This document shows positions 1-64,000 of a stretch of 64,000 bases of DNA, piece by piece. A model generated the notes under the pieces. It was given only the letters and a program-made list of their open reading frames with translations, made no database searches and had not been told where the DNA came from. The stretch is from contig JALAGF010006529.1 of assembly GCA_030167865.1 (NCBI GenBank), forward strand, positions 62,001 to 126,000. Direction: 5' to 3'. Source of the DNA: Craspedostauros australis. Its lineage: Eukaryota. Position 1 is the stretch's first letter. Each line of letters starts with the position of its first letter. The position numbers were made by a program, and so were the translations under genes.

Positions 1-1
1 C

Positions 2-3000
2 ATGATGCATCGCGCGCGCGATCTCTTCAAGGAGCGCTTTGTCCTCGGGAATCAGGGAGACTACGACAGCCAGCTCGGCTCTACCGGCTTCGTACCAGTA
101 GACGCAAAAGCAGACGCAACAACAGACAAGGAGGGAGAACAACGATCTGCCCAAAGTGTCGAACAAGCGGTGGTTGGACTCAACGCGGTCCCCCCGTTGG
201 TGAATGTTGCCGTACCCATGGAAAGCACAATCGATGCGTACGTTTCACCACCCATCGTTCCCACCGATTTGAAGAAGGAGCTCGTCGATGAAATGGCCCA
301 ACGATGCAACGACGGTTTCATCGTGACCGAGCTTGTGCAGATTGCAGACCTCGACAGCAACTTCCGGGCTGCCTTGAACAATGCCTTCCTTGTGTGCGCC
401 ATCGACCCACGCAAGCTGCCATTCCTCAAGCGCCATCTCGACTCGTCCGTTGTGGAGCTGGAGGGCGGCGGGCGAGGCAAGATGACCGCCAGCACTCAGC
501 TGACGCTCTTCTTGGAACTCTTCGCATTCTCTGACATGCACGGCGTGACACCGAACCACCGTGTGCGTGAAATCGCCATCCACATTGCGAATACCTTCTT
601 TCTGCCGACCAAGGTCGATGATGAGCTGCAGCCGCCCGTCTTTGACTTCCATCACATCGTCCCGGACTCTTCGTTGCGGCATTTGGAGTTCGTTCTGAGC
701 GGGAACAGCCAGAACATTCCGCGCGATGCCTTCCTCGATTTCCAAAAAGCCATCGTGGAGTCCTTGGTGGGCATCCCCTTCCTCTCATTCCTAATGTCTG
801 CCGAATGCGCCCGTATGCGGGGGTACTTACGCAGCACTGCGCCACACATCAACCTGCCGCTGCACTCCATCGTGCACAACTCGGATGCTCGGTCCACGGA
901 CGCCAACGCCAAGAACTCATTCGCTTATATCCTGGTCTACCTTTTATGTCAGCTTGAGAAAGATGGCATCGGTGACAACGGTCTCTTCTCTGCCGAGGGA
1001 AATCGTCACTTCGGAGCAGCAAGCGGATTGTGCTGCGTGCTGTTCATCCGCGGCGTTCTCCTCCCAGCATTGGAAGATGCACGAAAAGCGAATTCCAAGC
1101 TGGCAACCAGCAAGCCAACCTCCGGTGCAAAGCAAGCAGAAACAGATGCAAACCCTTCGTCAACCAATGGCGGCAACGATGGCAACGATCAAAGCAATGG
1201 GAAAGCGCAAGTCGATGACGAGGGCATTGAGCAAACCTGGATTCATCTCAAGGACGTGTTCGAACGATTGTGGGAAGCCTTCATTTCTCCTCAAGTTGGT
1301 TCGCTCCAAATGCTCAAGGCAGCAAATGAAACAGAGACGGCGCTCAAGATTGTGCAGAAGATTCTCACCGATATATCCACAATGAACACAACCACGGGAA
1401 GCTCGCAACCAGCCAGCTCCAAAAATTCCAAGCAGGGCCAAGAGCAGGTGCCTCAAAACCTGCTCACTGCGTTGCTGGACAAGAGCCTCGAAAATGCCAT
1501 CGTGCGTCTGTCCGAGGAACTCCTGTACGACTACGCCGCGAACACGCACGTCAAGTTCAAGGAGCACAAGTTTTACGAGCTGATGTGCAGCGAGCTTTGC
1601 AAGAGGCGTGTGGTTGGTTCGACTCACGTGCACAAGCAGGAGCTGCAAACGTTCCCGCAGGGATCCATCAAGCGATTGCTCCGGAAGGTCGAGCTTCCCG
1701 TTGGGATATCCTCGCACAAGCCATCCTACGCCTTCGCGGGTGCAGGCAAAGGTGTGGGTGCGAGTGCAGGCGCAAGCGCAAGCAAGTCGATGTCAGGCAC
1801 ATCTTCTCGCAATGTTCCGGACGAGACGCAAAGGCCAAAGACTGCCGAATTCGCGATCGTCTTTGGGTCGGCCGATGCGCAGAGGCGATCCGAACTTCCA
1901 GCGATTGCAGGCATGGAGCATTCGAATGCAAGACGATTCGCTGGCCTCCAGCTTGGAGCATCCTCGGACGATGGCACAGGAGCGCTGGACAGCGCCGTCG
2001 TGCCGGACACCTTTGAGAACTACGCCGTCGTCCCACAACCAAAACGGCGCCATTTCTTCAACCAAAGCCCAGATGCGATCGTCAGCAAAGACGGGTGGTC
2101 TGTGTCGTTGGTGAACTTCATCATTCCCAACAATGACAGCGGGGAGGGTGATCCCACCGAGTCTGCACTGTTTGGAGTCTCTCTCGTCTTCCACAAAGTG
2201 GGTGACGGTAGGAAACTTCACGATGACGATGGTCGTGATCGGACACCAATCGAAGTGCTCACCAGAGATGATGCCGGGGCTCCATCGGTGATTCAATCGA
2301 ATAACGATGACACAGCGATGTCCTCCGGTGTGGGCGACGTCACAGATGGCAAAGTGACTGCGTCAGAAGATGGCGAAGACAAGCAAGCTTCTTCTCCACA
2401 GCCCAAGCCCACCCAGGAAGAAGGTGCAGATATCAAAGATGAAAAGAAACAAGCCGTTGTTAACAACACCGGCAAGGACGATGCCGTGGTTGACAATGGC
2501 GACACTGGCACTGGCGCTGGCACTAGTGCTGATAAGAACGATGACAAGAACAATGACAAGACTGACGATCAGAGAGATGATGGCACTGACAAAGCAAGTT
2601 CCACAAAGCCTTCAGAGACCATCCCCGACGCTGCTGTGATCGGAACTAGCGAAACAGCTAAATCAAGTGCGGAAAACGCTGACGCAACTGCGGATGCATC
2701 GATAGGAGAGCATACAGAGACTCCGGGTGCAAAGAAGTCAACCACAGTAGAAATGGACGCAACTGCAACAGTGGAAGGTTCAACTTTCGAGGTTTGCTTC
2801 AAAGCCTCGGAGGGGCAGGCTGCTGATCATGCTGCAAGTGAGCAGACTTCATCCAGTGGGATACTGCAGCTCCGGCTGCCAATGCAGGCGCCGGTGTTCA
2901 AGGCAGAAGTAGAGGGGCATTCGTGGATCACTTCCATCTTGGACGATTACGATGACGATGACGATCACTTTGACGGCGGGGACGAAAGCAATTCCAACGA

Positions 3001-4288
3001 TGGTGATGACGTCAATGAAGTTGATCCAAAAGTTGACCAAGAACAGGACGGTGTCGACTCACAAGTTTCAGAAGAGAAGCCCGATGGGACGATCCTGGTC
3101 GGTCTCGCCTTGGCGTGTCGGCAAAACACGGTCATTTCCATGAGGGATGTACTATCGAAGCTGATTCAAGACTTCTCCGACCATTGCGTTTCGGACGGCG
3201 GCGCGGCCAATCCATCCAACCCACAATCGCTGCGTTGCTCGCCATTGGTGGATGCCTTGGGAGCTTTTGCGAACCAAGAAGTCGAGGTCGGTGCGTTGAA
3301 TGCCATTCTGCAACCCTACCTCAGCTTGGCGTCGTCGCCATGGCAGGAACGCCCGATCGGGGCCCAAAAGGAAGAGTTCGAGTTGCAATCGGTGCGGAGG
3401 ATGACAGAATGCCTCCCGCCAACCCCGCTGGCGCTGATGTTCGTCACAGCCTTGCTCGAGCAGAAGATCGTTCTGTCATCAACCCGTCGCAGCGCGCTTC
3501 ATTCTGTCGCAACCGGCCTCGCGACCATCCTGCGCCCGCTCAAGTGGGGTCATCTACTGGCTCCGCTGGTTCCTGCGAGCATCGCCACCGACCTCATCCA
3601 GTATCCCGCACCCTTCATCCTGGGCGTTTGTTCCGAAGACGCGGAGAGCGCCAGTTTGCTTGCAGACCTCCCCAGCGACGTCACGTTGGTCGATCTGGAC
3701 GTTGGAAGGGTGATCTTGGCCCCATCGTTCGGTCGTGACAACGAGATGGTCACTAAGTCCGCAAATGCCGAAGCGACCATGAAAGCGCTTCGATCGCAGA
3801 CCCTGTACTTGGCACAATCCCTCGGGTACGTGTTTGGCTCATGCATCTCGCCGGATTCGTGGAATTGCGACGCTGTGACTTTTGGCGCATCGCCGTCGCT
3901 GATAGGTTCGACAGACGGAGCTCGCGGTGCCAACCCTACTGGCCATCCAAACGGGGCGTGCAAGAACTTCATCCAGACAGTGCGATCGTTCATCGACGAA
4001 TTGTTGGCGGGGTCTGAATCGTGCTCGTACTGGGTCCAGGAAGCATCCGCCGTTGGGATGGGCGGCACTTCCGGGGACGAAGCCACTGTGCTGTTTGACG
4101 AAGATCGTTTCTTCCACATTAAGAACTTCCGCAGCCAGAAGGACAGCCATCGTCTCTTTGACAAGACCACGTCGAGTTTGGCTCTCAAGGTGGACGACTT
4201 TGACTTGATCTTGGAAAGTCTGCTGCGCTGCCAATCGATCAGCACGTACGTCAGTTCCAGACCGAAGGAGACAATGATCTACCATTAG
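2..4288 (+). CDS. RGS-like domain + DENN domain protein (Rab GEF family), probably 5'-truncated by the window edge
   Basis: 1428-aa ORF. The C-terminal cDENN motifs are ALLEQKIVLSS, LRPLKWGHLLAPLVP, YPAPFILGV and DVTLVDLD. The N-terminal segment LFLELFAF...IAIHIANTFF...AFLDFQKAIVESL...FLSFLMS fits an RGS helical bundle. Confidence 0.8.
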   Translation: MMHRARDLFKERFVLGNQGDYDSQLGSTGFVPVDAKADATTDKEGEQRSAQSVEQAVVGLNAVPPLVNVAVPMESTIDAYVSPPIVPTDLKKELVDEMAQRCNDGFIVTELVQIADLDSNFRAALNNAFLVCAIDPRKLPFLKRHLDSSVVELEGGGRGKMTASTQLTLFLELFAFSDMHGVTPNHRVREIAIHIANTFFLPTKVDDELQPPVFDFHHIVPDSSLRHLEFVLSGNSQNIPRDAFLDFQKAIVESLVGIPFLSFLMSAECARMRGYLRSTAPHINLPLHSIVHNSDARSTDANAKNSFAYILVYLLCQLEKDGIGDNGLFSAEGNRHFGAASGLCCVLFIRGVLLPALEDARKANSKLATSKPTSGAKQAETDANPSSTNGGNDGNDQSNGKAQVDDEGIEQTWIHLKDVFERLWEAFISPQVGSLQMLKAANETETALKIVQKILTDISTMNTTTGSSQPASSKNSKQGQEQVPQNLLTALLDKSLENAIVRLSEELLYDYAANTHVKFKEHKFYELMCSELCKRRVVGSTHVHKQELQTFPQGSIKRLLRKVELPVGISSHKPSYAFAGAGKGVGASAGASASKSMSGTSSRNVPDETQRPKTAEFAIVFGSADAQRRSELPAIAGMEHSNARRFAGLQLGASSDDGTGALDSAVVPDTFENYAVVPQPKRRHFFNQSPDAIVSKDGWSVSLVNFIIPNNDSGEGDPTESALFGVSLVFHKVGDGRKLHDDDGRDRTPIEVLTRDDAGAPSVIQSNNDDTAMSSGVGDVTDGKVTASEDGEDKQASSPQPKPTQEEGADIKDEKKQAVVNNTGKDDAVVDNGDTGTGAGTSADKNDDKNNDKTDDQRDDGTDKASSTKPSETIPDAAVIGTSETAKSSAENADATADASIGEHTETPGAKKSTTVEMDATATVEGSTFEVCFKASEGQAADHAASEQTSSSGILQLRLPMQAPVFKAEVEGHSWITSILDDYDDDDDHFDGGDESNSNDGDDVNEVDPKVDQEQDGVDSQVSEEKPDGTILVGLALACRQNTVISMRDVLSKLIQDFSDHCVSDGGAANPSNPQSLRCSPLVDALGAFANQEVEVGALNAILQPYLSLASSPWQERPIGAQKEEFELQSVRRMTECLPPTPLALMFVTALLEQKIVLSSTRRSALHSVATGLATILRPLKWGHLLAPLVPASIATDLIQYPAPFILGVCSEDAESASLLADLPSDVTLVDLDVGRVILAPSFGRDNEMVTKSANAEATMKALRSQTLYLAQSLGYVFGSCISPDSWNCDAVTFGASPSLIGSTDGARGANPTGHPNGACKNFIQTVRSFIDELLAGSESCSYWVQEASAVGMGGTSGDEATVLFDEDRFFHIKNFRSQKDSHRLFDKTTSSLALKVDDFDLILESLLRCQSISTYVSSRPKETMIYH

Positions 4289-4479
4289 CTTGCGAGGGTA
4301 CGAGGACGATTAGTGATGACGATGGTACTCCTCTGCTCTCCACGTGTTTCAAGTACGTCCGTTGGCGCAAATGCGCTGCACTCTCCAAGGACGATGCACA
4401 TATTCTGCTGCTACACATCTAAACTACTATCTACGAAATACAATCGCTTTTACAATTGTTACGACTCCAGTCAACCCCA

Positions 4480-6738
4480 TCACAGGAAAATGTCCTGTGG
4501 TGTCCATTCCTCAGCTTCTGCCGTTGCCGCTGCTGGCATCGCTGCGGGCGTTGGGAATTGCATCGTTGCCGCAAAACCAATTGTATTCGGCGAACGGTGG
4601 ATTCGATGAGCGTCCTGCTCGTACGAGCAATCCAGGACGGAGAAAGGGTGGCGTTTTGGAACGATTTGATGTTCGAATCCGTACGAGGAGTCTGCCTTCT
4701 GCGCATGGCAATGAAGGGGCGAGTGCCGTCGTCTCTTCACAGCAGGTATTTCATACTCATGCATTTCGTGCATGCCGAGCAACTCTTGGGCACGATGATC
4801 AGTTCCTGCGGCGCATGTATATGCATCGACGGCTCCGTGCACCAAGGATGACGGTACGGTATTGTGCTGATTGTTCATGCGATTATGAGTAGTAGTAGCA
4901 GTGCCAGTAGCAGTACCAGTAGGCACCATCACCGATCCGGGAAGATTCGACGATGCGTTCTCGTTGCCGAGGCACTGGAGTAGAGTCTTTGGGTTGGTGA
5001 GTGAAGAAATTGCCGGTGACGGAAGCTCTGGCACATTGATCACAAACGAGTGCTGATGGGAGCGCTGATGGGTGGCATCTTGACCGCGAACATGTTGGAG
5101 CGTGCGCTTGGTTGCCTTGGGATGCCGGCGAACGAAATCGTAGCGATCCAGCGCTTGAGTGGCCGTTGGACGTTTCTGCGGGTCCAGATGAAGGAGCGCC
5201 TCCATGAGGGATATCCCGTCATGTGACATTGACGGGAGATGCGTGCACAAGTTCTGGTACGCCACGCTTCGAGACTCCCGCCGGATCTGGTTTTGCATTG
5301 GCCCCGCTTGATCATGCATCTCTGTTTGCGCCGGCATCTGCGTTGCCCACGTCCAGTCTTTCGAATTGAGAATGCGATGCCCCTTGGGCCAATATTCCTT
5401 CAGCGAACCGCACAGCTCCAAGATGTGAGCGAGCTGCTTGATTTCATCCGTGCCGGGGAAGAGCGGGCGCAATGTGCTGATCTCGTACATGATGCAGCCG
5501 ACAGCGAACAGATCGGCCGGCTTGGAGTAGGTTCGATCCCCGAGGATGAGTTCTGGCGCGCGGTACCACCGCGTCCCGACGTAGCTGGTCATGGTCGATG
5601 TCGACGAGTTGGCGAGGCACCGCGCGAGACCGAGATCCGAAATCTTGACCTGCCGCCCCGAAATCAAGACATTTTCTGGCTTCATATCCCGGTGGATGAA
5701 ATCCTTGCCGTGAATGAAGCGAACGCCAAGCAGGATCTGCTGCGTGATGCTGGCAATGTCGGAGATGGAATCCAGATCAAAATGGGACGCAGAGCGAGAG
5801 CGAGAGGCATCGAGTGGTGATCGTCTGTCCGCATGGGTACCGTTGATTCGTTTGTTGCTGACATTTATATTTGTGTCATGCTGTTGGCCGAGGTGAGCGT
5901 TGTCAAACATGTCAGCAGAACCATGTTGTTGATGCTGATGCTGACGGCGGCGTTGCGCGCTGATCCTTCGTTTGACCGTCTCGGCAACGAGATTGTGCAA
6001 GCTTCCGTCCTCCATGTAGTCGAGGACAAAGTACAAGCATCCGGAGGATTCACGGATAATGTCGTAGACGCGAACGACATTCCTCCCAGCCTCGCAGTGC
6101 GCGAGAGCATGGAGGGCGACGAATTCTCTACTCTTGCTCGCTGCCTGCCAGTTTTCGTAGGCATGTTCCACGTACTTGATGGCTCTCTGTTTTGTCGTGT
6201 CGCACGATACGTTGTGCGTTATGTTGAGAGGTGGGAAGTGGCAAGGAACATGGATTGAGCGTGTGAGAAGAGCATCGTGGTGTTATACTTGATGAGGAAG
6301 CATAGCTTGCATATTCCACACAGCAGCATGTTGTGCGGTCGGACAAACACAACATGCACATTGTGGACCATCGTGAATCATCGTGAAGTATTGTGAGCTT
6401 TCGTTGCCGTGCTCAAACGGCGACGCGGCATTCTGGGGAAGCTGGTGTGCAAATTCGGCGCCAAACCGTGCTTTGGCGGCCGCGAAATCGCAACGGAGTG
6501 AAGTTTCTGATCTTGCTCTCTGTGTCATCCTGAGGTGCTTTGTGTGTGGGAAAGCTGATGCCAATGCAGTAGTGATGGCATGGCATGGCATGGCATGACA
6601 TGGCGTAACATGTTCGGTGGTTGTCTGGCGATCATTCCTGTTTGGTCTCACCAATTCTCCTGTGGTCTTCTTCCTTGCGAGCCGAACGACACCGAAAGTG
6701 CCGCGTCCGAGGACTTCGCCAACGTCGTATCTTTCCAT
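4480..6738 (-). CDS. MAK/ICK (RCK)-like CMGC Ser/Thr protein kinase, 2 exons (6738-6652, 6186-4480)
   Basis: Exon 1 encodes MERYDVGEVLGRGTFGVV (Gly loop) and ends at a GTGAGA donor (6651). A CAG acceptor at 6187 restores the frame into RAIK. Other motifs: HRDMKPEN, DLG, TSYVGTRWYRAPE. The MERY start and TxY-V-x-TRWYRAPE are typical of the MAK family. Confidence 0.85.
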
Positions 6739-7438
6739 GATGTGGTAGATCCTCGCATCCTCGTTACCAGCAGGTTGGTTCCATGGAGGATGACCGAGCG
6801 GGACGGGAAGAGGCTGAGGGCATTCGCTTCTGGATGTCCTAATGTGGATGCTCTATTGTGGATGCCCTATTTGTTGTTGCGGCGGAGGTTATGGACTCCA
6901 TGATAGACTGTTCTTCTTGCTGCAACAAGCAGGCAAGATCTGAACCAAGGAGAGAGCGGGTCAACTCGCGGCAACTTGGTGGACGAAACACGAAGAGAGA
7001 AGGCAGAGGACATTCCGCGTGTTGTCGTGTGTGCGTCAACTTTGTGGCGCGAAATGATGGCGCTTCGGCGATCACGTGTCTTATGCGACATGACGACGTT
7101 CTGACAATTCCACCGAGCGTGGATGGATGAATCACGCATGCCTCGTCGCGACCGACGTGATCCGAAGACTGTTGGAATCGTGTTTGAAATGGCACGGGAT
7201 CCAAGAGCGACAGTCACAAAGCCAAACCAAGAAAAGAAGAAACAGAGAGAAACCACGGAATCAAGAGAGGAAAACAGGCAACGGGGAAGGGGAAAGAGGA
7301 GAGAGACCGAAGAGGATCGGCGACTACATAGTCGCACTCCATTATAATACTTGCGTAACAGAAGAGTGGAAGGGAGAAAGGGACGGCCTTGCTGATAGTG
7401 ACACCGCGCTGGACGTCATTCCTTTGCTCTAAACCAGA

Positions 7439-10267
7439 ATGATGACAGGTGGTCCACACGATGTACAAGGCCAAGCCGCAGTTGCAGCCGCAACCGTGGT
7501 TGGAGCATCAGTTGCAGTTGCAGTGGCAGAGGAAGTGACAGAGGAAGTGGCAGGACAGAGTTCTGCAGTTCGATCGGTAGAAGAAGTAGAAGAGGACGCC
7601 TCCTCAAGTCATGAAGCAAAGATGCGGCAGGAGATCGCACCGTCTTCATCAACGAGTACGCCTGCGCACGAGACCGTGCCACAATTCACGATGCCATCCG
7701 CATCCATGCCCATGGCCACACCCACACCAGCTGCACCTGCACCTGCACCTGCACCTTCAACAGTATCCGCGGTAGCCTCGTTGAATGCGGCCATGGTTGT
7801 TGAAGAAGACAGCGAAGCTATGGAGACCGGGGGAATATCGCCATTGGCCATCCATGCTCCACTGTTGCCATTGCACGCAAAACATGAAATCGGAGCATCA
7901 TGGCCGCAGAACGACATCGACGTGGAGATTGGCCATAGTGCTACGATTAGTAGTGCAAGCAATGGCAACAGAACCGATGACATTCACATCAACAACAGCA
8001 GCAACACTAGCAGCAACAACAACGACGAAGGCAATGATCACATGGATCAAGGGGCCGCCAAATCAATCTCCGCCATCCCTGAACAGAACTCTTGTGAAGC
8101 GAGACCATCGCTCGACCCATCAACAGCTTCAGCCGCACGACCGCTGCAGATTTCGGATACAACTTTTGGTTTGCGGGGTGCGGCCACAATGGCACCGCCC
8201 CCTTCGCCAAAAGTAGAATTCACGGAAGTACGCATTGCCGCCTCTCCAGCTCTGCCTGTCGCTACCAACGAGGTCCCACCGCCACCTCAAGCATTGCAAT
8301 CACCAAGAAGACGCGGCATTTGCTGTCGCACGGTGATCTGCGCCACGAATACGTGCACGATAACGTTTGGCATAATTGTCATCTTCGCGATCATCCTGCT
8401 CATCCTCGTTCTCTATTTCATCCCGACGATGATGGTCGGTTCCATCGTTGGGTGCATATACTACTGCAAAACAACGCAGTCCATGCCAATCCGCGCACTC
8501 ACAGCATTCATGTTCGCGACCAATCCCAGAGAAGGCCTGGACTTCCAGACCTTGCACGAAAGCCACGGAGATCGGGCTGCAGCCTTTCGATCGAAGGTCA
8601 TCGTGCGTAAGCTCGTCCGCATGGTTGATCGGGAGGATTCGGAAGGGTGCACTGCATCTCAGTCTCCGTCCAATCATGACCACCACTACCTCAAGTACCC
8701 GCCACCATACTCGCGATCCCATCTGGGACCAGTTCGAATAATGACAGAGACCAAGTGCATGGACTTTTCCAGGCCGCTAGCTGCGGGCAAGGATGATCCA
8801 TGTGATCAGGAACAGAAATCTGCAGATAAGGAATCGCACGCAAATGCTTGTACATATACAAATGCACACGCGAATGCGTGTGAAGTTGAGCATGACCCCA
8901 AGCGTCTGAACGGCCATCAAGTGACGAAAGACGCAGCAGAGACAACGAGTGGCAACACCGTCGTGTCCCTGACGTCCGGATCAGGGCCAACGGCCACGTC
9001 AACATCGGTATTAGGTACACCATCAACACGGCCATCAACCTCCTCGACGCTCGAATACCAAATGGAGGAGGGGCTGGTCGACCAGTCGCCGGCCATCTCC
9101 AAAGCCAGCCAACAGCAACATGCACGCGAGTCAGCGGATGCAATAGATCCCACTGTGGACACAGAACTCTCTCAACTCCCTACTTGCGCTGCTGAGGTGG
9201 ATGGTGGCGTCATGTCCAACGACCGCATTGGAAAAAGCACAAACGAGTCCGACCGTCCACCATTGTCTAAGTCAAACGAAAACAACACAAGATCCACTGG
9301 CGCGGCTGGAAAAATCGGTCTGACGGGCGCATTCGCCATCGTCCATCAAGAGATGAAAGGGATCGCATTTTCATCCGCAGGGCCACAAAAGTCAGTACAG
9401 GCTGGACCGATGGGTGAATCATCCAGTGCGGCAAGCATCCAGAGCAGCGGGAGTGCACGTGATGGCATCCGTCGGAATCGGCAGCTGGAAGATGATGGTA
9501 CAACGCCCCAGGATGTTGCAAGCATGCGAGTCCTCAGTACATCGAAAGAGTGCAATCCAGAACATGACAGCGATCAAGCATGTGACGCTCAAACGGACAA
9601 GGGTGGGTACGCGAGCCAAGCGGATCACGGCGACGACAAGCTCAACACGGATTGCAGTGATCGTCCATTCCACGACGAAGAGGAGACCTGCGGAAAGAGT
9701 GGCCACCAGCACGAACAGCATCCCAACGAACGGCAAGGATCGCAAACTTCTCCTGATGAAGTCAATGTCGCCCGTGATGGTTGCAGTTGTGATATCGCGA
9801 ATCGCGCTGATGACAATCTCAACAATTCGACCAGTCGCAACAGCTGCAGCTGTAAAATTGCAAGCGAGGACTACGGCAGTACAGCTGACAATGAGACTGG
9901 CAATGGCAATGGCAATGGTAATGGCAATGAGGCGGTGGGGGAAGAGGAGGTTTGTGCTCGTAAGAAGGAGGGGGACGGTGACGGGAATACCGACGAGGCG
10001 GAGGATGGCGACGACGACGACGATGATCAATCACAGGATCGCGCAGTTGTTTGCGACATTTGCTTGCTGGAGTTCGAGGAGGGTGACTTGGTGGCGTGGT
10101 CACCGAACAGCTCATGCGTCCACTCCTTCCATGCGGAATGCATAGCAGATTGGCTGGTCCAAAAGCCCACATGCCCTCACTGCCGTCACAACTACATTCG
10201 GGACAACGGAGAGAAGAGACTTGTCCGGCCTGCTTTCCACCAGGTGCTGGCGACGTCCTTTCAGTGA
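7439..10267 (+). CDS. Membrane-anchored RING-H2 E3 ubiquitin ligase (paralog A)
   Basis: 942-aa ORF with a hydrophobic TM region (FGIIVIFAIILLILVLYFIPTMMVGSIVGCIYYC), a long disordered linker and a C-terminal RING-H2 (CDIC...CVHSFHAEC...WL...CPHC). Confidence 0.85.
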   Translation: MMTGGPHDVQGQAAVAAATVVGASVAVAVAEEVTEEVAGQSSAVRSVEEVEEDASSSHEAKMRQEIAPSSSTSTPAHETVPQFTMPSASMPMATPTPAAPAPAPAPSTVSAVASLNAAMVVEEDSEAMETGGISPLAIHAPLLPLHAKHEIGASWPQNDIDVEIGHSATISSASNGNRTDDIHINNSSNTSSNNNDEGNDHMDQGAAKSISAIPEQNSCEARPSLDPSTASAARPLQISDTTFGLRGAATMAPPPSPKVEFTEVRIAASPALPVATNEVPPPPQALQSPRRRGICCRTVICATNTCTITFGIIVIFAIILLILVLYFIPTMMVGSIVGCIYYCKTTQSMPIRALTAFMFATNPREGLDFQTLHESHGDRAAAFRSKVIVRKLVRMVDREDSEGCTASQSPSNHDHHYLKYPPPYSRSHLGPVRIMTETKCMDFSRPLAAGKDDPCDQEQKSADKESHANACTYTNAHANACEVEHDPKRLNGHQVTKDAAETTSGNTVVSLTSGSGPTATSTSVLGTPSTRPSTSSTLEYQMEEGLVDQSPAISKASQQQHARESADAIDPTVDTELSQLPTCAAEVDGGVMSNDRIGKSTNESDRPPLSKSNENNTRSTGAAGKIGLTGAFAIVHQEMKGIAFSSAGPQKSVQAGPMGESSSAASIQSSGSARDGIRRNRQLEDDGTTPQDVASMRVLSTSKECNPEHDSDQACDAQTDKGGYASQADHGDDKLNTDCSDRPFHDEEETCGKSGHQHEQHPNERQGSQTSPDEVNVARDGCSCDIANRADDNLNNSTSRNSCSCKIASEDYGSTADNETGNGNGNGNGNEAVGEEEVCARKKEGDGDGNTDEAEDGDDDDDDQSQDRAVVCDICLLEFEEGDLVAWSPNSSCVHSFHAECIADWLVQKPTCPHCRHNYIRDNGEKRLVRPAFHQVLATSFQ

Positions 10268-10637
10268 TTCTGTCACAACGCTATCCTGCAGCCACCAGGA
10301 CGATTGAAAAACCCTACTATAACACGTACTAATTCTAGTATTGGTACGAGTATGTATGAGTAGAAACTCGAAGTAATCGCAAGTTCATGGGTCGAATCAA
10401 TAGTCGCGACCGGTCTTGAACGAAGAAGGTAGTGCAACTTGAGTCTGCAGATTGCGGACTGTCCATGGACGTGCACGGATACACATCGTGATGGGATGGA
10501 TGATTCCTTGGGCCCTGCAATGCGTATGTACTCATCCAAGTCCTCGTGGAAAGGTGCTCGACAGTCATCATACCAACTTGTGCGTCATCCAACTCTGGAG
10601 AGTAGTATAATACGTGCTCGGATGGTATCTGTTGGTT

Positions 10638-11756
10638 CTATTCCGCGATAGACAATATCTTTTTGAGGGTTGTGATAATGTCGTATCCTTCCTCCCACAG
10701 GTCATCAGCAGAATGTACCAATATTGCCATAGCGACCACTAGTCTTCGAACCGAAAGTGTGAAATCAGCTTTCAGGTTCATGGCCAAGAGAGTAATGGCC
10801 CATATACCTCCCACAATGACTCCGTATTTCCTTGTGTATATGACCAGAGAGGAGGTGATACCTACGAAGGAATACCACAAGAGTCGATCAGACTTGAGTT
10901 CTCTCTCGATCTGCTCTAATCTGATCCCTTCCATATCCGCAAGCAAGTATGCCAGAGAAAAGTCGGTCCTTGCCTCCTTCAACATCCGTGTTGTGACCAC
11001 ATGGTCACCATCTTGCGTCAGTCCATAACTCATTTCTTCCGATTCCAGAACTAGGAAGCGTGGTGCCCTTATCGCATTCGGTTGGACGATACAGGACGGC
11101 AGTGATGCCGAGACCAACGGCGGCGACGTCGCCGACATCGGCGATGACACTGAGAAAGTCAGGTTGGTTTTGCTCCTGTAATTCTTGACATTATTGCATC
11201 TAGCAGCCTTGAGCGCGCCCGCTGCAATCGCGCGACCAAAACGCTGCACTTTGATGCAATCGGGATGGTCGTTGGGGAGGATGCGTTCCTTGCATTGTGA
11301 TACGTCGACCGTTTTTATTCGCGATGGAACGATTGCAAGTAACCACGGATGAGGAGCAAGCCATCTTGGAAACCCCGTTATGGGTGAGTATTCGATGTAC
11401 GGATATTTGGCATAGCCTATGATTGCTGCTCCTGCGATCCATAGCCAATGAGGCAAGATGGAGGAACTGCAAGTGCGTTCTTGTGTATTGCGGCATCTAT
11501 CCTGCACTGCTACGCTGGAATGATGTCGAACAACCAATGTTGTTTGCGTTGCCGGCGTCGTAATCGTAGTCATTTTATGAATACTTACATGTCTAGCCTG
11601 GCCCCAAAAGTGTGCTGGGCTTGGTTGCAGGAGGGGAAGGCCAGCTGTCGTGCACCATGGTTGCTGGATCGTGGCGCACAGCTTGGATGGCGTCGCCGTT
11701 GGCAATCTGGCCGTCCGCAAAAGTGGCGCACTCCGCAACCCTCGTTGGAACATCAT
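10638..11756 (-). CDS. Oma1/peptidase M48-like protein, HEXXH motif lost (pseudo-peptidase or decaying gene)
   Basis: Arg/Ser-rich mitochondrial-type presequence and a TM helix, then IEYSPITGFPRWL, ILPNDHPDCIKVQRFGRAI and ARTDFSLAYLLADMEGI. These align by eye to the Oma1 motifs PITGR, LPxxHP and DxxLAxVLGHExxH. The start is placed at the first ATG. Confidence 0.6.
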   Translation of the reverse strand: MMFQRGLRSAPLLRTARLPTATPSKLCATIQQPWCTTAGLPLLQPSPAHFWGQARHVSIHKMTTITTPATQTTLVVRHHSSVAVQDRCRNTQERTCSSSILPHWLWIAGAAIIGYAKYPYIEYSPITGFPRWLAPHPWLLAIVPSRIKTVDVSQCKERILPNDHPDCIKVQRFGRAIAAGALKAARCNNVKNYRSKTNLTFSVSSPMSATSPPLVSASLPSCIVQPNAIRAPRFLVLESEEMSYGLTQDGDHVVTTRMLKEARTDFSLAYLLADMEGIRLEQIERELKSDRLLWYSFVGITSSLVIYTRKYGVIVGGIWAITLLAMNLKADFTLSVRRLVVAMAILVHSADDLWEEGYDIITTLKKILSIAE

Positions 11757-13738
11757 GTTGTGAATCCTGAAGGAGATAGAACAGCTGAGCACTCTCTTTG
11801 GAATATTTGCTCGGTGCGGCAGTGGGTGTGAAGGTGGATGCCAGTGGAGTATGCTCGATTTGACCCCCGCTACTCGTAATTGTATGAGCTTTGTGGAGAT
11901 GTGGTCTCGTGGTATTCGGATGCACCAAGTTGCAGTGATGTTGTTGTGATGTTGCAGTTGCGAGTATGCTGGAGTATCTGCGACGACAACAGTGGAAGTG
12001 ATGTCCGTATTTTATGATGCGTTGCTGTGGCAAAGTCCAATTTGTGGGGATGGATGTGACTTGTGATGGTGGAAGTATTGCGCAGAGCATGAGGACTCTG
12101 CCGAGGATGCCCCTTCATGCTAGCAATACGTTCCTGCTGTCAAAGCAGCGCTGCTGGTGATGATGGCGGTGGTGTTGGCCACGCTTGGTCGAGGGATCTT
12201 GGGGTGTTGCCATTGCTCGTGGAATACGCAGCTCGTACTACATCGTGAATGGAGTACTGTCCGTACTGCTCGACCTCTCTCAGTGCGGTTGAGTATTGGC
12301 ACGCCGATCGAAAATAGTCGATCGTGCGCACGTTTGCAAGCCGAGTTTTGTCGCGATCGATACCTTGGTCAAGGCGATGGTCGTCGAAGTTCGTCTTTGA
12401 GGTGTTGTCATCCTCGCAGACAGAGGCGTAGCTGTACTCGTACTGCAAGACCCCTTCATGCGCTCGGCATTGATTGTGATTGTTCTTGCATCATCCTGTT
12501 CGTTTTCATCAATCACCCCAGGCAGTCCGGCTTTTTCTGGGAATGGCTTCTCTTCCATTTCCCAATCAATGCTTGATCTCCAGCAGCAGCCAACCGCATG
12601 AGTCCGCTGCCATCGACCGGCAGTATCCGGTGCGCCCTGTTGGAGGTGTAAGAACTAAGGCGAGGTACTCGCCGCTGGTATGATACTGTGCGATTACGGA
12701 TACTCGCGATGATTCCGTTGCCCATTGTCATGTCTGTCGATGAATGCAAAATGGCGAGGCAACCGCAACGCACCATGGTGTCACGTCTCCCATCAATCTC
12801 GACGCGTCCTGTGAAGTGGCGCCAGGTCCTTCCGTCGACCGGATCGCCATGGCGCCGGCTCGTGATTGTCGTGATGTTCGGCATCCACGTTTCTGCGGAG
12901 AGAACCACGATCTTGATGAGAGTTAGTCGTGGAAATCCGTGTCGTTGAGACGTCGTCCACGACAAAGAGTCTCTCACAAAGCACCACACAAATGACTTTC
13001 TCGCTGTTGCGTGTCGTGTTGCCTCGTGTTGTGTTGCGCGTTGTCGTGTCATGTTTCGCTCAAGATCGTGATGTTTCGGCGCTGTGTTCGCGTCTCCGAG
13101 TTTCTGGCTCTTCCTTGTTGTGCGAAATCAAACAGAACCGCCAAGGAGAGAAGAGGAGGAGAGGAGAGAGGCAGAGGCAGAGGCAGAGGCACAGCAAGGA
13201 GCCTTGACCAACACAAAGGTGGTGCGAAGTAGCTAACAGCACCCGACTGTCACAAGAAGAGAAGGGAGAAGTGAGGTCCGAACACATAGTCGTACGAGCC
13301 AGTTGGAAGAACGCCTCACACTCGCACATCCTCATATAACACATCTCGTGGAGTAGTCGAAGTCGTAATCGCCATAGCCGTCGTAATCGCCATAGCCGTC
13401 GTAGTCGTAGTCGTAGTCGCACCATAAGATCACCACACTCTCTGCTGGTATCTGGACGGCCATACGACTACTCACTCTGCAAGCCAGAGTACCATACTCG
13501 CATGTCCAGATCGTACAATCGCACGTCCAGTTCGAGTTGGAAATAGAATTGGAGTTGGAGCAGGAAAGAAAAGCAAGAGGGCGAGAGGCACATCCAAGGA
13601 AGGTGACTGGGAATTACACACAAGAATCAACCGATTGACTGATCCGCTGATCGACCGATCGACCTTTGCGGGGCGTGTCTTTGGGTCACAGTGACAACAG
13701 TGCTACGGTTGCTGCGATTGCTGCGATTGGCGGGTGGT

Positions 13739-13776
13739 ACACACACACACACACACACACACACTCTCTCTCTCTC
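13739..13776. repeat. Compound (AC)n(TC)n microsatellite
   Basis: Direct reading; lies upstream of RING paralog B. Confidence 0.95.
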
Positions 13777-14003
13777 CAGAGAGAACGACTACTCCACCAA
13801 TACTGTATCAATACTCAACCAATCCGAGCAGGCCCCTCAATTCCACCCTCGCGTAGTTGCTCATCAGGGAACAGAGATCAACCACATCAAACCAAACCGA
13901 GCAGTTCGCGATTGGCATCTTTGATCTGCGCTTCGACACTGCTCCCAGCTCGCAAGCGTCGCAAAGGACCTGCATATCCTACTCTTGACTTGCACCTGCC
14001 AAT

Positions 14004-16775
14004 ATGTCCAGCGATGGTGACCCCACCCTGACCATCCCCATGGGAGATGGCACCCCCCAACTAGGCGGTCGATCCACCGGAATCGGCGCTCGGGCACACC
14101 TGTACGGCGCCAATAGAGGCGGGAGCTTCGGAGGCACATACGACGACATGTTCGGGAATGGTGGCACTCCCAATAACAACAGCACCGGCGGCGGCAACAC
14201 CGATCAGCGCCAGGCTTTCTCCACACATCCACATCCAATGGCAGCCACGGCGCTTGGCACAGAGCCATCGTCATCTTGCTTCTGCCAGTTCCTCAAACGG
14301 GTCAGGACCGCAGTCTTCTACCCCTTCATCGTCCTCACTTCTCTTCTCTCTATGGCGCTGGTTGCGACCTTCTGCATCTTCCCCACCCTTCTCGTGACAT
14401 CCGTCGTCATCTGCGTCTACTACTGCACCATGGACGACCCCATCCCGCTCTCGGTGCTCTTGCGGTACATGTTCTTTTCGGATCCGGATGACAACATTGA
14501 CTTTCAAAACTCCGGCACCCAGATGGGGCAGCAGCGTCCCGTCGTGCAATCCAAGCTCATCATCCGCAAGGTCCTGGCGGTGGACGATCTCGACGATGAT
14601 GACAAGGATGATGGCCTCCGTAAGGAGTACGCGAGGAAGCACGCAGGACAGATCCAGTTTTATACTGAGAGCAAGTGCATCACATTTTCGGAGATCTTGG
14701 AGATGGAAGAAGATCCAGCTGCTCCTGCCGCCGATGCTGGTGCTGGTAATCTTCCTCTTGGTGGCACGGATGCTCCTTATGGCAGCGGCACAGCGCCGTC
14801 GCACCCGCTGTATCTCACGCCGCATGAAATCACACCGCAGATGAGAGGAATTGCATCGCCTTCACCTTTCGACCTTTATTCTTCGCATGGGTGGCCGCCA
14901 CGGGAAGAGGGCACGGGAACAGCGACAGCTGCAGCCATAGCGGTAACACGTCTTCCTTCTGCATCCAGCTCGGATTCTTCCTCTCACGAGGAGCCTACCG
15001 ATACTGCCGTGGGCGTGACAACAAGCGCAGCCGCCACGACCAACAACGACGACGCCAGCAACGGCATCGCGACAACTGCAATGACGGCGACACCCGCGGC
15101 AGCGGCAATGCTAAGTGCAGAAGAAGATGAACCGGTCACGCAAGCTCGATCGTCGTCACGAGAAGCACCAACCGAGTCTCTTCCCACGGACGATGATGAC
15201 GGTTCGACGTCAGAAAGCCCAGACAGCTCCGTCGCTGAAAGACTCAATGGAACCACGACCAATGCCCACGATAATTCCTCATCTCGATCGCAGGCAAAGG
15301 AACTGCAGCAACTAGCCTCGGACAGCGCAGGAATGAATGAGACCGCGGGGAGAGTGCCACCAGCACCATCTTCTGGATCGTCGGGCGGGTCCGGCTGGTC
15401 TGCACCTTCTTTGACGTCATCGGCAATGGCAGAGAACACCGAAAACAAGCGCAGAGGCAGTGACGTAATGCTGACTGGCGCTATCGCCATATCGTACGCG
15501 CAAATGCAGGCGTCGCAGTCAGAATTTGACGTCGGCGATCCTTGCGCCGAGAACGAGGTAAAAAGCAACGAGGCATTGCAGTGCATCGATGTCAACGAAA
15601 GGGGGATAGCTGAGACAAGCATGGGGGCCTTTATGCCGAACGATCCCCAACGGAGCCCGAAGGAAGAGAGCGATCTGGATGGACCCACGAATGCGACTGC
15701 GAATTTGAATGCAAGCGCACAGGCCGCGGTCGCCATGGACGGAGATTTGAAACCAGCAGCAATCGCCGTCGTACGACCGCCAAGTCCATGGACTCGTGCG
15801 CAGAGCGATGACGCCAGTCAAGCTGCCAATTCGGAAAGGCTGGGTCTCGATCTGCATGCGGATGCGTCCAGTCGCGGCGAACCCAATGCGGTTGTAGACG
15901 TACAATCAATCGGCGATGGTGTTGCCGCAGCTACTACGCACCAGAATGATACTCCAGGTACTGCCAATGGTAACAGCCATGTTGATGACCACGGTAGTGG
16001 CGACGATGAGCAAGCAGCTTTCGGGGTTGTTGGCACCAATTCTGCCAAGATCGAAAAGAAGAGCGACCGAAACAACAGACACTTCGAACAGGAAATGGCG
16101 CACGCAGGAGGACCACCAATCTCGGCATCGGTCCCATCAGCAACGGTAGCGTCGGCGATAGCGGTGACAGCGACAGTCGAGCCTACAATAGGCAGTGACA
16201 ACACAGGCGCAGACGAAAGTGATGGTCTGGCCGAGAAAAAGCATCACGCCGCTGTGAAAACCAAAGCAGCCGATGGACGGAGAGCGAAGGACGGTGACAG
16301 CAACAACAGCAACAACGATATTCCACAGCATGACATCCCCAGCTCACCTGCATCAGTGCATGAAGAGAAGGAGGAATCGGATGGCGCCGACCACGAGGGA
16401 AGCGTTCGGGACCAACAGAAGCGTGCGCTGGACCATCCACTCGCGAATCGCAGCGATGCCGACGATGCTTCTGGTGCCGATGCTGGTGTCGATGTCGAAG
16501 CAAGCAACGCCGCACCCAACAATAATGCGGAAGGTGATGACAACGGCGAAGGTGAAGGCGACGGGTGGAAGGCAGATTACTTCGGTGTTGAAGATTCCCG
16601 CGATCGCGGCACCGCATGCGACATCTGCCTGCTGTCGTTCGAGGTTGACGATCTGGTGGCATGGTCGCCGAACAAGGCTTGCTCGCACACGTACCACAAG
16701 GATTGCATCCTTGACTGGCTGATCCGAAAGCCGACCTGTCCCAATTGCCGACAGAACTACCTGAAGGACAAGTGA
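14004..16775 (+). CDS. Membrane-anchored RING-H2 E3 ubiquitin ligase (paralog B)
   Basis: 923-aa ORF with a TM region (FIVLTSLLSMALVATFCIFPTLLVTSVVICVYYC) and a C-terminal RING-H2 (CDICLLSFEVDDLVAWSPNKACSHTYHKDCILDWLIRKPTCPNC), clearly homologous to 7439-10267. Confidence 0.85.
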   Translation: MSSDGDPTLTIPMGDGTPQLGGRSTGIGARAHLYGANRGGSFGGTYDDMFGNGGTPNNNSTGGGNTDQRQAFSTHPHPMAATALGTEPSSSCFCQFLKRVRTAVFYPFIVLTSLLSMALVATFCIFPTLLVTSVVICVYYCTMDDPIPLSVLLRYMFFSDPDDNIDFQNSGTQMGQQRPVVQSKLIIRKVLAVDDLDDDDKDDGLRKEYARKHAGQIQFYTESKCITFSEILEMEEDPAAPAADAGAGNLPLGGTDAPYGSGTAPSHPLYLTPHEITPQMRGIASPSPFDLYSSHGWPPREEGTGTATAAAIAVTRLPSASSSDSSSHEEPTDTAVGVTTSAAATTNNDDASNGIATTAMTATPAAAAMLSAEEDEPVTQARSSSREAPTESLPTDDDDGSTSESPDSSVAERLNGTTTNAHDNSSSRSQAKELQQLASDSAGMNETAGRVPPAPSSGSSGGSGWSAPSLTSSAMAENTENKRRGSDVMLTGAIAISYAQMQASQSEFDVGDPCAENEVKSNEALQCIDVNERGIAETSMGAFMPNDPQRSPKEESDLDGPTNATANLNASAQAAVAMDGDLKPAAIAVVRPPSPWTRAQSDDASQAANSERLGLDLHADASSRGEPNAVVDVQSIGDGVAAATTHQNDTPGTANGNSHVDDHGSGDDEQAAFGVVGTNSAKIEKKSDRNNRHFEQEMAHAGGPPISASVPSATVASAIAVTATVEPTIGSDNTGADESDGLAEKKHHAAVKTKAADGRRAKDGDSNNSNNDIPQHDIPSSPASVHEEKEESDGADHEGSVRDQQKRALDHPLANRSDADDASGADAGVDVEASNAAPNNNAEGDDNGEGEGDGWKADYFGVEDSRDRGTACDICLLSFEVDDLVAWSPNKACSHTYHKDCILDWLIRKPTCPNCRQNYLKDK

Positions 16776-19404
16776 GGCAGGTCCGATGCCATGCGCGCGT
16801 GCGTATGCAACACTGGAGAGTCCAGATATTCTGAGAGCATATGGTACCATACTATGAGTATGTGGTGGAGATGAAGGGCGCAACGAGTTGTGCCGGTCCT
16901 TACTAGCATAGCACTTTTCTTACACACAGATACGAGTGATAGTAGATGCATTCGGATGTTTAGTAGTACCTACCATCCCATGGCTCGTGCGGATGGAGCA
17001 GAACATGAAGCGAGCACCCTTGAACATCCGCTCACGTGCTTCACCAAATGTAGTCGTAGCAGTATGCGGCATGCAGCAATACGGAAGACCAAACATTGCT
17101 GTGTCATACCGTATTCATCGCTTGCATTTCGATGGTGCGGTTCTGCGCTACGACTACGGGTATCCGAGCAGGAGGCGCAGATGTTCGTGGAAGGTGGATG
17201 GAGAGATGGCGGGGGTGAGATTCGGCAACAAATGTGAGCGCATTTTGGGGAGGTTCGTCGATCACGTTCTCGCATGAACCGATTCGGACGTTGACTGTGT
17301 GTGAGAAATCTACGACCTACAGGAACCCGGATGTACCTACACATCACAGTTTGTGCCCATCTTGGGTACAGCCGACAGGATGTCCATTTGATTGTGACAC
17401 GACGTGTGTCAGGGTTGTTCGGAAAGGATTCTTTGGTCGTGCGTACGTTGGTCAAAAAAGAACGCCAATTCGGGGGTGCTGACTTTCGGAACCCGAATCT
17501 GCTGTCAGAAAAGCGTGAATCAGTCTTGTTGGTCATTGATTCAGGGATGTGCGCGCCCACCGCGCGGGTATCTGGAGATGTCACCCCTGAATCTGGCCTG
17601 ATTGTGCTGACAAGAAGGGGCAAATCACAAAGAGAAGAACGGCAATACCCCCTTTCTCGGGGAGATGGGGCAAAAAGTTCGGACAACGTGGGAAGTTCAA
17701 CGCGTGGACACGTTGTTGCTGTTGTCGATAAATCATCATCACAAAGACTGGGTGTGTTGCGCAGATAGCGCCACGGAGACCAGCAGTACACCTGCTACGG
17801 ATACGAAGACACGACCAAAGTCAACAACAATTCTGTGTAGAACGCAGTAGAAGCGCGTTGGAACCTACCAGCAAGGCAACACAACGCGACCCAAAAACGC
17901 GACAGAACAAGACGGAGTGGGAACCTGGCGAAACAAAACACGAGTACCACGCAGACAAGACGCGCCATCGGCACTCTCTCCCTTCGTCGTGGCGCGCACT
18001 CGCGTTGCGTTGATGTGGCTTGTTCCCGTGTTTTTTCTTTCTTTCTTTTCGGGGACGTCAAAGTCAGAAAGAGGCGCAGCAAGGAGACAGGAGAGACGAA
18101 GAAGACGAGCACCAACATCATCACCACCCACATCATCATCAAGAGGAAGGACAGGAACGAACAAAGCAAGAAGCGCAAGGAAGGTGAACACAGTATAGCA
18201 ACCTTTCATACTACTCGTACTTACCCGCACCAGAAACAGGAGTTGGAGCCACCAGGAAGTCACAGTGATGATCGACAGGATACGAAGCCTCGCAGAATAA
18301 AGACGCGTGCTCATACTACCCATACTGCTCATACCCCACACCAATACGACTGCTCGGGCTCATACTCGCATCAGAGCAACAGGAACAGCCCCAAGAGGCA
18401 ACCAGCAAATTGCCACACCGAACACCGACACACGGACACCCGCGTAGACATCAGTACTGCACAGGCTCCAGGATAACACTCCACAGGTGCCACCTACCAA
18501 GACGCCAATCTCTCACTACCGCAAACGACGAATACGTGTGGACTTCACGAGAGTATTCGCGCGCATAGAAGCACAAGCAGAAGCACAAACAGGAGCGCAA
18601 GGAAAAGAAAAGGAAAGGAAACAAGAAGACAACAGCAGCAGCTGCAACAGCGGAACACCCTTGGCCATCTGCTGCAGTGGGAACAAACGTGAAGGTACGA
18701 CCATGGCGGTTCTGTGCCGATGTTCATGAATCTGATCGCGGATGTGGTTGGTATGGGATGCCACGGCATGGCATAGCATTGCGTATCATATCATTGCTTG
18801 GTGTACCTGCACGCACGCGGCGGGTGTGCGCCTTGGAGGCAATTGTTTCAATCAACCAACCAGCCAACAAACAAACATGGAGCACTTTACTCCAGAGAAC
18901 GGAGTGGAGGAGAGCACGCGATTACTTCGTGGAAGTGTACCTACCATGCCATTTCATGGAGCCCCCCACACTACTTTGCTCCGCACATACCCTCTGTAGA
19001 GTCAAGGTTCCTTCGTTGTGAACAATGTGATGGCAAGACATGCCTCCGAACAACGCACTTCATCCTTCTCACGGAATCCGCATGCTCCACAACGGCGAAT
19101 CTCTCCTCCATCTTTTCATGCCGATCAACCATTTGTGGGACTGGCTGCATCTCTCATCTCGAATCTGTATTCAACCAACCTTCACCGCCACATCAACACA
19201 TCCCACCATTGTCCATTCCTTTATCCATCCATTCATCAAATTACACATTACTACTGCTCTACTCTACTCTTCTCTGCTCGACCCTATTGTGCGCAGTATC
19301 ACTACACACAGCAAAGGCAGGAATCGTCACCAGCCCAAGCACCGACATACTCTTCAACGACTTGTGCTGACTACATCCTTCTCGTTCGCACACCTCAACC
19401 CAAG

Positions 19405-20598
19405 ATGAAGTATTTGGAGGATGAAAAGCTCACCGAGATCACTGCGCAGCTCACGGACGCGGTGGTGAGGCAGTCACACAGGATCATCAACGGCAGGATA
19501 GAAGCCTACACCATGAAACGAGCGGGTTCCGACAAGAAGTTCGCTCACCAGCTCGGTCAGAAGTACGTCGCCGAGATGGAGTACATGGAGAAGGAGCTCG
19601 CCATCGCGGTGGACCGCAGCAAGCGCCACCAGAGTAAGAGAGCCAAGTCAGTGTCGCTCTCACCGTCAAGGACCAAGTTGGTGCCGCCTGCGACGATAGG
19701 TGCTGTGCCAACTTCCGCTGTGCCAGTGCCCACGAGTACGAAAATGAATACAAAATCGAGCGCAAAAATGAGCACAGATGCCAGTACCATCACCAATACG
19801 AGCACGAGCACGAATACGAATACGAATACGCGAACAGATTCCAGAACGAGTACACCCAGGTCTGCGCCTGCATCGAGATCATCAGCAAAGTCCTCATCGA
19901 CGTCGACGTTGGCATTGGCGCCAACCAACGGAAAGGCTGCGAAGAATAGAAAACGCTCCGCATCTGCCGTCACATGGAACGAAGCTGCTGCTGGTGCTGC
20001 TGATTCTAGCCAAAGTATCCTCGATCAAAAGAACACCAAGAAGACCTCACGCCGACGCTCTCGGTCGTTTGACAATACGACGGGGGCTCCGGGTCCCAAA
20101 ACATCTCTCGGCAACTTCTCTCAGCTGGCCACCCGCAAGCTCATGACGGACCTCATCCTCACCTTGCAATCCAGCTTTCCGGACTACGACTTCTCTTACG
20201 TCACGCCGAATCAGTTCTCCAAGCTCCAGTACCGCGTGGTGCGGGCCAACATCGACAGGCAGCTCAACGAGTTCGCATCCAGCAAGGCATCCAACTTCCT
20301 CATGGACATGTGGTCCGCCATCGACAACGTCATCGCCCTGGCGGACTGCGACGTCTACGCCTTCGAGGAAGAAGAGCTCAAGATCGACGGGCTGTGGACG
20401 TTCAACTACTTCTTCGTCAACAAGTCCCTCAAGCGCGTCCTCTTCTTCACCTGCCAAGAGAAGATCGATGAGGAGAGCCAGAACGCGCTCATGGAAGAGC
20501 AGATCACCTTCTCCATGCCCGATGTGCAAGTCGTTGACGACTTTGACTGGGATCCATCCGCTGATGTTGCAGGAGGCATTCCAATCTCCATCGCCTAA
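19405..20598 (+). CDS. MAF1: Repressor of RNA polymerase III transcription Maf1
   Basis: MKYLE start, A-box GRIEAYTMK, B-box TLQSSFPDYDFS and C-box LWTFNYFFVNKSLKRVLFF. The ATG at 19405 is preferred over the upstream GTG extension. Confidence 0.93.
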   Translation: MKYLEDEKLTEITAQLTDAVVRQSHRIINGRIEAYTMKRAGSDKKFAHQLGQKYVAEMEYMEKELAIAVDRSKRHQSKRAKSVSLSPSRTKLVPPATIGAVPTSAVPVPTSTKMNTKSSAKMSTDASTITNTSTSTNTNTNTRTDSRTSTPRSAPASRSSAKSSSTSTLALAPTNGKAAKNRKRSASAVTWNEAAAGAADSSQSILDQKNTKKTSRRRSRSFDNTTGAPGPKTSLGNFSQLATRKLMTDLILTLQSSFPDYDFSYVTPNQFSKLQYRVVRANIDRQLNEFASSKASNFLMDMWSAIDNVIALADCDVYAFEEEELKIDGLWTFNYFFVNKSLKRVLFFTCQEKIDEESQNALMEEQITFSMPDVQVVDDFDWDPSADVAGGIPISIA

Positions 20599-21403
20599 CC
20601 TCTGTCCGCACACAACAAGGACGAGACGAGCGGCGGGCGGTGGGGCAGCGTCATCCATCTCGTTTCGGCATGGCCGAGGGACGTTGCGTTTGAGAAATGT
20701 CGGCACGAATGCATACTCCGTATTACCATACTTACCATCGACAGTTTATATTCTCATACATGGAAGGAAGGAAGGAAGGAAAGACAGAAACCGAGAGAAA
20801 TAGGAACGGTTTAGCAACAGCCAAAAGATGCACGAAATCAGACTCCATCATCAGGGAGTGCATTGGAATGTATCAGGGGGCAGGGAGAGGCCGCGTGCAC
20901 GAAGACCGGCGTCACGCAAGGCAAAACAAACCAAAACACATCAGCAATAAAGGCGAGATCAGGAGAGGGGAGAGAGCGCGCGTGAGAAGGGCAGCGAGAA
21001 GAAGGTGGAAAGCCTCGCCCAATTCTCCCGCTTCCGACAAGCGAGCCCGTGGACGACTCCTGTGCGAACATTAGCCAGCACCTTCGTGGCGCACATGTTT
21101 CATTTACTCTACATAACTCTGTATGTTACCAACCAAACAAATTGAGTCTCGTTCATTGGCATCCAGGATTGCATGTGTAAAACTGTCTGCGCTGGTGGAT
21201 GAAATGCTCCCGGTTTGCTGGCCTCAGCGGCTGCACGCTACTTTACGAATATCTACACGGCAGCTGCCAGCACACATGCTGAATTGCATGGGAGTGTGGA
21301 ACGGTCTACTATATTTCGATGTGCGAGGAGTGATGCTTCTCAAGTACGAATGGATGTGCGTGTGCGTGTGCGTGTGTGTTTGGCGACCATCTTTTCGTTG
21401 TCG

Positions 21404-22099
21404 TCAGTAGTCCATGACGCCAGAGACGCGCCAATCGCTTTCGTTGGGCTCCCAACGATCGGACATGATGTCGTCGAGGCTTCGGGACAGCGGAGACGGC
21501 TTTTCAATCGGGGCAGAATCCTTCCCTCGCTTCCGCGTTCGTTTCCCCGACGGCGATGAAGTCTTGCCTTTCTTCCCGCCGCGCTTTGTGATTGCCTTGC
21601 TCTGAGAACCCGCCTTTGTCTTGGCAACGCCAGAGTTCCCGCCGCAGAATCTCTGGCCGAAGGATTCGTCTTCACTTTCGCTTCCGTCCGAATCAGACCG
21701 GCGCTGTCTCGCTTTCTTCGAGTGGCGGCGATCACCATGTCCATCGCAGTCGTAATCGTCGTCATCCGTGGCGTCCGCGTAAGATATCTTGGCTGCGGCA
21801 GCTCGTCGTCGGGGGCGCCCGGTGGGTGTGATCTGTGCTGGTTCCATGACTTTCTTTGTTGGCGTCGAAATCGTTGACGGTGACGCTGGCGGTGACGCTG
21901 GCGATGGCAGGTTCTCCTTCTCCGCAGCATCTGAGTTGCGCGGCTTGTCTTGCTCATTGTCTGCACGTTTGTTCTTGCGGGAGGAGTGTTCGCGATCTTC
22001 ATCATGACCTGGGCTGCGATCTTTGCCGCGACCTGATCGTCGCCCAGCAGCCTTTGAGGCGGCCTGCTTGGCTTGGGAGAGTCTCGTTTTGCGTGGCAT
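21404..22099 (-). CDS. Hypothetical basic/acidic disordered nuclear protein
   Basis: MPRKTR start, Lys/Arg-rich NLS-like runs, a KEN box (EKENL), SP/TP sites and GRPRRRAAAAKISY followed by an acidic patch. The composition looks like a real protein, but no globular domain was recognised. Confidence 0.55.
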   Translation of the reverse strand: MPRKTRLSQAKQAASKAAGRRSGRGKDRSPGHDEDREHSSRKNKRADNEQDKPRNSDAAEKENLPSPASPPASPSTISTPTKKVMEPAQITPTGRPRRRAAAAKISYADATDDDDYDCDGHGDRRHSKKARQRRSDSDGSESEDESFGQRFCGGNSGVAKTKAGSQSKAITKRGGKKGKTSSPSGKRTRKRGKDSAPIEKPSPLSRSLDDIMSDRWEPNESDWRVSGVMDY

Positions 22100-23418
22100 G
22101 GTGATGCTTGCCGGTATGGCAGGTATGGTACGGTGCAACTGTGCGAGGAGCAATATAGGACACGGCTAGATGTTGAAGGAAGAGGTGGTGCGCGGTTGTT
22201 GTACTGTGTGCGTCAACGGGGAAGCACCAACAGCTTCACCATCGGGAATATGGCAACAGAATGGGGGGATGAGATTGTATGCGTTTGCAGCAAGAAAGGA
22301 ACGGCAAGAAGAGGAGCGGATCAATGAAGAAGCCACAACCAGCACCAATGACAACAGCAGCAGCCGCAGCACAGCCGGTAGATAGAGAGACAGGTGTGTG
22401 TGAGAGGAACAATGATGATGATGGCGATGATGAGGAAGAGGAGCGTGCCGTGATGAAGAGAGGTGCCAGTGCAGAACCACGCGGGTGCCGTCATCTCCTT
22501 GTTGCTGCGTACCTTTCAGCTTGGCGTCTCGCAACTGTGAGAATTATGGCAACGTCTCGTCAAATGGCCTTGCTTCTCTTCGTCGCGTGTTGTGTGTGTC
22601 TGTGTCCATGCCTTCGTTTGTGTTCTTGGTCTCCTGGAACGGGTGTGGATCTTCTTCTGTTTCTTGGTGTGTTTTGTGACCAGCGTTGACTGCGAACAAC
22701 AGAACAACCGCCCAGCAGCGTGACGCACAGTCGCGGTGGTTGTCTTGGTGTCAAGTTTGGCGAAATCGAGTCGTTTCTGGCTTCATCAACGTTCTTCGTT
22801 GGCACTAATACGTCTGGCCATCTACACGTAACAGGCATTGTTCTGAAACGGTAAATGAAAAATTAAATTATTTTACGTAGCTTACAAGCAGAGTGTGCGA
22901 GTTCCATCGAGGTCTCTAGCCATTCGCTGCAGACCTCTTGATGGTGATTGCAAGTGGGACAGTCTATGTTTGGAATCGCGACTTGTCGTGAGTACACCGA
23001 GAGAGGTATGCGTTGAATCCGGGAATGGTAGTTACATTTTTTCGACATCTCCGATTACAAAGCATGATTGAGACTTGTGGATGGCGACAAGACTGAGATG
23101 GTGACGATCTATTCACCAACCACCAGAAATCCAAAATCTGGTCTTTGAGTGATGTTCCCAACCACAAAATCTCGCTCGAAACACAAAACCAGGCACTGCC
23201 ATCACAAATAACAACAACAGTCACAACAACAACATCAACGACCCTTCCCGCCAGCAAGGTTTCTCTCTTGTGGACGACGAGGACACAAGAACCATAGCTC
23301 GTACCATTGTATTATACCTGATCTTGGTGATTACCACTCGGCCTTCTCTGCGAGTGCGTGTAGTACTCTTCCTGCTGTGCGATCATTGCACAACACAAGC
23401 GCGGCAGTCAGAGGGAAC

Positions 23419-26400
23419 ATGGCACATTTGGCGTCAAAGGGCTCACGATCATCAATCGGGAGACTGTTGAAGAGCCCAACCGACTCCTCCTCCAGAATCA
23501 GCCGTGAGGCTGCTACACAAGGATGGTGCGTTCTGCGCAGACCGCACGGCGTGGACAAGGCGAGGCACTTCCATGATTCCATTCGCCGTGGCTCCGCGCA
23601 CACCAACCAGGTGACAGCGCGAACTTCGACACTGGCTGACCAACCGCCAGCCGGCAGGCTCTGGAAGAAGCGCCCGTTCTCGTCCAAGGATACTAGTACG
23701 AGTCTGCCGCAAAGCCTGTCAGAATCGGCAGGAGAATCGAAAGGGGAACTGAAAGGAGAACTGACGAGGGAAGTTGCAGAGCAGACGACGCCAACACCCG
23801 CGTCATCGTTGACGATGCACGGTGGAGGCTTCTCGGATGGCGCCACTTCGGCGCCCTCGCTGCGCACGGATCTGGAGACCGTCTGGGTCCAGGAAACGGA
23901 GCGACTGTTGCATGGAATTTCGTTGGGGGAGTTTGATTCGAAAGCATGGAGCGATGCTCACTTGACCATACTCTGGTGGCTCAAGCAGTCGGTATCGCCC
24001 AAGGAGGTGGATGTCAGATGTTGTACCATGCCATTCCAGCTCCTGGACCGCATGTTGGAGGAAGAGCAGAGCGTTCTGCTGCATCTGGAAAGCATCGCGG
24101 ATGGTGATGCGGGCGATGTTCTGCGACAAGGTACCGTTGCTGCCAACATCCCCATCGTCGACGCATGGAGCACCGATCTGGTCAACCTCGTCGTCAATCA
24201 TTGGAGGAAGGAGATGTCTCTGATCGAATCGCTTCCAAACCACAAGGAATTGCACGCCGCCCTCATCGAAGGCAACGCCTATCCATCCCACGTATTTGAG
24301 CGAATTCAAAACTACAACGCATCGTCCAAATTCGTGCAGCCCGACACCCAGACCATCGCGATGATCATCGATGCCACCTCCAAGGTGCCGCGGGCCAACC
24401 AGGATCGACATGGGGCGCCGCTGGCATCCAAGATGTTGGATTGGAGCGTCCAGGAAGCAACTTTGGAGATCCATCCTGGAGTAGAAGATATGCATGATCT
24501 ACATAGCGTCAACAGCAACGGCAACGGCATCAGCAGCGTCTTGGATGAGAACCATCTCAGAGCGCAGTCTGGGTTTGCAGAAGAGGAGGTCGGCCTCTCA
24601 TCTGATCTGATGACTGAAACTGCGGAAACTGCCCTGGATCCTTCTATGGACGTCGCCGCCATCAGCAGTCAAAGCGTCGGCCCCAGTGACGATGCCAGCG
24701 CACTTGATGGTGCATTGGACAACAGTCGTCTGCGCCCGAATGCCTACACGTTCGCCAGTGCGATACACTCCTGGGGGAAGAGCAAGTTGGATGAGGCACC
24801 CCAAAAGGCCGACGAGCTCTTATACAAGCTCCTTGAGCTGTCAGTTTCGCGCCAGGACTGGCAGCTGAAGCCGAACATTGTTATGTACTCCAGCCTCGTC
24901 GATGTTTGGAGCAAGGCCGGAAATGTCAAACGCGTGGAAGAACTCCTGAATGAGATGTACGACCTGAGCCAAGGATCTGGGATGGAGGATCTCAAGCCAA
25001 ATCTCCCAGTTTTCAATCTGTACCTTGCGGTGCTTGCCAAACGGCGAATGACGGCACGTGTTGAGGAGGTGCTGCAGCAGATGGAGGAGTTCTACGAGAT
25101 GGGAGAAATCTCATCGCCACCGGACGTCGTTTCGTACAGCACGGCCATCGACTGCTTCGTCAAGGCGGATGATGTGGAGCTGGGTGCAACGAAGGCAGAG
25201 CAGCTACTCAACAGAATGATACGTCGCGACGTGGCCCCCAACGCAGTCACCTTCAACACGGTCATCCATGCTCATGCGAAGGCAGGGAACTTCAAGCGCG
25301 TCGATCAGCTGCTATCAATGATGCACGATCTGCACGCAAAGGGTGGCAGCGAAGTCAGGCCGACGCTGTACTCGTACAGTTCCGTCCTGGTTGCCCTCTC
25401 GAAGTCCAAGGACCGAGAGGCTTCAACGCGTGCCATGGCCTTGCTCGATGCGATGATCAAGCTGGCAGCCGCGGGAGAACTGGAGCACGCACCTGACCTC
25501 ATCAGCTACAACCTCGTTCTCGATTGCTTCAAGACCTCCTCGCGTCCGCTTCTACGCGAGGCCAAGCAGTTTCTGAGGCGAATGAGATCGGAGGGCGTTG
25601 AACCCGACAGGTACTCGTACAACATCGTCCTCCATCTCATGGCAAAGGCAGGAAGGCATGAAGCCGCGGGGAGCTTGATCAAGCAGATGGGAAGTCACGG
25701 CGTCGCCCCGGACACCACGAGCTACAACACGCTGCTGTCCGCGCTCGCGAAATCGAAGGATCGAAACGTCGCGCCGCGGGCGGAGCATCTGCTGAGAGCC
25801 ATGGAGCATTCTGAATCCATCACGGCGGACATCATTTCCTACAACACCACGCTCAACTGCCACAGTATGAACAAGGATGGCCCCTCGGCCGAGGCGTTGC
25901 TGAATCGAATGATGAGCGACGAGACCAACATTGAACCCGACGCTGTGAGCTTTAACACCACGATCGCAGCATGGTCCAAGATGGGAACGCTGCAGGCAGC
26001 CTACCGAGCCCAACAGCTGTTTGATGCCATGGGCGACTACTCGCCAATCACGAAGCCAAACGCCGTCGCCTTCAACACCCTGTTGAGCGCCTGGGCACGG
26101 TCGAAGGATCCGTTGGCACCACAGCGCATGGAGAACATGGTCCGCGACCAGACCATGAAGTACAACCAGGGCGAGTCGAATGCATGTCCCGATAACTTCT
26201 CCATCACGGCCGTTATGCTGGCCTGGTCGCATTCCGACCATCCATCCGCGCCTGAAAAGGTGGAGGAGATATTCCAAGGGATACTCCGACGTTTCCGGGA
26301 CGGTGAACGCAAGATGATGCCCTGCACGAGAGCCTACAGCGCGTTGATCGGGGTTTGGAGCAACAGCGGACGTCCTGACGGGGGGAGTCGCGCGGAGATG

Positions 26401-27012
26401 TACCTCGACGAACTCCTGCGCAACGCCACGAACCAACGTGACTTCGATGTTCAGCCCATGCACTTTGCGAAGGTCATTCAGGGATACATCCGGAGCAGTT
26501 CTGCCCCAGCTCATGCCGTCGTTGGTGATGATAATGATGCAGGCGATGATATCGATGACGATGATATCAACGGTATCCATGCCAGTTCAGATGCAGATAC
26601 AGATGTAGGTGATAATGTGGGGATGGATGTGGATGTGGATGTGGACAATTTGAGTTCAAGGAGTGAGGTCAACGATAGTGTCCACGATGACGATGATGAT
26701 GCAGATCTGGTGGAAAGTATCGCATCTATCATATCCAAAATGGAGCATTACCAACATAAGCAGAGGACAAATGGAAGGAAGATGGATGTATACTTTTTTG
26801 GCAACTTGTTCCGATTCCTCGCGGAGCATGAGTGCGATCAGAAGGACGAGGTGTTGGAGTACCTGCTGGATACGATGCGCCGGTTGCGCGTGCGTCACAA
26901 CCACTACGTGAACCAGCAAATCGAGGTTTGCCTTGGCGTGGACCAATCAGGTGGTGATAGCGAGAATGACGACGATGACATCGACGAGGCCGCTCATGGG
27001 GCGGATGGTTGA
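23419..27012 (+). CDS. Pentatricopeptide repeat (PPR) protein, probably mitochondrial
   Basis: Many ~35-aa PPR units (PNAYTFASAI, PDVVSYSTAI, PNAVTFNTVI, PDLISYNLVL, PDTTSYNTLL, PDAVSFNTTI). The N-terminus is Arg/Ser-rich with RPFSS, resembling a mitochondrial presequence. The start is taken at the first ATG. Confidence 0.9.
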   Translation: MAHLASKGSRSSIGRLLKSPTDSSSRISREAATQGWCVLRRPHGVDKARHFHDSIRRGSAHTNQVTARTSTLADQPPAGRLWKKRPFSSKDTSTSLPQSLSESAGESKGELKGELTREVAEQTTPTPASSLTMHGGGFSDGATSAPSLRTDLETVWVQETERLLHGISLGEFDSKAWSDAHLTILWWLKQSVSPKEVDVRCCTMPFQLLDRMLEEEQSVLLHLESIADGDAGDVLRQGTVAANIPIVDAWSTDLVNLVVNHWRKEMSLIESLPNHKELHAALIEGNAYPSHVFERIQNYNASSKFVQPDTQTIAMIIDATSKVPRANQDRHGAPLASKMLDWSVQEATLEIHPGVEDMHDLHSVNSNGNGISSVLDENHLRAQSGFAEEEVGLSSDLMTETAETALDPSMDVAAISSQSVGPSDDASALDGALDNSRLRPNAYTFASAIHSWGKSKLDEAPQKADELLYKLLELSVSRQDWQLKPNIVMYSSLVDVWSKAGNVKRVEELLNEMYDLSQGSGMEDLKPNLPVFNLYLAVLAKRRMTARVEEVLQQMEEFYEMGEISSPPDVVSYSTAIDCFVKADDVELGATKAEQLLNRMIRRDVAPNAVTFNTVIHAHAKAGNFKRVDQLLSMMHDLHAKGGSEVRPTLYSYSSVLVALSKSKDREASTRAMALLDAMIKLAAAGELEHAPDLISYNLVLDCFKTSSRPLLREAKQFLRRMRSEGVEPDRYSYNIVLHLMAKAGRHEAAGSLIKQMGSHGVAPDTTSYNTLLSALAKSKDRNVAPRAEHLLRAMEHSESITADIISYNTTLNCHSMNKDGPSAEALLNRMMSDETNIEPDAVSFNTTIAAWSKMGTLQAAYRAQQLFDAMGDYSPITKPNAVAFNTLLSAWARSKDPLAPQRMENMVRDQTMKYNQGESNACPDNFSITAVMLAWSHSDHPSAPEKVEEIFQGILRRFRDGERKMMPCTRAYSALIGVWSNSGRPDGGSRAEMYLDELLRNATNQRDFDVQPMHFAKVIQGYIRSSSAPAHAVVGDDNDAGDDIDDDDINGIHASSDADTDVGDNVGMDVDVDVDNLSSRSEVNDSVHDDDDDADLVESIASIISKMEHYQHKQRTNGRKMDVYFFGNLFRFLAEHECDQKDEVLEYLLDTMRRLRVRHNHYVNQQIEVCLGVDQSGGDSENDDDDIDEAAHGADG

Positions 27013-27614
27013 CATTGATAAATACTCGGAGGCATGGCAGGTGAGGCGAGCGGGATATGATGATCAGAGCGGTGCGATGATGGAGCAGTTTGACATCTAT
27101 TCTATAAGCTACAGGACAAGGAGAATGCATAAAGTAGTCGGCTTCGACCACTCTTCTACCATCCCAGAATAGAGCAACGCACTACTCGTATACGATTAGT
27201 ATCTTGTTCTCTCTCCGGGACAATTGGATTCCATGACTCTCCTTTCTGCGAGTGGAGAGTCGTTGTGCTCGAACCACACAGGAAGGAAGTTGTGTGCTGT
27301 GCTTGTGAATACTTCTGCATACTCTCTTTCGAATGAAAGAATTCATTCTGCTGTTCTTCCATTCGTACTACTGGCACGAGGAGCATGGCCTGTTGGCGAG
27401 AATTACGAGACAAATCCTCTGAGCGAAACGCAGCCCCAAATCGAGCCGACGCTGACAAATTGAGCTCCTGGTCGAAAATTGTTGTGACAGAGCATGCATT
27501 GTTCGTGCAAGATGCGGTGCCCATTCCATTCCATTCCATTCCATTCTATATCATGCCAGCCTCTAGTAACATCTCGTGGTGGCGGCACCGATGCGCAGCC
27601 GACTGTCGCCCATA

Positions 27615-30398
27615 CTAAAGGTCGGAGCAGACCAGCACCTGCGCCTTGGCGAAAAGCTGGCACAAATAGAGCATACCGTCAATTCCCTTGGCGGTACCCA
27701 TTCCGAATTCGGTGATGTAGGGGTTGAGTATATTGGAGCGCTCCTTCTCATTTTCCATCATGGAAGCGTGGATGACGCGGATGGTGGGTCCCCGTTTAAG
27801 ATTTCCCAGGTCCGTGATGGTGACCGGTTGCTGATCTTTGGCGACGCGCTTGGCGATGTCGCAGGCCCTGGCATCGAGCTGAAGGTTGCGCTGCAGGGAT
27901 GGCAGACCGTTCTTGTTGCGCTCCGTGTTGACGAGGACCGCGTTGTTGGCGAAATGGCCGGCGGCCAGGAAGTTTTCCTTGAGGACGTTGTAGTCGATCT
28001 TGCGTATGGACTCGTCGGAGCGTTGCAGGGCCATGCAGCTTCTGGCTCGCTGTTTCTGCGGCGCCGCGTTGGCTGCGCCTCCCGGCCCCCCGCTGGTGAC
28101 TGGGTTGGACCGCTCGATGGAACGGCCTGGGCGGGCGTGCGTCGTTTTGGGTTCGGTCCTTCGTCTTCCGTTGCGCTTGCCCCCCTTTTTGGGAATGGCA
28201 TTGTCTCCGGACTCCGATGATGACATGGACGATGATGACAGTGCCTGCGTTCCAGTGCGTGGTTGCTGCTGTTGTTGCTGTTGTTGCTGTTCGTGTGGGC
28301 TGAAGGATGGCTCACCGGCGGATTGGTGGTGCTGGGTGGAGTCGACCGTGGCGGCTTGGAGTGCTCCTGCGTCCCTTGCCGACATGCGCCTGTGCATGGA
28401 TGCCGCGTTGCGTGAAATGCGTCTGTTGCTGGTGTGATCGGACACAGCGTCCAGCCTGGTCTTGGATCTGGAAGACTTCTGCTTCATGGCCGACTTTGGC
28501 TTCGATGATGATCTGGCCATGGCCGTGGGAGGCGACTGTGATCGGTTGTGGTGGGAGGAGGAGGACAGGATGGATCTGGATTGGCGCGTCGATGCGCGCG
28601 ATGGTGCGTTGGGGGCCATGTCACCTTGCGACCCAGTCTTGCTGAAGCCGGATGTGGAGCCTCTGCTGGATTCGTACTGTTGTTGCTGCGGTTGGAATTG
28701 CTGGTAGTACATCTGATGGTGTTGCTGTTGGTGCTGCTGGTGCTCCATGAGCTGACTTTTGGATGCGACGCGTCTTGACATGGGCCGAATGTGTTCCGTC
28801 TGGCCCGTCATGTCCACCCCCGCAAGCATCGGCACGGGTATGGTCCTGGAGGGGCGTTCCGAATGGCTGGTGATGTTTGAGGCTCCGTGCGAGGATCTGT
28901 CCAGGGCGTTGGGTGGATCAGGGCTGATGCCCCGCTTTGACTTTTTGAGGGCGCTGCGAATGGGCGAGGTGGTGGGCGGTGGCGGATGGCGAACCTCCAC
29001 TCTCTCGATGCTGCGCGATGGCCGCACGGAGGATCGCGTGGAGGATCCCATGCTCTTGCGGGTGTGCCTGGACATGCGAGGTGACGCTGCTGCGTCGGCG
29101 TTGGCATTTGTGGTGATGGCCAGGAGATCTCTGTCCCTGTCCCTCTCCCTGTCCCTGTCCTTTTCTTTTCGCTTGATCTGGTCGGAGCTCTTGGATCGCT
29201 TTGTTTTGGAGCTGCCGCTCTTCTTTGTTTTGCGCTGCTTCCTTTCCTTGTCGGCGTCTCCTAGGTTGGGTGCCGTGGCGACGCTGCCCATGCCGATGTA
29301 GCTGTGAGCATCGGCGTCCATGGGTCCGGCCGCAGCGCCCATCTCAAGAGCTGCGAGGGAACGGGAGTCATGTGCCGAAAGGTGCTTTATCTTGCGACGC
29401 TGATGCGAGGATGCGGCCGTGCCCAGACCGGCGGATTGGTAGTGCTGCTGTAGTTGCAGCTGTTGGTCATATTGGTGGGCATCCATGGGACCGGCGCTTG
29501 TGGAGCGGCTCTTCTTGGACTTGTCCTTGGACTTGACTCTGTGCCTTTGACGCTGGGTCTGCAATGGGTCGAGTTCCGACGCCACGGAACGTGCGCCATC
29601 CGTGGATCTGTGGTGGCGTCTGGAGGTGTCGACGTCTCCGTAATTGTAGAGGCCCACCGACCTCGCACCTCGTTCTGATGCCGAGACGCCATGCATGATG
29701 TCCGCGGGGGATGATCGGTCCCTGGTCTGATGGTCGAGGTGCTGATGGTGATGGTAGTTGAGCTTGTTGAGGAGGCGATCGAGCGTTCCGTCGGTGTCGT
29801 CGGGAGTGGATGCGGATGTTGTGGCGGACGTCGTTGCTGAGACTGCTTTGGAGGACTTCTTGAGGGCCCTGCTGCTCTTGCCGGACCTGGACTTGGACTT
29901 GTGCTTGGACTTGGACAGAGATGCGTTGGTGGCTGCGGAGACTGAGACGTTGGATGCGGCAGCTTGGGTGGTGCTGGAGCGCTTCTTCCTGGAGGATCTC
30001 CTGGAGGTGGATAGGTGGGATAGGTTGGGGATGTGGTTGGAGCTGTTGGCGGAGTGCATGGAGGGAGACGAGATGGAGTTTGAGTTGCCGCTGTCCTGCA
30101 GGGCCCTGAGTCCTGGGATGTCGGCGTGATCTGCGCTGTCGCCGGCGAAGTCGTCGATGGCAGCCTCGATGAAGTCGCCGGGGTTGAATTGGACGTCCAG
30201 GTCTCTGTTGTAGTTGTCGTTGTCGTTGCTGCCGTTGTTGCCGTTGTTGTTGTCATCTTCGTTGAGATAACCTCCCAACGCAGACCCAATGAGCTGTCTG
30301 CGATGAACGGAGGACTCCTTGGCGATCTTTCGTTCCGCATGAAGCCTCCTTGCTCTCTCCATCCTCTCTGCCTGCGACATTCCCTCTGTGGTGGCCAT
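27615..30398 (-). CDS. Disordered protein with C-terminal CAP/SCP (PR-1-like) domain, paralog 1
   Basis: 927-aa ORF. C-terminus: LVNTERNKNGLPSLQRNLQLDARA...ERSNILNPYITEFGMGTAKGIDGMLYLCQLF. No signal peptide. Confidence 0.8.
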   Translation of the reverse strand: MATTEGMSQAERMERARRLHAERKIAKESSVHRRQLIGSALGGYLNEDDNNNGNNGSNDNDNYNRDLDVQFNPGDFIEAAIDDFAGDSADHADIPGLRALQDSGNSNSISSPSMHSANSSNHIPNLSHLSTSRRSSRKKRSSTTQAAASNVSVSAATNASLSKSKHKSKSRSGKSSRALKKSSKAVSATTSATTSASTPDDTDGTLDRLLNKLNYHHHQHLDHQTRDRSSPADIMHGVSASERGARSVGLYNYGDVDTSRRHHRSTDGARSVASELDPLQTQRQRHRVKSKDKSKKSRSTSAGPMDAHQYDQQLQLQQHYQSAGLGTAASSHQRRKIKHLSAHDSRSLAALEMGAAAGPMDADAHSYIGMGSVATAPNLGDADKERKQRKTKKSGSSKTKRSKSSDQIKRKEKDRDRERDRDRDLLAITTNANADAAASPRMSRHTRKSMGSSTRSSVRPSRSIERVEVRHPPPPTTSPIRSALKKSKRGISPDPPNALDRSSHGASNITSHSERPSRTIPVPMLAGVDMTGQTEHIRPMSRRVASKSQLMEHQQHQQQHHQMYYQQFQPQQQQYESSRGSTSGFSKTGSQGDMAPNAPSRASTRQSRSILSSSSHHNRSQSPPTAMARSSSKPKSAMKQKSSRSKTRLDAVSDHTSNRRISRNAASMHRRMSARDAGALQAATVDSTQHHQSAGEPSFSPHEQQQQQQQQQPRTGTQALSSSSMSSSESGDNAIPKKGGKRNGRRRTEPKTTHARPGRSIERSNPVTSGGPGGAANAAPQKQRARSCMALQRSDESIRKIDYNVLKENFLAAGHFANNAVLVNTERNKNGLPSLQRNLQLDARACDIAKRVAKDQQPVTITDLGNLKRGPTIRVIHASMMENEKERSNILNPYITEFGMGTAKGIDGMLYLCQLFAKAQVLVCSDL

Positions 30399-32311
30399 GT
30401 TGTTGCTGTTAGCGTTGCTGTTGTTGTTGCTGTTGGTCTTCTCGTCTGAGCCACCAACACTGGATTGAGATTGAGATTGGGTGGCAGGGAGAGTGGGATT
30501 GCCAGCAAGAGTGCCTGTGAGAGGATGGCCACCACCGATTGGGTGTCACCGGCTGCGCAGCAAGTTGCCCGCGCCCAACTGCTTCCCAACGTACTCGCGC
30601 TTCAATGCGATGCGCTTCAAGTGATCCTGCTTGTGATGATCACGATGTTAGCAATGTTAGCAATGGTAGCAATGCTAATAATGGTAGCAATGATAACAAT
30701 GGAAGCGAAACAGGGCTTGCTCTTTGCGGAGTGATCCTGCTTCTCCTTTGTGCTGGCTTGGTTGCCTTGCTTCGTTTCTTGGTTCCTTCTTTGGTTGCTT
30801 CGTTTGATTTTATTTGACTTGACTTGATTGCTCTGCTCGACTGCACGAACGCAGTTCTCTAGCTCGTTCGATCTATTGTTGTTGCTGTTGCTGTTGCTGT
30901 TGTTGCTGGTTGGGGTAGATACAGAGGTTGACACAGAGGTTGACACGGAGGTTGACATGAAGATGGAAGTGGAGACAGAAGTGGAGGTGAACGCAGAGAC
31001 AGACCATGGACGTGGAAGAGCAGGAAGCGCAGAAACCGCAACCACGAAGAGATCAATGCGGGCAGGCGCCAAGCCGTGATTGTTGACGTTGCGATCGCGC
31101 GGCTGTACGACTATTCGTGGCCACGTCTGCGCGCGATGTTGCTCCGATTTTTTCCGCTTGCGTTTGTTCCCACCCACGCTTCTCCGCCACGGCGTTAAAG
31201 GTTTTACCGCGTCTGTGTGCATCGTAGCGTCACAACAAGTGCCGCGCTATCCTCCTGTGTTCCTCCTGGCCCTTGCCACACGCAACGATACGTACATTTA
31301 TGCTTTTTCTGAGTACCGTTCTCTCCTTGCTCCAAAAAAGTACTTCTACTACGTTGTTGGTGGTTGTGTTGATTGTGTCATTTCCGTCACATGAGCCTTC
31401 CACCGGGTTATTTGTTCGTTGATTCCTTCCGTTTCATCTCTCTTTTTCTTCTTCGTCTCGCAAAGACACACCCAACGTACGAGTATTCTCCCGCGTGACA
31501 TATCCCCGCATAACTTTTTTGTGCTAAATTCTGGATAGGGATATGTCAATCTACATATATATTGGGTGTCATCCTTCTGTCTCTACGACTTGTAGTCATA
31601 GATGGAGTCATCTTTTTGAACACAACCCAAAGGCTTATTTGCATCTCTGTCCGAATCGTCACGATGGGCACGACCAGTTCGATCACGAAGCTGGATTGCT
31701 CATCATTTGTCGCACCGTTATCCTGGACAACCCATCGACAGCTTGTGACGACACGTGACGTCAAGAACTTTCGGCGAACTGCGCGTCTCTTTGTCCCCGA
31801 ACTCTCGTTGTTCGCGGACGTGTGCATTGCTTGTGTCACAAGGTCGTTCGGAATCCTGTTGGGCCAGTCCCGAAAGTTGATGTCGGATGAGTCCTTGCCC
31901 GCATTCTCTGTATGGACGGTACGTCGGACAGACGGATGCAACAGAAAACCAAATGTCGAGGAGAATGTCGGTGTGACAACAGGGCGCCAAAAGTCATTCG
32001 TCCATCGCGAAAAACGGCAGGTCGTCGTGTTGGCAGCACACAGACATGGAAGCAACGGAGCAACGAAGTTACGAAGTAGCGGAGGCAGGCAAGAAAGCCG
32101 AAGAGAGAAGGGCACCAAGAAAAGAGAGTGTGTGCGGGTGTGTGGGTGTGTGGGTGTGCGGAGAGCACAAGAGAGCAAGGAAACAACCACTCGGGCACAA
32201 TCGACAGCGTGCAAGCACCAACACGAACTAGCCATCGCAGAGACACCAAATGTCCTGTTGATGACAACGACAGCGTCAACAATACCATTAGCATTAACAT
32301 TAGCATTAGCA

Positions 32312-32417
32312 AGAGCATCATTAGCAACAGCATCATTAGCAATAGCATCAGCAGCAATAGCATCAGCAGCAATAGCATCAGCAGCAATAGCATCAGCAGC
32401 AATAGTATCAGCAGCAA
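32312..32417. repeat. 15-bp tandem repeat (AATAGCATCAGCAGC)x~5 plus degenerate copies
   Basis: Direct reading. Confidence 0.9.
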
Positions 32418-32834
32418 GTCCAGCAGCAAGATACCATTATAGCAGAATAGCAGGTCAACACATTGCAATCCACGGTAGGACGTACGACATAGTCATCGCA
32501 CCGCCACATCTCACCAGCACTTGATGGGTGGATGACCTGTCTCATCAGCCAGCAGACACTGAAGCACGGAACCAAGGGACCAAGGGACAAAGCGAGCGAG
32601 TGAGCAAGCGAGTTCGGAAGCAACTGAAGGCACCAGAACCAACTGAACCAACTGAACCAACTGAAGGCAAGGCAACGGACCCAGAATAGTACCATCGGAG
32701 CGTCCCTACGAACCAACGCGAATCTCCCTGGAGGACCGTGCCATAGGTCATACACACTCTACCGACATCTGCCGACATCTGCCTCTCCGCATCCGTGTGC
32801 ATCGATTTGAGACAATCCCCAGCTTTCTCCCAGT

Positions 32835-33629
32835 GATGACCGAGATCATGGCCACAGAAAACGACGGTCCATCCACCAACATCACCAATATGACCAACAT
32901 GAGCAACATGAGCAACATGACCAGGACGGGAGGCGGCTCCTCCTTGGCAAACGCAAGGCTGGCCAAGTACAGGCATTCGCAGAACGAGGAGGACAAGGCC
33001 AAGCGCAAGAACAAGATCGGCGCCTCCTTGGACAGCCTCTCCCTGGACGACGAAGATGACTACCTCCTGAGCCACTCCTCCGATGAGGGGATGGACCTGG
33101 ACGATCTGGCCAACGGAGGCATCAGCGGCACCAGCGGCACCAACGGCACCAACGGACGGCGCTCCAGCGGCACGGGCATGCGCAATCGCAGACAGCGGCC
33201 TGCGGTCTCGGTCAACAAGAAGAAGGGCCGCTCCAAGTCAAACCTCAGCGCCCTCGACGAGGACATCCAGCTGGAGTCCTTCAACAGCAACCCCAACGCC
33301 CCTCTCTTGGCGCAAAGCGACCACATCCCCAAGAGGAAGGCCGCGAGGAAGGTGCCTGGATCCTCCACTCACTCGGAGCACGCGCGATCGCTCCAGCCGG
33401 GGGTCATCTCCTCCAGCGAGCACTCCAGAACCTCCGCGATGTCCAAGAAGAAGCCATCTCCGCGCAAGCCGCCCACCAGAACGGCCAGCAGTGGCAGCGT
33501 CGACAGCAACGGGAGCACTGGCAGCAACGTCAGCATCAGCATCAGCGGCGACGAGAACAGCAGCAACAACGATGATATCTACGACCGATCGCAGGCGCAT
33601 GACCAGGCCCACGCCCATGACTATGACAG

Positions 33630-33660
<31 letters not shown>

Positions 33661-35220
33661 GGATCATCAGCAGCGGCGGATCACGGCGGCAGCCCCAGAC
33701 AGTACACGGAGACGCTCAAGGACAACACCATGGAGACCTCCGCATCCTCCGACCATCAATCGGCCGCAGCCAGACGGCGCATGAGCAATTCCACGCATTC
33801 CAGAAGCGCCAGCATCGACAGCGACACAGGTTACACCACCACATCCACGGACGGCGACTCCATCATGGGTCAGGGGAGGCGCAACACCAGAAAACCAAAA
33901 CCAAAGGTCTCCAGGGGAAGCGCCTCGGAGGATGGCTACGGTTCCGACCACGGCATGAAGCGAAGGAACAAGAGCACCAGAAGCAAGATGACCAAGAAAT
34001 CAGCCGACCTCGATGGCTACGGTTCAGACCACGGCATGAAACGCCGCAACAAGAAGACGAGGGAGGCGGCTGCGGCTGCAGCGGCCACCCCCGACAGCAA
34101 CAAGGCCTCGCTCGATGGATACGGTTCCGATCATGGAATGAAGCGCCGCGTCAAGTCCTCGAGGGCGCAGCGCAAAACACCCACCAACAAACCGCACGAC
34201 GGATCCTCGCGTCACGAATCCAGAACCAGGGCTGCCGCCAACCAGGAGATCGACGGCTACGGCTCCGATCACGGCATGAAGCGCCGGGTCCAGCGCGCCA
34301 CCCGCGCACAGCGCAAGGCGTCGACAGGCAGCGATGATGGCATCAACGACGACGACGACATCGACAAGAAGAAGCTTCAGCGCCAGAACAGCTCGGGCCG
34401 CCTCAGCAGATTCCTCGACCTCATCCCGGGACGATCCAAGCGCTCGCTCATGGACAGCAAGTCGGTCTCCGGGGCCGATGGGGCCGGCGCCAAGGAGAAG
34501 AAGACGGAGCGTAAGCGAAGTTCCAGCATCGGCGCCATGGCGAGACGTCTCACGCGACGGTCGGAGCGCCGTCTCGGAAAATCACAGCGCAACGCGGCTC
34601 CGCCCGATGCCGCACCGGAGGCAGCGCGGGGCGAGGGCGACGCGTTGGAGCATGTGCGCAGCCCGCCAAGGCGTCACAAGAGCATGGACTCCGCCCAGGT
34701 CGCGGGCGCGGAGATACATCCGCCCGAACTCTTTGAAGGTCGCGATCCCACGGCGCCGATCCGAGCGCAGTCCATGATGATGAACAGAGAACGCACGCGT
34801 CGCGGCAAGTCAGATTCACTCCACAACCTGCAGGACTACAACCCCAGCGAGCTACCCAGCACCTCATACTTCGCCAGCAACCACATCCTGCTCAACAGAG
34901 AACGCATGAAGCGAGGCATGAAGCCGCTCACCAGAAACAAGGCCATGGACGAGCTGGCCAGGGATCATGCCAACAGGATGGCCGAATCCTCGGGATGCAC
35001 GCCCCTCAAGGCAACCTTTGTTGGCAACGTCGTTCGTGGAGAGTCGATACGCGTCGTGCACAAGGCAATCATGAACAATCGGGAGGGACGCGAGCGCTAC
35101 AACATCCTCAATCCCTACTTCCAGGAATTCGGCATCGGTACCTGCAAGGGCGACGACGGCATGCTCTACGTCTGCCAGCTCTTCAGCGAGAGCATCGAAT
35201 TGGCATGCGTCGATACGTGA
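32835..35220 (+). CDS. Disordered protein with C-terminal CAP/SCP domain, paralog 2
   Basis: C-terminus: LLNRERMKRGMKPLTRNKAMDELARDHA...ERYNILNPYFQEFGIGTCKGDDGMLYVCQLF. Four internal DGYGSDHGMKRR repeats. The exact start Met is uncertain. Confidence 0.8.
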
Positions 35221-38200
35221 TGAATGATACCAATGCTTGGCATGGCGATCATTGCCGTGATGGATTAGGTGCGGTGATTGGCATCATGATTTTCATGCTC
35301 AGGATATTGGTTGAGCATGAGGACGATGGTATTTTTGTTGGTGTTACTGGTGGTGTTGATGGTGGCGTTGATTATGGTGATAGTGGTGGTGGTGGCACTC
35401 TTGCTTATCACTGATAATGATGGTGTGGAGACGCTGAAGGCGAAGGTGGACATGGAGGTAATACGTCATGTCATTCCATGCCATGCCATGTCTTGTGGCG
35501 CGTTCGAACGTGGAGACGTGGTTGCAATGAGGCAAATCAGCGGGGCAAGCGAGGACCATACGGAATGGTTCCGTCATGGGGTGGAATAGAGTGGATAAAA
35601 CCAACGCAGATCTCTTTTCTTCCATGCCCACACGCAGAATTCAAACTGTGAGATGCAAAAGAGAACCCGAGGTTATTCTACTCCTTCATGCCTTTCGATC
35701 CATGCTGCTCTGTTGCGAATCTCGCCAACTCCAAATTCTGCGGCGATCGGCAATCGAAGGAGGAGCGAAAGGATGCAACGACAGGACGACCGGAGCATGG
35801 TAATCGCTCTCGTATCCAGGGTGCATCCAAAAGACCATACGTCGGGTAATGCCATTGCGACGAAAAGTATCTGCGGCCGCCATAGCAGCAATAGCAGCAA
35901 TAGCAACAAGCGCTGCGATACCAGCCACTGCCGGCACCATCATTGTCATCGTTGCTGCCGTCGCCAAAGCCAGCATCGTCATGTCCATCATTATCAGCAG
36001 CAGTCGCCGTAGCACAACAACGATGAACAAATCAACAACGAACGTAACAACAACGAGACAGTTTTTCACGCATCGGCTCCCCCACCATCCATCATGTTCC
36101 GTTGAAACCACGCATGCCGTGAGCATGCTGCCGATCACCGCGCTGAGGCAGCTTCGCACCCGCGGAATGACGAGCCAAATCGAACCATGAGACGGAGGCC
36201 CATCACCGCTCCTTGTCTCTGTCTGTCTCGATCTTCTTAGCATCATCTTTTGTGCACCCCCAGAAACGCCCGTAGCTGCCACCACAGTGCCGAAGATTCG
36301 CCCCTTGGGATGCCGACCGTTCGGAGTCGATGTCGATGCCGATGTTGATGTGATGGTTGGTGGTTTTTGTTTTTGTGTCGTGTCATGACGTGCCTTGTGT
36401 GTTTTGTGACAGTTTGGGTCGGATCAGTCGTTATGTCCAGAATCGAGGCGTGTGTGTTCGCCAAAACAACTTCCGTGTGCGCGGGTTTCAAATGTGTCGT
36501 GGTTGTGCTTCATCCACGGACAGACGGCCGATGTGTCACCCAAACAACAAACAGCAGATTGAAAAAGAATGGCTTGGAATTCGATTGTCGCTGTGAGCGA
36601 CTGTTGCCACGCGCACACAGATGAAAGAAGGGAAGACGCGAAGATCAACGAGGAAGTCTGCAACACATGGCTTGTTGATCTGGGGTAGTCGTGGAAACGG
36701 TTCTGCTTGTTGAATTGACTGAAAGCTCGTTTATTCGTGAATAAAACATCATGAATGAATTTACGTGTACAACTCATAAAATGAGCGACATCCCATCTTC
36801 AACTCATTAGTGTTTTCATAGTAAGATGCGGTACAAACACACATATTGTAGGAAATAATGAGGTGAATCATTCCAGTCATGATCGCAAATATACAGAAAA
36901 CATCCAAGATGCACAAAGCGCCAAAATTGTTGGCACCAACAAGGGCAGCAGGCGTTCTTGCTGGTTGGCAGCTCAAAGACAAACAACAACACCAAAAGTT
37001 GCAGTACGAGCCAAAGGTAGCCATTGCAAGAAGAGAGTTTGCGGAGAAGCGTTGCACGTTTGGAGCTTGAGACGACCGCCGCACAAGGAGGTTGTACGGT
37101 GGTTGAACGCTGGTTGTTGGCTGATTGGTCGGCTGATCGGTTGGCTGATTGGTTGGTGTGGACACCAACAAAAGCCACAGTGACAACAGCGACGTTGGCA
37201 GCACCATCTGAGAGTGTCGACAGCAGCCAGAACAGCACCAGCACCAACAAACGCCGTAGCTGTAGCTGTAGCTGCAGTACTGATCTCACCAGAGTGGGAG
37301 CAGGAACAAGAACAATCGCAGCAGGAACAACTGCGACGAAAGGAGGTTTGGAGAACGAGGGGAGCGTGACTTTTGCGCAGGTGAACCCATTCATCATCAT
37401 TCATCACTTTTTAGCACAACTGAGAACAAAGCTCATAGTTTCAGAACTCTCCGATTCAGCAACCAAGCCACCCTTCCACTACAACCGCATCACGTGCATC
37501 ACATTCATCACATACATCACATTCATCACATACATCACTCGCATACATACATCACTCGCATCTCCAATCCGACACCGCATTGCATACAAACCTGGTGCAG
37601 GTCAAGACGTGGGAAGTAACTCAGAAGACGTGCGACACAGTGCTCATCAGAGTACCAGAACAACGGCAACAGTGTCGATCATCTACTGTGAGTGCGCGCT
37701 GTTGATTGATCTGCTCTGCTTTACTGCGAGCACCATTGCTCCTCTGGTTGGTTGGTTGCGTTGTCGTGTGGTGTGGTGAGGTGAGGTGAGGTTGAATGCA
37801 AGCGAATGGCAAACCCTGAACAAGGAGATCCATTGTGCTTGCACACGTATGATACAATTGCGAGGGCCGAGCCTGAAAGCTGTCAGACGAACAAAGCGAG
37901 GCACTCTGCTGTGCTCTGATCAGAGTACTCGTACGAATGCGGAGCACAGCCACATACCAACTCTACCTACCACGCACTCCGACCGAAGTGTGCAAGCGTT
38001 TGCGTCGCATGCACATGCAGCAACACATGACAGAAGGATCATCTCGAGACTTGCTCAACACCTGCTCTGCTCGTACTTGCTGTTTCGTTGCACGTCGAGC
38101 TCGCAATTACTCTGCTCTTGTCCCATCCACTAAAGACTGAAGCCTGACAATCACACAAGAACAGTGCCGAAAGCACCGACGACAGGTCATATCGAAGGCT

Positions 38201-38462
38201 GAACAACACCAGGGCACAACGGAACCCTTGGAAGCTGCTGCTGGATCACAGCTGAAGCCTATCCGTTGTGAGACCTTCTGCTCCCTGATTGGACCACTCT
38301 CTCGCTCGTGGGCCAACGCGGACGCAGGCGTCTTTCTTCATCGGTGCGTACGGTAGTGCATCCCTTCGCAGACGACGCGTCATCGCTGTGTAAACACAAC
38401 ACGACGAAGACGAACGAATCACATCATACCAGACCAACAACGACAACCCACGTATCTGTTCA

Positions 38463-39605
38463 ATGAATATTGAACTGCAAGATCCAGTACCAGAAACCTT
38501 CGCACCCGTTATCCATGCCTGCATTACTAGGCCCGTCATCCATGTTGCATCACACGATCCAGCAAACCATGTCATCAAGCAAAAACAGGTCGAGGTCGTC
38601 CGTCGTGACGACCCGTCGCAGGCCTACCTGGTAGTCTCCAGCATGGGCGATGTTAACTTGGACCATCACTCTCCGGGATGGGGCGACGTGCGCTTCGGCA
38701 TCAGCCTGCCGCGGGCGGAGAATCATCTCCTCACCACAGACGATGGCCAACCGCTCTGCGTCTTCCAGGCACCCAACCCCAGGGAATGCACCTACGTTGC
38801 CATCAAGCGGCTCGACAAGGCGGTGGTGCAGGATGCCCTGGCACGGGGAAAGAATGAGAATCCTTACAAGGAGATCTCCAGGATGCAAGAGCTCGGCGAC
38901 GATCATCACGTCCTGTCCTGCGTGGAGGCGTTGGAAGACGAGCGGTACCTCTACATCATCATGCCGTACTGTGAGCAACGATCGTTGGTCGAGTGGATTC
39001 CTTGGAATCAGGGCGTGCAGGAGCACCAGGCCAGAGACGCCTTCCAGCAGATCATGGAGAACCTCCTGTACTTGCAGTCTCACGGTCTCTGCCATCGCGA
39101 CCTGTCGCCAGACAATTGCATGATCCACAACGGGCGCATCGTCTTCACGGACATGGCCATGTCCTTCCGCATCCCCGAGTCCGGCTGGGTGACGCCGCTC
39201 GGAGGTTTCGGCAAGCCCGCCTATCTGTCGCCAGAGGTTTACAACGACATGCCCTTCGAGGGCCAGGCCTGCGACACGTGGTCCGTCGCTGTCATCCTCT
39301 TCAACCTACTCACCGGCCACATCCTGTGCACCATGCCCATTCCGGCAGATCTGAAGTTCCGTTACCTGGTGCTGGCCCAGGGCATCGCTCGCAACACCCT
39401 CAACGAGCAAACGTACGAGATCCTGATGGACGAGGAAGAGACGGACGAGCGCCAAGAGCTGCTGCACATCATCCAGAAGTGCCTCAACCTGAGCCCGGAG
39501 GCGCAGGCACTGCTCCAAGGGTCGTTGACCATTGTTCGAGAACAGCGCTGGACGGCGGGGCACATCCTGAGCAGTCCTTGGATGAGCCAGGATCCACCAC
39601 CATAA
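38463..39605 (+). CDS. Ser/Thr protein kinase (CAMK-like) with atypical motifs
   Basis: YVAIK, alphaC Glu in PYKE, HRDLSPDN, DMA at the DFG position, GKPAYLSPE, DTWS and RWTAGHILSSPW. Confidence 0.85.
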   Translation: MNIELQDPVPETFAPVIHACITRPVIHVASHDPANHVIKQKQVEVVRRDDPSQAYLVVSSMGDVNLDHHSPGWGDVRFGISLPRAENHLLTTDDGQPLCVFQAPNPRECTYVAIKRLDKAVVQDALARGKNENPYKEISRMQELGDDHHVLSCVEALEDERYLYIIMPYCEQRSLVEWIPWNQGVQEHQARDAFQQIMENLLYLQSHGLCHRDLSPDNCMIHNGRIVFTDMAMSFRIPESGWVTPLGGFGKPAYLSPEVYNDMPFEGQACDTWSVAVILFNLLTGHILCTMPIPADLKFRYLVLAQGIARNTLNEQTYEILMDEEETDERQELLHIIQKCLNLSPEAQALLQGSLTIVREQRWTAGHILSSPWMSQDPPP

Positions 39606-41625
39606 TGCCAACCCTGTTGACATCGCATCCACAAAGGGAGGCTGGCAGAGAGAAAGAGCGATAAAGGGAGACAGTGGATGAATGCAAGGGGCACATGCCT
39701 GCGTGGAAGCGGCAGCAACTCATCTTGACGAACAAGAAGCCCGCGTAGCTCACGACCGCCTCCCCTGTGCAAGCCAGGCAACCATTGCGGCCACGATGGC
39801 AACACAGCAACAGATATGCTGACGCATGAGGCAGAGGCATCACAAAGCCAACGAAAGAAAGGACAACACAACTAAAGCCGAAGAAATGCATGTACAGAAA
39901 CGAGAAACACACCACAAAAGACGAACAAAACAAACAAAAAGAAAGCAAAGACAAAGAAAAACAGAACAAAACAAGACAAGGAAGACCCACCCGATCCCAT
40001 TCTTCCGCTCCCTTCTGTCAGGATGCACCATCATCGATGATGAACATCGGTCGCGCGGGCGTCAATGACGATTGGAGCGTGGGGATGGCAGAAAAACGAT
40101 CGGAAAGAAGGGAAAGACAAGGATAAACATGAATGTAGTAGTTACGTTGTGCATATTGTAGAATATGGTACTCTGCTCTACTCTACCTGATGAAGTGTAA
40201 TATTATGCACGATACTCCATGCATCGCCCACCATTGCGTATCATGCACGCACATTCTTGCACGAAGAGCAGTGCGAGTGAAGTACAGCACTGTGGAGGAG
40301 CCTCGGGTACTGCAGGAGCACTTGCGATTATGAGTGTGGTGGTGGTGGTGTACGTAGTATTAGTCCATGGCTCGTGCTCTGGAGTTGTGATGATGGTGGT
40401 GGTGGTGGTGGCGCTGATGATGGCGGAGAATGATCGCCAAAGGAGGCAAAGGTCGTAGGTACAGCACAGAGCCAAGCCCATCACCTCAATCCGTCACGCA
40501 GCATTCCACCAACCAACCGGCTTCCGCACTGTTCGATCCGGGCGTCATCTGCGCTGACACGAGCATGTGAAAACACAAATGGTGCGGTGGCTGAAGGCGA
40601 TGCTGAGAAGTGGAGGTGAGCAGAGAGAGAGACCATGATGTTGCCTCTGTTGTGCATGGACGCATGATGCTGTTGCGGAGTTGTGACTTCGTGACTTGGC
40701 ACATCCGTGAAGGCAAGGTGCCTTGTGCCCATGTGCCTTGTGGCGAAAGAATTAGTCTCCCTGAATCGTGGAAGATGAGGCAAGCTCAGTCCCGCCAAAT
40801 TGAAAGCGACCGAAAACGTGGTTGTCTGTTTTGGTCTTGCATCGCCACCGTGGAGGAGTACGAGTGGTTCGGGTAGAAAGTCTCGAAGGTTAAAAGTGGC
40901 CCAACGCGGTTGTTTCGGAAGGACCAACGACCCAGTGAGTTTTCTGCGTCTCACGAGCCAAGACTGCAGCAAGGCGGCGGTGGTGGTGATTGCTGAGGAT
41001 GTCCGATGGAAATACGGAATTCGCAACGACATCTTGTACGGGCCGGGTTGAGCCAAACCCGTAACACGGATACGAGCCAATTCGCCCCTTGTGATTGTGC
41101 TCGTTTGCACGCGGAGAGGCGTGGCTGCGTGCACGAGGAGTTGGAAGGTTTTGGTACTCCGCACAAGAACGACACAACACTGTGGACGACCGCAACAGCA
41201 TCATCAACAGCATAGTCAACACCATCACTGCTCTGCAACCTACCTTGATACACCCTGCACGATTGGTGCATCAACAGTACTATACGCCCGTAGGAGTCGC
41301 CACAACACTCGCAGTCAACCACAGTGAATCGCTGTACGTGCATAGATACGAAGAGCATCACCGGCAAGACCAGGAGGAGCAAGAGCAAGAAGAGAGCATC
41401 AACAAGCACTCCCGCTGCGCTGTTCCGTTCCAAGACCAACAGGTTTGGCAGGTTTGGCAGGTTTGGCAGGTACACAGCCCCGTTCCTGCATTTACCCGGG
41501 CCTTTCATGCATAGCGCCGTCCAAGGGACCTGAGCAACTGAGCAACTGAACAACTGAGCATCACACGGAGCACAACCCAGACCAACAGCACAACACCACA
41601 ATACTTAGTATACGATCTATCGCAG

Positions 41626-43371
41626 TTGGAAGACACTTGGAAGACAGCAGAGATGAGGCTGGGAAAGACAAGGCTCTCCAAGGAGGAGAAGCTGAAGGCC
41701 GAAGAGCTGAAGCGCCAAGAGGAGAAGCTGCAGCGCCAAAAGGGAGTCGAAGATGAGTGGATGGACTCCAGCATCACCTTCTACGAGACCATGGGGCAGT
41801 CCTTCACGTCCGTGGCTTCCTCCGTCACGTCTCCGCCTTCCTACTCCGGCATTGCGTTTGCCAAGTACCTCCAAGGGGGCGGCTCCTTCTCGGAGGGCGG
41901 CAGCAACGACAACAGCGCGGCGTCCTCCGGTGCTTCGCAGCATCAGTGGGAGGAAGGCAGCGGCGGAGGCAGCGCAGTTGGCGGTGGGGCCTCGACCTCT
42001 GGTGGATCAACCGTGTCATCCGCAGATCGGGACACCGAGCATCTGCGTGGCAACGCCCATGCTGGCACAACCACAAGCATGAGCACAAACATGAGCACAG
42101 GCGCGAGCGTGGCCTCTGACCAGAGCTCCAAGAAGAGCAAAAAGAAGAAGAAGATGAAGAAGAAGCTCAAGAAGCTGGTCAAGCGCAGCAACCGTCGCAG
42201 CGGCTTCTTCGGCTCCATCTCGGAAGAGGAGGGGGACATCGACGTCCACACCGCGGAATCGACCCTGGCTGATGAATCGGCCGCCAAGGAATCCACGCAC
42301 GGCAAGCCACCCATGCAACAACGCAGAAGGCGACGCAGCCTCTTCGGCAACATGGGGGGCTCTTCCAGCGCGGCGGAGGCGGCCACTTCTGCCGAATCAG
42401 ACGTCGATCATGCCGCGATCGATGCGATGCATGCGGGCAATCGCAGCGTCCACAGCAATCAGTCGCGTTCCGTCGACTCGCTCTCTGGTCGGCAACGTGC
42501 GGACTCCACTTCCTCCGTGGGGAACAAGTCGCAGGACGACGATAGCTCTGCTGCGCGTGAGAGGGGCAGCCAGACACGAAAGGCGGGAAAGCCCCGTCGA
42601 CGACGCAGCCTCTTCGGTTCCGTCGGTGGCGGTGGCGGCGGTGGTGGAAGCAAGTCCGATTTGCGGGACAAGGAAGCCCCCTTGTCGTCGACGACCCACC
42701 ATCATGAACAACGTCCAAAGCACCGTCCGGTCCGAAGAAGGAGTTTGTTTGGTGGCGTGGGAGGTCGTTCCGACAATCACGGCGAGGGAGCTGCCAACGG
42801 CATCAAGAAAAAGGAGAAGAACAAGAGCAAGGGCGATGTGGAGGATGGCGCATCCGCGGCAACCAGAGACGCCAGCGAACATGCCGAAGCCAAGCACTCG
42901 TCCAAATCCAGCAGAAGGAGGCGAAGGCACTCCATTTCTGGAACGTCCTCCTCCAACCTTGGGATGGCCAGCACCTCGCACACGTTCAACGGCATCGACG
43001 ATACCAAAAGCAACCTCGAAGCCCTGCGTTGCCTCACGGCCGACATCCACCGCGTCGTCAATCAGGAGCGCGTGCTGCGCAAGATGCAGCCGTTCTCGCG
43101 CAACGTCATCCTCGACGCGATGGCGTCCGACGTCGCCTACCAGCTGGCGAGCACGCAGGGCCAGTCGGCGGCCACGTCGCACAACATACAGTACCATGGC
43201 AACATCGGCCAGGGCACGTCGCTGGATCACATCCACGCCACCATGATGAAGGATCTCACGGGCACGGCTCGCAAGAACATCCTCAGCTCACGATTCACGC
43301 AGTTCGGAATGGCACTCACCAAGGGCATGCACGATGACAAGATGTACCTCTGTCAGCTCTTCAAACAGTGA
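41626..43371 (+). CDS. Disordered protein with C-terminal CAP/SCP domain, paralog 3 (5' end uncertain)
   Basis: C-terminus: VVNQERVLRKMQPFSRNVILDAMA...GNIGQG...ARKNILSSRFTQFGMALTKG...MYLCQLF. The ORF begins right after a CAG (possible acceptor, 41623-41625); the first ATG is at 41653. Confidence 0.75.
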   Translation: MEDTWKTAEMRLGKTRLSKEEKLKAEELKRQEEKLQRQKGVEDEWMDSSITFYETMGQSFTSVASSVTSPPSYSGIAFAKYLQGGGSFSEGGSNDNSAASSGASQHQWEEGSGGGSAVGGGASTSGGSTVSSADRDTEHLRGNAHAGTTTSMSTNMSTGASVASDQSSKKSKKKKKMKKKLKKLVKRSNRRSGFFGSISEEEGDIDVHTAESTLADESAAKESTHGKPPMQQRRRRRSLFGNMGGSSSAAEAATSAESDVDHAAIDAMHAGNRSVHSNQSRSVDSLSGRQRADSTSSVGNKSQDDDSSAARERGSQTRKAGKPRRRRSLFGSVGGGGGGGGSKSDLRDKEAPLSSTTHHHEQRPKHRPVRRRSLFGGVGGRSDNHGEGAANGIKKKEKNKSKGDVEDGASAATRDASEHAEAKHSSKSSRRRRRHSISGTSSSNLGMASTSHTFNGIDDTKSNLEALRCLTADIHRVVNQERVLRKMQPFSRNVILDAMASDVAYQLASTQGQSAATSHNIQYHGNIGQGTSLDHIHATMMKDLTGTARKNILSSRFTQFGMALTKGMHDDKMYLCQLFKQ

Positions 43372-43906
43372 CTGTACTTGGAGTGTAGTAGTCATGTATT
43401 ATACTATGGTAGTCCAATAGGGAGTCCAGTAGGCAGTCAGGCACTTAGTCAGTTAGTTAGTCAGTTGCATACCCAGTATACTCTACAGTGTTGTAGCTCA
43501 TGTCTATACCATAGATGCGCTGTCTCTCTCCACATACGACTACACACGCAGAGTGATGTGGCGAGAGTCCCCTGATCCACAACAGCACAAGCACGCGTAG
43601 GCTGATCAAGCTCGCGCTTGTGTGGAGTGCTCATCTGATCCACAACGACACTTGCTTGTTTTGGGAGAGAGCGACGGCGTTTGCGATACTCGTACAGCAG
43701 CAGTAGTCCAAACACTGCAACGCACAACTCCAACCATGAACAGTGCTGTGTCTGGCACCACCACATGCAGGGGTTATCAATTGTGAAGAAAACGGGTTTG
43801 CTCTATAGTCGTTAGTTGTTGCTATGAGTAGTACGCCTCTCGGAACCCGCCTGCTCTCTGATCTAGTGTATGCCATCTTCCTGCTCTCCCCACTCATTGT
43901 CGTGTA

Positions 43907-43993
43907 CGTGCGCAAGGTGGAATCGAACCACTACGCCGCTAAGCGTCCACAGGTTTGAAGCCTGCACCCAGCACCAGCCAGGATCATGCACAC
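43907..43993 (-). tRNA. tRNA-Sec (selenocysteine tRNA, anticodon UCA)
   Basis: Minus strand reads GTGTGCATGATCCTGGCTGGTGCTGGGTGCAGGCTTCAAACCTGTGGACGCTTAGCGGCGTAGTGGTTCGATTCCACCTTGCGCACG. It folds as the eukaryotic 9/4 tRNA-Sec: 9-bp acceptor stem with a U-U mismatch, 6-bp D stem with a 4-nt loop, anticodon loop CTTCAAA, long variable arm, 4-bp T stem GTGG/CCAC and a G discriminator. Confidence 0.97.
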
Positions 43994-44059
43994 AAATGGA
44001 AAGCACGATGTCGTGAAGTACTCACAACGGTTCGTGCCTTCTCTACTCCTTTCCGTTGG

Positions 44060-44349
44060 TGTTCAGAGTAATCCCCGTTGAGTTGCGGACGCAGGTCCGT
44101 AACCAAGCATAACTTTGCTGTGACGGCGGCGAAGGGACAGCTCTCATGCTCTTGTCTCAGCAACAGATCGAGACCGTCGTCGCCAGAGTGTCGCCTCCAC
44201 CAGCTCCCGTTCCCGGGATGGCATTCTCTGCCGTTGCGTCCGGGGAATTTCTCCCAAGGAAGCCATGTTGGATCTGCCGAAGCAGGATCATGTGCTCTCG
44301 ATCACGTGGTGATGGAGCCTTCCTCGAGGCCGTTCTTGAACTCCGAACA
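44060..44349 (-). ncRNA. RMRP: RNase MRP RNA
   Basis: All core elements occur in order on the minus strand. P1 TGTTCGGAGT/ACTCTGAACA (44349-44340, 44069-44060); P2 TCAAG/CTTGG; P3 CTCGAGGAAG/CTTCCTTGGG with an inner C(UUCG)G hairpin; CR-I GAAATTCCCC (44251-44242); P8 GGCA-GAGAA-TGCC with the MRP-diagnostic GARAR loop; P9 CCCG-GGAA-CGGG; CR-IV AGTTA (44114-44110); P19 CGGAC/GTCCG; CR-V ACGGGGATTACT. Most wobble pairs read as G-U on this strand. Confidence 0.92.
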
Positions 44350-45111
44350 GGAGAAGTATGGGAAGAACGGAGGTGGTGGAGATGTGATGTGCGGATTGCC
44401 TCCAACCCTGGAATTGGTCTCGCTTTCGTGGCGCAAACGCGCGACAGCGACGGGCCAAAATGGTCTGCGAACAACGCAACACGCGCAATTTCACGTGTTC
44501 GGAGAAGAAGATTGCGTTGAACGCACTTCTCGTTTGCGAGAATGGTTTGGCATCAATGGTTGGCTGTCGCCATCTTCTGCGGTCGAATTGATCGAAAGTT
44601 TGTGTGGTGCAGAAGAAGAGGACCTTCTCAGAAAGTTGTTTGATTCACTCGAATGGAACGTTCCCGAGATCAGTTCGGATGGATCGAAAGTAGGGGTTCG
44701 AGTCACGTAATCTCGTGAACGGTCGTTCACCCACATTCGTGTTTTTGGCGCCAAAACTTCACAGGCATCTCCAGTCGTGGGTTTTGTCCTGGTCGCGAAA
44801 CAGGCTCGCGCAGCTTCAGCGGTTCGGGCGCAGCGGGAGATACGACTACTGCACAGTTGCGTTGCTCACGGAGCGCATACCATCCGAACTCTACTCGCAC
44901 GATGAGAGGATGGTGTTTCCTGCTCACAATTTCGCAACGATCCAACATCAGAGGCACCTTCATTGTGACTCTGACTGAGACAGCAACAGCAACGGCGACT
45001 GGAACAACGACATCAGATACAACAGATACGACAGATACGTCAAAGTTGCCCACTCTATTCCACTCTACTTCGCGCACACTCCTCCACACATCTCGCACAC
45101 ACTGTCACACC

Positions 45112-45990
45112 ATGCTCTCGAAACTGAAAGCGGCCATGGTCCCAGAGCTTTCGGGCAAGCAGCCAGAGGAGCATTGGAAGGAAGTGTCGTCGATCGAATC
45201 ACCATCACAAGAAGTTACTGACGAACAATGGAAGGGGTATCTGAGCAAGGACGAGTACGAAGTGCTGCGAAGGAAGGGGACGGAGGCGCCACATTCATCG
45301 ACGTACAACGGCCACATGCCAAAGAAAGGGCATTACGCGTGCCGAGCCTGCGGAAATGCGCTGTACTCGTATGAGAGCAAGTTCAAGGCACAGTGCGGTT
45401 GGCCAGCCTTTGGAGAGTTCTACGAAGGCAGCGTCGGCTTCCACCAGGACTACTCGCATCAAATGAGACGGTAAGACGAGAGCGCAGGCGTGTCGTTCGA
45501 TCGCATGACGCGAGAAGTGTTGCACCAGGTGTGCCATCCAGAGACTTTGCTGAGATGCTGCTCCAGACGAAGATGAGTGCGCTGGGTTGGTACGAGCACG
45601 GGTGGAGTATTGTGCACGAGCTATTGTTGGTATTCCATCACATCCTCTGGCGGGTCACTCACCCATGATTTCCCAACTGCTCCCACGGCACCATTCGAAT
45701 ACGGATACGCTTGGCAATTGCTAATTGCCAATTTCAAATGCATACGTCGACTCAATCAACAAACACTTTATGAAATGCTCCGGTCACTCCACATCCTGCG
45801 CCATACTTGTACGAGCAGAACAGAGATCATTTGCAATCGATGCCAGTCTCACTTGGGCCACGTATTTGCGGAGCGCAACCACACTGCCACCAAAACGTTC
45901 AATGAACGCCACTGCGTCAACGGTCTCTCCATCCGATACGTCAAGGCAGCGCCGGAGACGGAACGACAGTTGCAAACTCACTTGTCATGA
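45112..45990 (+). CDS. msrB: Peptide methionine-R-sulfoxide reductase MsrB (Zn-binding, Cys-type), 2 exons (45112-45470, 45819-45990)
   Basis: EYEVLRRKGTEAP, CRAC, KF..CGWPAF; GTAAGA donor at 45471 and CAG acceptor at 45816-45818 join to give RTEIICNRCQSHLGHVF...RHCVN. Confidence 0.93.
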
Positions 45991-46423
45991 TCTACGGGCA
46001 TGCGAACAAGGGAAGCAAAGAGAGGAATGCTCCACATACGTACACAAGTACGAGCAGAGACAAGCCTCGACTCGCTCGATCGATCTGCCATGCTGATACT
46101 CTACCCTTGCCTTTGTTGAGCACAATGTCAGGCAGCATCTCGCATTACCATTCTTGTCCTAATGTCTGTATGGGTATTTACAGTATTTACAGCAAGCTCG
46201 TTATTGTGTCGCATTGTAAAGTAATATGTAGTATTGTACTATTAATATATGCAACATGTAGTGTTAGTCAGTGGATCGTGATCTGCCACATCCACCATCC
46301 TATTCGTCCAAATATTCTGCGCGTACTACTCTGCAGAACAGACAGTTCAAAATGCCAGTCTCAAATGAAGGCATGCCAACGGAACGGAGAGACATGAGAC
46401 ATTAGGCGTGCGCAGGTGCACAT

Positions 46424-47470
46424 TTACACCTCTCCCGTACGCCCCTTCCTCTTTCGAGTGCTGCGCCGGTACGCGCTCTTCTCGTTGACGTTGGCAGACC
46501 ACGCAGGCGGCATGGTGCTCCTGGTGTGACCGTGCATGAGCCTCTTGTATTCGGCACGCGAAGTGCCCTCCCGCAACCGGCTGAGCACCATGTCCCCCAC
46601 CTGGCCCTGCTCGATGCACTCATGCATGAGCCTCGCCATCCACTTCTTGCGCTGCCTGGAGGAAGGCGGCAGCAAGCGGACGCACGCCTTCATCATGGTG
46701 CCGTAGGTGACGTGGTTGGGAGCCATGCCGAACTCTCGCGAGTTGGCCTTGAGCTCCTGGAAGGTTCGGATGGCCGTGTCGAAGGCGTCCTTGCCATGCT
46801 GCTTGACGTTGAATTCTGAAGCGCAATTGGAGATGACAGAGGAGTAGCCGAAGACATCCGGGACGGCGGTGTCACAGCCGCTCTGGTACCACAGCTTCTG
46901 GCGGTCGAGGATGGAGCGGGCGTACCGGAAGGATCCTGAGGCCTGGCTCTTCGACCAGCAGTTGATGACGGTGTTGAAGAGGATCGTGTCCGGCTCCCAG
47001 CCGAGGGTTCCCTCGCGGTGCTCCTTCTCCAACCTCCTGAGGATGAGCTCGGCCTTGCGGGCGGAGAGCGCATTGCCACCGTGGCTGAGAGTGTTGATGA
47101 CGGTGCTGTAGGTGTAGGCATCCGGCTTGACGTGGTGGTTGCCCTCGTTGAGGTGGAGGTGGTCCATGAACCCCAGGATGTCTACGACACGCGTGGAGGC
47201 CTTGTCCGACTTGGACCTCATCCAAGTTCCCAGCACGGCGTTGAAGCTGGTGGCCTTGGGGGTGAGTCGCACGCAGCCCGTCTCGCGCCGCAGCCGTTCC
47301 ATGGCACCCAGGAGACGCTCCGCATGCACGGGAGCATCTGGCATGGTGGAATGCGACCAGCTCTGCAGCACGATGTCGAAGCAGTCCGAGTCCGGCATGG
47401 CCTCCTCGTTCTTGCCGGATTTCTGGAGGTTGACCATCCACTCCAGCACCCTCTGCGCGCGGATGGCCGG

Positions 47471-47503
<33 letters not shown>

Positions 47504-48115
47504 TTTGTGGAGGTTGCCTTTGCTGTTGCTGCTGAAATCGTTGCGCACGGTGTAGTGCCTGTGATCCGCATGCCTCCATGCCATGAGGACCGTCTTGAAG
47601 GAGGACAGGTTGGGCTGGACGTGCACGTCCTCATTGCTATGATAGAGCTGCTCCATCTCCCGCACGATGGACTCGCACCGTTGCGCAGCGAAGGCTCCTG
47701 CGCCGCTTTTCGCCCAGCTCTCGAGAAGGCAGTTGTAGTCGTCTGTTGTGGCAATTGCCTTCGCGTTGCCCGCCGCCCTTTCATCGATGAGACGCTTGAG
47801 CAGCTGCTCGACTGCCACGGCGCTCTCCGTTGACCGCACGGGGCTCTGCAGCTTCATCCATCCGCTCATGATGCGTGGGACGGAGGTCACGGCCTCATCT
47901 GACAGCTGACCCATCGGCTGGTTGCAGATGTCGTTCGTCATCTCCTTCAGCCATTCCGATTGACGCGTGGTCGGCAGCTGATGCGCTGGTGAGGACACTA
48001 CGTACGCTTCTGCCACAAACGACACGGCGGAGTGCGTCTGTGCCTGCCGCTGTGTACATGTCTGCAGCAGCAGCAGAAGGACCGTTGATGTCGTGAGCGT
48101 CAGCAGTCTGGACAT
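46424..48115 (-). CDS. PPR protein, probably plastid-targeted
   Basis: PPR units PNLSSFKTVL, PDSDCFDIVL, PDAYTYSTVI, PDTILFNTVI, PDVFGYSSVI and PNHVTYGTMM. The N-terminus MSRLLTL...LLLLLQ...VAEA|YVVSSP resembles a signal peptide plus aromatic +1 (ASAFAP-type) motif. An alternative ATG is at 48181. Confidence 0.88.
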
Positions 48116-48390
48116 GTATTCTGGCAATGATGTCGGCACCAACCGAACGCAGGGCCTTGCTTTTGTTCTTTGGGACCTCATCTTTCTTTGGGATATTCTC
48201 TGTTCGTGGAGACTGCAATCTGCTCTCTGTATGGCTCTCTCACTCTGCTGGACCTGCCTCTTGTTGAGTTTTTGGTTTTGTGAGACCGAGATTGTGAGGC
48301 ACGGGCAGGACGGCGTCTTGATGAGAGAGCAGCAGGATGGAAGCAGAGAAGAGTAGAGGGATGGATTTCTGAGTTGATTGGTCGAACCTT

Positions 48391-48440
48391 GTGTTGTGTT
48401 GTGTTGTGTTGTGTTGTGTTGTGTTGTGTTGTGTTGTGTT
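48391..48440. repeat. (GTGTT)10 microsatellite
   Basis: Direct reading. Confidence 0.95.
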
Positions 48441-49083
48441 GCTTTGATTTGTTCTGTGCTGAGTTTGTGAGTTTGTGAGTGCGTCAATGAATCGATGACT
48501 CGATGAATCGATGAGTCAATGAATCAGTCGAGGCAAGGACACGGGCCCTTCGTGTGTGGGTGGTATTGTATAATATGTATAATAGGTGGTTGTACAGATG
48601 ACAGCAAGAAAGTCGAACCTGCTGATGGTGTAGAGAGATGCACAGAGATGCACAGAGACGCAGAACTTCTTTCCTTTTGCTCTTCGTTCTCAGCCACGGA
48701 ATGGCGACAAAGTTGACGATAAACTCAACAATCGGGTGCTCCTGCGAGTACTCGTGCTTGTGCTCGTGGTCGTGGTTCGAACAGTTCCAGCGCAGAGCTG
48801 TGCAGCACAGTGCAACGCGAACAACAGCCAATTTGTGTGACTCATCGGCACTTCGGTGATCACAGAGAAGGAAAGACACAAAACAAAGACATGACGCGGA
48901 GGAAGGTATCCTTTGTTCTTCCACACACGATGTCGTCATCTTGCCTGGTTCCACGTTATCAGCAACATGTGGTGTGTTGAGTACCAGATTCGGTTCTGTC
49001 GATTCCGGTGTCCGCGAAACAGCTGGTTCAACTGAGCTGGCGTGACTATCTTGTCCAATCAGAAATGAGTAAAACGCAATTGA

Positions 49084-49144
49084 TGACGTCAATGCATGAT
49101 GCGATCATTTCTCAAAGTACTTACTTAGGCTTATATTGACGTCA
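49084..49144. promoter_or_regulatory. Pair of TGACGTCA (CRE/bZIP-type) palindromes
   Basis: TGACGTCA at 49084-49091 and 49137-49144, about 1 kb upstream of the plastid-type PPR gene. Function is inferred only. Confidence 0.35.
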
Positions 49145-49250
49145 GGTTTCGACCATTCTTTGTTGACAATTCTCGCGCGCCAGAAAATCCTCTCGTTTCA
49201 ACCTCGCCACGTTGAATGTGGACTTCCCCCTCAAGTCTAGACAATCAACT

Positions 49251-49272
49251 GAGAGAGAGAGAGAGAGAGAGA
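49251..49272. repeat. (GA)11 microsatellite
   Basis: Direct reading. Confidence 0.95.
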
Positions 49273-49524
49273 GCACAACTCGCACGATACAATACGTACA
49301 TTGATCATTAACCTACTGCAAACAGGAGGGGCACCTTCCATCTCCACCATCAATTCTTCTGTCGTATTCTATAATATAATACGATCTAAATCGCGTCACG
49401 AGAACACGATGGAATAGAGAGTATTAGATAATATTCTATAATACAACAGAGCATAATATGATAGAGGAGAGTCATACTTTGCTCTACTCCAGACTGAACT
49501 TTGCTTGCTCTCTACAATAGAGAG

Positions 49525-52500
49525 CTAAGCATCACTGCTCGTATTTGGAGCATCAGTCGTAGCAGCATCAGTCGTAGCAGCATCAGTCGTAGCAGCATCA
49601 GTCGTAGCAGCATCAGTGCTCTCGTCGCCCCCAGATGTCTGTTGCTCGCCGGATCTGTTCCACGGACCTTCGAAACGGACCTTCACGTCGATGGGTGGTT
49701 TGTCCTTGCAGTAGCACCCGACTCGGACCTTTGTCAACATCCTGATCGTCACCGTGTTCCACGTCTCCTCGATGAACAGTTCCGACTCCTGGCGGTGCAG
49801 AGTGATGCGACGGTCGCCTTGGTCCGTCACGAACGCTTCCGGTCGGATCCATTCCTCGTGCTCCTGCAGGTACACGACCTTGCTGATGCCCAGCTTGGGG
49901 ATGAACACGGTGAACGCTGTCTCGCCCACCGACACGACGTACGCCATCAGCCTTCGCATGGGATTCTTGCGCAGGTAGATGGCCAGGAACACGACGTCGC
50001 TGCGATCCTGCGCCTTCTTCGACGCCTCCTTCTTCTCGTTGCACTTGATGCAGATGTCTCCGATCTCGTCCTCGCGGAAATAAAAGTCCTCCACCGCCTC
50101 CTCGCCATCGATCGTCGCCTGGAGCAGCCTGTGCACCATCACATCGGCGTACCGTCGGATGGGGCTGGTGAAGTGCGTGTAGTACGGGATGTTCAGCGCG
50201 TAATGCTTCCATGCCTCATCCGGCAGCTCGCCGCCAGCAAAGTACGTGGCAGGCTTCAACGGCGACTTCAACATCTCCGTGATGCACTGCACGGCGGTCG
50301 GGTCGCGTTGGCTCAATGCCAGGCGTTCCAACGACTTCTGCAACCCAGCGGAGCTCGCGATGTCGATATGGATGCCCCACTCCAACTTCACGGCCTTCTG
50401 GACGGCCTCCATGCCATCTGAGATGGGGCTTTCGTGGTTCCGCAGCACCGCCGAGCCCCCAGCGTGCGTGATGAGGCGCTGTGCCACGAGGTAGTTGGCC
50501 AGCAGCATGTACTCCTCGATAAGCTTGTTGGATTGCTTGATCTCGTACGGAGAGCACAGCAACGGCGTCTCGCCATCCTCGTCGAGCTTGAAGGTCAGCT
50601 TAATGGCGCTCAGCTGCACCGCTCCGTGCTTGAAGCGCAACCGCCGGCGTGCCTGTGCCACCTTGTTCATCAACCGCACATCCGAAGCAACCTCGGCCAT
50701 CGTGTGACCCCCGGTCGGTCTTCGGCTCAGAGGCCAGAGCTCTTCGTCGGTCTCGCTCTCCGCCTCTCCGTCCGACACCTTCTTGTCGATGATGTTCTGT
50801 GCCGTCGAGTAGTCCAACCGAGCGCACGACCGGATCACGGATCGTCCGTACCACACAGAATCCTCCTCGATACCGTAGGCGCCGGCCATGTTGCCATCCT
50901 TCTTCATCTTCCACACGCACGAGAAGGCTAGCCGTTCCACGTTCTCGTTCAAACTGCAGGCGATTTCGCAGAGGGGATGCGGTAGCATGGGGATCACTCG
51001 GTCGACCAGATACACCGTCGTGCACCTGCGCTGGGCTTCTTCATCCAGATCAGAATCCGGCGTGATAAAATGCTGTTGCGTGTCGATGGTTTCAGTCGGG
51101 CATCGGATGCCAATGATAATGATAATGGATCAAGGAAGACTGTGAGGATCATTTCAGATCGAGTTTCTGATGACGATGATGATGATGCATACAGTGGGTT
51201 GTGTTTCAAATGGACTTACCGTGACATCCGCAATGTGCACTCCTATCTCAACATATCCCTTCCCGATGTCTTCCACATGCAAGGCATCATCAAGATCCTT
51301 GGCGGTCGTTGGGTCGATGGTGAAGATGCGCTTGTCGCGGAAGTCCCGTCGCCCTTCGTACATCTCCGGTGTCGGCTTCCACCCCTTGGTACCATCGGGG
51401 AGCTCGTATTCCCCGTCCATGACCTTGCTCGCGCAGTCATCGAGGACGGACTGTGTGAACTCTCCGTGATCTACCTTGTTGGACACGAGCAGAGCCTTCG
51501 TTTCATCCTCCACGTTGCACGCAGATCCCATGCGTTCTACGTCGATGCAGGGTGGCCACCGCATGTCCCGCTTCCACGAACCGTGCACGTACTTGCCGAT
51601 GTACATGGCTTCATAGCCATCATCCTTCGTGGCTTCAGAGGTATCTCTGTTGCATTTGAGTTGCGGCAACGATCTGTCGCTGGGCGTGAGGAGGCAGATG
51701 CCGCTATGTAGACGCTTCATGGTGCCGACGACCGTCCGGAGCGCAACGGGTGCCTCATCCTCGTTATCAGGATCAATGTCCGTCCCGATCGTCTTGGGAT
51801 TGACAATGAATACGACCCTGCCTCGGCGTTGTTTGACTTGCGCGGCGCTGCCATTGTCGTCATCGCCTTGAGCGGGCGTGGCAGATGATCGCATCTTGAT
51901 GGGCACTAGTGGGGCCCAGAGCTCCATCTGGATGGTGTTATCCTGCCAGAGAGAATCTGTGATCTGGTCACCAGCCTCATCAGTATCAGTATCATCGTCA
52001 GTATTGTCGTTGTTGTCATCGTTTTGGGTGGTGGTTGTAGCCTTGGCATCGACTTTCTCCATGTGGCTCTGTTTATTGGTTTTGTTTGCGTTTGCGTTTG
52101 CATTGCTGCTGACATTGTCATTGTTCTTTGTGTTTCTGTTGTTGCTCTTGCTCTTGCCATCGTTGTTACCGTTGTTACCGTTGTTGCCGTTTCCGTTGTC
52201 GTCCTCATCATCTCCAATGAATCCAGGGAGCAGCTCCACAAAGACAGTGTCCCCATCAAACGCTCTGTTTCTCTCCAGTGGTGATGCCAGCACGACATCC
52301 TTCTCTTGTGAACGCCAATCGCACTTGCAGAACGCCATGCCTCTTTCGGAGCCCAGGACCTTGACTCTACCACGGATGATGTCAGGGTCGTGAGCGTTGT
52401 ATCTTGCGAGGCATTCCTGGTAGGTGAGATGGGGAGGGTAGTCGATCTTCTTGGAGCTGACATGCTGTCTTGCGAGTCCCTTGACCTGCTTCTCGGTCGA

Positions 52501-52854
52501 TCCTCCTCCGCTGCTGCCGTTTCTATTCTTGTTTCTATTGCTGTTGTTGTTGTTGTTGTTGCTGTTGTTGTTGTTGCTGTTGCTGTTGTTGTTTCTGCCG
52601 CTGTGGTTGTTGCCGCGTCCACCAGTACGTCCACCATTGCGTCCACCACGGCCTCTTCCTCCTCCCCTGCCTCCTCTTCCACCACGACCTCCACCACGGC
52701 CTCCACGACCACCTCTTCCACCACCTTCTGCGCTCGTCCCCCCTCCACGGTCTCCGCTGCGACCTCCAGCGCGGCCTCCTCCACGACCACCTGATGATCC
52801 TGCCTGATTGGGTTTCTTCTCCCGATGGCGGTTTCTGACCTTGTATCCCTCCAT
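49525..52854 (-). CDS. DIS3L2: DIS3-like exoribonuclease 2 (RNB family), 2 exons (52854-51220, 51072-49525)
   Basis: CSD motif RNRAFDGDTVFVEL, catalytic IFTIDPTTAKDLDDAL and GVHIADVT|HF joined across a GTAAGT...CAG intron (51219-51073), then LIEEYMLLAN and YTHFTSPIRRYADVMVHR. No PIN domain. Confidence 0.9.
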
Positions 52855-53543
52855 CTTGCTCTTTCTTCGATCTGGTTTTGCAGTGATTGACTCTCCGCTC
52901 TTATGCGATGCTCTCAATGCTCTCGGCGCTCTTGATGCTTTGGATCTTCGGGATACGCTGGAAGCCTTGCCTTTGACGCCTCTGCTCTTGGTGTTGCTGC
53001 AAGGCTTGGTAGAAGTATTATATGTGCGAGTGGCTGTGGCTGTGGTTGTGATTGTGATTGTGTTTAGGGTTGTACTGATACGGATGCTGGTCTTGTCCAA
53101 ACAACCAACAAGAAACATCTATCGATGCTGTTGGTCTCTTCGGATTATGATCAGGTGTGGCATGTAGGTAATGGTGTGTGCGCTTCTAGTAGTATTCCTC
53201 ACAAAGGGGTTGCATTCCCATCACCTATTTCAGTCGTGCGCTGGACGCCAATCGTGTATGGAATCTGGAATCCAAGCGTCTCGTCATTCATCTTCTCGCT
53301 GTGACTTCCAACCATCTCCGTCACATTTTCGTGTTTTCTTTCGCAGAAAATGAACGCGGGCGCAAAACACAGACACAAAACACGCTCTGCATGCCCCAAC
53401 ACGCTGAGGCAATCACCACATCAAAGGAGATGCGTCTCACCAGCACCGACTGAAGTGATCCATTCTATTCCATGGCATTGTACCAATAGTAGTACTATTA
53501 CTAATACTCAACTCCACTTAACTGTGCTCTGCAACATCTGAAG

Positions 53544-54590
53544 ATGGCACCAACACAGGAACAGGCCAGAGCCGCGAGGGCCAAGATCCTCGCAGGCGGA
53601 AAGCAGCCGAAGGCGAGGATCCAGAGGTACTTCAAGACTCTGGAGCCCAAGCTCAAGGAAGGCGCCAAGAACACGCTGCTGCTCAAGGGCATCAAGTGCA
53701 GCGAGGCGATGGGCACGCTGCTCAAGGACCTCAGGGCCATGCAGGCGCCCAACGTCAAGCTCCTCACGAAGAAGAACTTCATCGTCCCCTTCGAGAGCGA
53801 GGGACAGCAGACGCTGGAGTTCCTCTGCACGAAGAACGACTGCGCGCTCTTCGCGATGGCCAGCACCAACAAGAAGCGACCCAACAACCTCATCCTGGGT
53901 CGCACCTTCGATCATCAGCTGCTGGACATGGTGGAGCTCGGCGTCATCCGCTACAAGAGCATCCGGGATTACGGCGGCTCCGTGCCGAAGAAGCGCATTG
54001 GCTCCAAGCCGCTCATGATGTTCATGGGGGATGTCTGGCACCACGATTCCAGCGGCCAGAAGGTGCAGAACCTCCTCATCGATCTCTACCGCGGCGACGT
54101 CGTCGACAAGCTCACGTTGTCGGGCGTTGATCACGTCATGGTCTTCGTGGCAACGCAGCATCCCGCCACCAGCCAGCTCATCATCCACCAGAGGACGTAC
54201 TTCGTCAAGCTAAAGAAGAATCCCGCCAACCCCACCAGCAAGATACCCCTCCCCTACATGCTCCCCTGCGGTCCCGACATCAGCATGCAGGTGCGCAGAA
54301 CGCAGTTCGCATCGCCCGACCTCTGGAAGGCCTCGCTCAAGCAGCCGCAGGGTGCCAAGAAGAAGAAGCTCAAGAACCAGTCGACCAATCTCTTCGGAGA
54401 GACGATCGGGCGATTGCACGTGAAGAAGCAGGACGTTGCCAAGATGCAGGGACGCAAGAGCAAGGCCCTGCGACGGGCGGAGAAGACGGCCAAGGAGGAC
54501 GAGCAGCAGGCGCTGGACGAGGATCTCGCGAGGGAGCGCACGGAGATGGATCAGGAATTCCACCAGACCTACGGCTTCCAGCAGGACTAG
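53544..54590 (+). CDS. RPF2: Ribosome biogenesis protein RPF2 (Brix domain)
   Basis: EPKLKEGAKNTLLLKG, PFE...LEFLCTKNDCALF...NKKRPNNLILGRTFD...LDMVELG, GSKP and GETIGRLHV...KMQGRKSKAL are RPF2/BXDC1 signatures. Confidence 0.93.
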   Translation: MAPTQEQARAARAKILAGGKQPKARIQRYFKTLEPKLKEGAKNTLLLKGIKCSEAMGTLLKDLRAMQAPNVKLLTKKNFIVPFESEGQQTLEFLCTKNDCALFAMASTNKKRPNNLILGRTFDHQLLDMVELGVIRYKSIRDYGGSVPKKRIGSKPLMMFMGDVWHHDSSGQKVQNLLIDLYRGDVVDKLTLSGVDHVMVFVATQHPATSQLIIHQRTYFVKLKKNPANPTSKIPLPYMLPCGPDISMQVRRTQFASPDLWKASLKQPQGAKKKKLKNQSTNLFGETIGRLHVKKQDVAKMQGRKSKALRRAEKTAKEDEQQALDEDLARERTEMDQEFHQTYGFQQD

Positions 54591-54640
54591 ACCATGTCAA
54601 TTGTGGTGGCGCTTTTGTGACTTGCACTTCAGGGGCTGGA

Positions 54641-54711
54641 TGGACATGGACGTTGGACGTTGGACATTGGATATTGGACATTGGGCATTGAACGTTGGAC
54701 ATTGGACATTG
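54641..54711. repeat. Imperfect 7-bp tandem repeat (TTGGACA/TTGGACG) in the RPF2 3' region
   Basis: Direct reading, about 10 units. Confidence 0.85.
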
Positions 54712-55222
54712 TCTGCGCTCGTCACACCAACTGCAAATGCAAACGATTGTACCATACATACATACTCATACATGAACAGAAGCAGCGCCAAACTAGAGCC
54801 GTGGAAATCACATGAACTCCTGTTTTGCAAATCATGCGTACTACGGTACCAATGTCGAGAGAAGAGCGTGTCCTCTGGAGAGTACTCGATAGAGAGAAAA
54901 CTGCATTCTTCTCCATGTTTTATACAATACCTTGCAACTTGTACGTACGCATAATACTAGCTCGTGTAATAGTGCCCGACTTCTCGAATGTACGAGCTAT
55001 GGCACACTCTAATCGAATGCTCCACTCTTCTACTATACAATATGCCAGACATGTAGCACTCTTCTCATCACGTTGCTTCTCCCACCTGGACTGGTCTCTT
55101 CTCTTCTCTTCTGTCCTGCCCTGTCCTCTCCTCATCGTTCCGAATACTTACCGGAATTCATTTGAACGACTCTTTCATCCTCGACTTCATGTATGGTAGT
55201 ACATGTCTAATGTAATGTAATA

Positions 55223-55981
55223 CTACACAGTGAGAGGAGTGCCTGGTGGATGGCCAGTCTCCGTGCAGCACACTCCTGGGTAGGTCTCGAACTCTCCCGT
55301 GTGCCGGCTCATCTGTGCTGTAGCGCAGTACGTGCAGAAGACGGCGCAGCACAGATCCTCGCAGCCGATGCAGTACTGCTCCGGGATGGAGTACTGGGCG
55401 CGCATGTTCTGCCGGGTGCGATACATACTGTACACGCCCCAGACGAGGAAGAGCGCATCGCCGATGGTCCGAAGGACGACGACGTAGAGGGGAACCTCCG
55501 ATGGTTTGTAGTCCAGAGCCACCAGCGCCAGCGACGTGGAGTACATGGCGTAGGCGACGATGAGGGCCACGACGACCTTGAAGGTGTGCTGCGTGGAGAC
55601 CTGCGCACCGTGCTCGCCCAGCCAGGTGAGCTCCATGCGTCTCATGATCTGTGCGAGGGCGCACTTGGAGCACCAGAAGGCGCAGCAGCAGTGCGGGTGC
55701 AGCAATCCCAGGTTGCAGCAGTCCAGCAGACCGTCCTTCCATCGACCCGTGGGGGCGATGATGCGGTTTCTGGAAGCCATGGGCGGAAGCGGCGCCAGGA
55801 AGAGCTCTCCCTCCGAAACGCCGCCGTCGGGAACCTCCACGGTGAACGTTCGGTCAGGATCGTCATTGATGAGAGCATCGAAGGTGTACCCCCCTGGCAA
55901 AGACGCGGGGGCCCTCACGTAGATCATCAGCGGCTGGGCGTCGTCATCGTCCACGTGCTGTGCGTACTGCTTCTGCTCCAT
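55223..55981 (-). CDS. PLAC8 family (Cys-rich membrane) protein
   Basis: GRWKDGLLDCC, CCCAFWCSKCALAQIMRR, RQNMRAQYSIP and GCEDLCCAVFCTYCATAQMSRH, with two TM segments between them. Confidence 0.88.
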   Translation of the reverse strand: MEQKQYAQHVDDDDAQPLMIYVRAPASLPGGYTFDALINDDPDRTFTVEVPDGGVSEGELFLAPLPPMASRNRIIAPTGRWKDGLLDCCNLGLLHPHCCCAFWCSKCALAQIMRRMELTWLGEHGAQVSTQHTFKVVVALIVAYAMYSTSLALVALDYKPSEVPLYVVVLRTIGDALFLVWGVYSMYRTRQNMRAQYSIPEQYCIGCEDLCCAVFCTYCATAQMSRHTGEFETYPGVCCTETGHPPGTPLTV

Positions 55982-57383
55982 CTTTCTCTATCGTGTTGGG
56001 ATTGGTGTTGGTGTTGTTGTTGGCGCTAGGATTGGTGTTGAGTTTCGTACACTGTCCTCTTCTATCCTCCTCTGTCTGCTTCTGTCTTCTTCTGTGTGAT
56101 TGGTGGAATACGACACTATTAGATAATATAATATATTATCATACAATAGAATACAATGGTAGGGTAGAGTATTATGTGAGGTATTCACTCCTTTTGCTCT
56201 TTTGGTGGCGATGCTATACGAGATCTGTGTCTTTCTTGGTCGTTGTATGCTGTTCCACGAATGGTTGGGCAAAGAGCAGATCGTAGAGAAGGTACGACTA
56301 TGATACTCGTGCGATACTTGGACGACTTTTGACTATGGCATGTGCTCGCAGCCGTGGTGGTCTTCTGGGAGTATTGCGAGTATTGCGAGTATTTCGATGA
56401 TTGCAATGATTGCAATGATTGATCTCCTTGATCTCCTTGATCTCCTTGGTCTTGCTTGTTTGTTGGCGCCACTGATGTCGTTGGCGCTGTTGCTTGCTCT
56501 GGTGTTGTTCCTGTCCGTACAGTTGGAGCCACAAGCTACCAGCTGTGCAGACATTGGTGATTGCGCGAGTCTGCGCGATCTGCGACCGCATTCGAATTGT
56601 TCGGCGGTGGGAGAAACCGCGACGCTGTACACACGAGTCAATTTATTATTCGGCCTATGTGGCTCAGCATCGATCGCCATGGTATTGCCGACAAACGTGA
56701 ACATTGCATGTGAGATCATGATCGCGAGAAACGAATTTGTGTCCTACTCGCGTCCGATAACCGTCCAAACGTTACTCATCGTGGCAACTCACAAATCTCT
56801 TCGGTCCAAACTTTGGCGACTGCTCGCTGTAGAGGATCGTCGACAAGAGGCGATTGATGAGAGCACATCAAAATTTGGCAGCACCACCAACCACCAACCA
56901 CCAACATCACCGAATGATCGTGCAACATTGTAGAGCAGAAGCAATGAGAGGGATATCAATAGGGTACCTACTCCAGCTCGTACCATAGATTGCACTTGTA
57001 CATACTCTGAAGTTCGTGGTGTAGCATTATATAATACTATCGTGCCCATGTTACGTACATTCACACCTGCACCTGCGCTTGTGGCGATGATCGTAGAGGC
57101 GACGATACTAGCATTGATGTGATCGCCACCGTCATCGCACACAGCGCCCGTCTGAGCAACTGCCAGGTCGTATTATACTCGTACGTATGGTGCGTATGCT
57201 CCATCCTCGGACTCTAGAGTAGCATGGTGCTGCCCAGCGAGAAGGGCATCTCGCGTCTCGCAGTGGTTGGTCTTAACTATTGCTTCCACCCATCCGTCTT
57301 GCCGATGTGTCACACATACTCTTCGCAGGACAGTGCGAGTACTACTAGCAGCACCATGTAATTGGCCATGCCACCCTCATCCT

Positions 57384-60300
57384 CTAGTTCTCCATGGCGT
57401 ACAGGAGACGGCTTGCTGCCTCTTCGCACTTGTCAGGGAATTTGGCGCTCGCAGTTCGAACCAGCTCACCGATGTTGGCCGCTTGCATGGCCTTGAAGTT
57501 CTCAGGAATGGCCAATCGCAACAGCACCATGCAGGCACGTTCCTGGACTTGGCCATCGTCCGCGTACAGCACCATGGCCATGACGATCGCATCCAACGCC
57601 TCCTCGTCGACGATCCGCATCTTGCTCGCGTCCGTGTTGGCAATGTTGCCAAGGACGGCGCAGCCCATCTCCTGGACGGCGGGCGAGTTCGCGTGGGCCT
57701 GCATGGCGTTCACAATGGCAGAGATCCCACCAACCTCCAGAACTGCATCGCCGTTGTGGATGTCCAGCGACAGAGTGAACAGAGCACGGCAGCACCATTC
57801 CTCGACGCCGACGTTGTCCGAATGAACCCACATGGCACGGATGATGGCGTCGATGCCGTAGCAATCTCCGATGTCTGCCTTGTTCTGGTCGTTGCCTGCC
57901 AGGTTGGACAGCGTCCACGCACCTTCCTCCTGCACGCCCGCCTCGTCGCGATGCACCTGCATGGCGGTGATGACAGCATCGATAGCTCCGATATTGGCAA
58001 GATCCACCTTGTTCTCGTCGTTGTTGGCGCAGAGGTTGCGCAAGGCTCGCAACGATTTCTCCTGGAGGTACACATCGTCTGGGTGCATCACCATCGAGAT
58101 CACCACTGCGTCACCGCCGCCGCTGTCCATGATCTTTTGCTTCAACGGCGACACGTGAGATGCCAGGTTGGCAATGACGGAACATCCCTTGATCTGCACC
58201 CTGGCAACATCCGCGTGCTTCCTCATCGCGGCCACCACCTGCTCAACGACGCCCTTCTGGCTCAGGATGGCGAGATTGTCCACGGCCGCGCCCATGTTGG
58301 AGAGCGCGGCAATTCCCTTCTCCTGGATATCAATGTCACTCATAAAGTCAACCATCGCCGCCAGTATCAGATCGACGGCACCCGCGTTCACGAAAGCGAT
58401 CTGGTTGCGCAAGGTGCCGCTCATGTTCCACACCGCGCCACATCCCCACAGCTGGACATGCGCGTTGGACAGGTGCTCCTGCATCGCATCGACGATCACC
58501 TCCGCTGCGCCCATCTCGGACAGCATGTCCTGGTCGTCCGCCGTGAGCTGCAACGATGACAGCTCCTCCAGGCCTTCCTGCACCACCACGTGCGAGACAA
58601 TGGCCTCCCTCAGGATGATGAGGATCTCTGCGTAGTCAGGACCCACGGAACGGATCCGTTCGATGTACTGGTGTTCGGAATGCGAATCCGATCGCTTCGG
58701 CACGCGATTTCCGTTGGGGCCAATGCTCCCGCCGATGTCAGGTGTGTGATCGACATCGCTGGTGGTGTGACGGAATCGTCCCGAGCTGGTGCAGCTGGTC
58801 CTGCTCTGCAGGGAGGAGCTCCCATCTTCGTTGCCTTCGAAGACGGCATCGACTCCCGATATGTGCTTCGTTGAAGGCATACGACCGCCGACACCGCCAA
58901 CCATGTACGGCGGACCATCACCAAACCCAATCTCCTCTTCAATGGACGACATGGAGCTGAGGGTGCGGCTGCTGCCTACATGCCTCATCCCGGCAACTGT
59001 GTTCGAGGGCATGGGGATGTTGAACGAGAATTCGCCGCCACGGTTCAACACGCCGTGCACTGGAATCTGCTCGAAGGAGTCCCCTTGCTGTTGTTGTTGC
59101 TGTTGTTGTTGCTGCTGGTGCGCATGCATTTGGTGGTGATGGTCATTTTGCAGCACATTCTCCTCCAGATCATCAACAGCAGCCCCAGCCGCGGAGAATG
59201 AGTCGGACAGCCGCAGATTGTCATGCGCCCCGTTGGAAAAACGACGGTTGGCTTGATTGGAGGCATCATAGTCCATAGCAGCAGCAGCAGCAGCTGCCGC
59301 ACCAGCGGAAGGCTCATGATCGTCAACAGTATGAATGGGCACATAAACATCATCTTCGTGATCATCCCCGTCCATCATTCCAGCGTACATTCCATCGTCG
59401 TATCCGAATTGCTTCGCCGCCATGATGGTCTCGGCAGCACGTTGCAACTCCTCTTTGGTCGGCTTTCTCATTTGCGTGACGGAAGCTGCACCTGAACTTC
59501 GTCGTCTCGCGGCATGGTTGCTGCCACCATTCATCATGGTATTGCCACCTGCCATGCCTCCAGGGATAGGCGCAGACACAGATGAGGTCGATGCAGATGC
59601 CATTGTACTGGCATTCCGTTCAACAGATTGCGCAGAGTTTGAATCATTGGGCCGAATGCTGTGACCACATCGAGCTGCAGCGGAGAGATTTCGACGAGAC
59701 GAACCCGCTGCATGGAGCTGAGCGAGTCTGCCATCGTTCGGCTGACCTGAGGCAGGCGTTTGGTTGTTGTTGTTGCTACTGTTGTTGTTGTTGTTGTTGT
59801 TGCTGTTGTTGTGACCGTGAGTATGAGCATGTTTGCGGTTGTGATTGTGATTGTGACCCTGGCTGTTGGCTGATGACATGGAGAGCGACTTTGGCAATGA
59901 GGAGGAGATGCTCTCGGCGCCGCTGGTCACGCTCAGCAAACTGTTTGCTGATCGAGTGGAGAGAGGTTCACTCGGTTCGCCGTTGATGGGTGCCGAGATG
60001 GAGACATGCGCCGACGAGTTCTGTATGGCGCTTCCACGCCTGGCGACCGCCGCTGCAGCCGCGGCGATATTCGAGTACGGGGATGGCATTGCCTCCGATC
60101 CGCTATGCGTGCGTCTGACATTGTTCGTTCTGTTGGGCGTGGAGAAGGATCTGTCGGTTCTGGCGTGAGACGAATGGGTCCCCACCGACGATGACAGGCC
60201 TCCGTGTTGCAAGGATGTGGAGGAGAGGCCGGAGGACGATCTTAGGTTGACGGTGCGGATTGCCTCCATGGCCACTTCCGACATGGTCTCCGCCGTCGGG

Positions 60301-60935
60301 CCCCGGCGCTGCGTTGTGGAGGACGATAGGGAGAGATTTCTCTGGGACGCGGAGAATCGTTCGAGGTCCTGCTGCGTCGCACGGCGCGTGCCAGCGGCCA
60401 CAACGACGTTGGGGTTGGAATTGAGATTTGCGGCGGATGCATTGCCAGCCGGAGCGGCTGCCGTGGACGCCGCGATGACAGAAGATGACGACGTTCCACT
60501 TCCGGATCTCCTGAGAGAGTGGGATCGGTGGGATGATGTCCCGTTGGTCCCCGTGGAAATGCCGACGGGCGCGTTGGTAGCAGTGGACGTGGTGCTGGTG
60601 GTGACGATGCTTGTTGAGACGCTCACCGTGGAACCTGCATGTGCGCCTCCCCCGTTGGAGCTTGCGCTTGTTCTTGTCGCAGCAGCTGCGCTTGCATGAA
60701 TACCAGCCCTTGCGTTGATCTGCTTGAGCTCCTTTTGCGTGAGCGGGATGCAGCTGAGGCAGCGACCATTGAGGACGTACCCCGGTTGGTTGATGGGCGT
60801 GAATTTGAATAGCTTCTTCTTGAAGCACTTTCTGCCGCACGTCACGCATTCTCCGCGCTTCTTGCGGTACTCCTCCAGCTGTTGACGGGTCATCAAGGAC
60901 CCCGTCGCGTTGAAGTCTGCTCCCAGCTGCTCCAT
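57384..60935 (-). CDS. Armadillo-repeat protein with N-terminal Cys-rich module and long disordered linker
   Basis: About 8 C-terminal ARM repeats (VQLWGCGAVWNM, IQEKGIAALSNM, LQEKSLRALRNL, VQEEGAWTLSNL, VQEMGCAVLGNI), with N-terminal CVTCGRKC...GRCLSC. Confidence 0.88.
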   Translation of the reverse strand: MEQLGADFNATGSLMTRQQLEEYRKKRGECVTCGRKCFKKKLFKFTPINQPGYVLNGRCLSCIPLTQKELKQINARAGIHASAAAATRTSASSNGGGAHAGSTVSVSTSIVTTSTTSTATNAPVGISTGTNGTSSHRSHSLRRSGSGTSSSSVIAASTAAAPAGNASAANLNSNPNVVVAAGTRRATQQDLERFSASQRNLSLSSSTTQRRGPTAETMSEVAMEAIRTVNLRSSSGLSSTSLQHGGLSSSVGTHSSHARTDRSFSTPNRTNNVRRTHSGSEAMPSPYSNIAAAAAAVARRGSAIQNSSAHVSISAPINGEPSEPLSTRSANSLLSVTSGAESISSSLPKSLSMSSANSQGHNHNHNRKHAHTHGHNNSNNNNNNNSSNNNNQTPASGQPNDGRLAQLHAAGSSRRNLSAAARCGHSIRPNDSNSAQSVERNASTMASASTSSVSAPIPGGMAGGNTMMNGGSNHAARRRSSGAASVTQMRKPTKEELQRAAETIMAAKQFGYDDGMYAGMMDGDDHEDDVYVPIHTVDDHEPSAGAAAAAAAAMDYDASNQANRRFSNGAHDNLRLSDSFSAAGAAVDDLEENVLQNDHHHQMHAHQQQQQQQQQQQGDSFEQIPVHGVLNRGGEFSFNIPMPSNTVAGMRHVGSSRTLSSMSSIEEEIGFGDGPPYMVGGVGGRMPSTKHISGVDAVFEGNEDGSSSLQSRTSCTSSGRFRHTTSDVDHTPDIGGSIGPNGNRVPKRSDSHSEHQYIERIRSVGPDYAEILIILREAIVSHVVVQEGLEELSSLQLTADDQDMLSEMGAAEVIVDAMQEHLSNAHVQLWGCGAVWNMSGTLRNQIAFVNAGAVDLILAAMVDFMSDIDIQEKGIAALSNMGAAVDNLAILSQKGVVEQVVAAMRKHADVARVQIKGCSVIANLASHVSPLKQKIMDSGGGDAVVISMVMHPDDVYLQEKSLRALRNLCANNDENKVDLANIGAIDAVITAMQVHRDEAGVQEEGAWTLSNLAGNDQNKADIGDCYGIDAIIRAMWVHSDNVGVEEWCCRALFTLSLDIHNGDAVLEVGGISAIVNAMQAHANSPAVQEMGCAVLGNIANTDASKMRIVDEEALDAIVMAMVLYADDGQVQERACMVLLRLAIPENFKAMQAANIGELVRTASAKFPDKCEEAASRLLYAMEN

Positions 60936-61245
60936 CTTCTCGTTGCTTGGTTGGTTGCGGTTTAATGCGGTTGGATGCGATTGAGTGCGGTTGGATGCGG
61001 TTGAGTGCGGTTGAATGCGAGCACTGTATCTGATTCAGTGAGACGTCTGATCTGCTGGCGAGACGGCGCGGGATGAGATGCGATGAGCCAACCAGGTAAC
61101 CTGGCGTCTCGTTGATCGCCTGAGTGTCGTTGTCGTTGTCGTATGGTATGGCCGACAACTGGTCTGATCAAGGGACTGATCGATGGATCGATAGTGAATC
61201 CGAGAATCGAGCAGCTCGCAGAAGAGCGCTGTGGGCCCTTTGTCC

Positions 61246-61247
<2 letters not shown>

Positions 61248-61283
<36 letters not shown>
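61248..61283. repeat. (CT)18 microsatellite
   Basis: Direct reading. Confidence 0.95.
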
Positions 61284-61289
<6 letters not shown>

Positions 61290-63049
61290 ACTTATGTTGG
61301 ATCTGGTCCCTTCTCAATGCAAGCCGAGTGGAACGTGGCAGAGTACTAGGACTCTACTCGCACGTATTGGTGTGCGTACTGGTGTGCGTACTGGTATGTG
61401 GATGACAGAGCACCTTCAAATGGCACCGATCTGGATGACCCTCGTCGGTTCCGACCAAGCAAACCAATCTCTCTGGTGACCTCTCCTTCTCCTCCTCGTT
61501 TCTCTTGAACAATACACAATGTAATAGAATAGAATAGAATAGTATGATAGCTTGTGCCTCAGGTTGTGCCCCTCTCGAGAATGTCCGGAAGGATGCATCA
61601 ACGAATGCAGTCACCAATACAATAGTAGTAATTGTATGGCAGATCAACAGATCAGCAGATCACAGGCTCGTATGCCAAGTCTTGCTGTTCGTCCTCCTTC
61701 TTGGTCGATCCTTGATCAGTGTTGGATCACTGGTGGAGCAAGCTTATAGCAATCTTGGTTGAACAGCCAGTCTTTGGCGCCGAATGCCTTCCGGAAACAC
61801 GCTCCAGATCGAATACACGTGCTCGGGGAGGGATTGCGATAGAGTGGAGCAGGGGTGAGCAGGGTGGAGCAGAGTGGAATGGAATGAAGCACTCCGTGGA
61901 CCTTCAGTGGGGTGGGTCGGAGGGGAGAGTGGTTGTTGTTATGGTCCACTACCAGAGAGACGACGAGCAGAATAGTCGTATGTAGAATGGTCGTATGGGC
62001 TTGTTGGGTGCTCGCAACGGTGGTTGCACTGCTCCGCCTCTTCAGCTCGTTTTATACTCGTTGGTGTGCAGCAAGCAAGCAAGCAACCAAGACAACCAAG
62101 ACAACCAAGACGAAGCAGGAAGACACAGAGGATCGCCACAAGAGAGGCAAGATGATGGCACCGTGCGGCACCAGTCACGCAACACCAATCACACCAACCA
62201 AGAAACACGATGGCTCCCTCCACACGTATCCGCGTCACCAAAGGTCTCTCTCTCTCTTGTTTCCTTCTCGTTCTCTCGTTGTCCCCGCCGCCACCACCGC
62301 CACGAACAACGGATCGCGACGGTTTCTCCTCTCTCCCCCCTTTCCTTTCTTTCTTGCTCTCCTGTGCGTTGCAATTCGCGTATGTTCGCGTCATCATTCC
62401 CCTTTTCCACTTGGACATTCGTGACCAACGCCTTCTCCTTCTCTCTTCTGATTGGAGCAACCCAATGCCATTCCCCGAAAATTCAGTCCCACCAATGCCA
62501 AAATGACCAATTCATCCGTCCACGGAACTGTGACATGTCAGTGCTTTTTGCCCAATGGCGGATTCCTGTTTGTTCACGAATTGGATTCAGTGAAACGATT
62601 GACTACAAAGGCGAGGTTAGACTAGAGTCGACTAGAGCGGAGTACCCATGTACCATCCGGGTGTACTCTACCACAAAGACACCACTCCTACCCCTTTCTG
62701 AGTATTGCACTACTGTACTCTGCTCATAGAATACAAACGTTCCTAATCTGTGTGTAAATATATGCACAGTACGAACATGCATCCTTACATCTATCCATGC
62801 GTTATTCCATGCGGCTGTACATCGAGTGTCTCTGTGTTTCGCACTGTAGTTCTTCCTCCTCTCGTTCTCTGTCACAGACGCCTCCCAGCACTTGCTTCCT
62901 AAAATAGAAGAGGGCATCCTCTCGTTCTATCGACCCTCAAGATCGACCAATGGTTTCCAATCTAATCCAATCCAATCCAATCCAATCAGGTCAGAAAGGA
63001 TCCAGTCTGGAGTGTGCGAGAATGTAGCCGAGTGGGCATAGTGTCGCAA

Positions 63050-64000
63050 TCAAATCGAACCTGTCTCCTTCCATTCGCTTCCCTCCCACACTTCATCTTG
63101 GTCGCAGAACTCACCGCACTCGTCGAAGTTGGCAAAGTCTTCGAACTCCGATGCTGCTGTCACGCGACCCCCCGATGTGATTGGGGCCTCGTGGGATGCT
63201 TGCTGAACATCGATGGGCGATGAGTACATGGACGACTTTGTCGGCATCGTCGATATTGAAGACGTCGTCGGAATCCTCGGTGTCGCCGGTACCGATGGTT
63301 CTTCTGGCAGACTCTTGAGCTGCGCAGTGTCTCGGCGGCTGAGGAACTCTTTCCTCCCGACGTATCTGTCCATCTTCCGTCTCATGCTATTTCTCGCAAT
63401 CCGTGGTTCGTAGCCGCTCTTATGGAAACCCTGGCTCTGTGTTTCCTCCATGTGCATAATCATGTGTGGACTCGCGATGAGCTCGTCAGCCACCTCACCC
63501 TCTTCTTGCGATGGCCATTGTAACTCCTCCGAGGAAAAGACGCCAACCTCGCCTCGTGTTCGGTTGCCGGATCGCATTTCTCCTTTTGTTGGTTTCACTA
63601 CCTTTGACCCTCCGACCAGACACACTTCTGGGCTGCCTTTGCCTCTTTGCGCTTCATGCTCTGCTACCGTGTCCGCAACCATCATCAACGACGCTGTCGC
63701 GTCCGCTTTCAGGTTTGAAAATGGTGACCGTGACGGAGACGGATGAGCCGCGCGAATCGGAGATGCTGCTGCGATTGGTGCTGGGCCTTCCAGCATCGTT
63801 TCTGCGATGTCGACCTCTATTCCTACTTCGGACAGAGACGACGTTGTATCTGCTGCCGTGTCCTTGCCGGTTGCTGTGTCGGTTTCGCACATCCTCGATG
63901 CCGAGTTGGTTGATACCGTATCGGTCTGCGTCGCACTCTCCATGCTCTCAGATAGCTTCTGATCAAACACAAGCATAGAGACCAGCCCGAGATTGCCAGC
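63050..64000 (-). CDS. Hypothetical disordered protein, C-terminal part (frame open to the window edge)
   Basis: At least 308 aa of Ser/Thr/Glu-rich ORF with no upstream in-frame stop before the window end; acidic-aromatic tail. Confidence 0.55.
   Translation of the reverse strand, partial: AGNLGLVSMLVFDQKLSESMESATQTDTVSTNSASRMCETDTATGKDTAADTTSSLSEVGIEVDIAETMLEGPAPIAAASPIRAAHPSPSRSPFSNLKADATASLMMVADTVAEHEAQRGKGSPEVCLVGGSKVVKPTKGEMRSGNRTRGEVGVFSSEELQWPSQEEGEVADELIASPHMIMHMEETQSQGFHKSGYEPRIARNSMRRKMDRYVGRKEFLSRRDTAQLKSLPEEPSVPATPRIPTTSSISTMPTKSSMYSSPIDVQQASHEAPITSGGRVTAASEFEDFANFDECGEFCDQDEVWEGSEWKETGSI

Follow-up and report, generated by a model that had tools for sequence, protein, structure and literature searches.

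The window, that is, the whole 64-kb stretch of DNA analysed here, has two matches above the gathering score in an Rfam cmscan, one to RNase MRP RNA and one to tRNA-Sec, and both are on the minus strand. The RNase MRP RNA gene (RF00030) occupies positions 44056 to 44347 (292 nt) and matches the full model, positions 1-266, with 71.4 bits (E 7.8e-18) against a gathering cut-off of 50 bits. The tRNA-Sec gene (RF01852), with anticodon UCA, lies at 43907 to 43993 and also matches its full model, with 76.6 bits (E 5.5e-14) against a cut-off of 47 bits. Its ends are 43993-43908 according to cmscan, and ARAGORN, which finds no other tRNA in the 64 kb, reports tRNA-SeC(tca) at 43907-43993. A first-pass annotation, made from the letters of the sequence, had placed an MRP RNA at 44349-44060 and a tRNA-Sec at 43993-43907; both agree within 4 nt with the Rfam and ARAGORN ends, and the covariance models bear out the two identities. 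The spacer between the genes, given there as 66 nt, measures 62 nt by the Rfam ends (43994 to 44055, minus strand). It was correctly described as containing T3 runs at most, a T4 run being present nowhere between the two genes, and as devoid of TATA: no TATA-like motif occurs in the 60 nt upstream of the tRNA.

Both RNAs have the secondary structure of their families. All tRNA-Sec stems align to RF01852, with a 9-bp acceptor stem, a 4-bp T stem, a 6-bp D stem and a long variable arm. In the MRP RNA, helices P1, P2 and P3 are formed, P4 (CR-I/CR-V) pairs as TCCCCG/CGGGGA, and the GGCA/UGCC stem of P8 is capped by a GAGAA loop in the cmscan alignment. This loop agrees with the GARAR loop on P8 that is given as a signature of MRP RNA in the accessible portion of PMC4287351. 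The presence of a genuine RNase MRP RNA gene and a genuine tRNA-Sec gene on one strand is thus confirmed; the identity of the former rests on the covariance model, P4 and the GARAR loop, and its assembly with Pop/Rpp proteins and its role in pre-rRNA cleavage are predicted.

The pair sits between two plus-strand genes and is itself on the minus strand. On one side is a convergent gene encoding a protein with a C-terminal CAP domain (41542 to 43371, plus strand; PF00188, E 3.4e-5), and on the other a divergent two-exon MsrB/SelR gene of the Cys form (45112 to 45990, plus strand; PF01641, E 4e-20 and 9e-12). The MsrB/SelR gene has its ATG at 45112, 764 nt from the 5' end of the MRP RNA, and its intron begins with the 5' splice site GTAAGA at 45471. 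Regarding the source of the DNA, the named relatives of a PPR protein encoded in the window are all pennate diatoms. The best of them is an MMETSP entry ('Staur...') with 61% identity, and the others come from Epithemia, Nitzschia, Cylindrotheca, Pseudo-nitzschia, Fragilaria and Seminavis, which identifies the window as DNA of a pennate diatom that is without a near relation in the database searched.

A spliced RNA contig across the two genes

Of 21 sequencing runs that share the stretch, only one, X1, contains more than 1/20 of the sampled words (0.59). X1 is probably an RNA run from the same species, its RNA label being a guess, and the comparison was carried out on positions 43300-45000. 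One X1 contig of 1064 nt (depth 47, no mismatches) follows the window from 44377 to 44026, resumes at 43751 and continues beyond 43300. The joint 43751/44026 omits 274 nt, the ends of which read CT..AC on the plus strand and GT..AG on the strand of the MRP RNA and the tRNA. The omitted piece (43752 to 44025, minus strand) has the features of a spliceosomal intron and holds the complete tRNA-Sec: GTGAGT at 44025-44020 forms the 5' splice site, and the AG at 43753-43752 is preceded by a T-rich tract and by CTAAC, a motif resembling a branch site. Since the MsrB intron in the same window starts with GTAAGA, the GTGAGT intron looks normal for this DNA, and it lies on the strand of both RNAs. The tRNA-Sec begins 32 nt past the 5' splice site and ends 155 nt short of the 3' splice site, embedded in a putative Pol II unit.

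Exon 1 of the spliced RNA consists of a 30-nt leader, the entire MRP RNA and a 30-nt trailer. The leader (44348 to 44377, minus strand) is a candidate 5' leader or indicates a transcription start nearby, its outer limit being the start of the contig and not a mapped RNA end; the trailer (44026 to 44055, minus strand) is the part following the MRP RNA that is kept after splicing. Exon 2 takes up 43300 to 43751 (minus strand), with a further 260 nt of contig past 43300 and a 3' end that the contig leaves undefined. The 3' end of the convergent CAP gene is antisense over this exon, and the portion of the contig beyond 43300 may be merged with the CAP-gene mRNA. An ORF check of the joined sequence found no ATG-started ORF across the splice junction.

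A spliced molecule of this kind implies that its precursor extended through both spacer and tRNA and for another 155 nt, and hence that there is read-through past the tRNA fold, as judged from one contig of a library whose type is guessed. The evidence of X1 comes from a single contig in a single run, and contigs carry neither strand, true ends nor abundance and may merge overlapping RNAs, so that the contig alone is no proof that the spliced molecule begins upstream of the MRP RNA. X1 has no cover over 44383-45000 or over the interior of the intron, gaps that carry no weight; neither the unspliced precursor nor cleavage at the tRNA is represented among the reads. Three other runs (X2, X3 and X4), compared at 80% likeness, contain short contigs of 96-399 nt from relatives, with flanks unlike those of the window; they span the tRNA or the MRP core and do not bear on the linkage of the two genes.

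The tandem and ribosome-related neighbours in other diatom-like loci

Metagenome contigs were scanned with a tRNA-Sec pattern that includes the T arm, and 66 loci were obtained; a diatom-type tRNA-Sec pattern gave 0 matches in the genome contig collection and 0 in the viral contig collection. Fourteen of the 66 loci have a diatom-like tRNA-Sec, with the acceptor stem of the window and 77-80 of 87 nt identical, and their flanks divide them into seven locus types. Two of the seven types, comprising five of the 14 loci (L026 on the one hand, L027/L030/L042/L048 on the other), have an MRP RNA followed by the tRNA-Sec on one strand. In a permissive Rfam scan, full-length RNase_MRP matches were found in L027 (44.3 bits, E 8.8e-10) and L026 (43.5 bits, E 1.6e-9), below the cut-off of 50, and nhmmer and blastn searches with the MRP RNA of the window gave matches directly upstream of the tRNA in L026 and in all four loci of the L027 type. 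Rfam at gathering score reported no MRP RNA in 20 loci, which is a false negative for L026 and the L027 group. Among the other five diatom-like types, the permissive scan found no RNase_MRP at E <= 1, and no MRP RNA was present within the 965-1972 nt upstream of their tRNA-Sec genes; the same scan found none in 18 representatives of non-diatom tRNA-Sec types.

The 5' ends that Rfam assigned to the MRP RNAs of L026 and L027 are misplaced inwards by about 50-80 nt and were re-set by helix logic. P1 of these two RNAs differs in sequence from that of the window and is nevertheless paired, and the strands of P2, P3 and P4 pair within each RNA. P4 is TCCCCG/CGGGGG in both, and the P8-type loop is GAGAA in L026 and GAGAG in L027. 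With corrected ends, the spacers between MRP RNA and tRNA are 40 and 23 nt in the two tandem relatives, compared with 62 nt in the window. Neither the L026 nor the L027 spacer shares the GTGAGT splice site. Pairing between leader and trailer around the MRP RNA was also considered as a processing stem and was dropped: the -16.6 kcal/mol found in the window was reached by 137 of 500 shuffles, and the corresponding stems of the relatives by 15/500 (L026) and 10/500 (L027, where the stem is also weak).

An eS10 gene adjoins the MRP RNA gene in the tandem relatives, and its protein reaches 84% with Discostella, 81% with Thalassiosira profunda and 74-75% with pennates. On the strength of this protein, the tandem relatives are Thalassiosirales-like centric diatoms. 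The MsrB and CAP proteins of the window have no tblastn match in any of the 66 loci, so that the pennate and the centrics have only the RNA pair in common. The pair, which the first-pass annotation had seen at a single locus, recurs with its gene order and common strand unchanged in two of the seven other diatom-like locus types, and the tandem of MRP RNA and tRNA-Sec is conserved between pennate and centric diatoms next to unlike flanking genes.

The five types without MRP RNA differ in what lies upstream of the tRNA-Sec. In four of the five, the upstream neighbour on the same strand as the tRNA-Sec is a ribosomal-protein gene: eL8 in L024 and in L061/L065 (the eL8 of L061 being Thalassiosirales-like), uL30 in L014/L063 and eS19 in L007/L057. 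The distance from the stop codon of the ribosomal-protein gene to the tRNA-Sec is 253-306 nt in these four types. The upstream region of the fifth type, L018/L059, shows no Pfam or Rfam match and no recognisable host gene. As a control, ribosomal-protein families matched none of 104 ORFs (of at least 100 aa and within 1.3 kb of the tRNA-Sec) at 17 non-diatom loci. Overall, a ribosome-related gene lies directly upstream of the tRNA-Sec, on the same strand, in seven of the eight diatom-like types, the window included, which is a small set of independent loci. Siting on the same strand and immediately downstream in all seven is what a passenger gene needs, whereas an autonomous gene has no such need, and the tRNA-Sec genes of diatoms appear to be passengers that immediately follow Pol II genes with strong expression and a link to the ribosome. 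The coupling of rRNA-processing capacity to selenocysteine decoding that the first-pass annotation had proposed is weakened by this pattern, since tRNA-Sec is found behind ribosomal-protein genes as well, and also by the many tRNA-Sec copies reported for a diatom genome (table in the accessible part of PMC11842555).

Transcription signals and the origin of the two RNAs

From 44400 to 43300, the minus strand has a single run of four or more T, at 43792-43789; it lies 115 nt past the tRNA, in the pyrimidine tract of the intron, and thus no Pol III-type terminator adjoins the tRNA. With its first T4 at +115 and 60 nt of TATA-free sequence upstream, the gene in the window departs from type-3 Pol III tRNA-Sec genes. 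The other diatom-like loci are similar. A run of at least four T within 30 nt after the tRNA-Sec is found in none of the eight diatom-like types, window included, as opposed to 26 of the 33 other variants (Fisher p 6.7e-5), a comparison in which the 33 variants are non-independent, 13 of them coming from one family, and in which the yardstick is taken from other eukaryotic tRNA-Sec genes, while Pol III termination in diatoms may follow other rules. Between -36 and -24, a TATA-like motif is likewise present in none of the eight types versus 16 of these 33 variants (Fisher p 0.014). TTTATA occurs at -22 in L007/L057. No TATA was found upstream of the MRP RNA in the window, L026 or L027, and the 100 nt flanking the tRNA-Sec on each side contain no motif common to the eight loci, there being no 6-mer in at least five of them and no 7- or 8-mer in at least four.

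The MRP RNA genes add to this picture. MRP RNA of the L027 type contains three internal T4 runs and one T5, the T5 being T7 in L030 and L048, and internal runs of T4 to T7 are hard to square with transcription by Pol III. In L026, a T4 run begins 2 nt past the 3' strand of the MRP RNA, and a T6 run stands directly ahead of the tRNA. As for the internal promoter of the tRNA, the T arm is the same as in many other eukaryotic tRNA-Sec genes and shows no B-box deficiency; the T arm of the diatom-like tRNA presumably fits the Pol III B box. A conserved B box is expected of Pol III genes according to the available part of PMC2943599, and together with the B-box-like T arm this expectation leaves room for independent Pol III transcription of the tRNA.

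It could be that the two genes are independent, the tRNA-Sec recruiting Pol III through its internal promoter and the MRP RNA having a promoter and terminator of its own, that open chromatin alone keeps tRNA-Sec copies behind highly expressed, ribosome-related genes, and that the spliced RNA is a minor by-product of read-through. Besides the canonical T arm and the tie between B-box conservation and Pol III (PMC2943599, accessible part), this explanation can draw on the T4 and T6 runs of L026, which are possible Pol III terminators for the MRP RNA, on the TTTATA of L007/L057, on the splice site being unconserved in relatives, and on the read-through being derived from one contig. Open chromatin, however, leaves orientation and position unexplained, all seven identified neighbours among the eight types being upstream and on the same strand. 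The contrast in T runs within 30 nt of the tRNA (0/8 diatom-like types versus 26/33 elsewhere) and the absence of an upstream motif common to the loci also count against it, and the T4-T7 runs inside the L027-type RNA speak against Pol III for the MRP RNA. We regard independent transcription as rather unlikely, with an appreciable chance nonetheless.

The first-pass annotation had proposed a dicistronic precursor cut by RNase P, which, in the Pol III frame of that proposal, would start at the MRP promoter and run through the tRNA. One part of this proposal stands: the spliced contig and the conserved tandem make a single precursor covering the MRP RNA, the spacer and tRNA-Sec very probable. 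Its Pol III frame is not supported: splicing by the spliceosome and the T4-T7 runs within the MRP RNA of a relative point to Pol II instead. The spacer of the window is free of T4, as such a unit would require, and Pol III dicistrons are known elsewhere, for example the tRNA-5S units of Yarrowia (PMC2566860, in the portion available). Nevertheless, the read-through RNA has undergone GT-AG splicing, the spacer of L026 carries both T4 and T6, the first T run is 115 nt past the tRNA, TATA is lacking upstream of the MRP RNA in all three tandem loci considered, and the tRNA comes second with no close terminator behind it. A Pol III dicistron is consequently very improbable. Least credible of all is an adjacency by chance without function, or a joint in X1 that reflects a 274-bp genomic deletion allele: the RNA label of X1 is a guess and MRP RNA is missing from five of the seven related locus types, but a pennate and centrics have the tandem with identical gene order and strand, a spacer of 23-62 nt and unrelated flanks, and the skipped piece is bounded exactly by GT..AG, with GTGAGT on the gene strand.

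We lean towards a Pol II unit in which the MRP RNA leads and a promoter-less tRNA-Sec is carried as a passenger; RNase P and RNase Z would free the tRNA, and the MRP RNA would owe its end to the first of these two enzymes. Transcription by Pol II would start slightly upstream of the MRP RNA and extend past both the spacer of 62 nt and the tRNA-Sec. The tRNA-Sec, apparently with neither its own promoter nor its own terminator, would be supplied by this read-through RNA and released by RNase P at its 5' end and by RNase Z at its 3' end. The same RNase P cut would free the MRP RNA from the RNA downstream, and the short tail that is left (23-62 nt) would be trimmed by exonucleases. In this species, a competing fate would be the removal of the 274-nt GT-AG intron together with the tRNA, by which the MRP exon is joined to the downstream exon. 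The choice of Pol II over Pol III draws on spliceosomal splicing and on the internal T4-T7 runs in the MRP RNA of a relative; that polymerase, the cuts by RNase P and RNase Z, and the origin of the mature RNAs from this precursor are what we infer from the arrangement.

A wider reading joins all diatom-like loci, and we offer it tentatively, as possible rather than probable. It holds that diatoms have largely abandoned autonomous Pol III transcription of tRNA-Sec, which would be expressed only by Pol II read-through from the genes for MRP RNA, eL8, uL30 and eS19. The MRP RNA would use a genuine tRNA as the signal for its 3' end, RNase P thereby maturing the RNA of its sister enzyme, and the link would predate the split between pennate and centric diatoms.

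Known systems, copy number and significance

The proposed unit has partial counterparts in several lineages. Among them are vertebrate MALAT1/mascRNA and NEAT1/menRNA (PMC8457004, PMC4824109), in which an element with the shape of a tRNA stands behind a non-coding RNA made by Pol II, and its cleavage by RNase P creates the 3' end of that RNA; the diatom locus would be alike if the cut occurs. It differs in that the diatom element is a genuine, decodable tRNA-Sec at which cleavage is a deduction, and in its position 23-62 nt beyond the structural end of the MRP RNA, a gap that makes trimming necessary, unlike in MALAT1.

Trypanosomatids provide the precedent for the polymerase. The tRNA-Sec of T. 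brucei is transcribed by Pol II (PMC2943599, available part), and as in trypanosomatids, the diatom gene would lie inside a Pol II unit, has no external promoter of its own and varies in host locus between lineages. Such differences in host locus suggest repeated relocation of tRNA-Sec. The trypanosomatid units are, however, long protein-coding polycistrons with a tRNA deficient in the B box, as far as the same excerpt goes, whereas the diatom tRNA has a canonical T arm and stands behind single genes. In comparison with classical type-3 Pol III genes, represented by vertebrates and by most non-diatom loci in our set, the structure and the anticodon of the tRNA are the same; those genes have a TATA near -30 and a T run a few nt past the 3' end, and the diatom-like genes have neither.

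For the P/MRP family itself, the intronic RNase P RNA of insects and crustaceans is an example of an RNA without Pol III signals, dependent on Pol II, that moved as a passenger between hosts (PMC4287351, accessible portion). There the ribozyme RNA is the intronic passenger, whereas in the diatom the passenger would be the tRNA, with the MRP RNA in the first exon. The same source, in the portion available, describes MRP RNA as retaining Pol III signals in all animals examined. In yeast, the MRP RNA gene NME1 is transcribed by Pol II (PMC7277114, available part). The proposed diatom unit would resemble NME1 in the polymerase, the 3' end of NME1 being formed otherwise. To our knowledge, no tRNA lies downstream of yeast NME1.

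Dicistronic Pol III units of two small RNAs include the plant tRNA-snoRNA genes. They also include the tRNA-5S rRNA genes of Yarrowia (PMC2566860, in the accessible text). Like these, the diatom pair would yield two small RNAs from one precursor parted by tRNA-processing enzymes. In the plant and Yarrowia units, however, the tRNA comes first and provides the internal Pol III promoter, whereas the diatom tRNA is the second member of its pair, with Pol III terminators either missing or in the wrong place.

The number of tRNA-Sec genes bears on what the MRP-linked copy does. Predictions amount to 11 in Fragilariopsis (PMC5330540, available part), and the genome table of Thalassiosira rotula lists 20 tRNA-Sec and one RNase_MRP (PMC11842555, available part), from which it follows that the MRP-linked copy need not be the sole source of tRNA-Sec. 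Multi-copy tRNA-Sec fits several passenger copies per genome and weakens the notion that the tRNA-Sec supply is governed by MRP RNA only; a further suggestion from it is that maturation of the MRP RNA itself may be what the conserved copy beside MRP is for. In the openly accessible literature searched, we found no published description of a linkage between MRP RNA and tRNA-Sec or of tRNA-Sec behind ribosomal-protein genes.

If the Pol II unit is real, diatoms would be the second lineage, after trypanosomatids, with a Pol II-dependent nuclear tRNA, and this would be the first RNase MRP RNA in one transcription unit with a tRNA. The locus would then be a natural and ancient counterpart of MALAT1/mascRNA that employs a working tRNA. 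The supply of tRNA-Sec would be linked to the expression of genes for ribosome production, and the multiple, scattered tRNA-Sec genes of diatoms would be accounted for. Units of this kind, transcribed by Pol II and flanked by a tRNA, might serve as cassettes for the expression of small RNAs in diatom engineering. For genome annotation, rules that demand Pol III signals would misjudge the tRNA-Sec and MRP RNA genes of diatoms, and the Rfam cut-off for RNase_MRP overlooks the MRP RNAs of centric diatoms.

MRP RNA and eS10 in centric diatoms

Two Thalassiosirales-like centric-diatom loci that carry an MRP RNA followed by tRNA-Sec, L026 and L027, have their MRP RNAs at 1603-1932 and 2542-2099, respectively (locus coordinates). 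The Rfam RF00030 scores of these RNAs are 43.5-44.3 bits, below the cut-off of 50, and the model starts its matches 50-80 nt inside their 5' ends. Both would be overlooked by standard annotation. Each locus also has a gene for ribosomal protein eS10, at 754-1200 (-) in L026 and 2815-3315 (+) in L027. Because eS10 and the MRP RNA are head-to-head in both loci, with 347-435 nt between the eS10 ATG and the MRP 5' end, the arrangement suggests a bidirectional promoter region common to the two genes.

Genomic settings of tRNA-Sec

Among the Thalassiosirales-like and other diatom-like metagenome contigs, four locus types have tRNA-Sec downstream of a ribosomal-protein gene of the same strand, 253-306 nt past its stop codon. 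The upstream gene is eL8 in L024 and in L061/L065, uL30 in L014/L063, and eS19 in L007/L057. No flanking sequence is common to the tRNA-Sec copies of these four locus types. Between L024 and L061, a short block with GAGGGAGTGT is conserved 3' of eL8, at about 1130-1160 in L024 (about 115-145 nt past the eL8 stop codon) and about 1820-1850 in L061 (about 110-140 nt past it; oriented coordinates in both). Outside this block, the stretch between eL8 and tRNA-Sec has diverged. The setting in the non-diatom contigs L019 and L021 is quite different from that in diatoms: tRNA-Sec is part of an array in which about 25-30 tRNA genes are packed very densely across both strands, together with a 5S rRNA gene in L019 and a U6 gene in L021.

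Neighbours and spacer of the locus in the window

In the window, a methionine sulfoxide reductase B gene (SelR domain; 45112-45474 and 45577-45990, plus strand) is divergent from the MRP RNA. Members of the MsrB family are often selenoproteins, and the one adjoining this tRNA-Sec locus is a Cys form ('RHCVNG'). On the other side, the second exon of the spliced RNA that includes MRP (43300-43751) overlaps in antisense the 3' end of a convergent CAP-domain gene, and the X1 RNA contig may merge the transcripts of the two. The spacer between the MRP RNA and tRNA-Sec (44055-43994, minus strand) forms a hairpin enclosing the GTGAGT splice site in the predicted minimum-free-energy fold of spacer plus tRNA.
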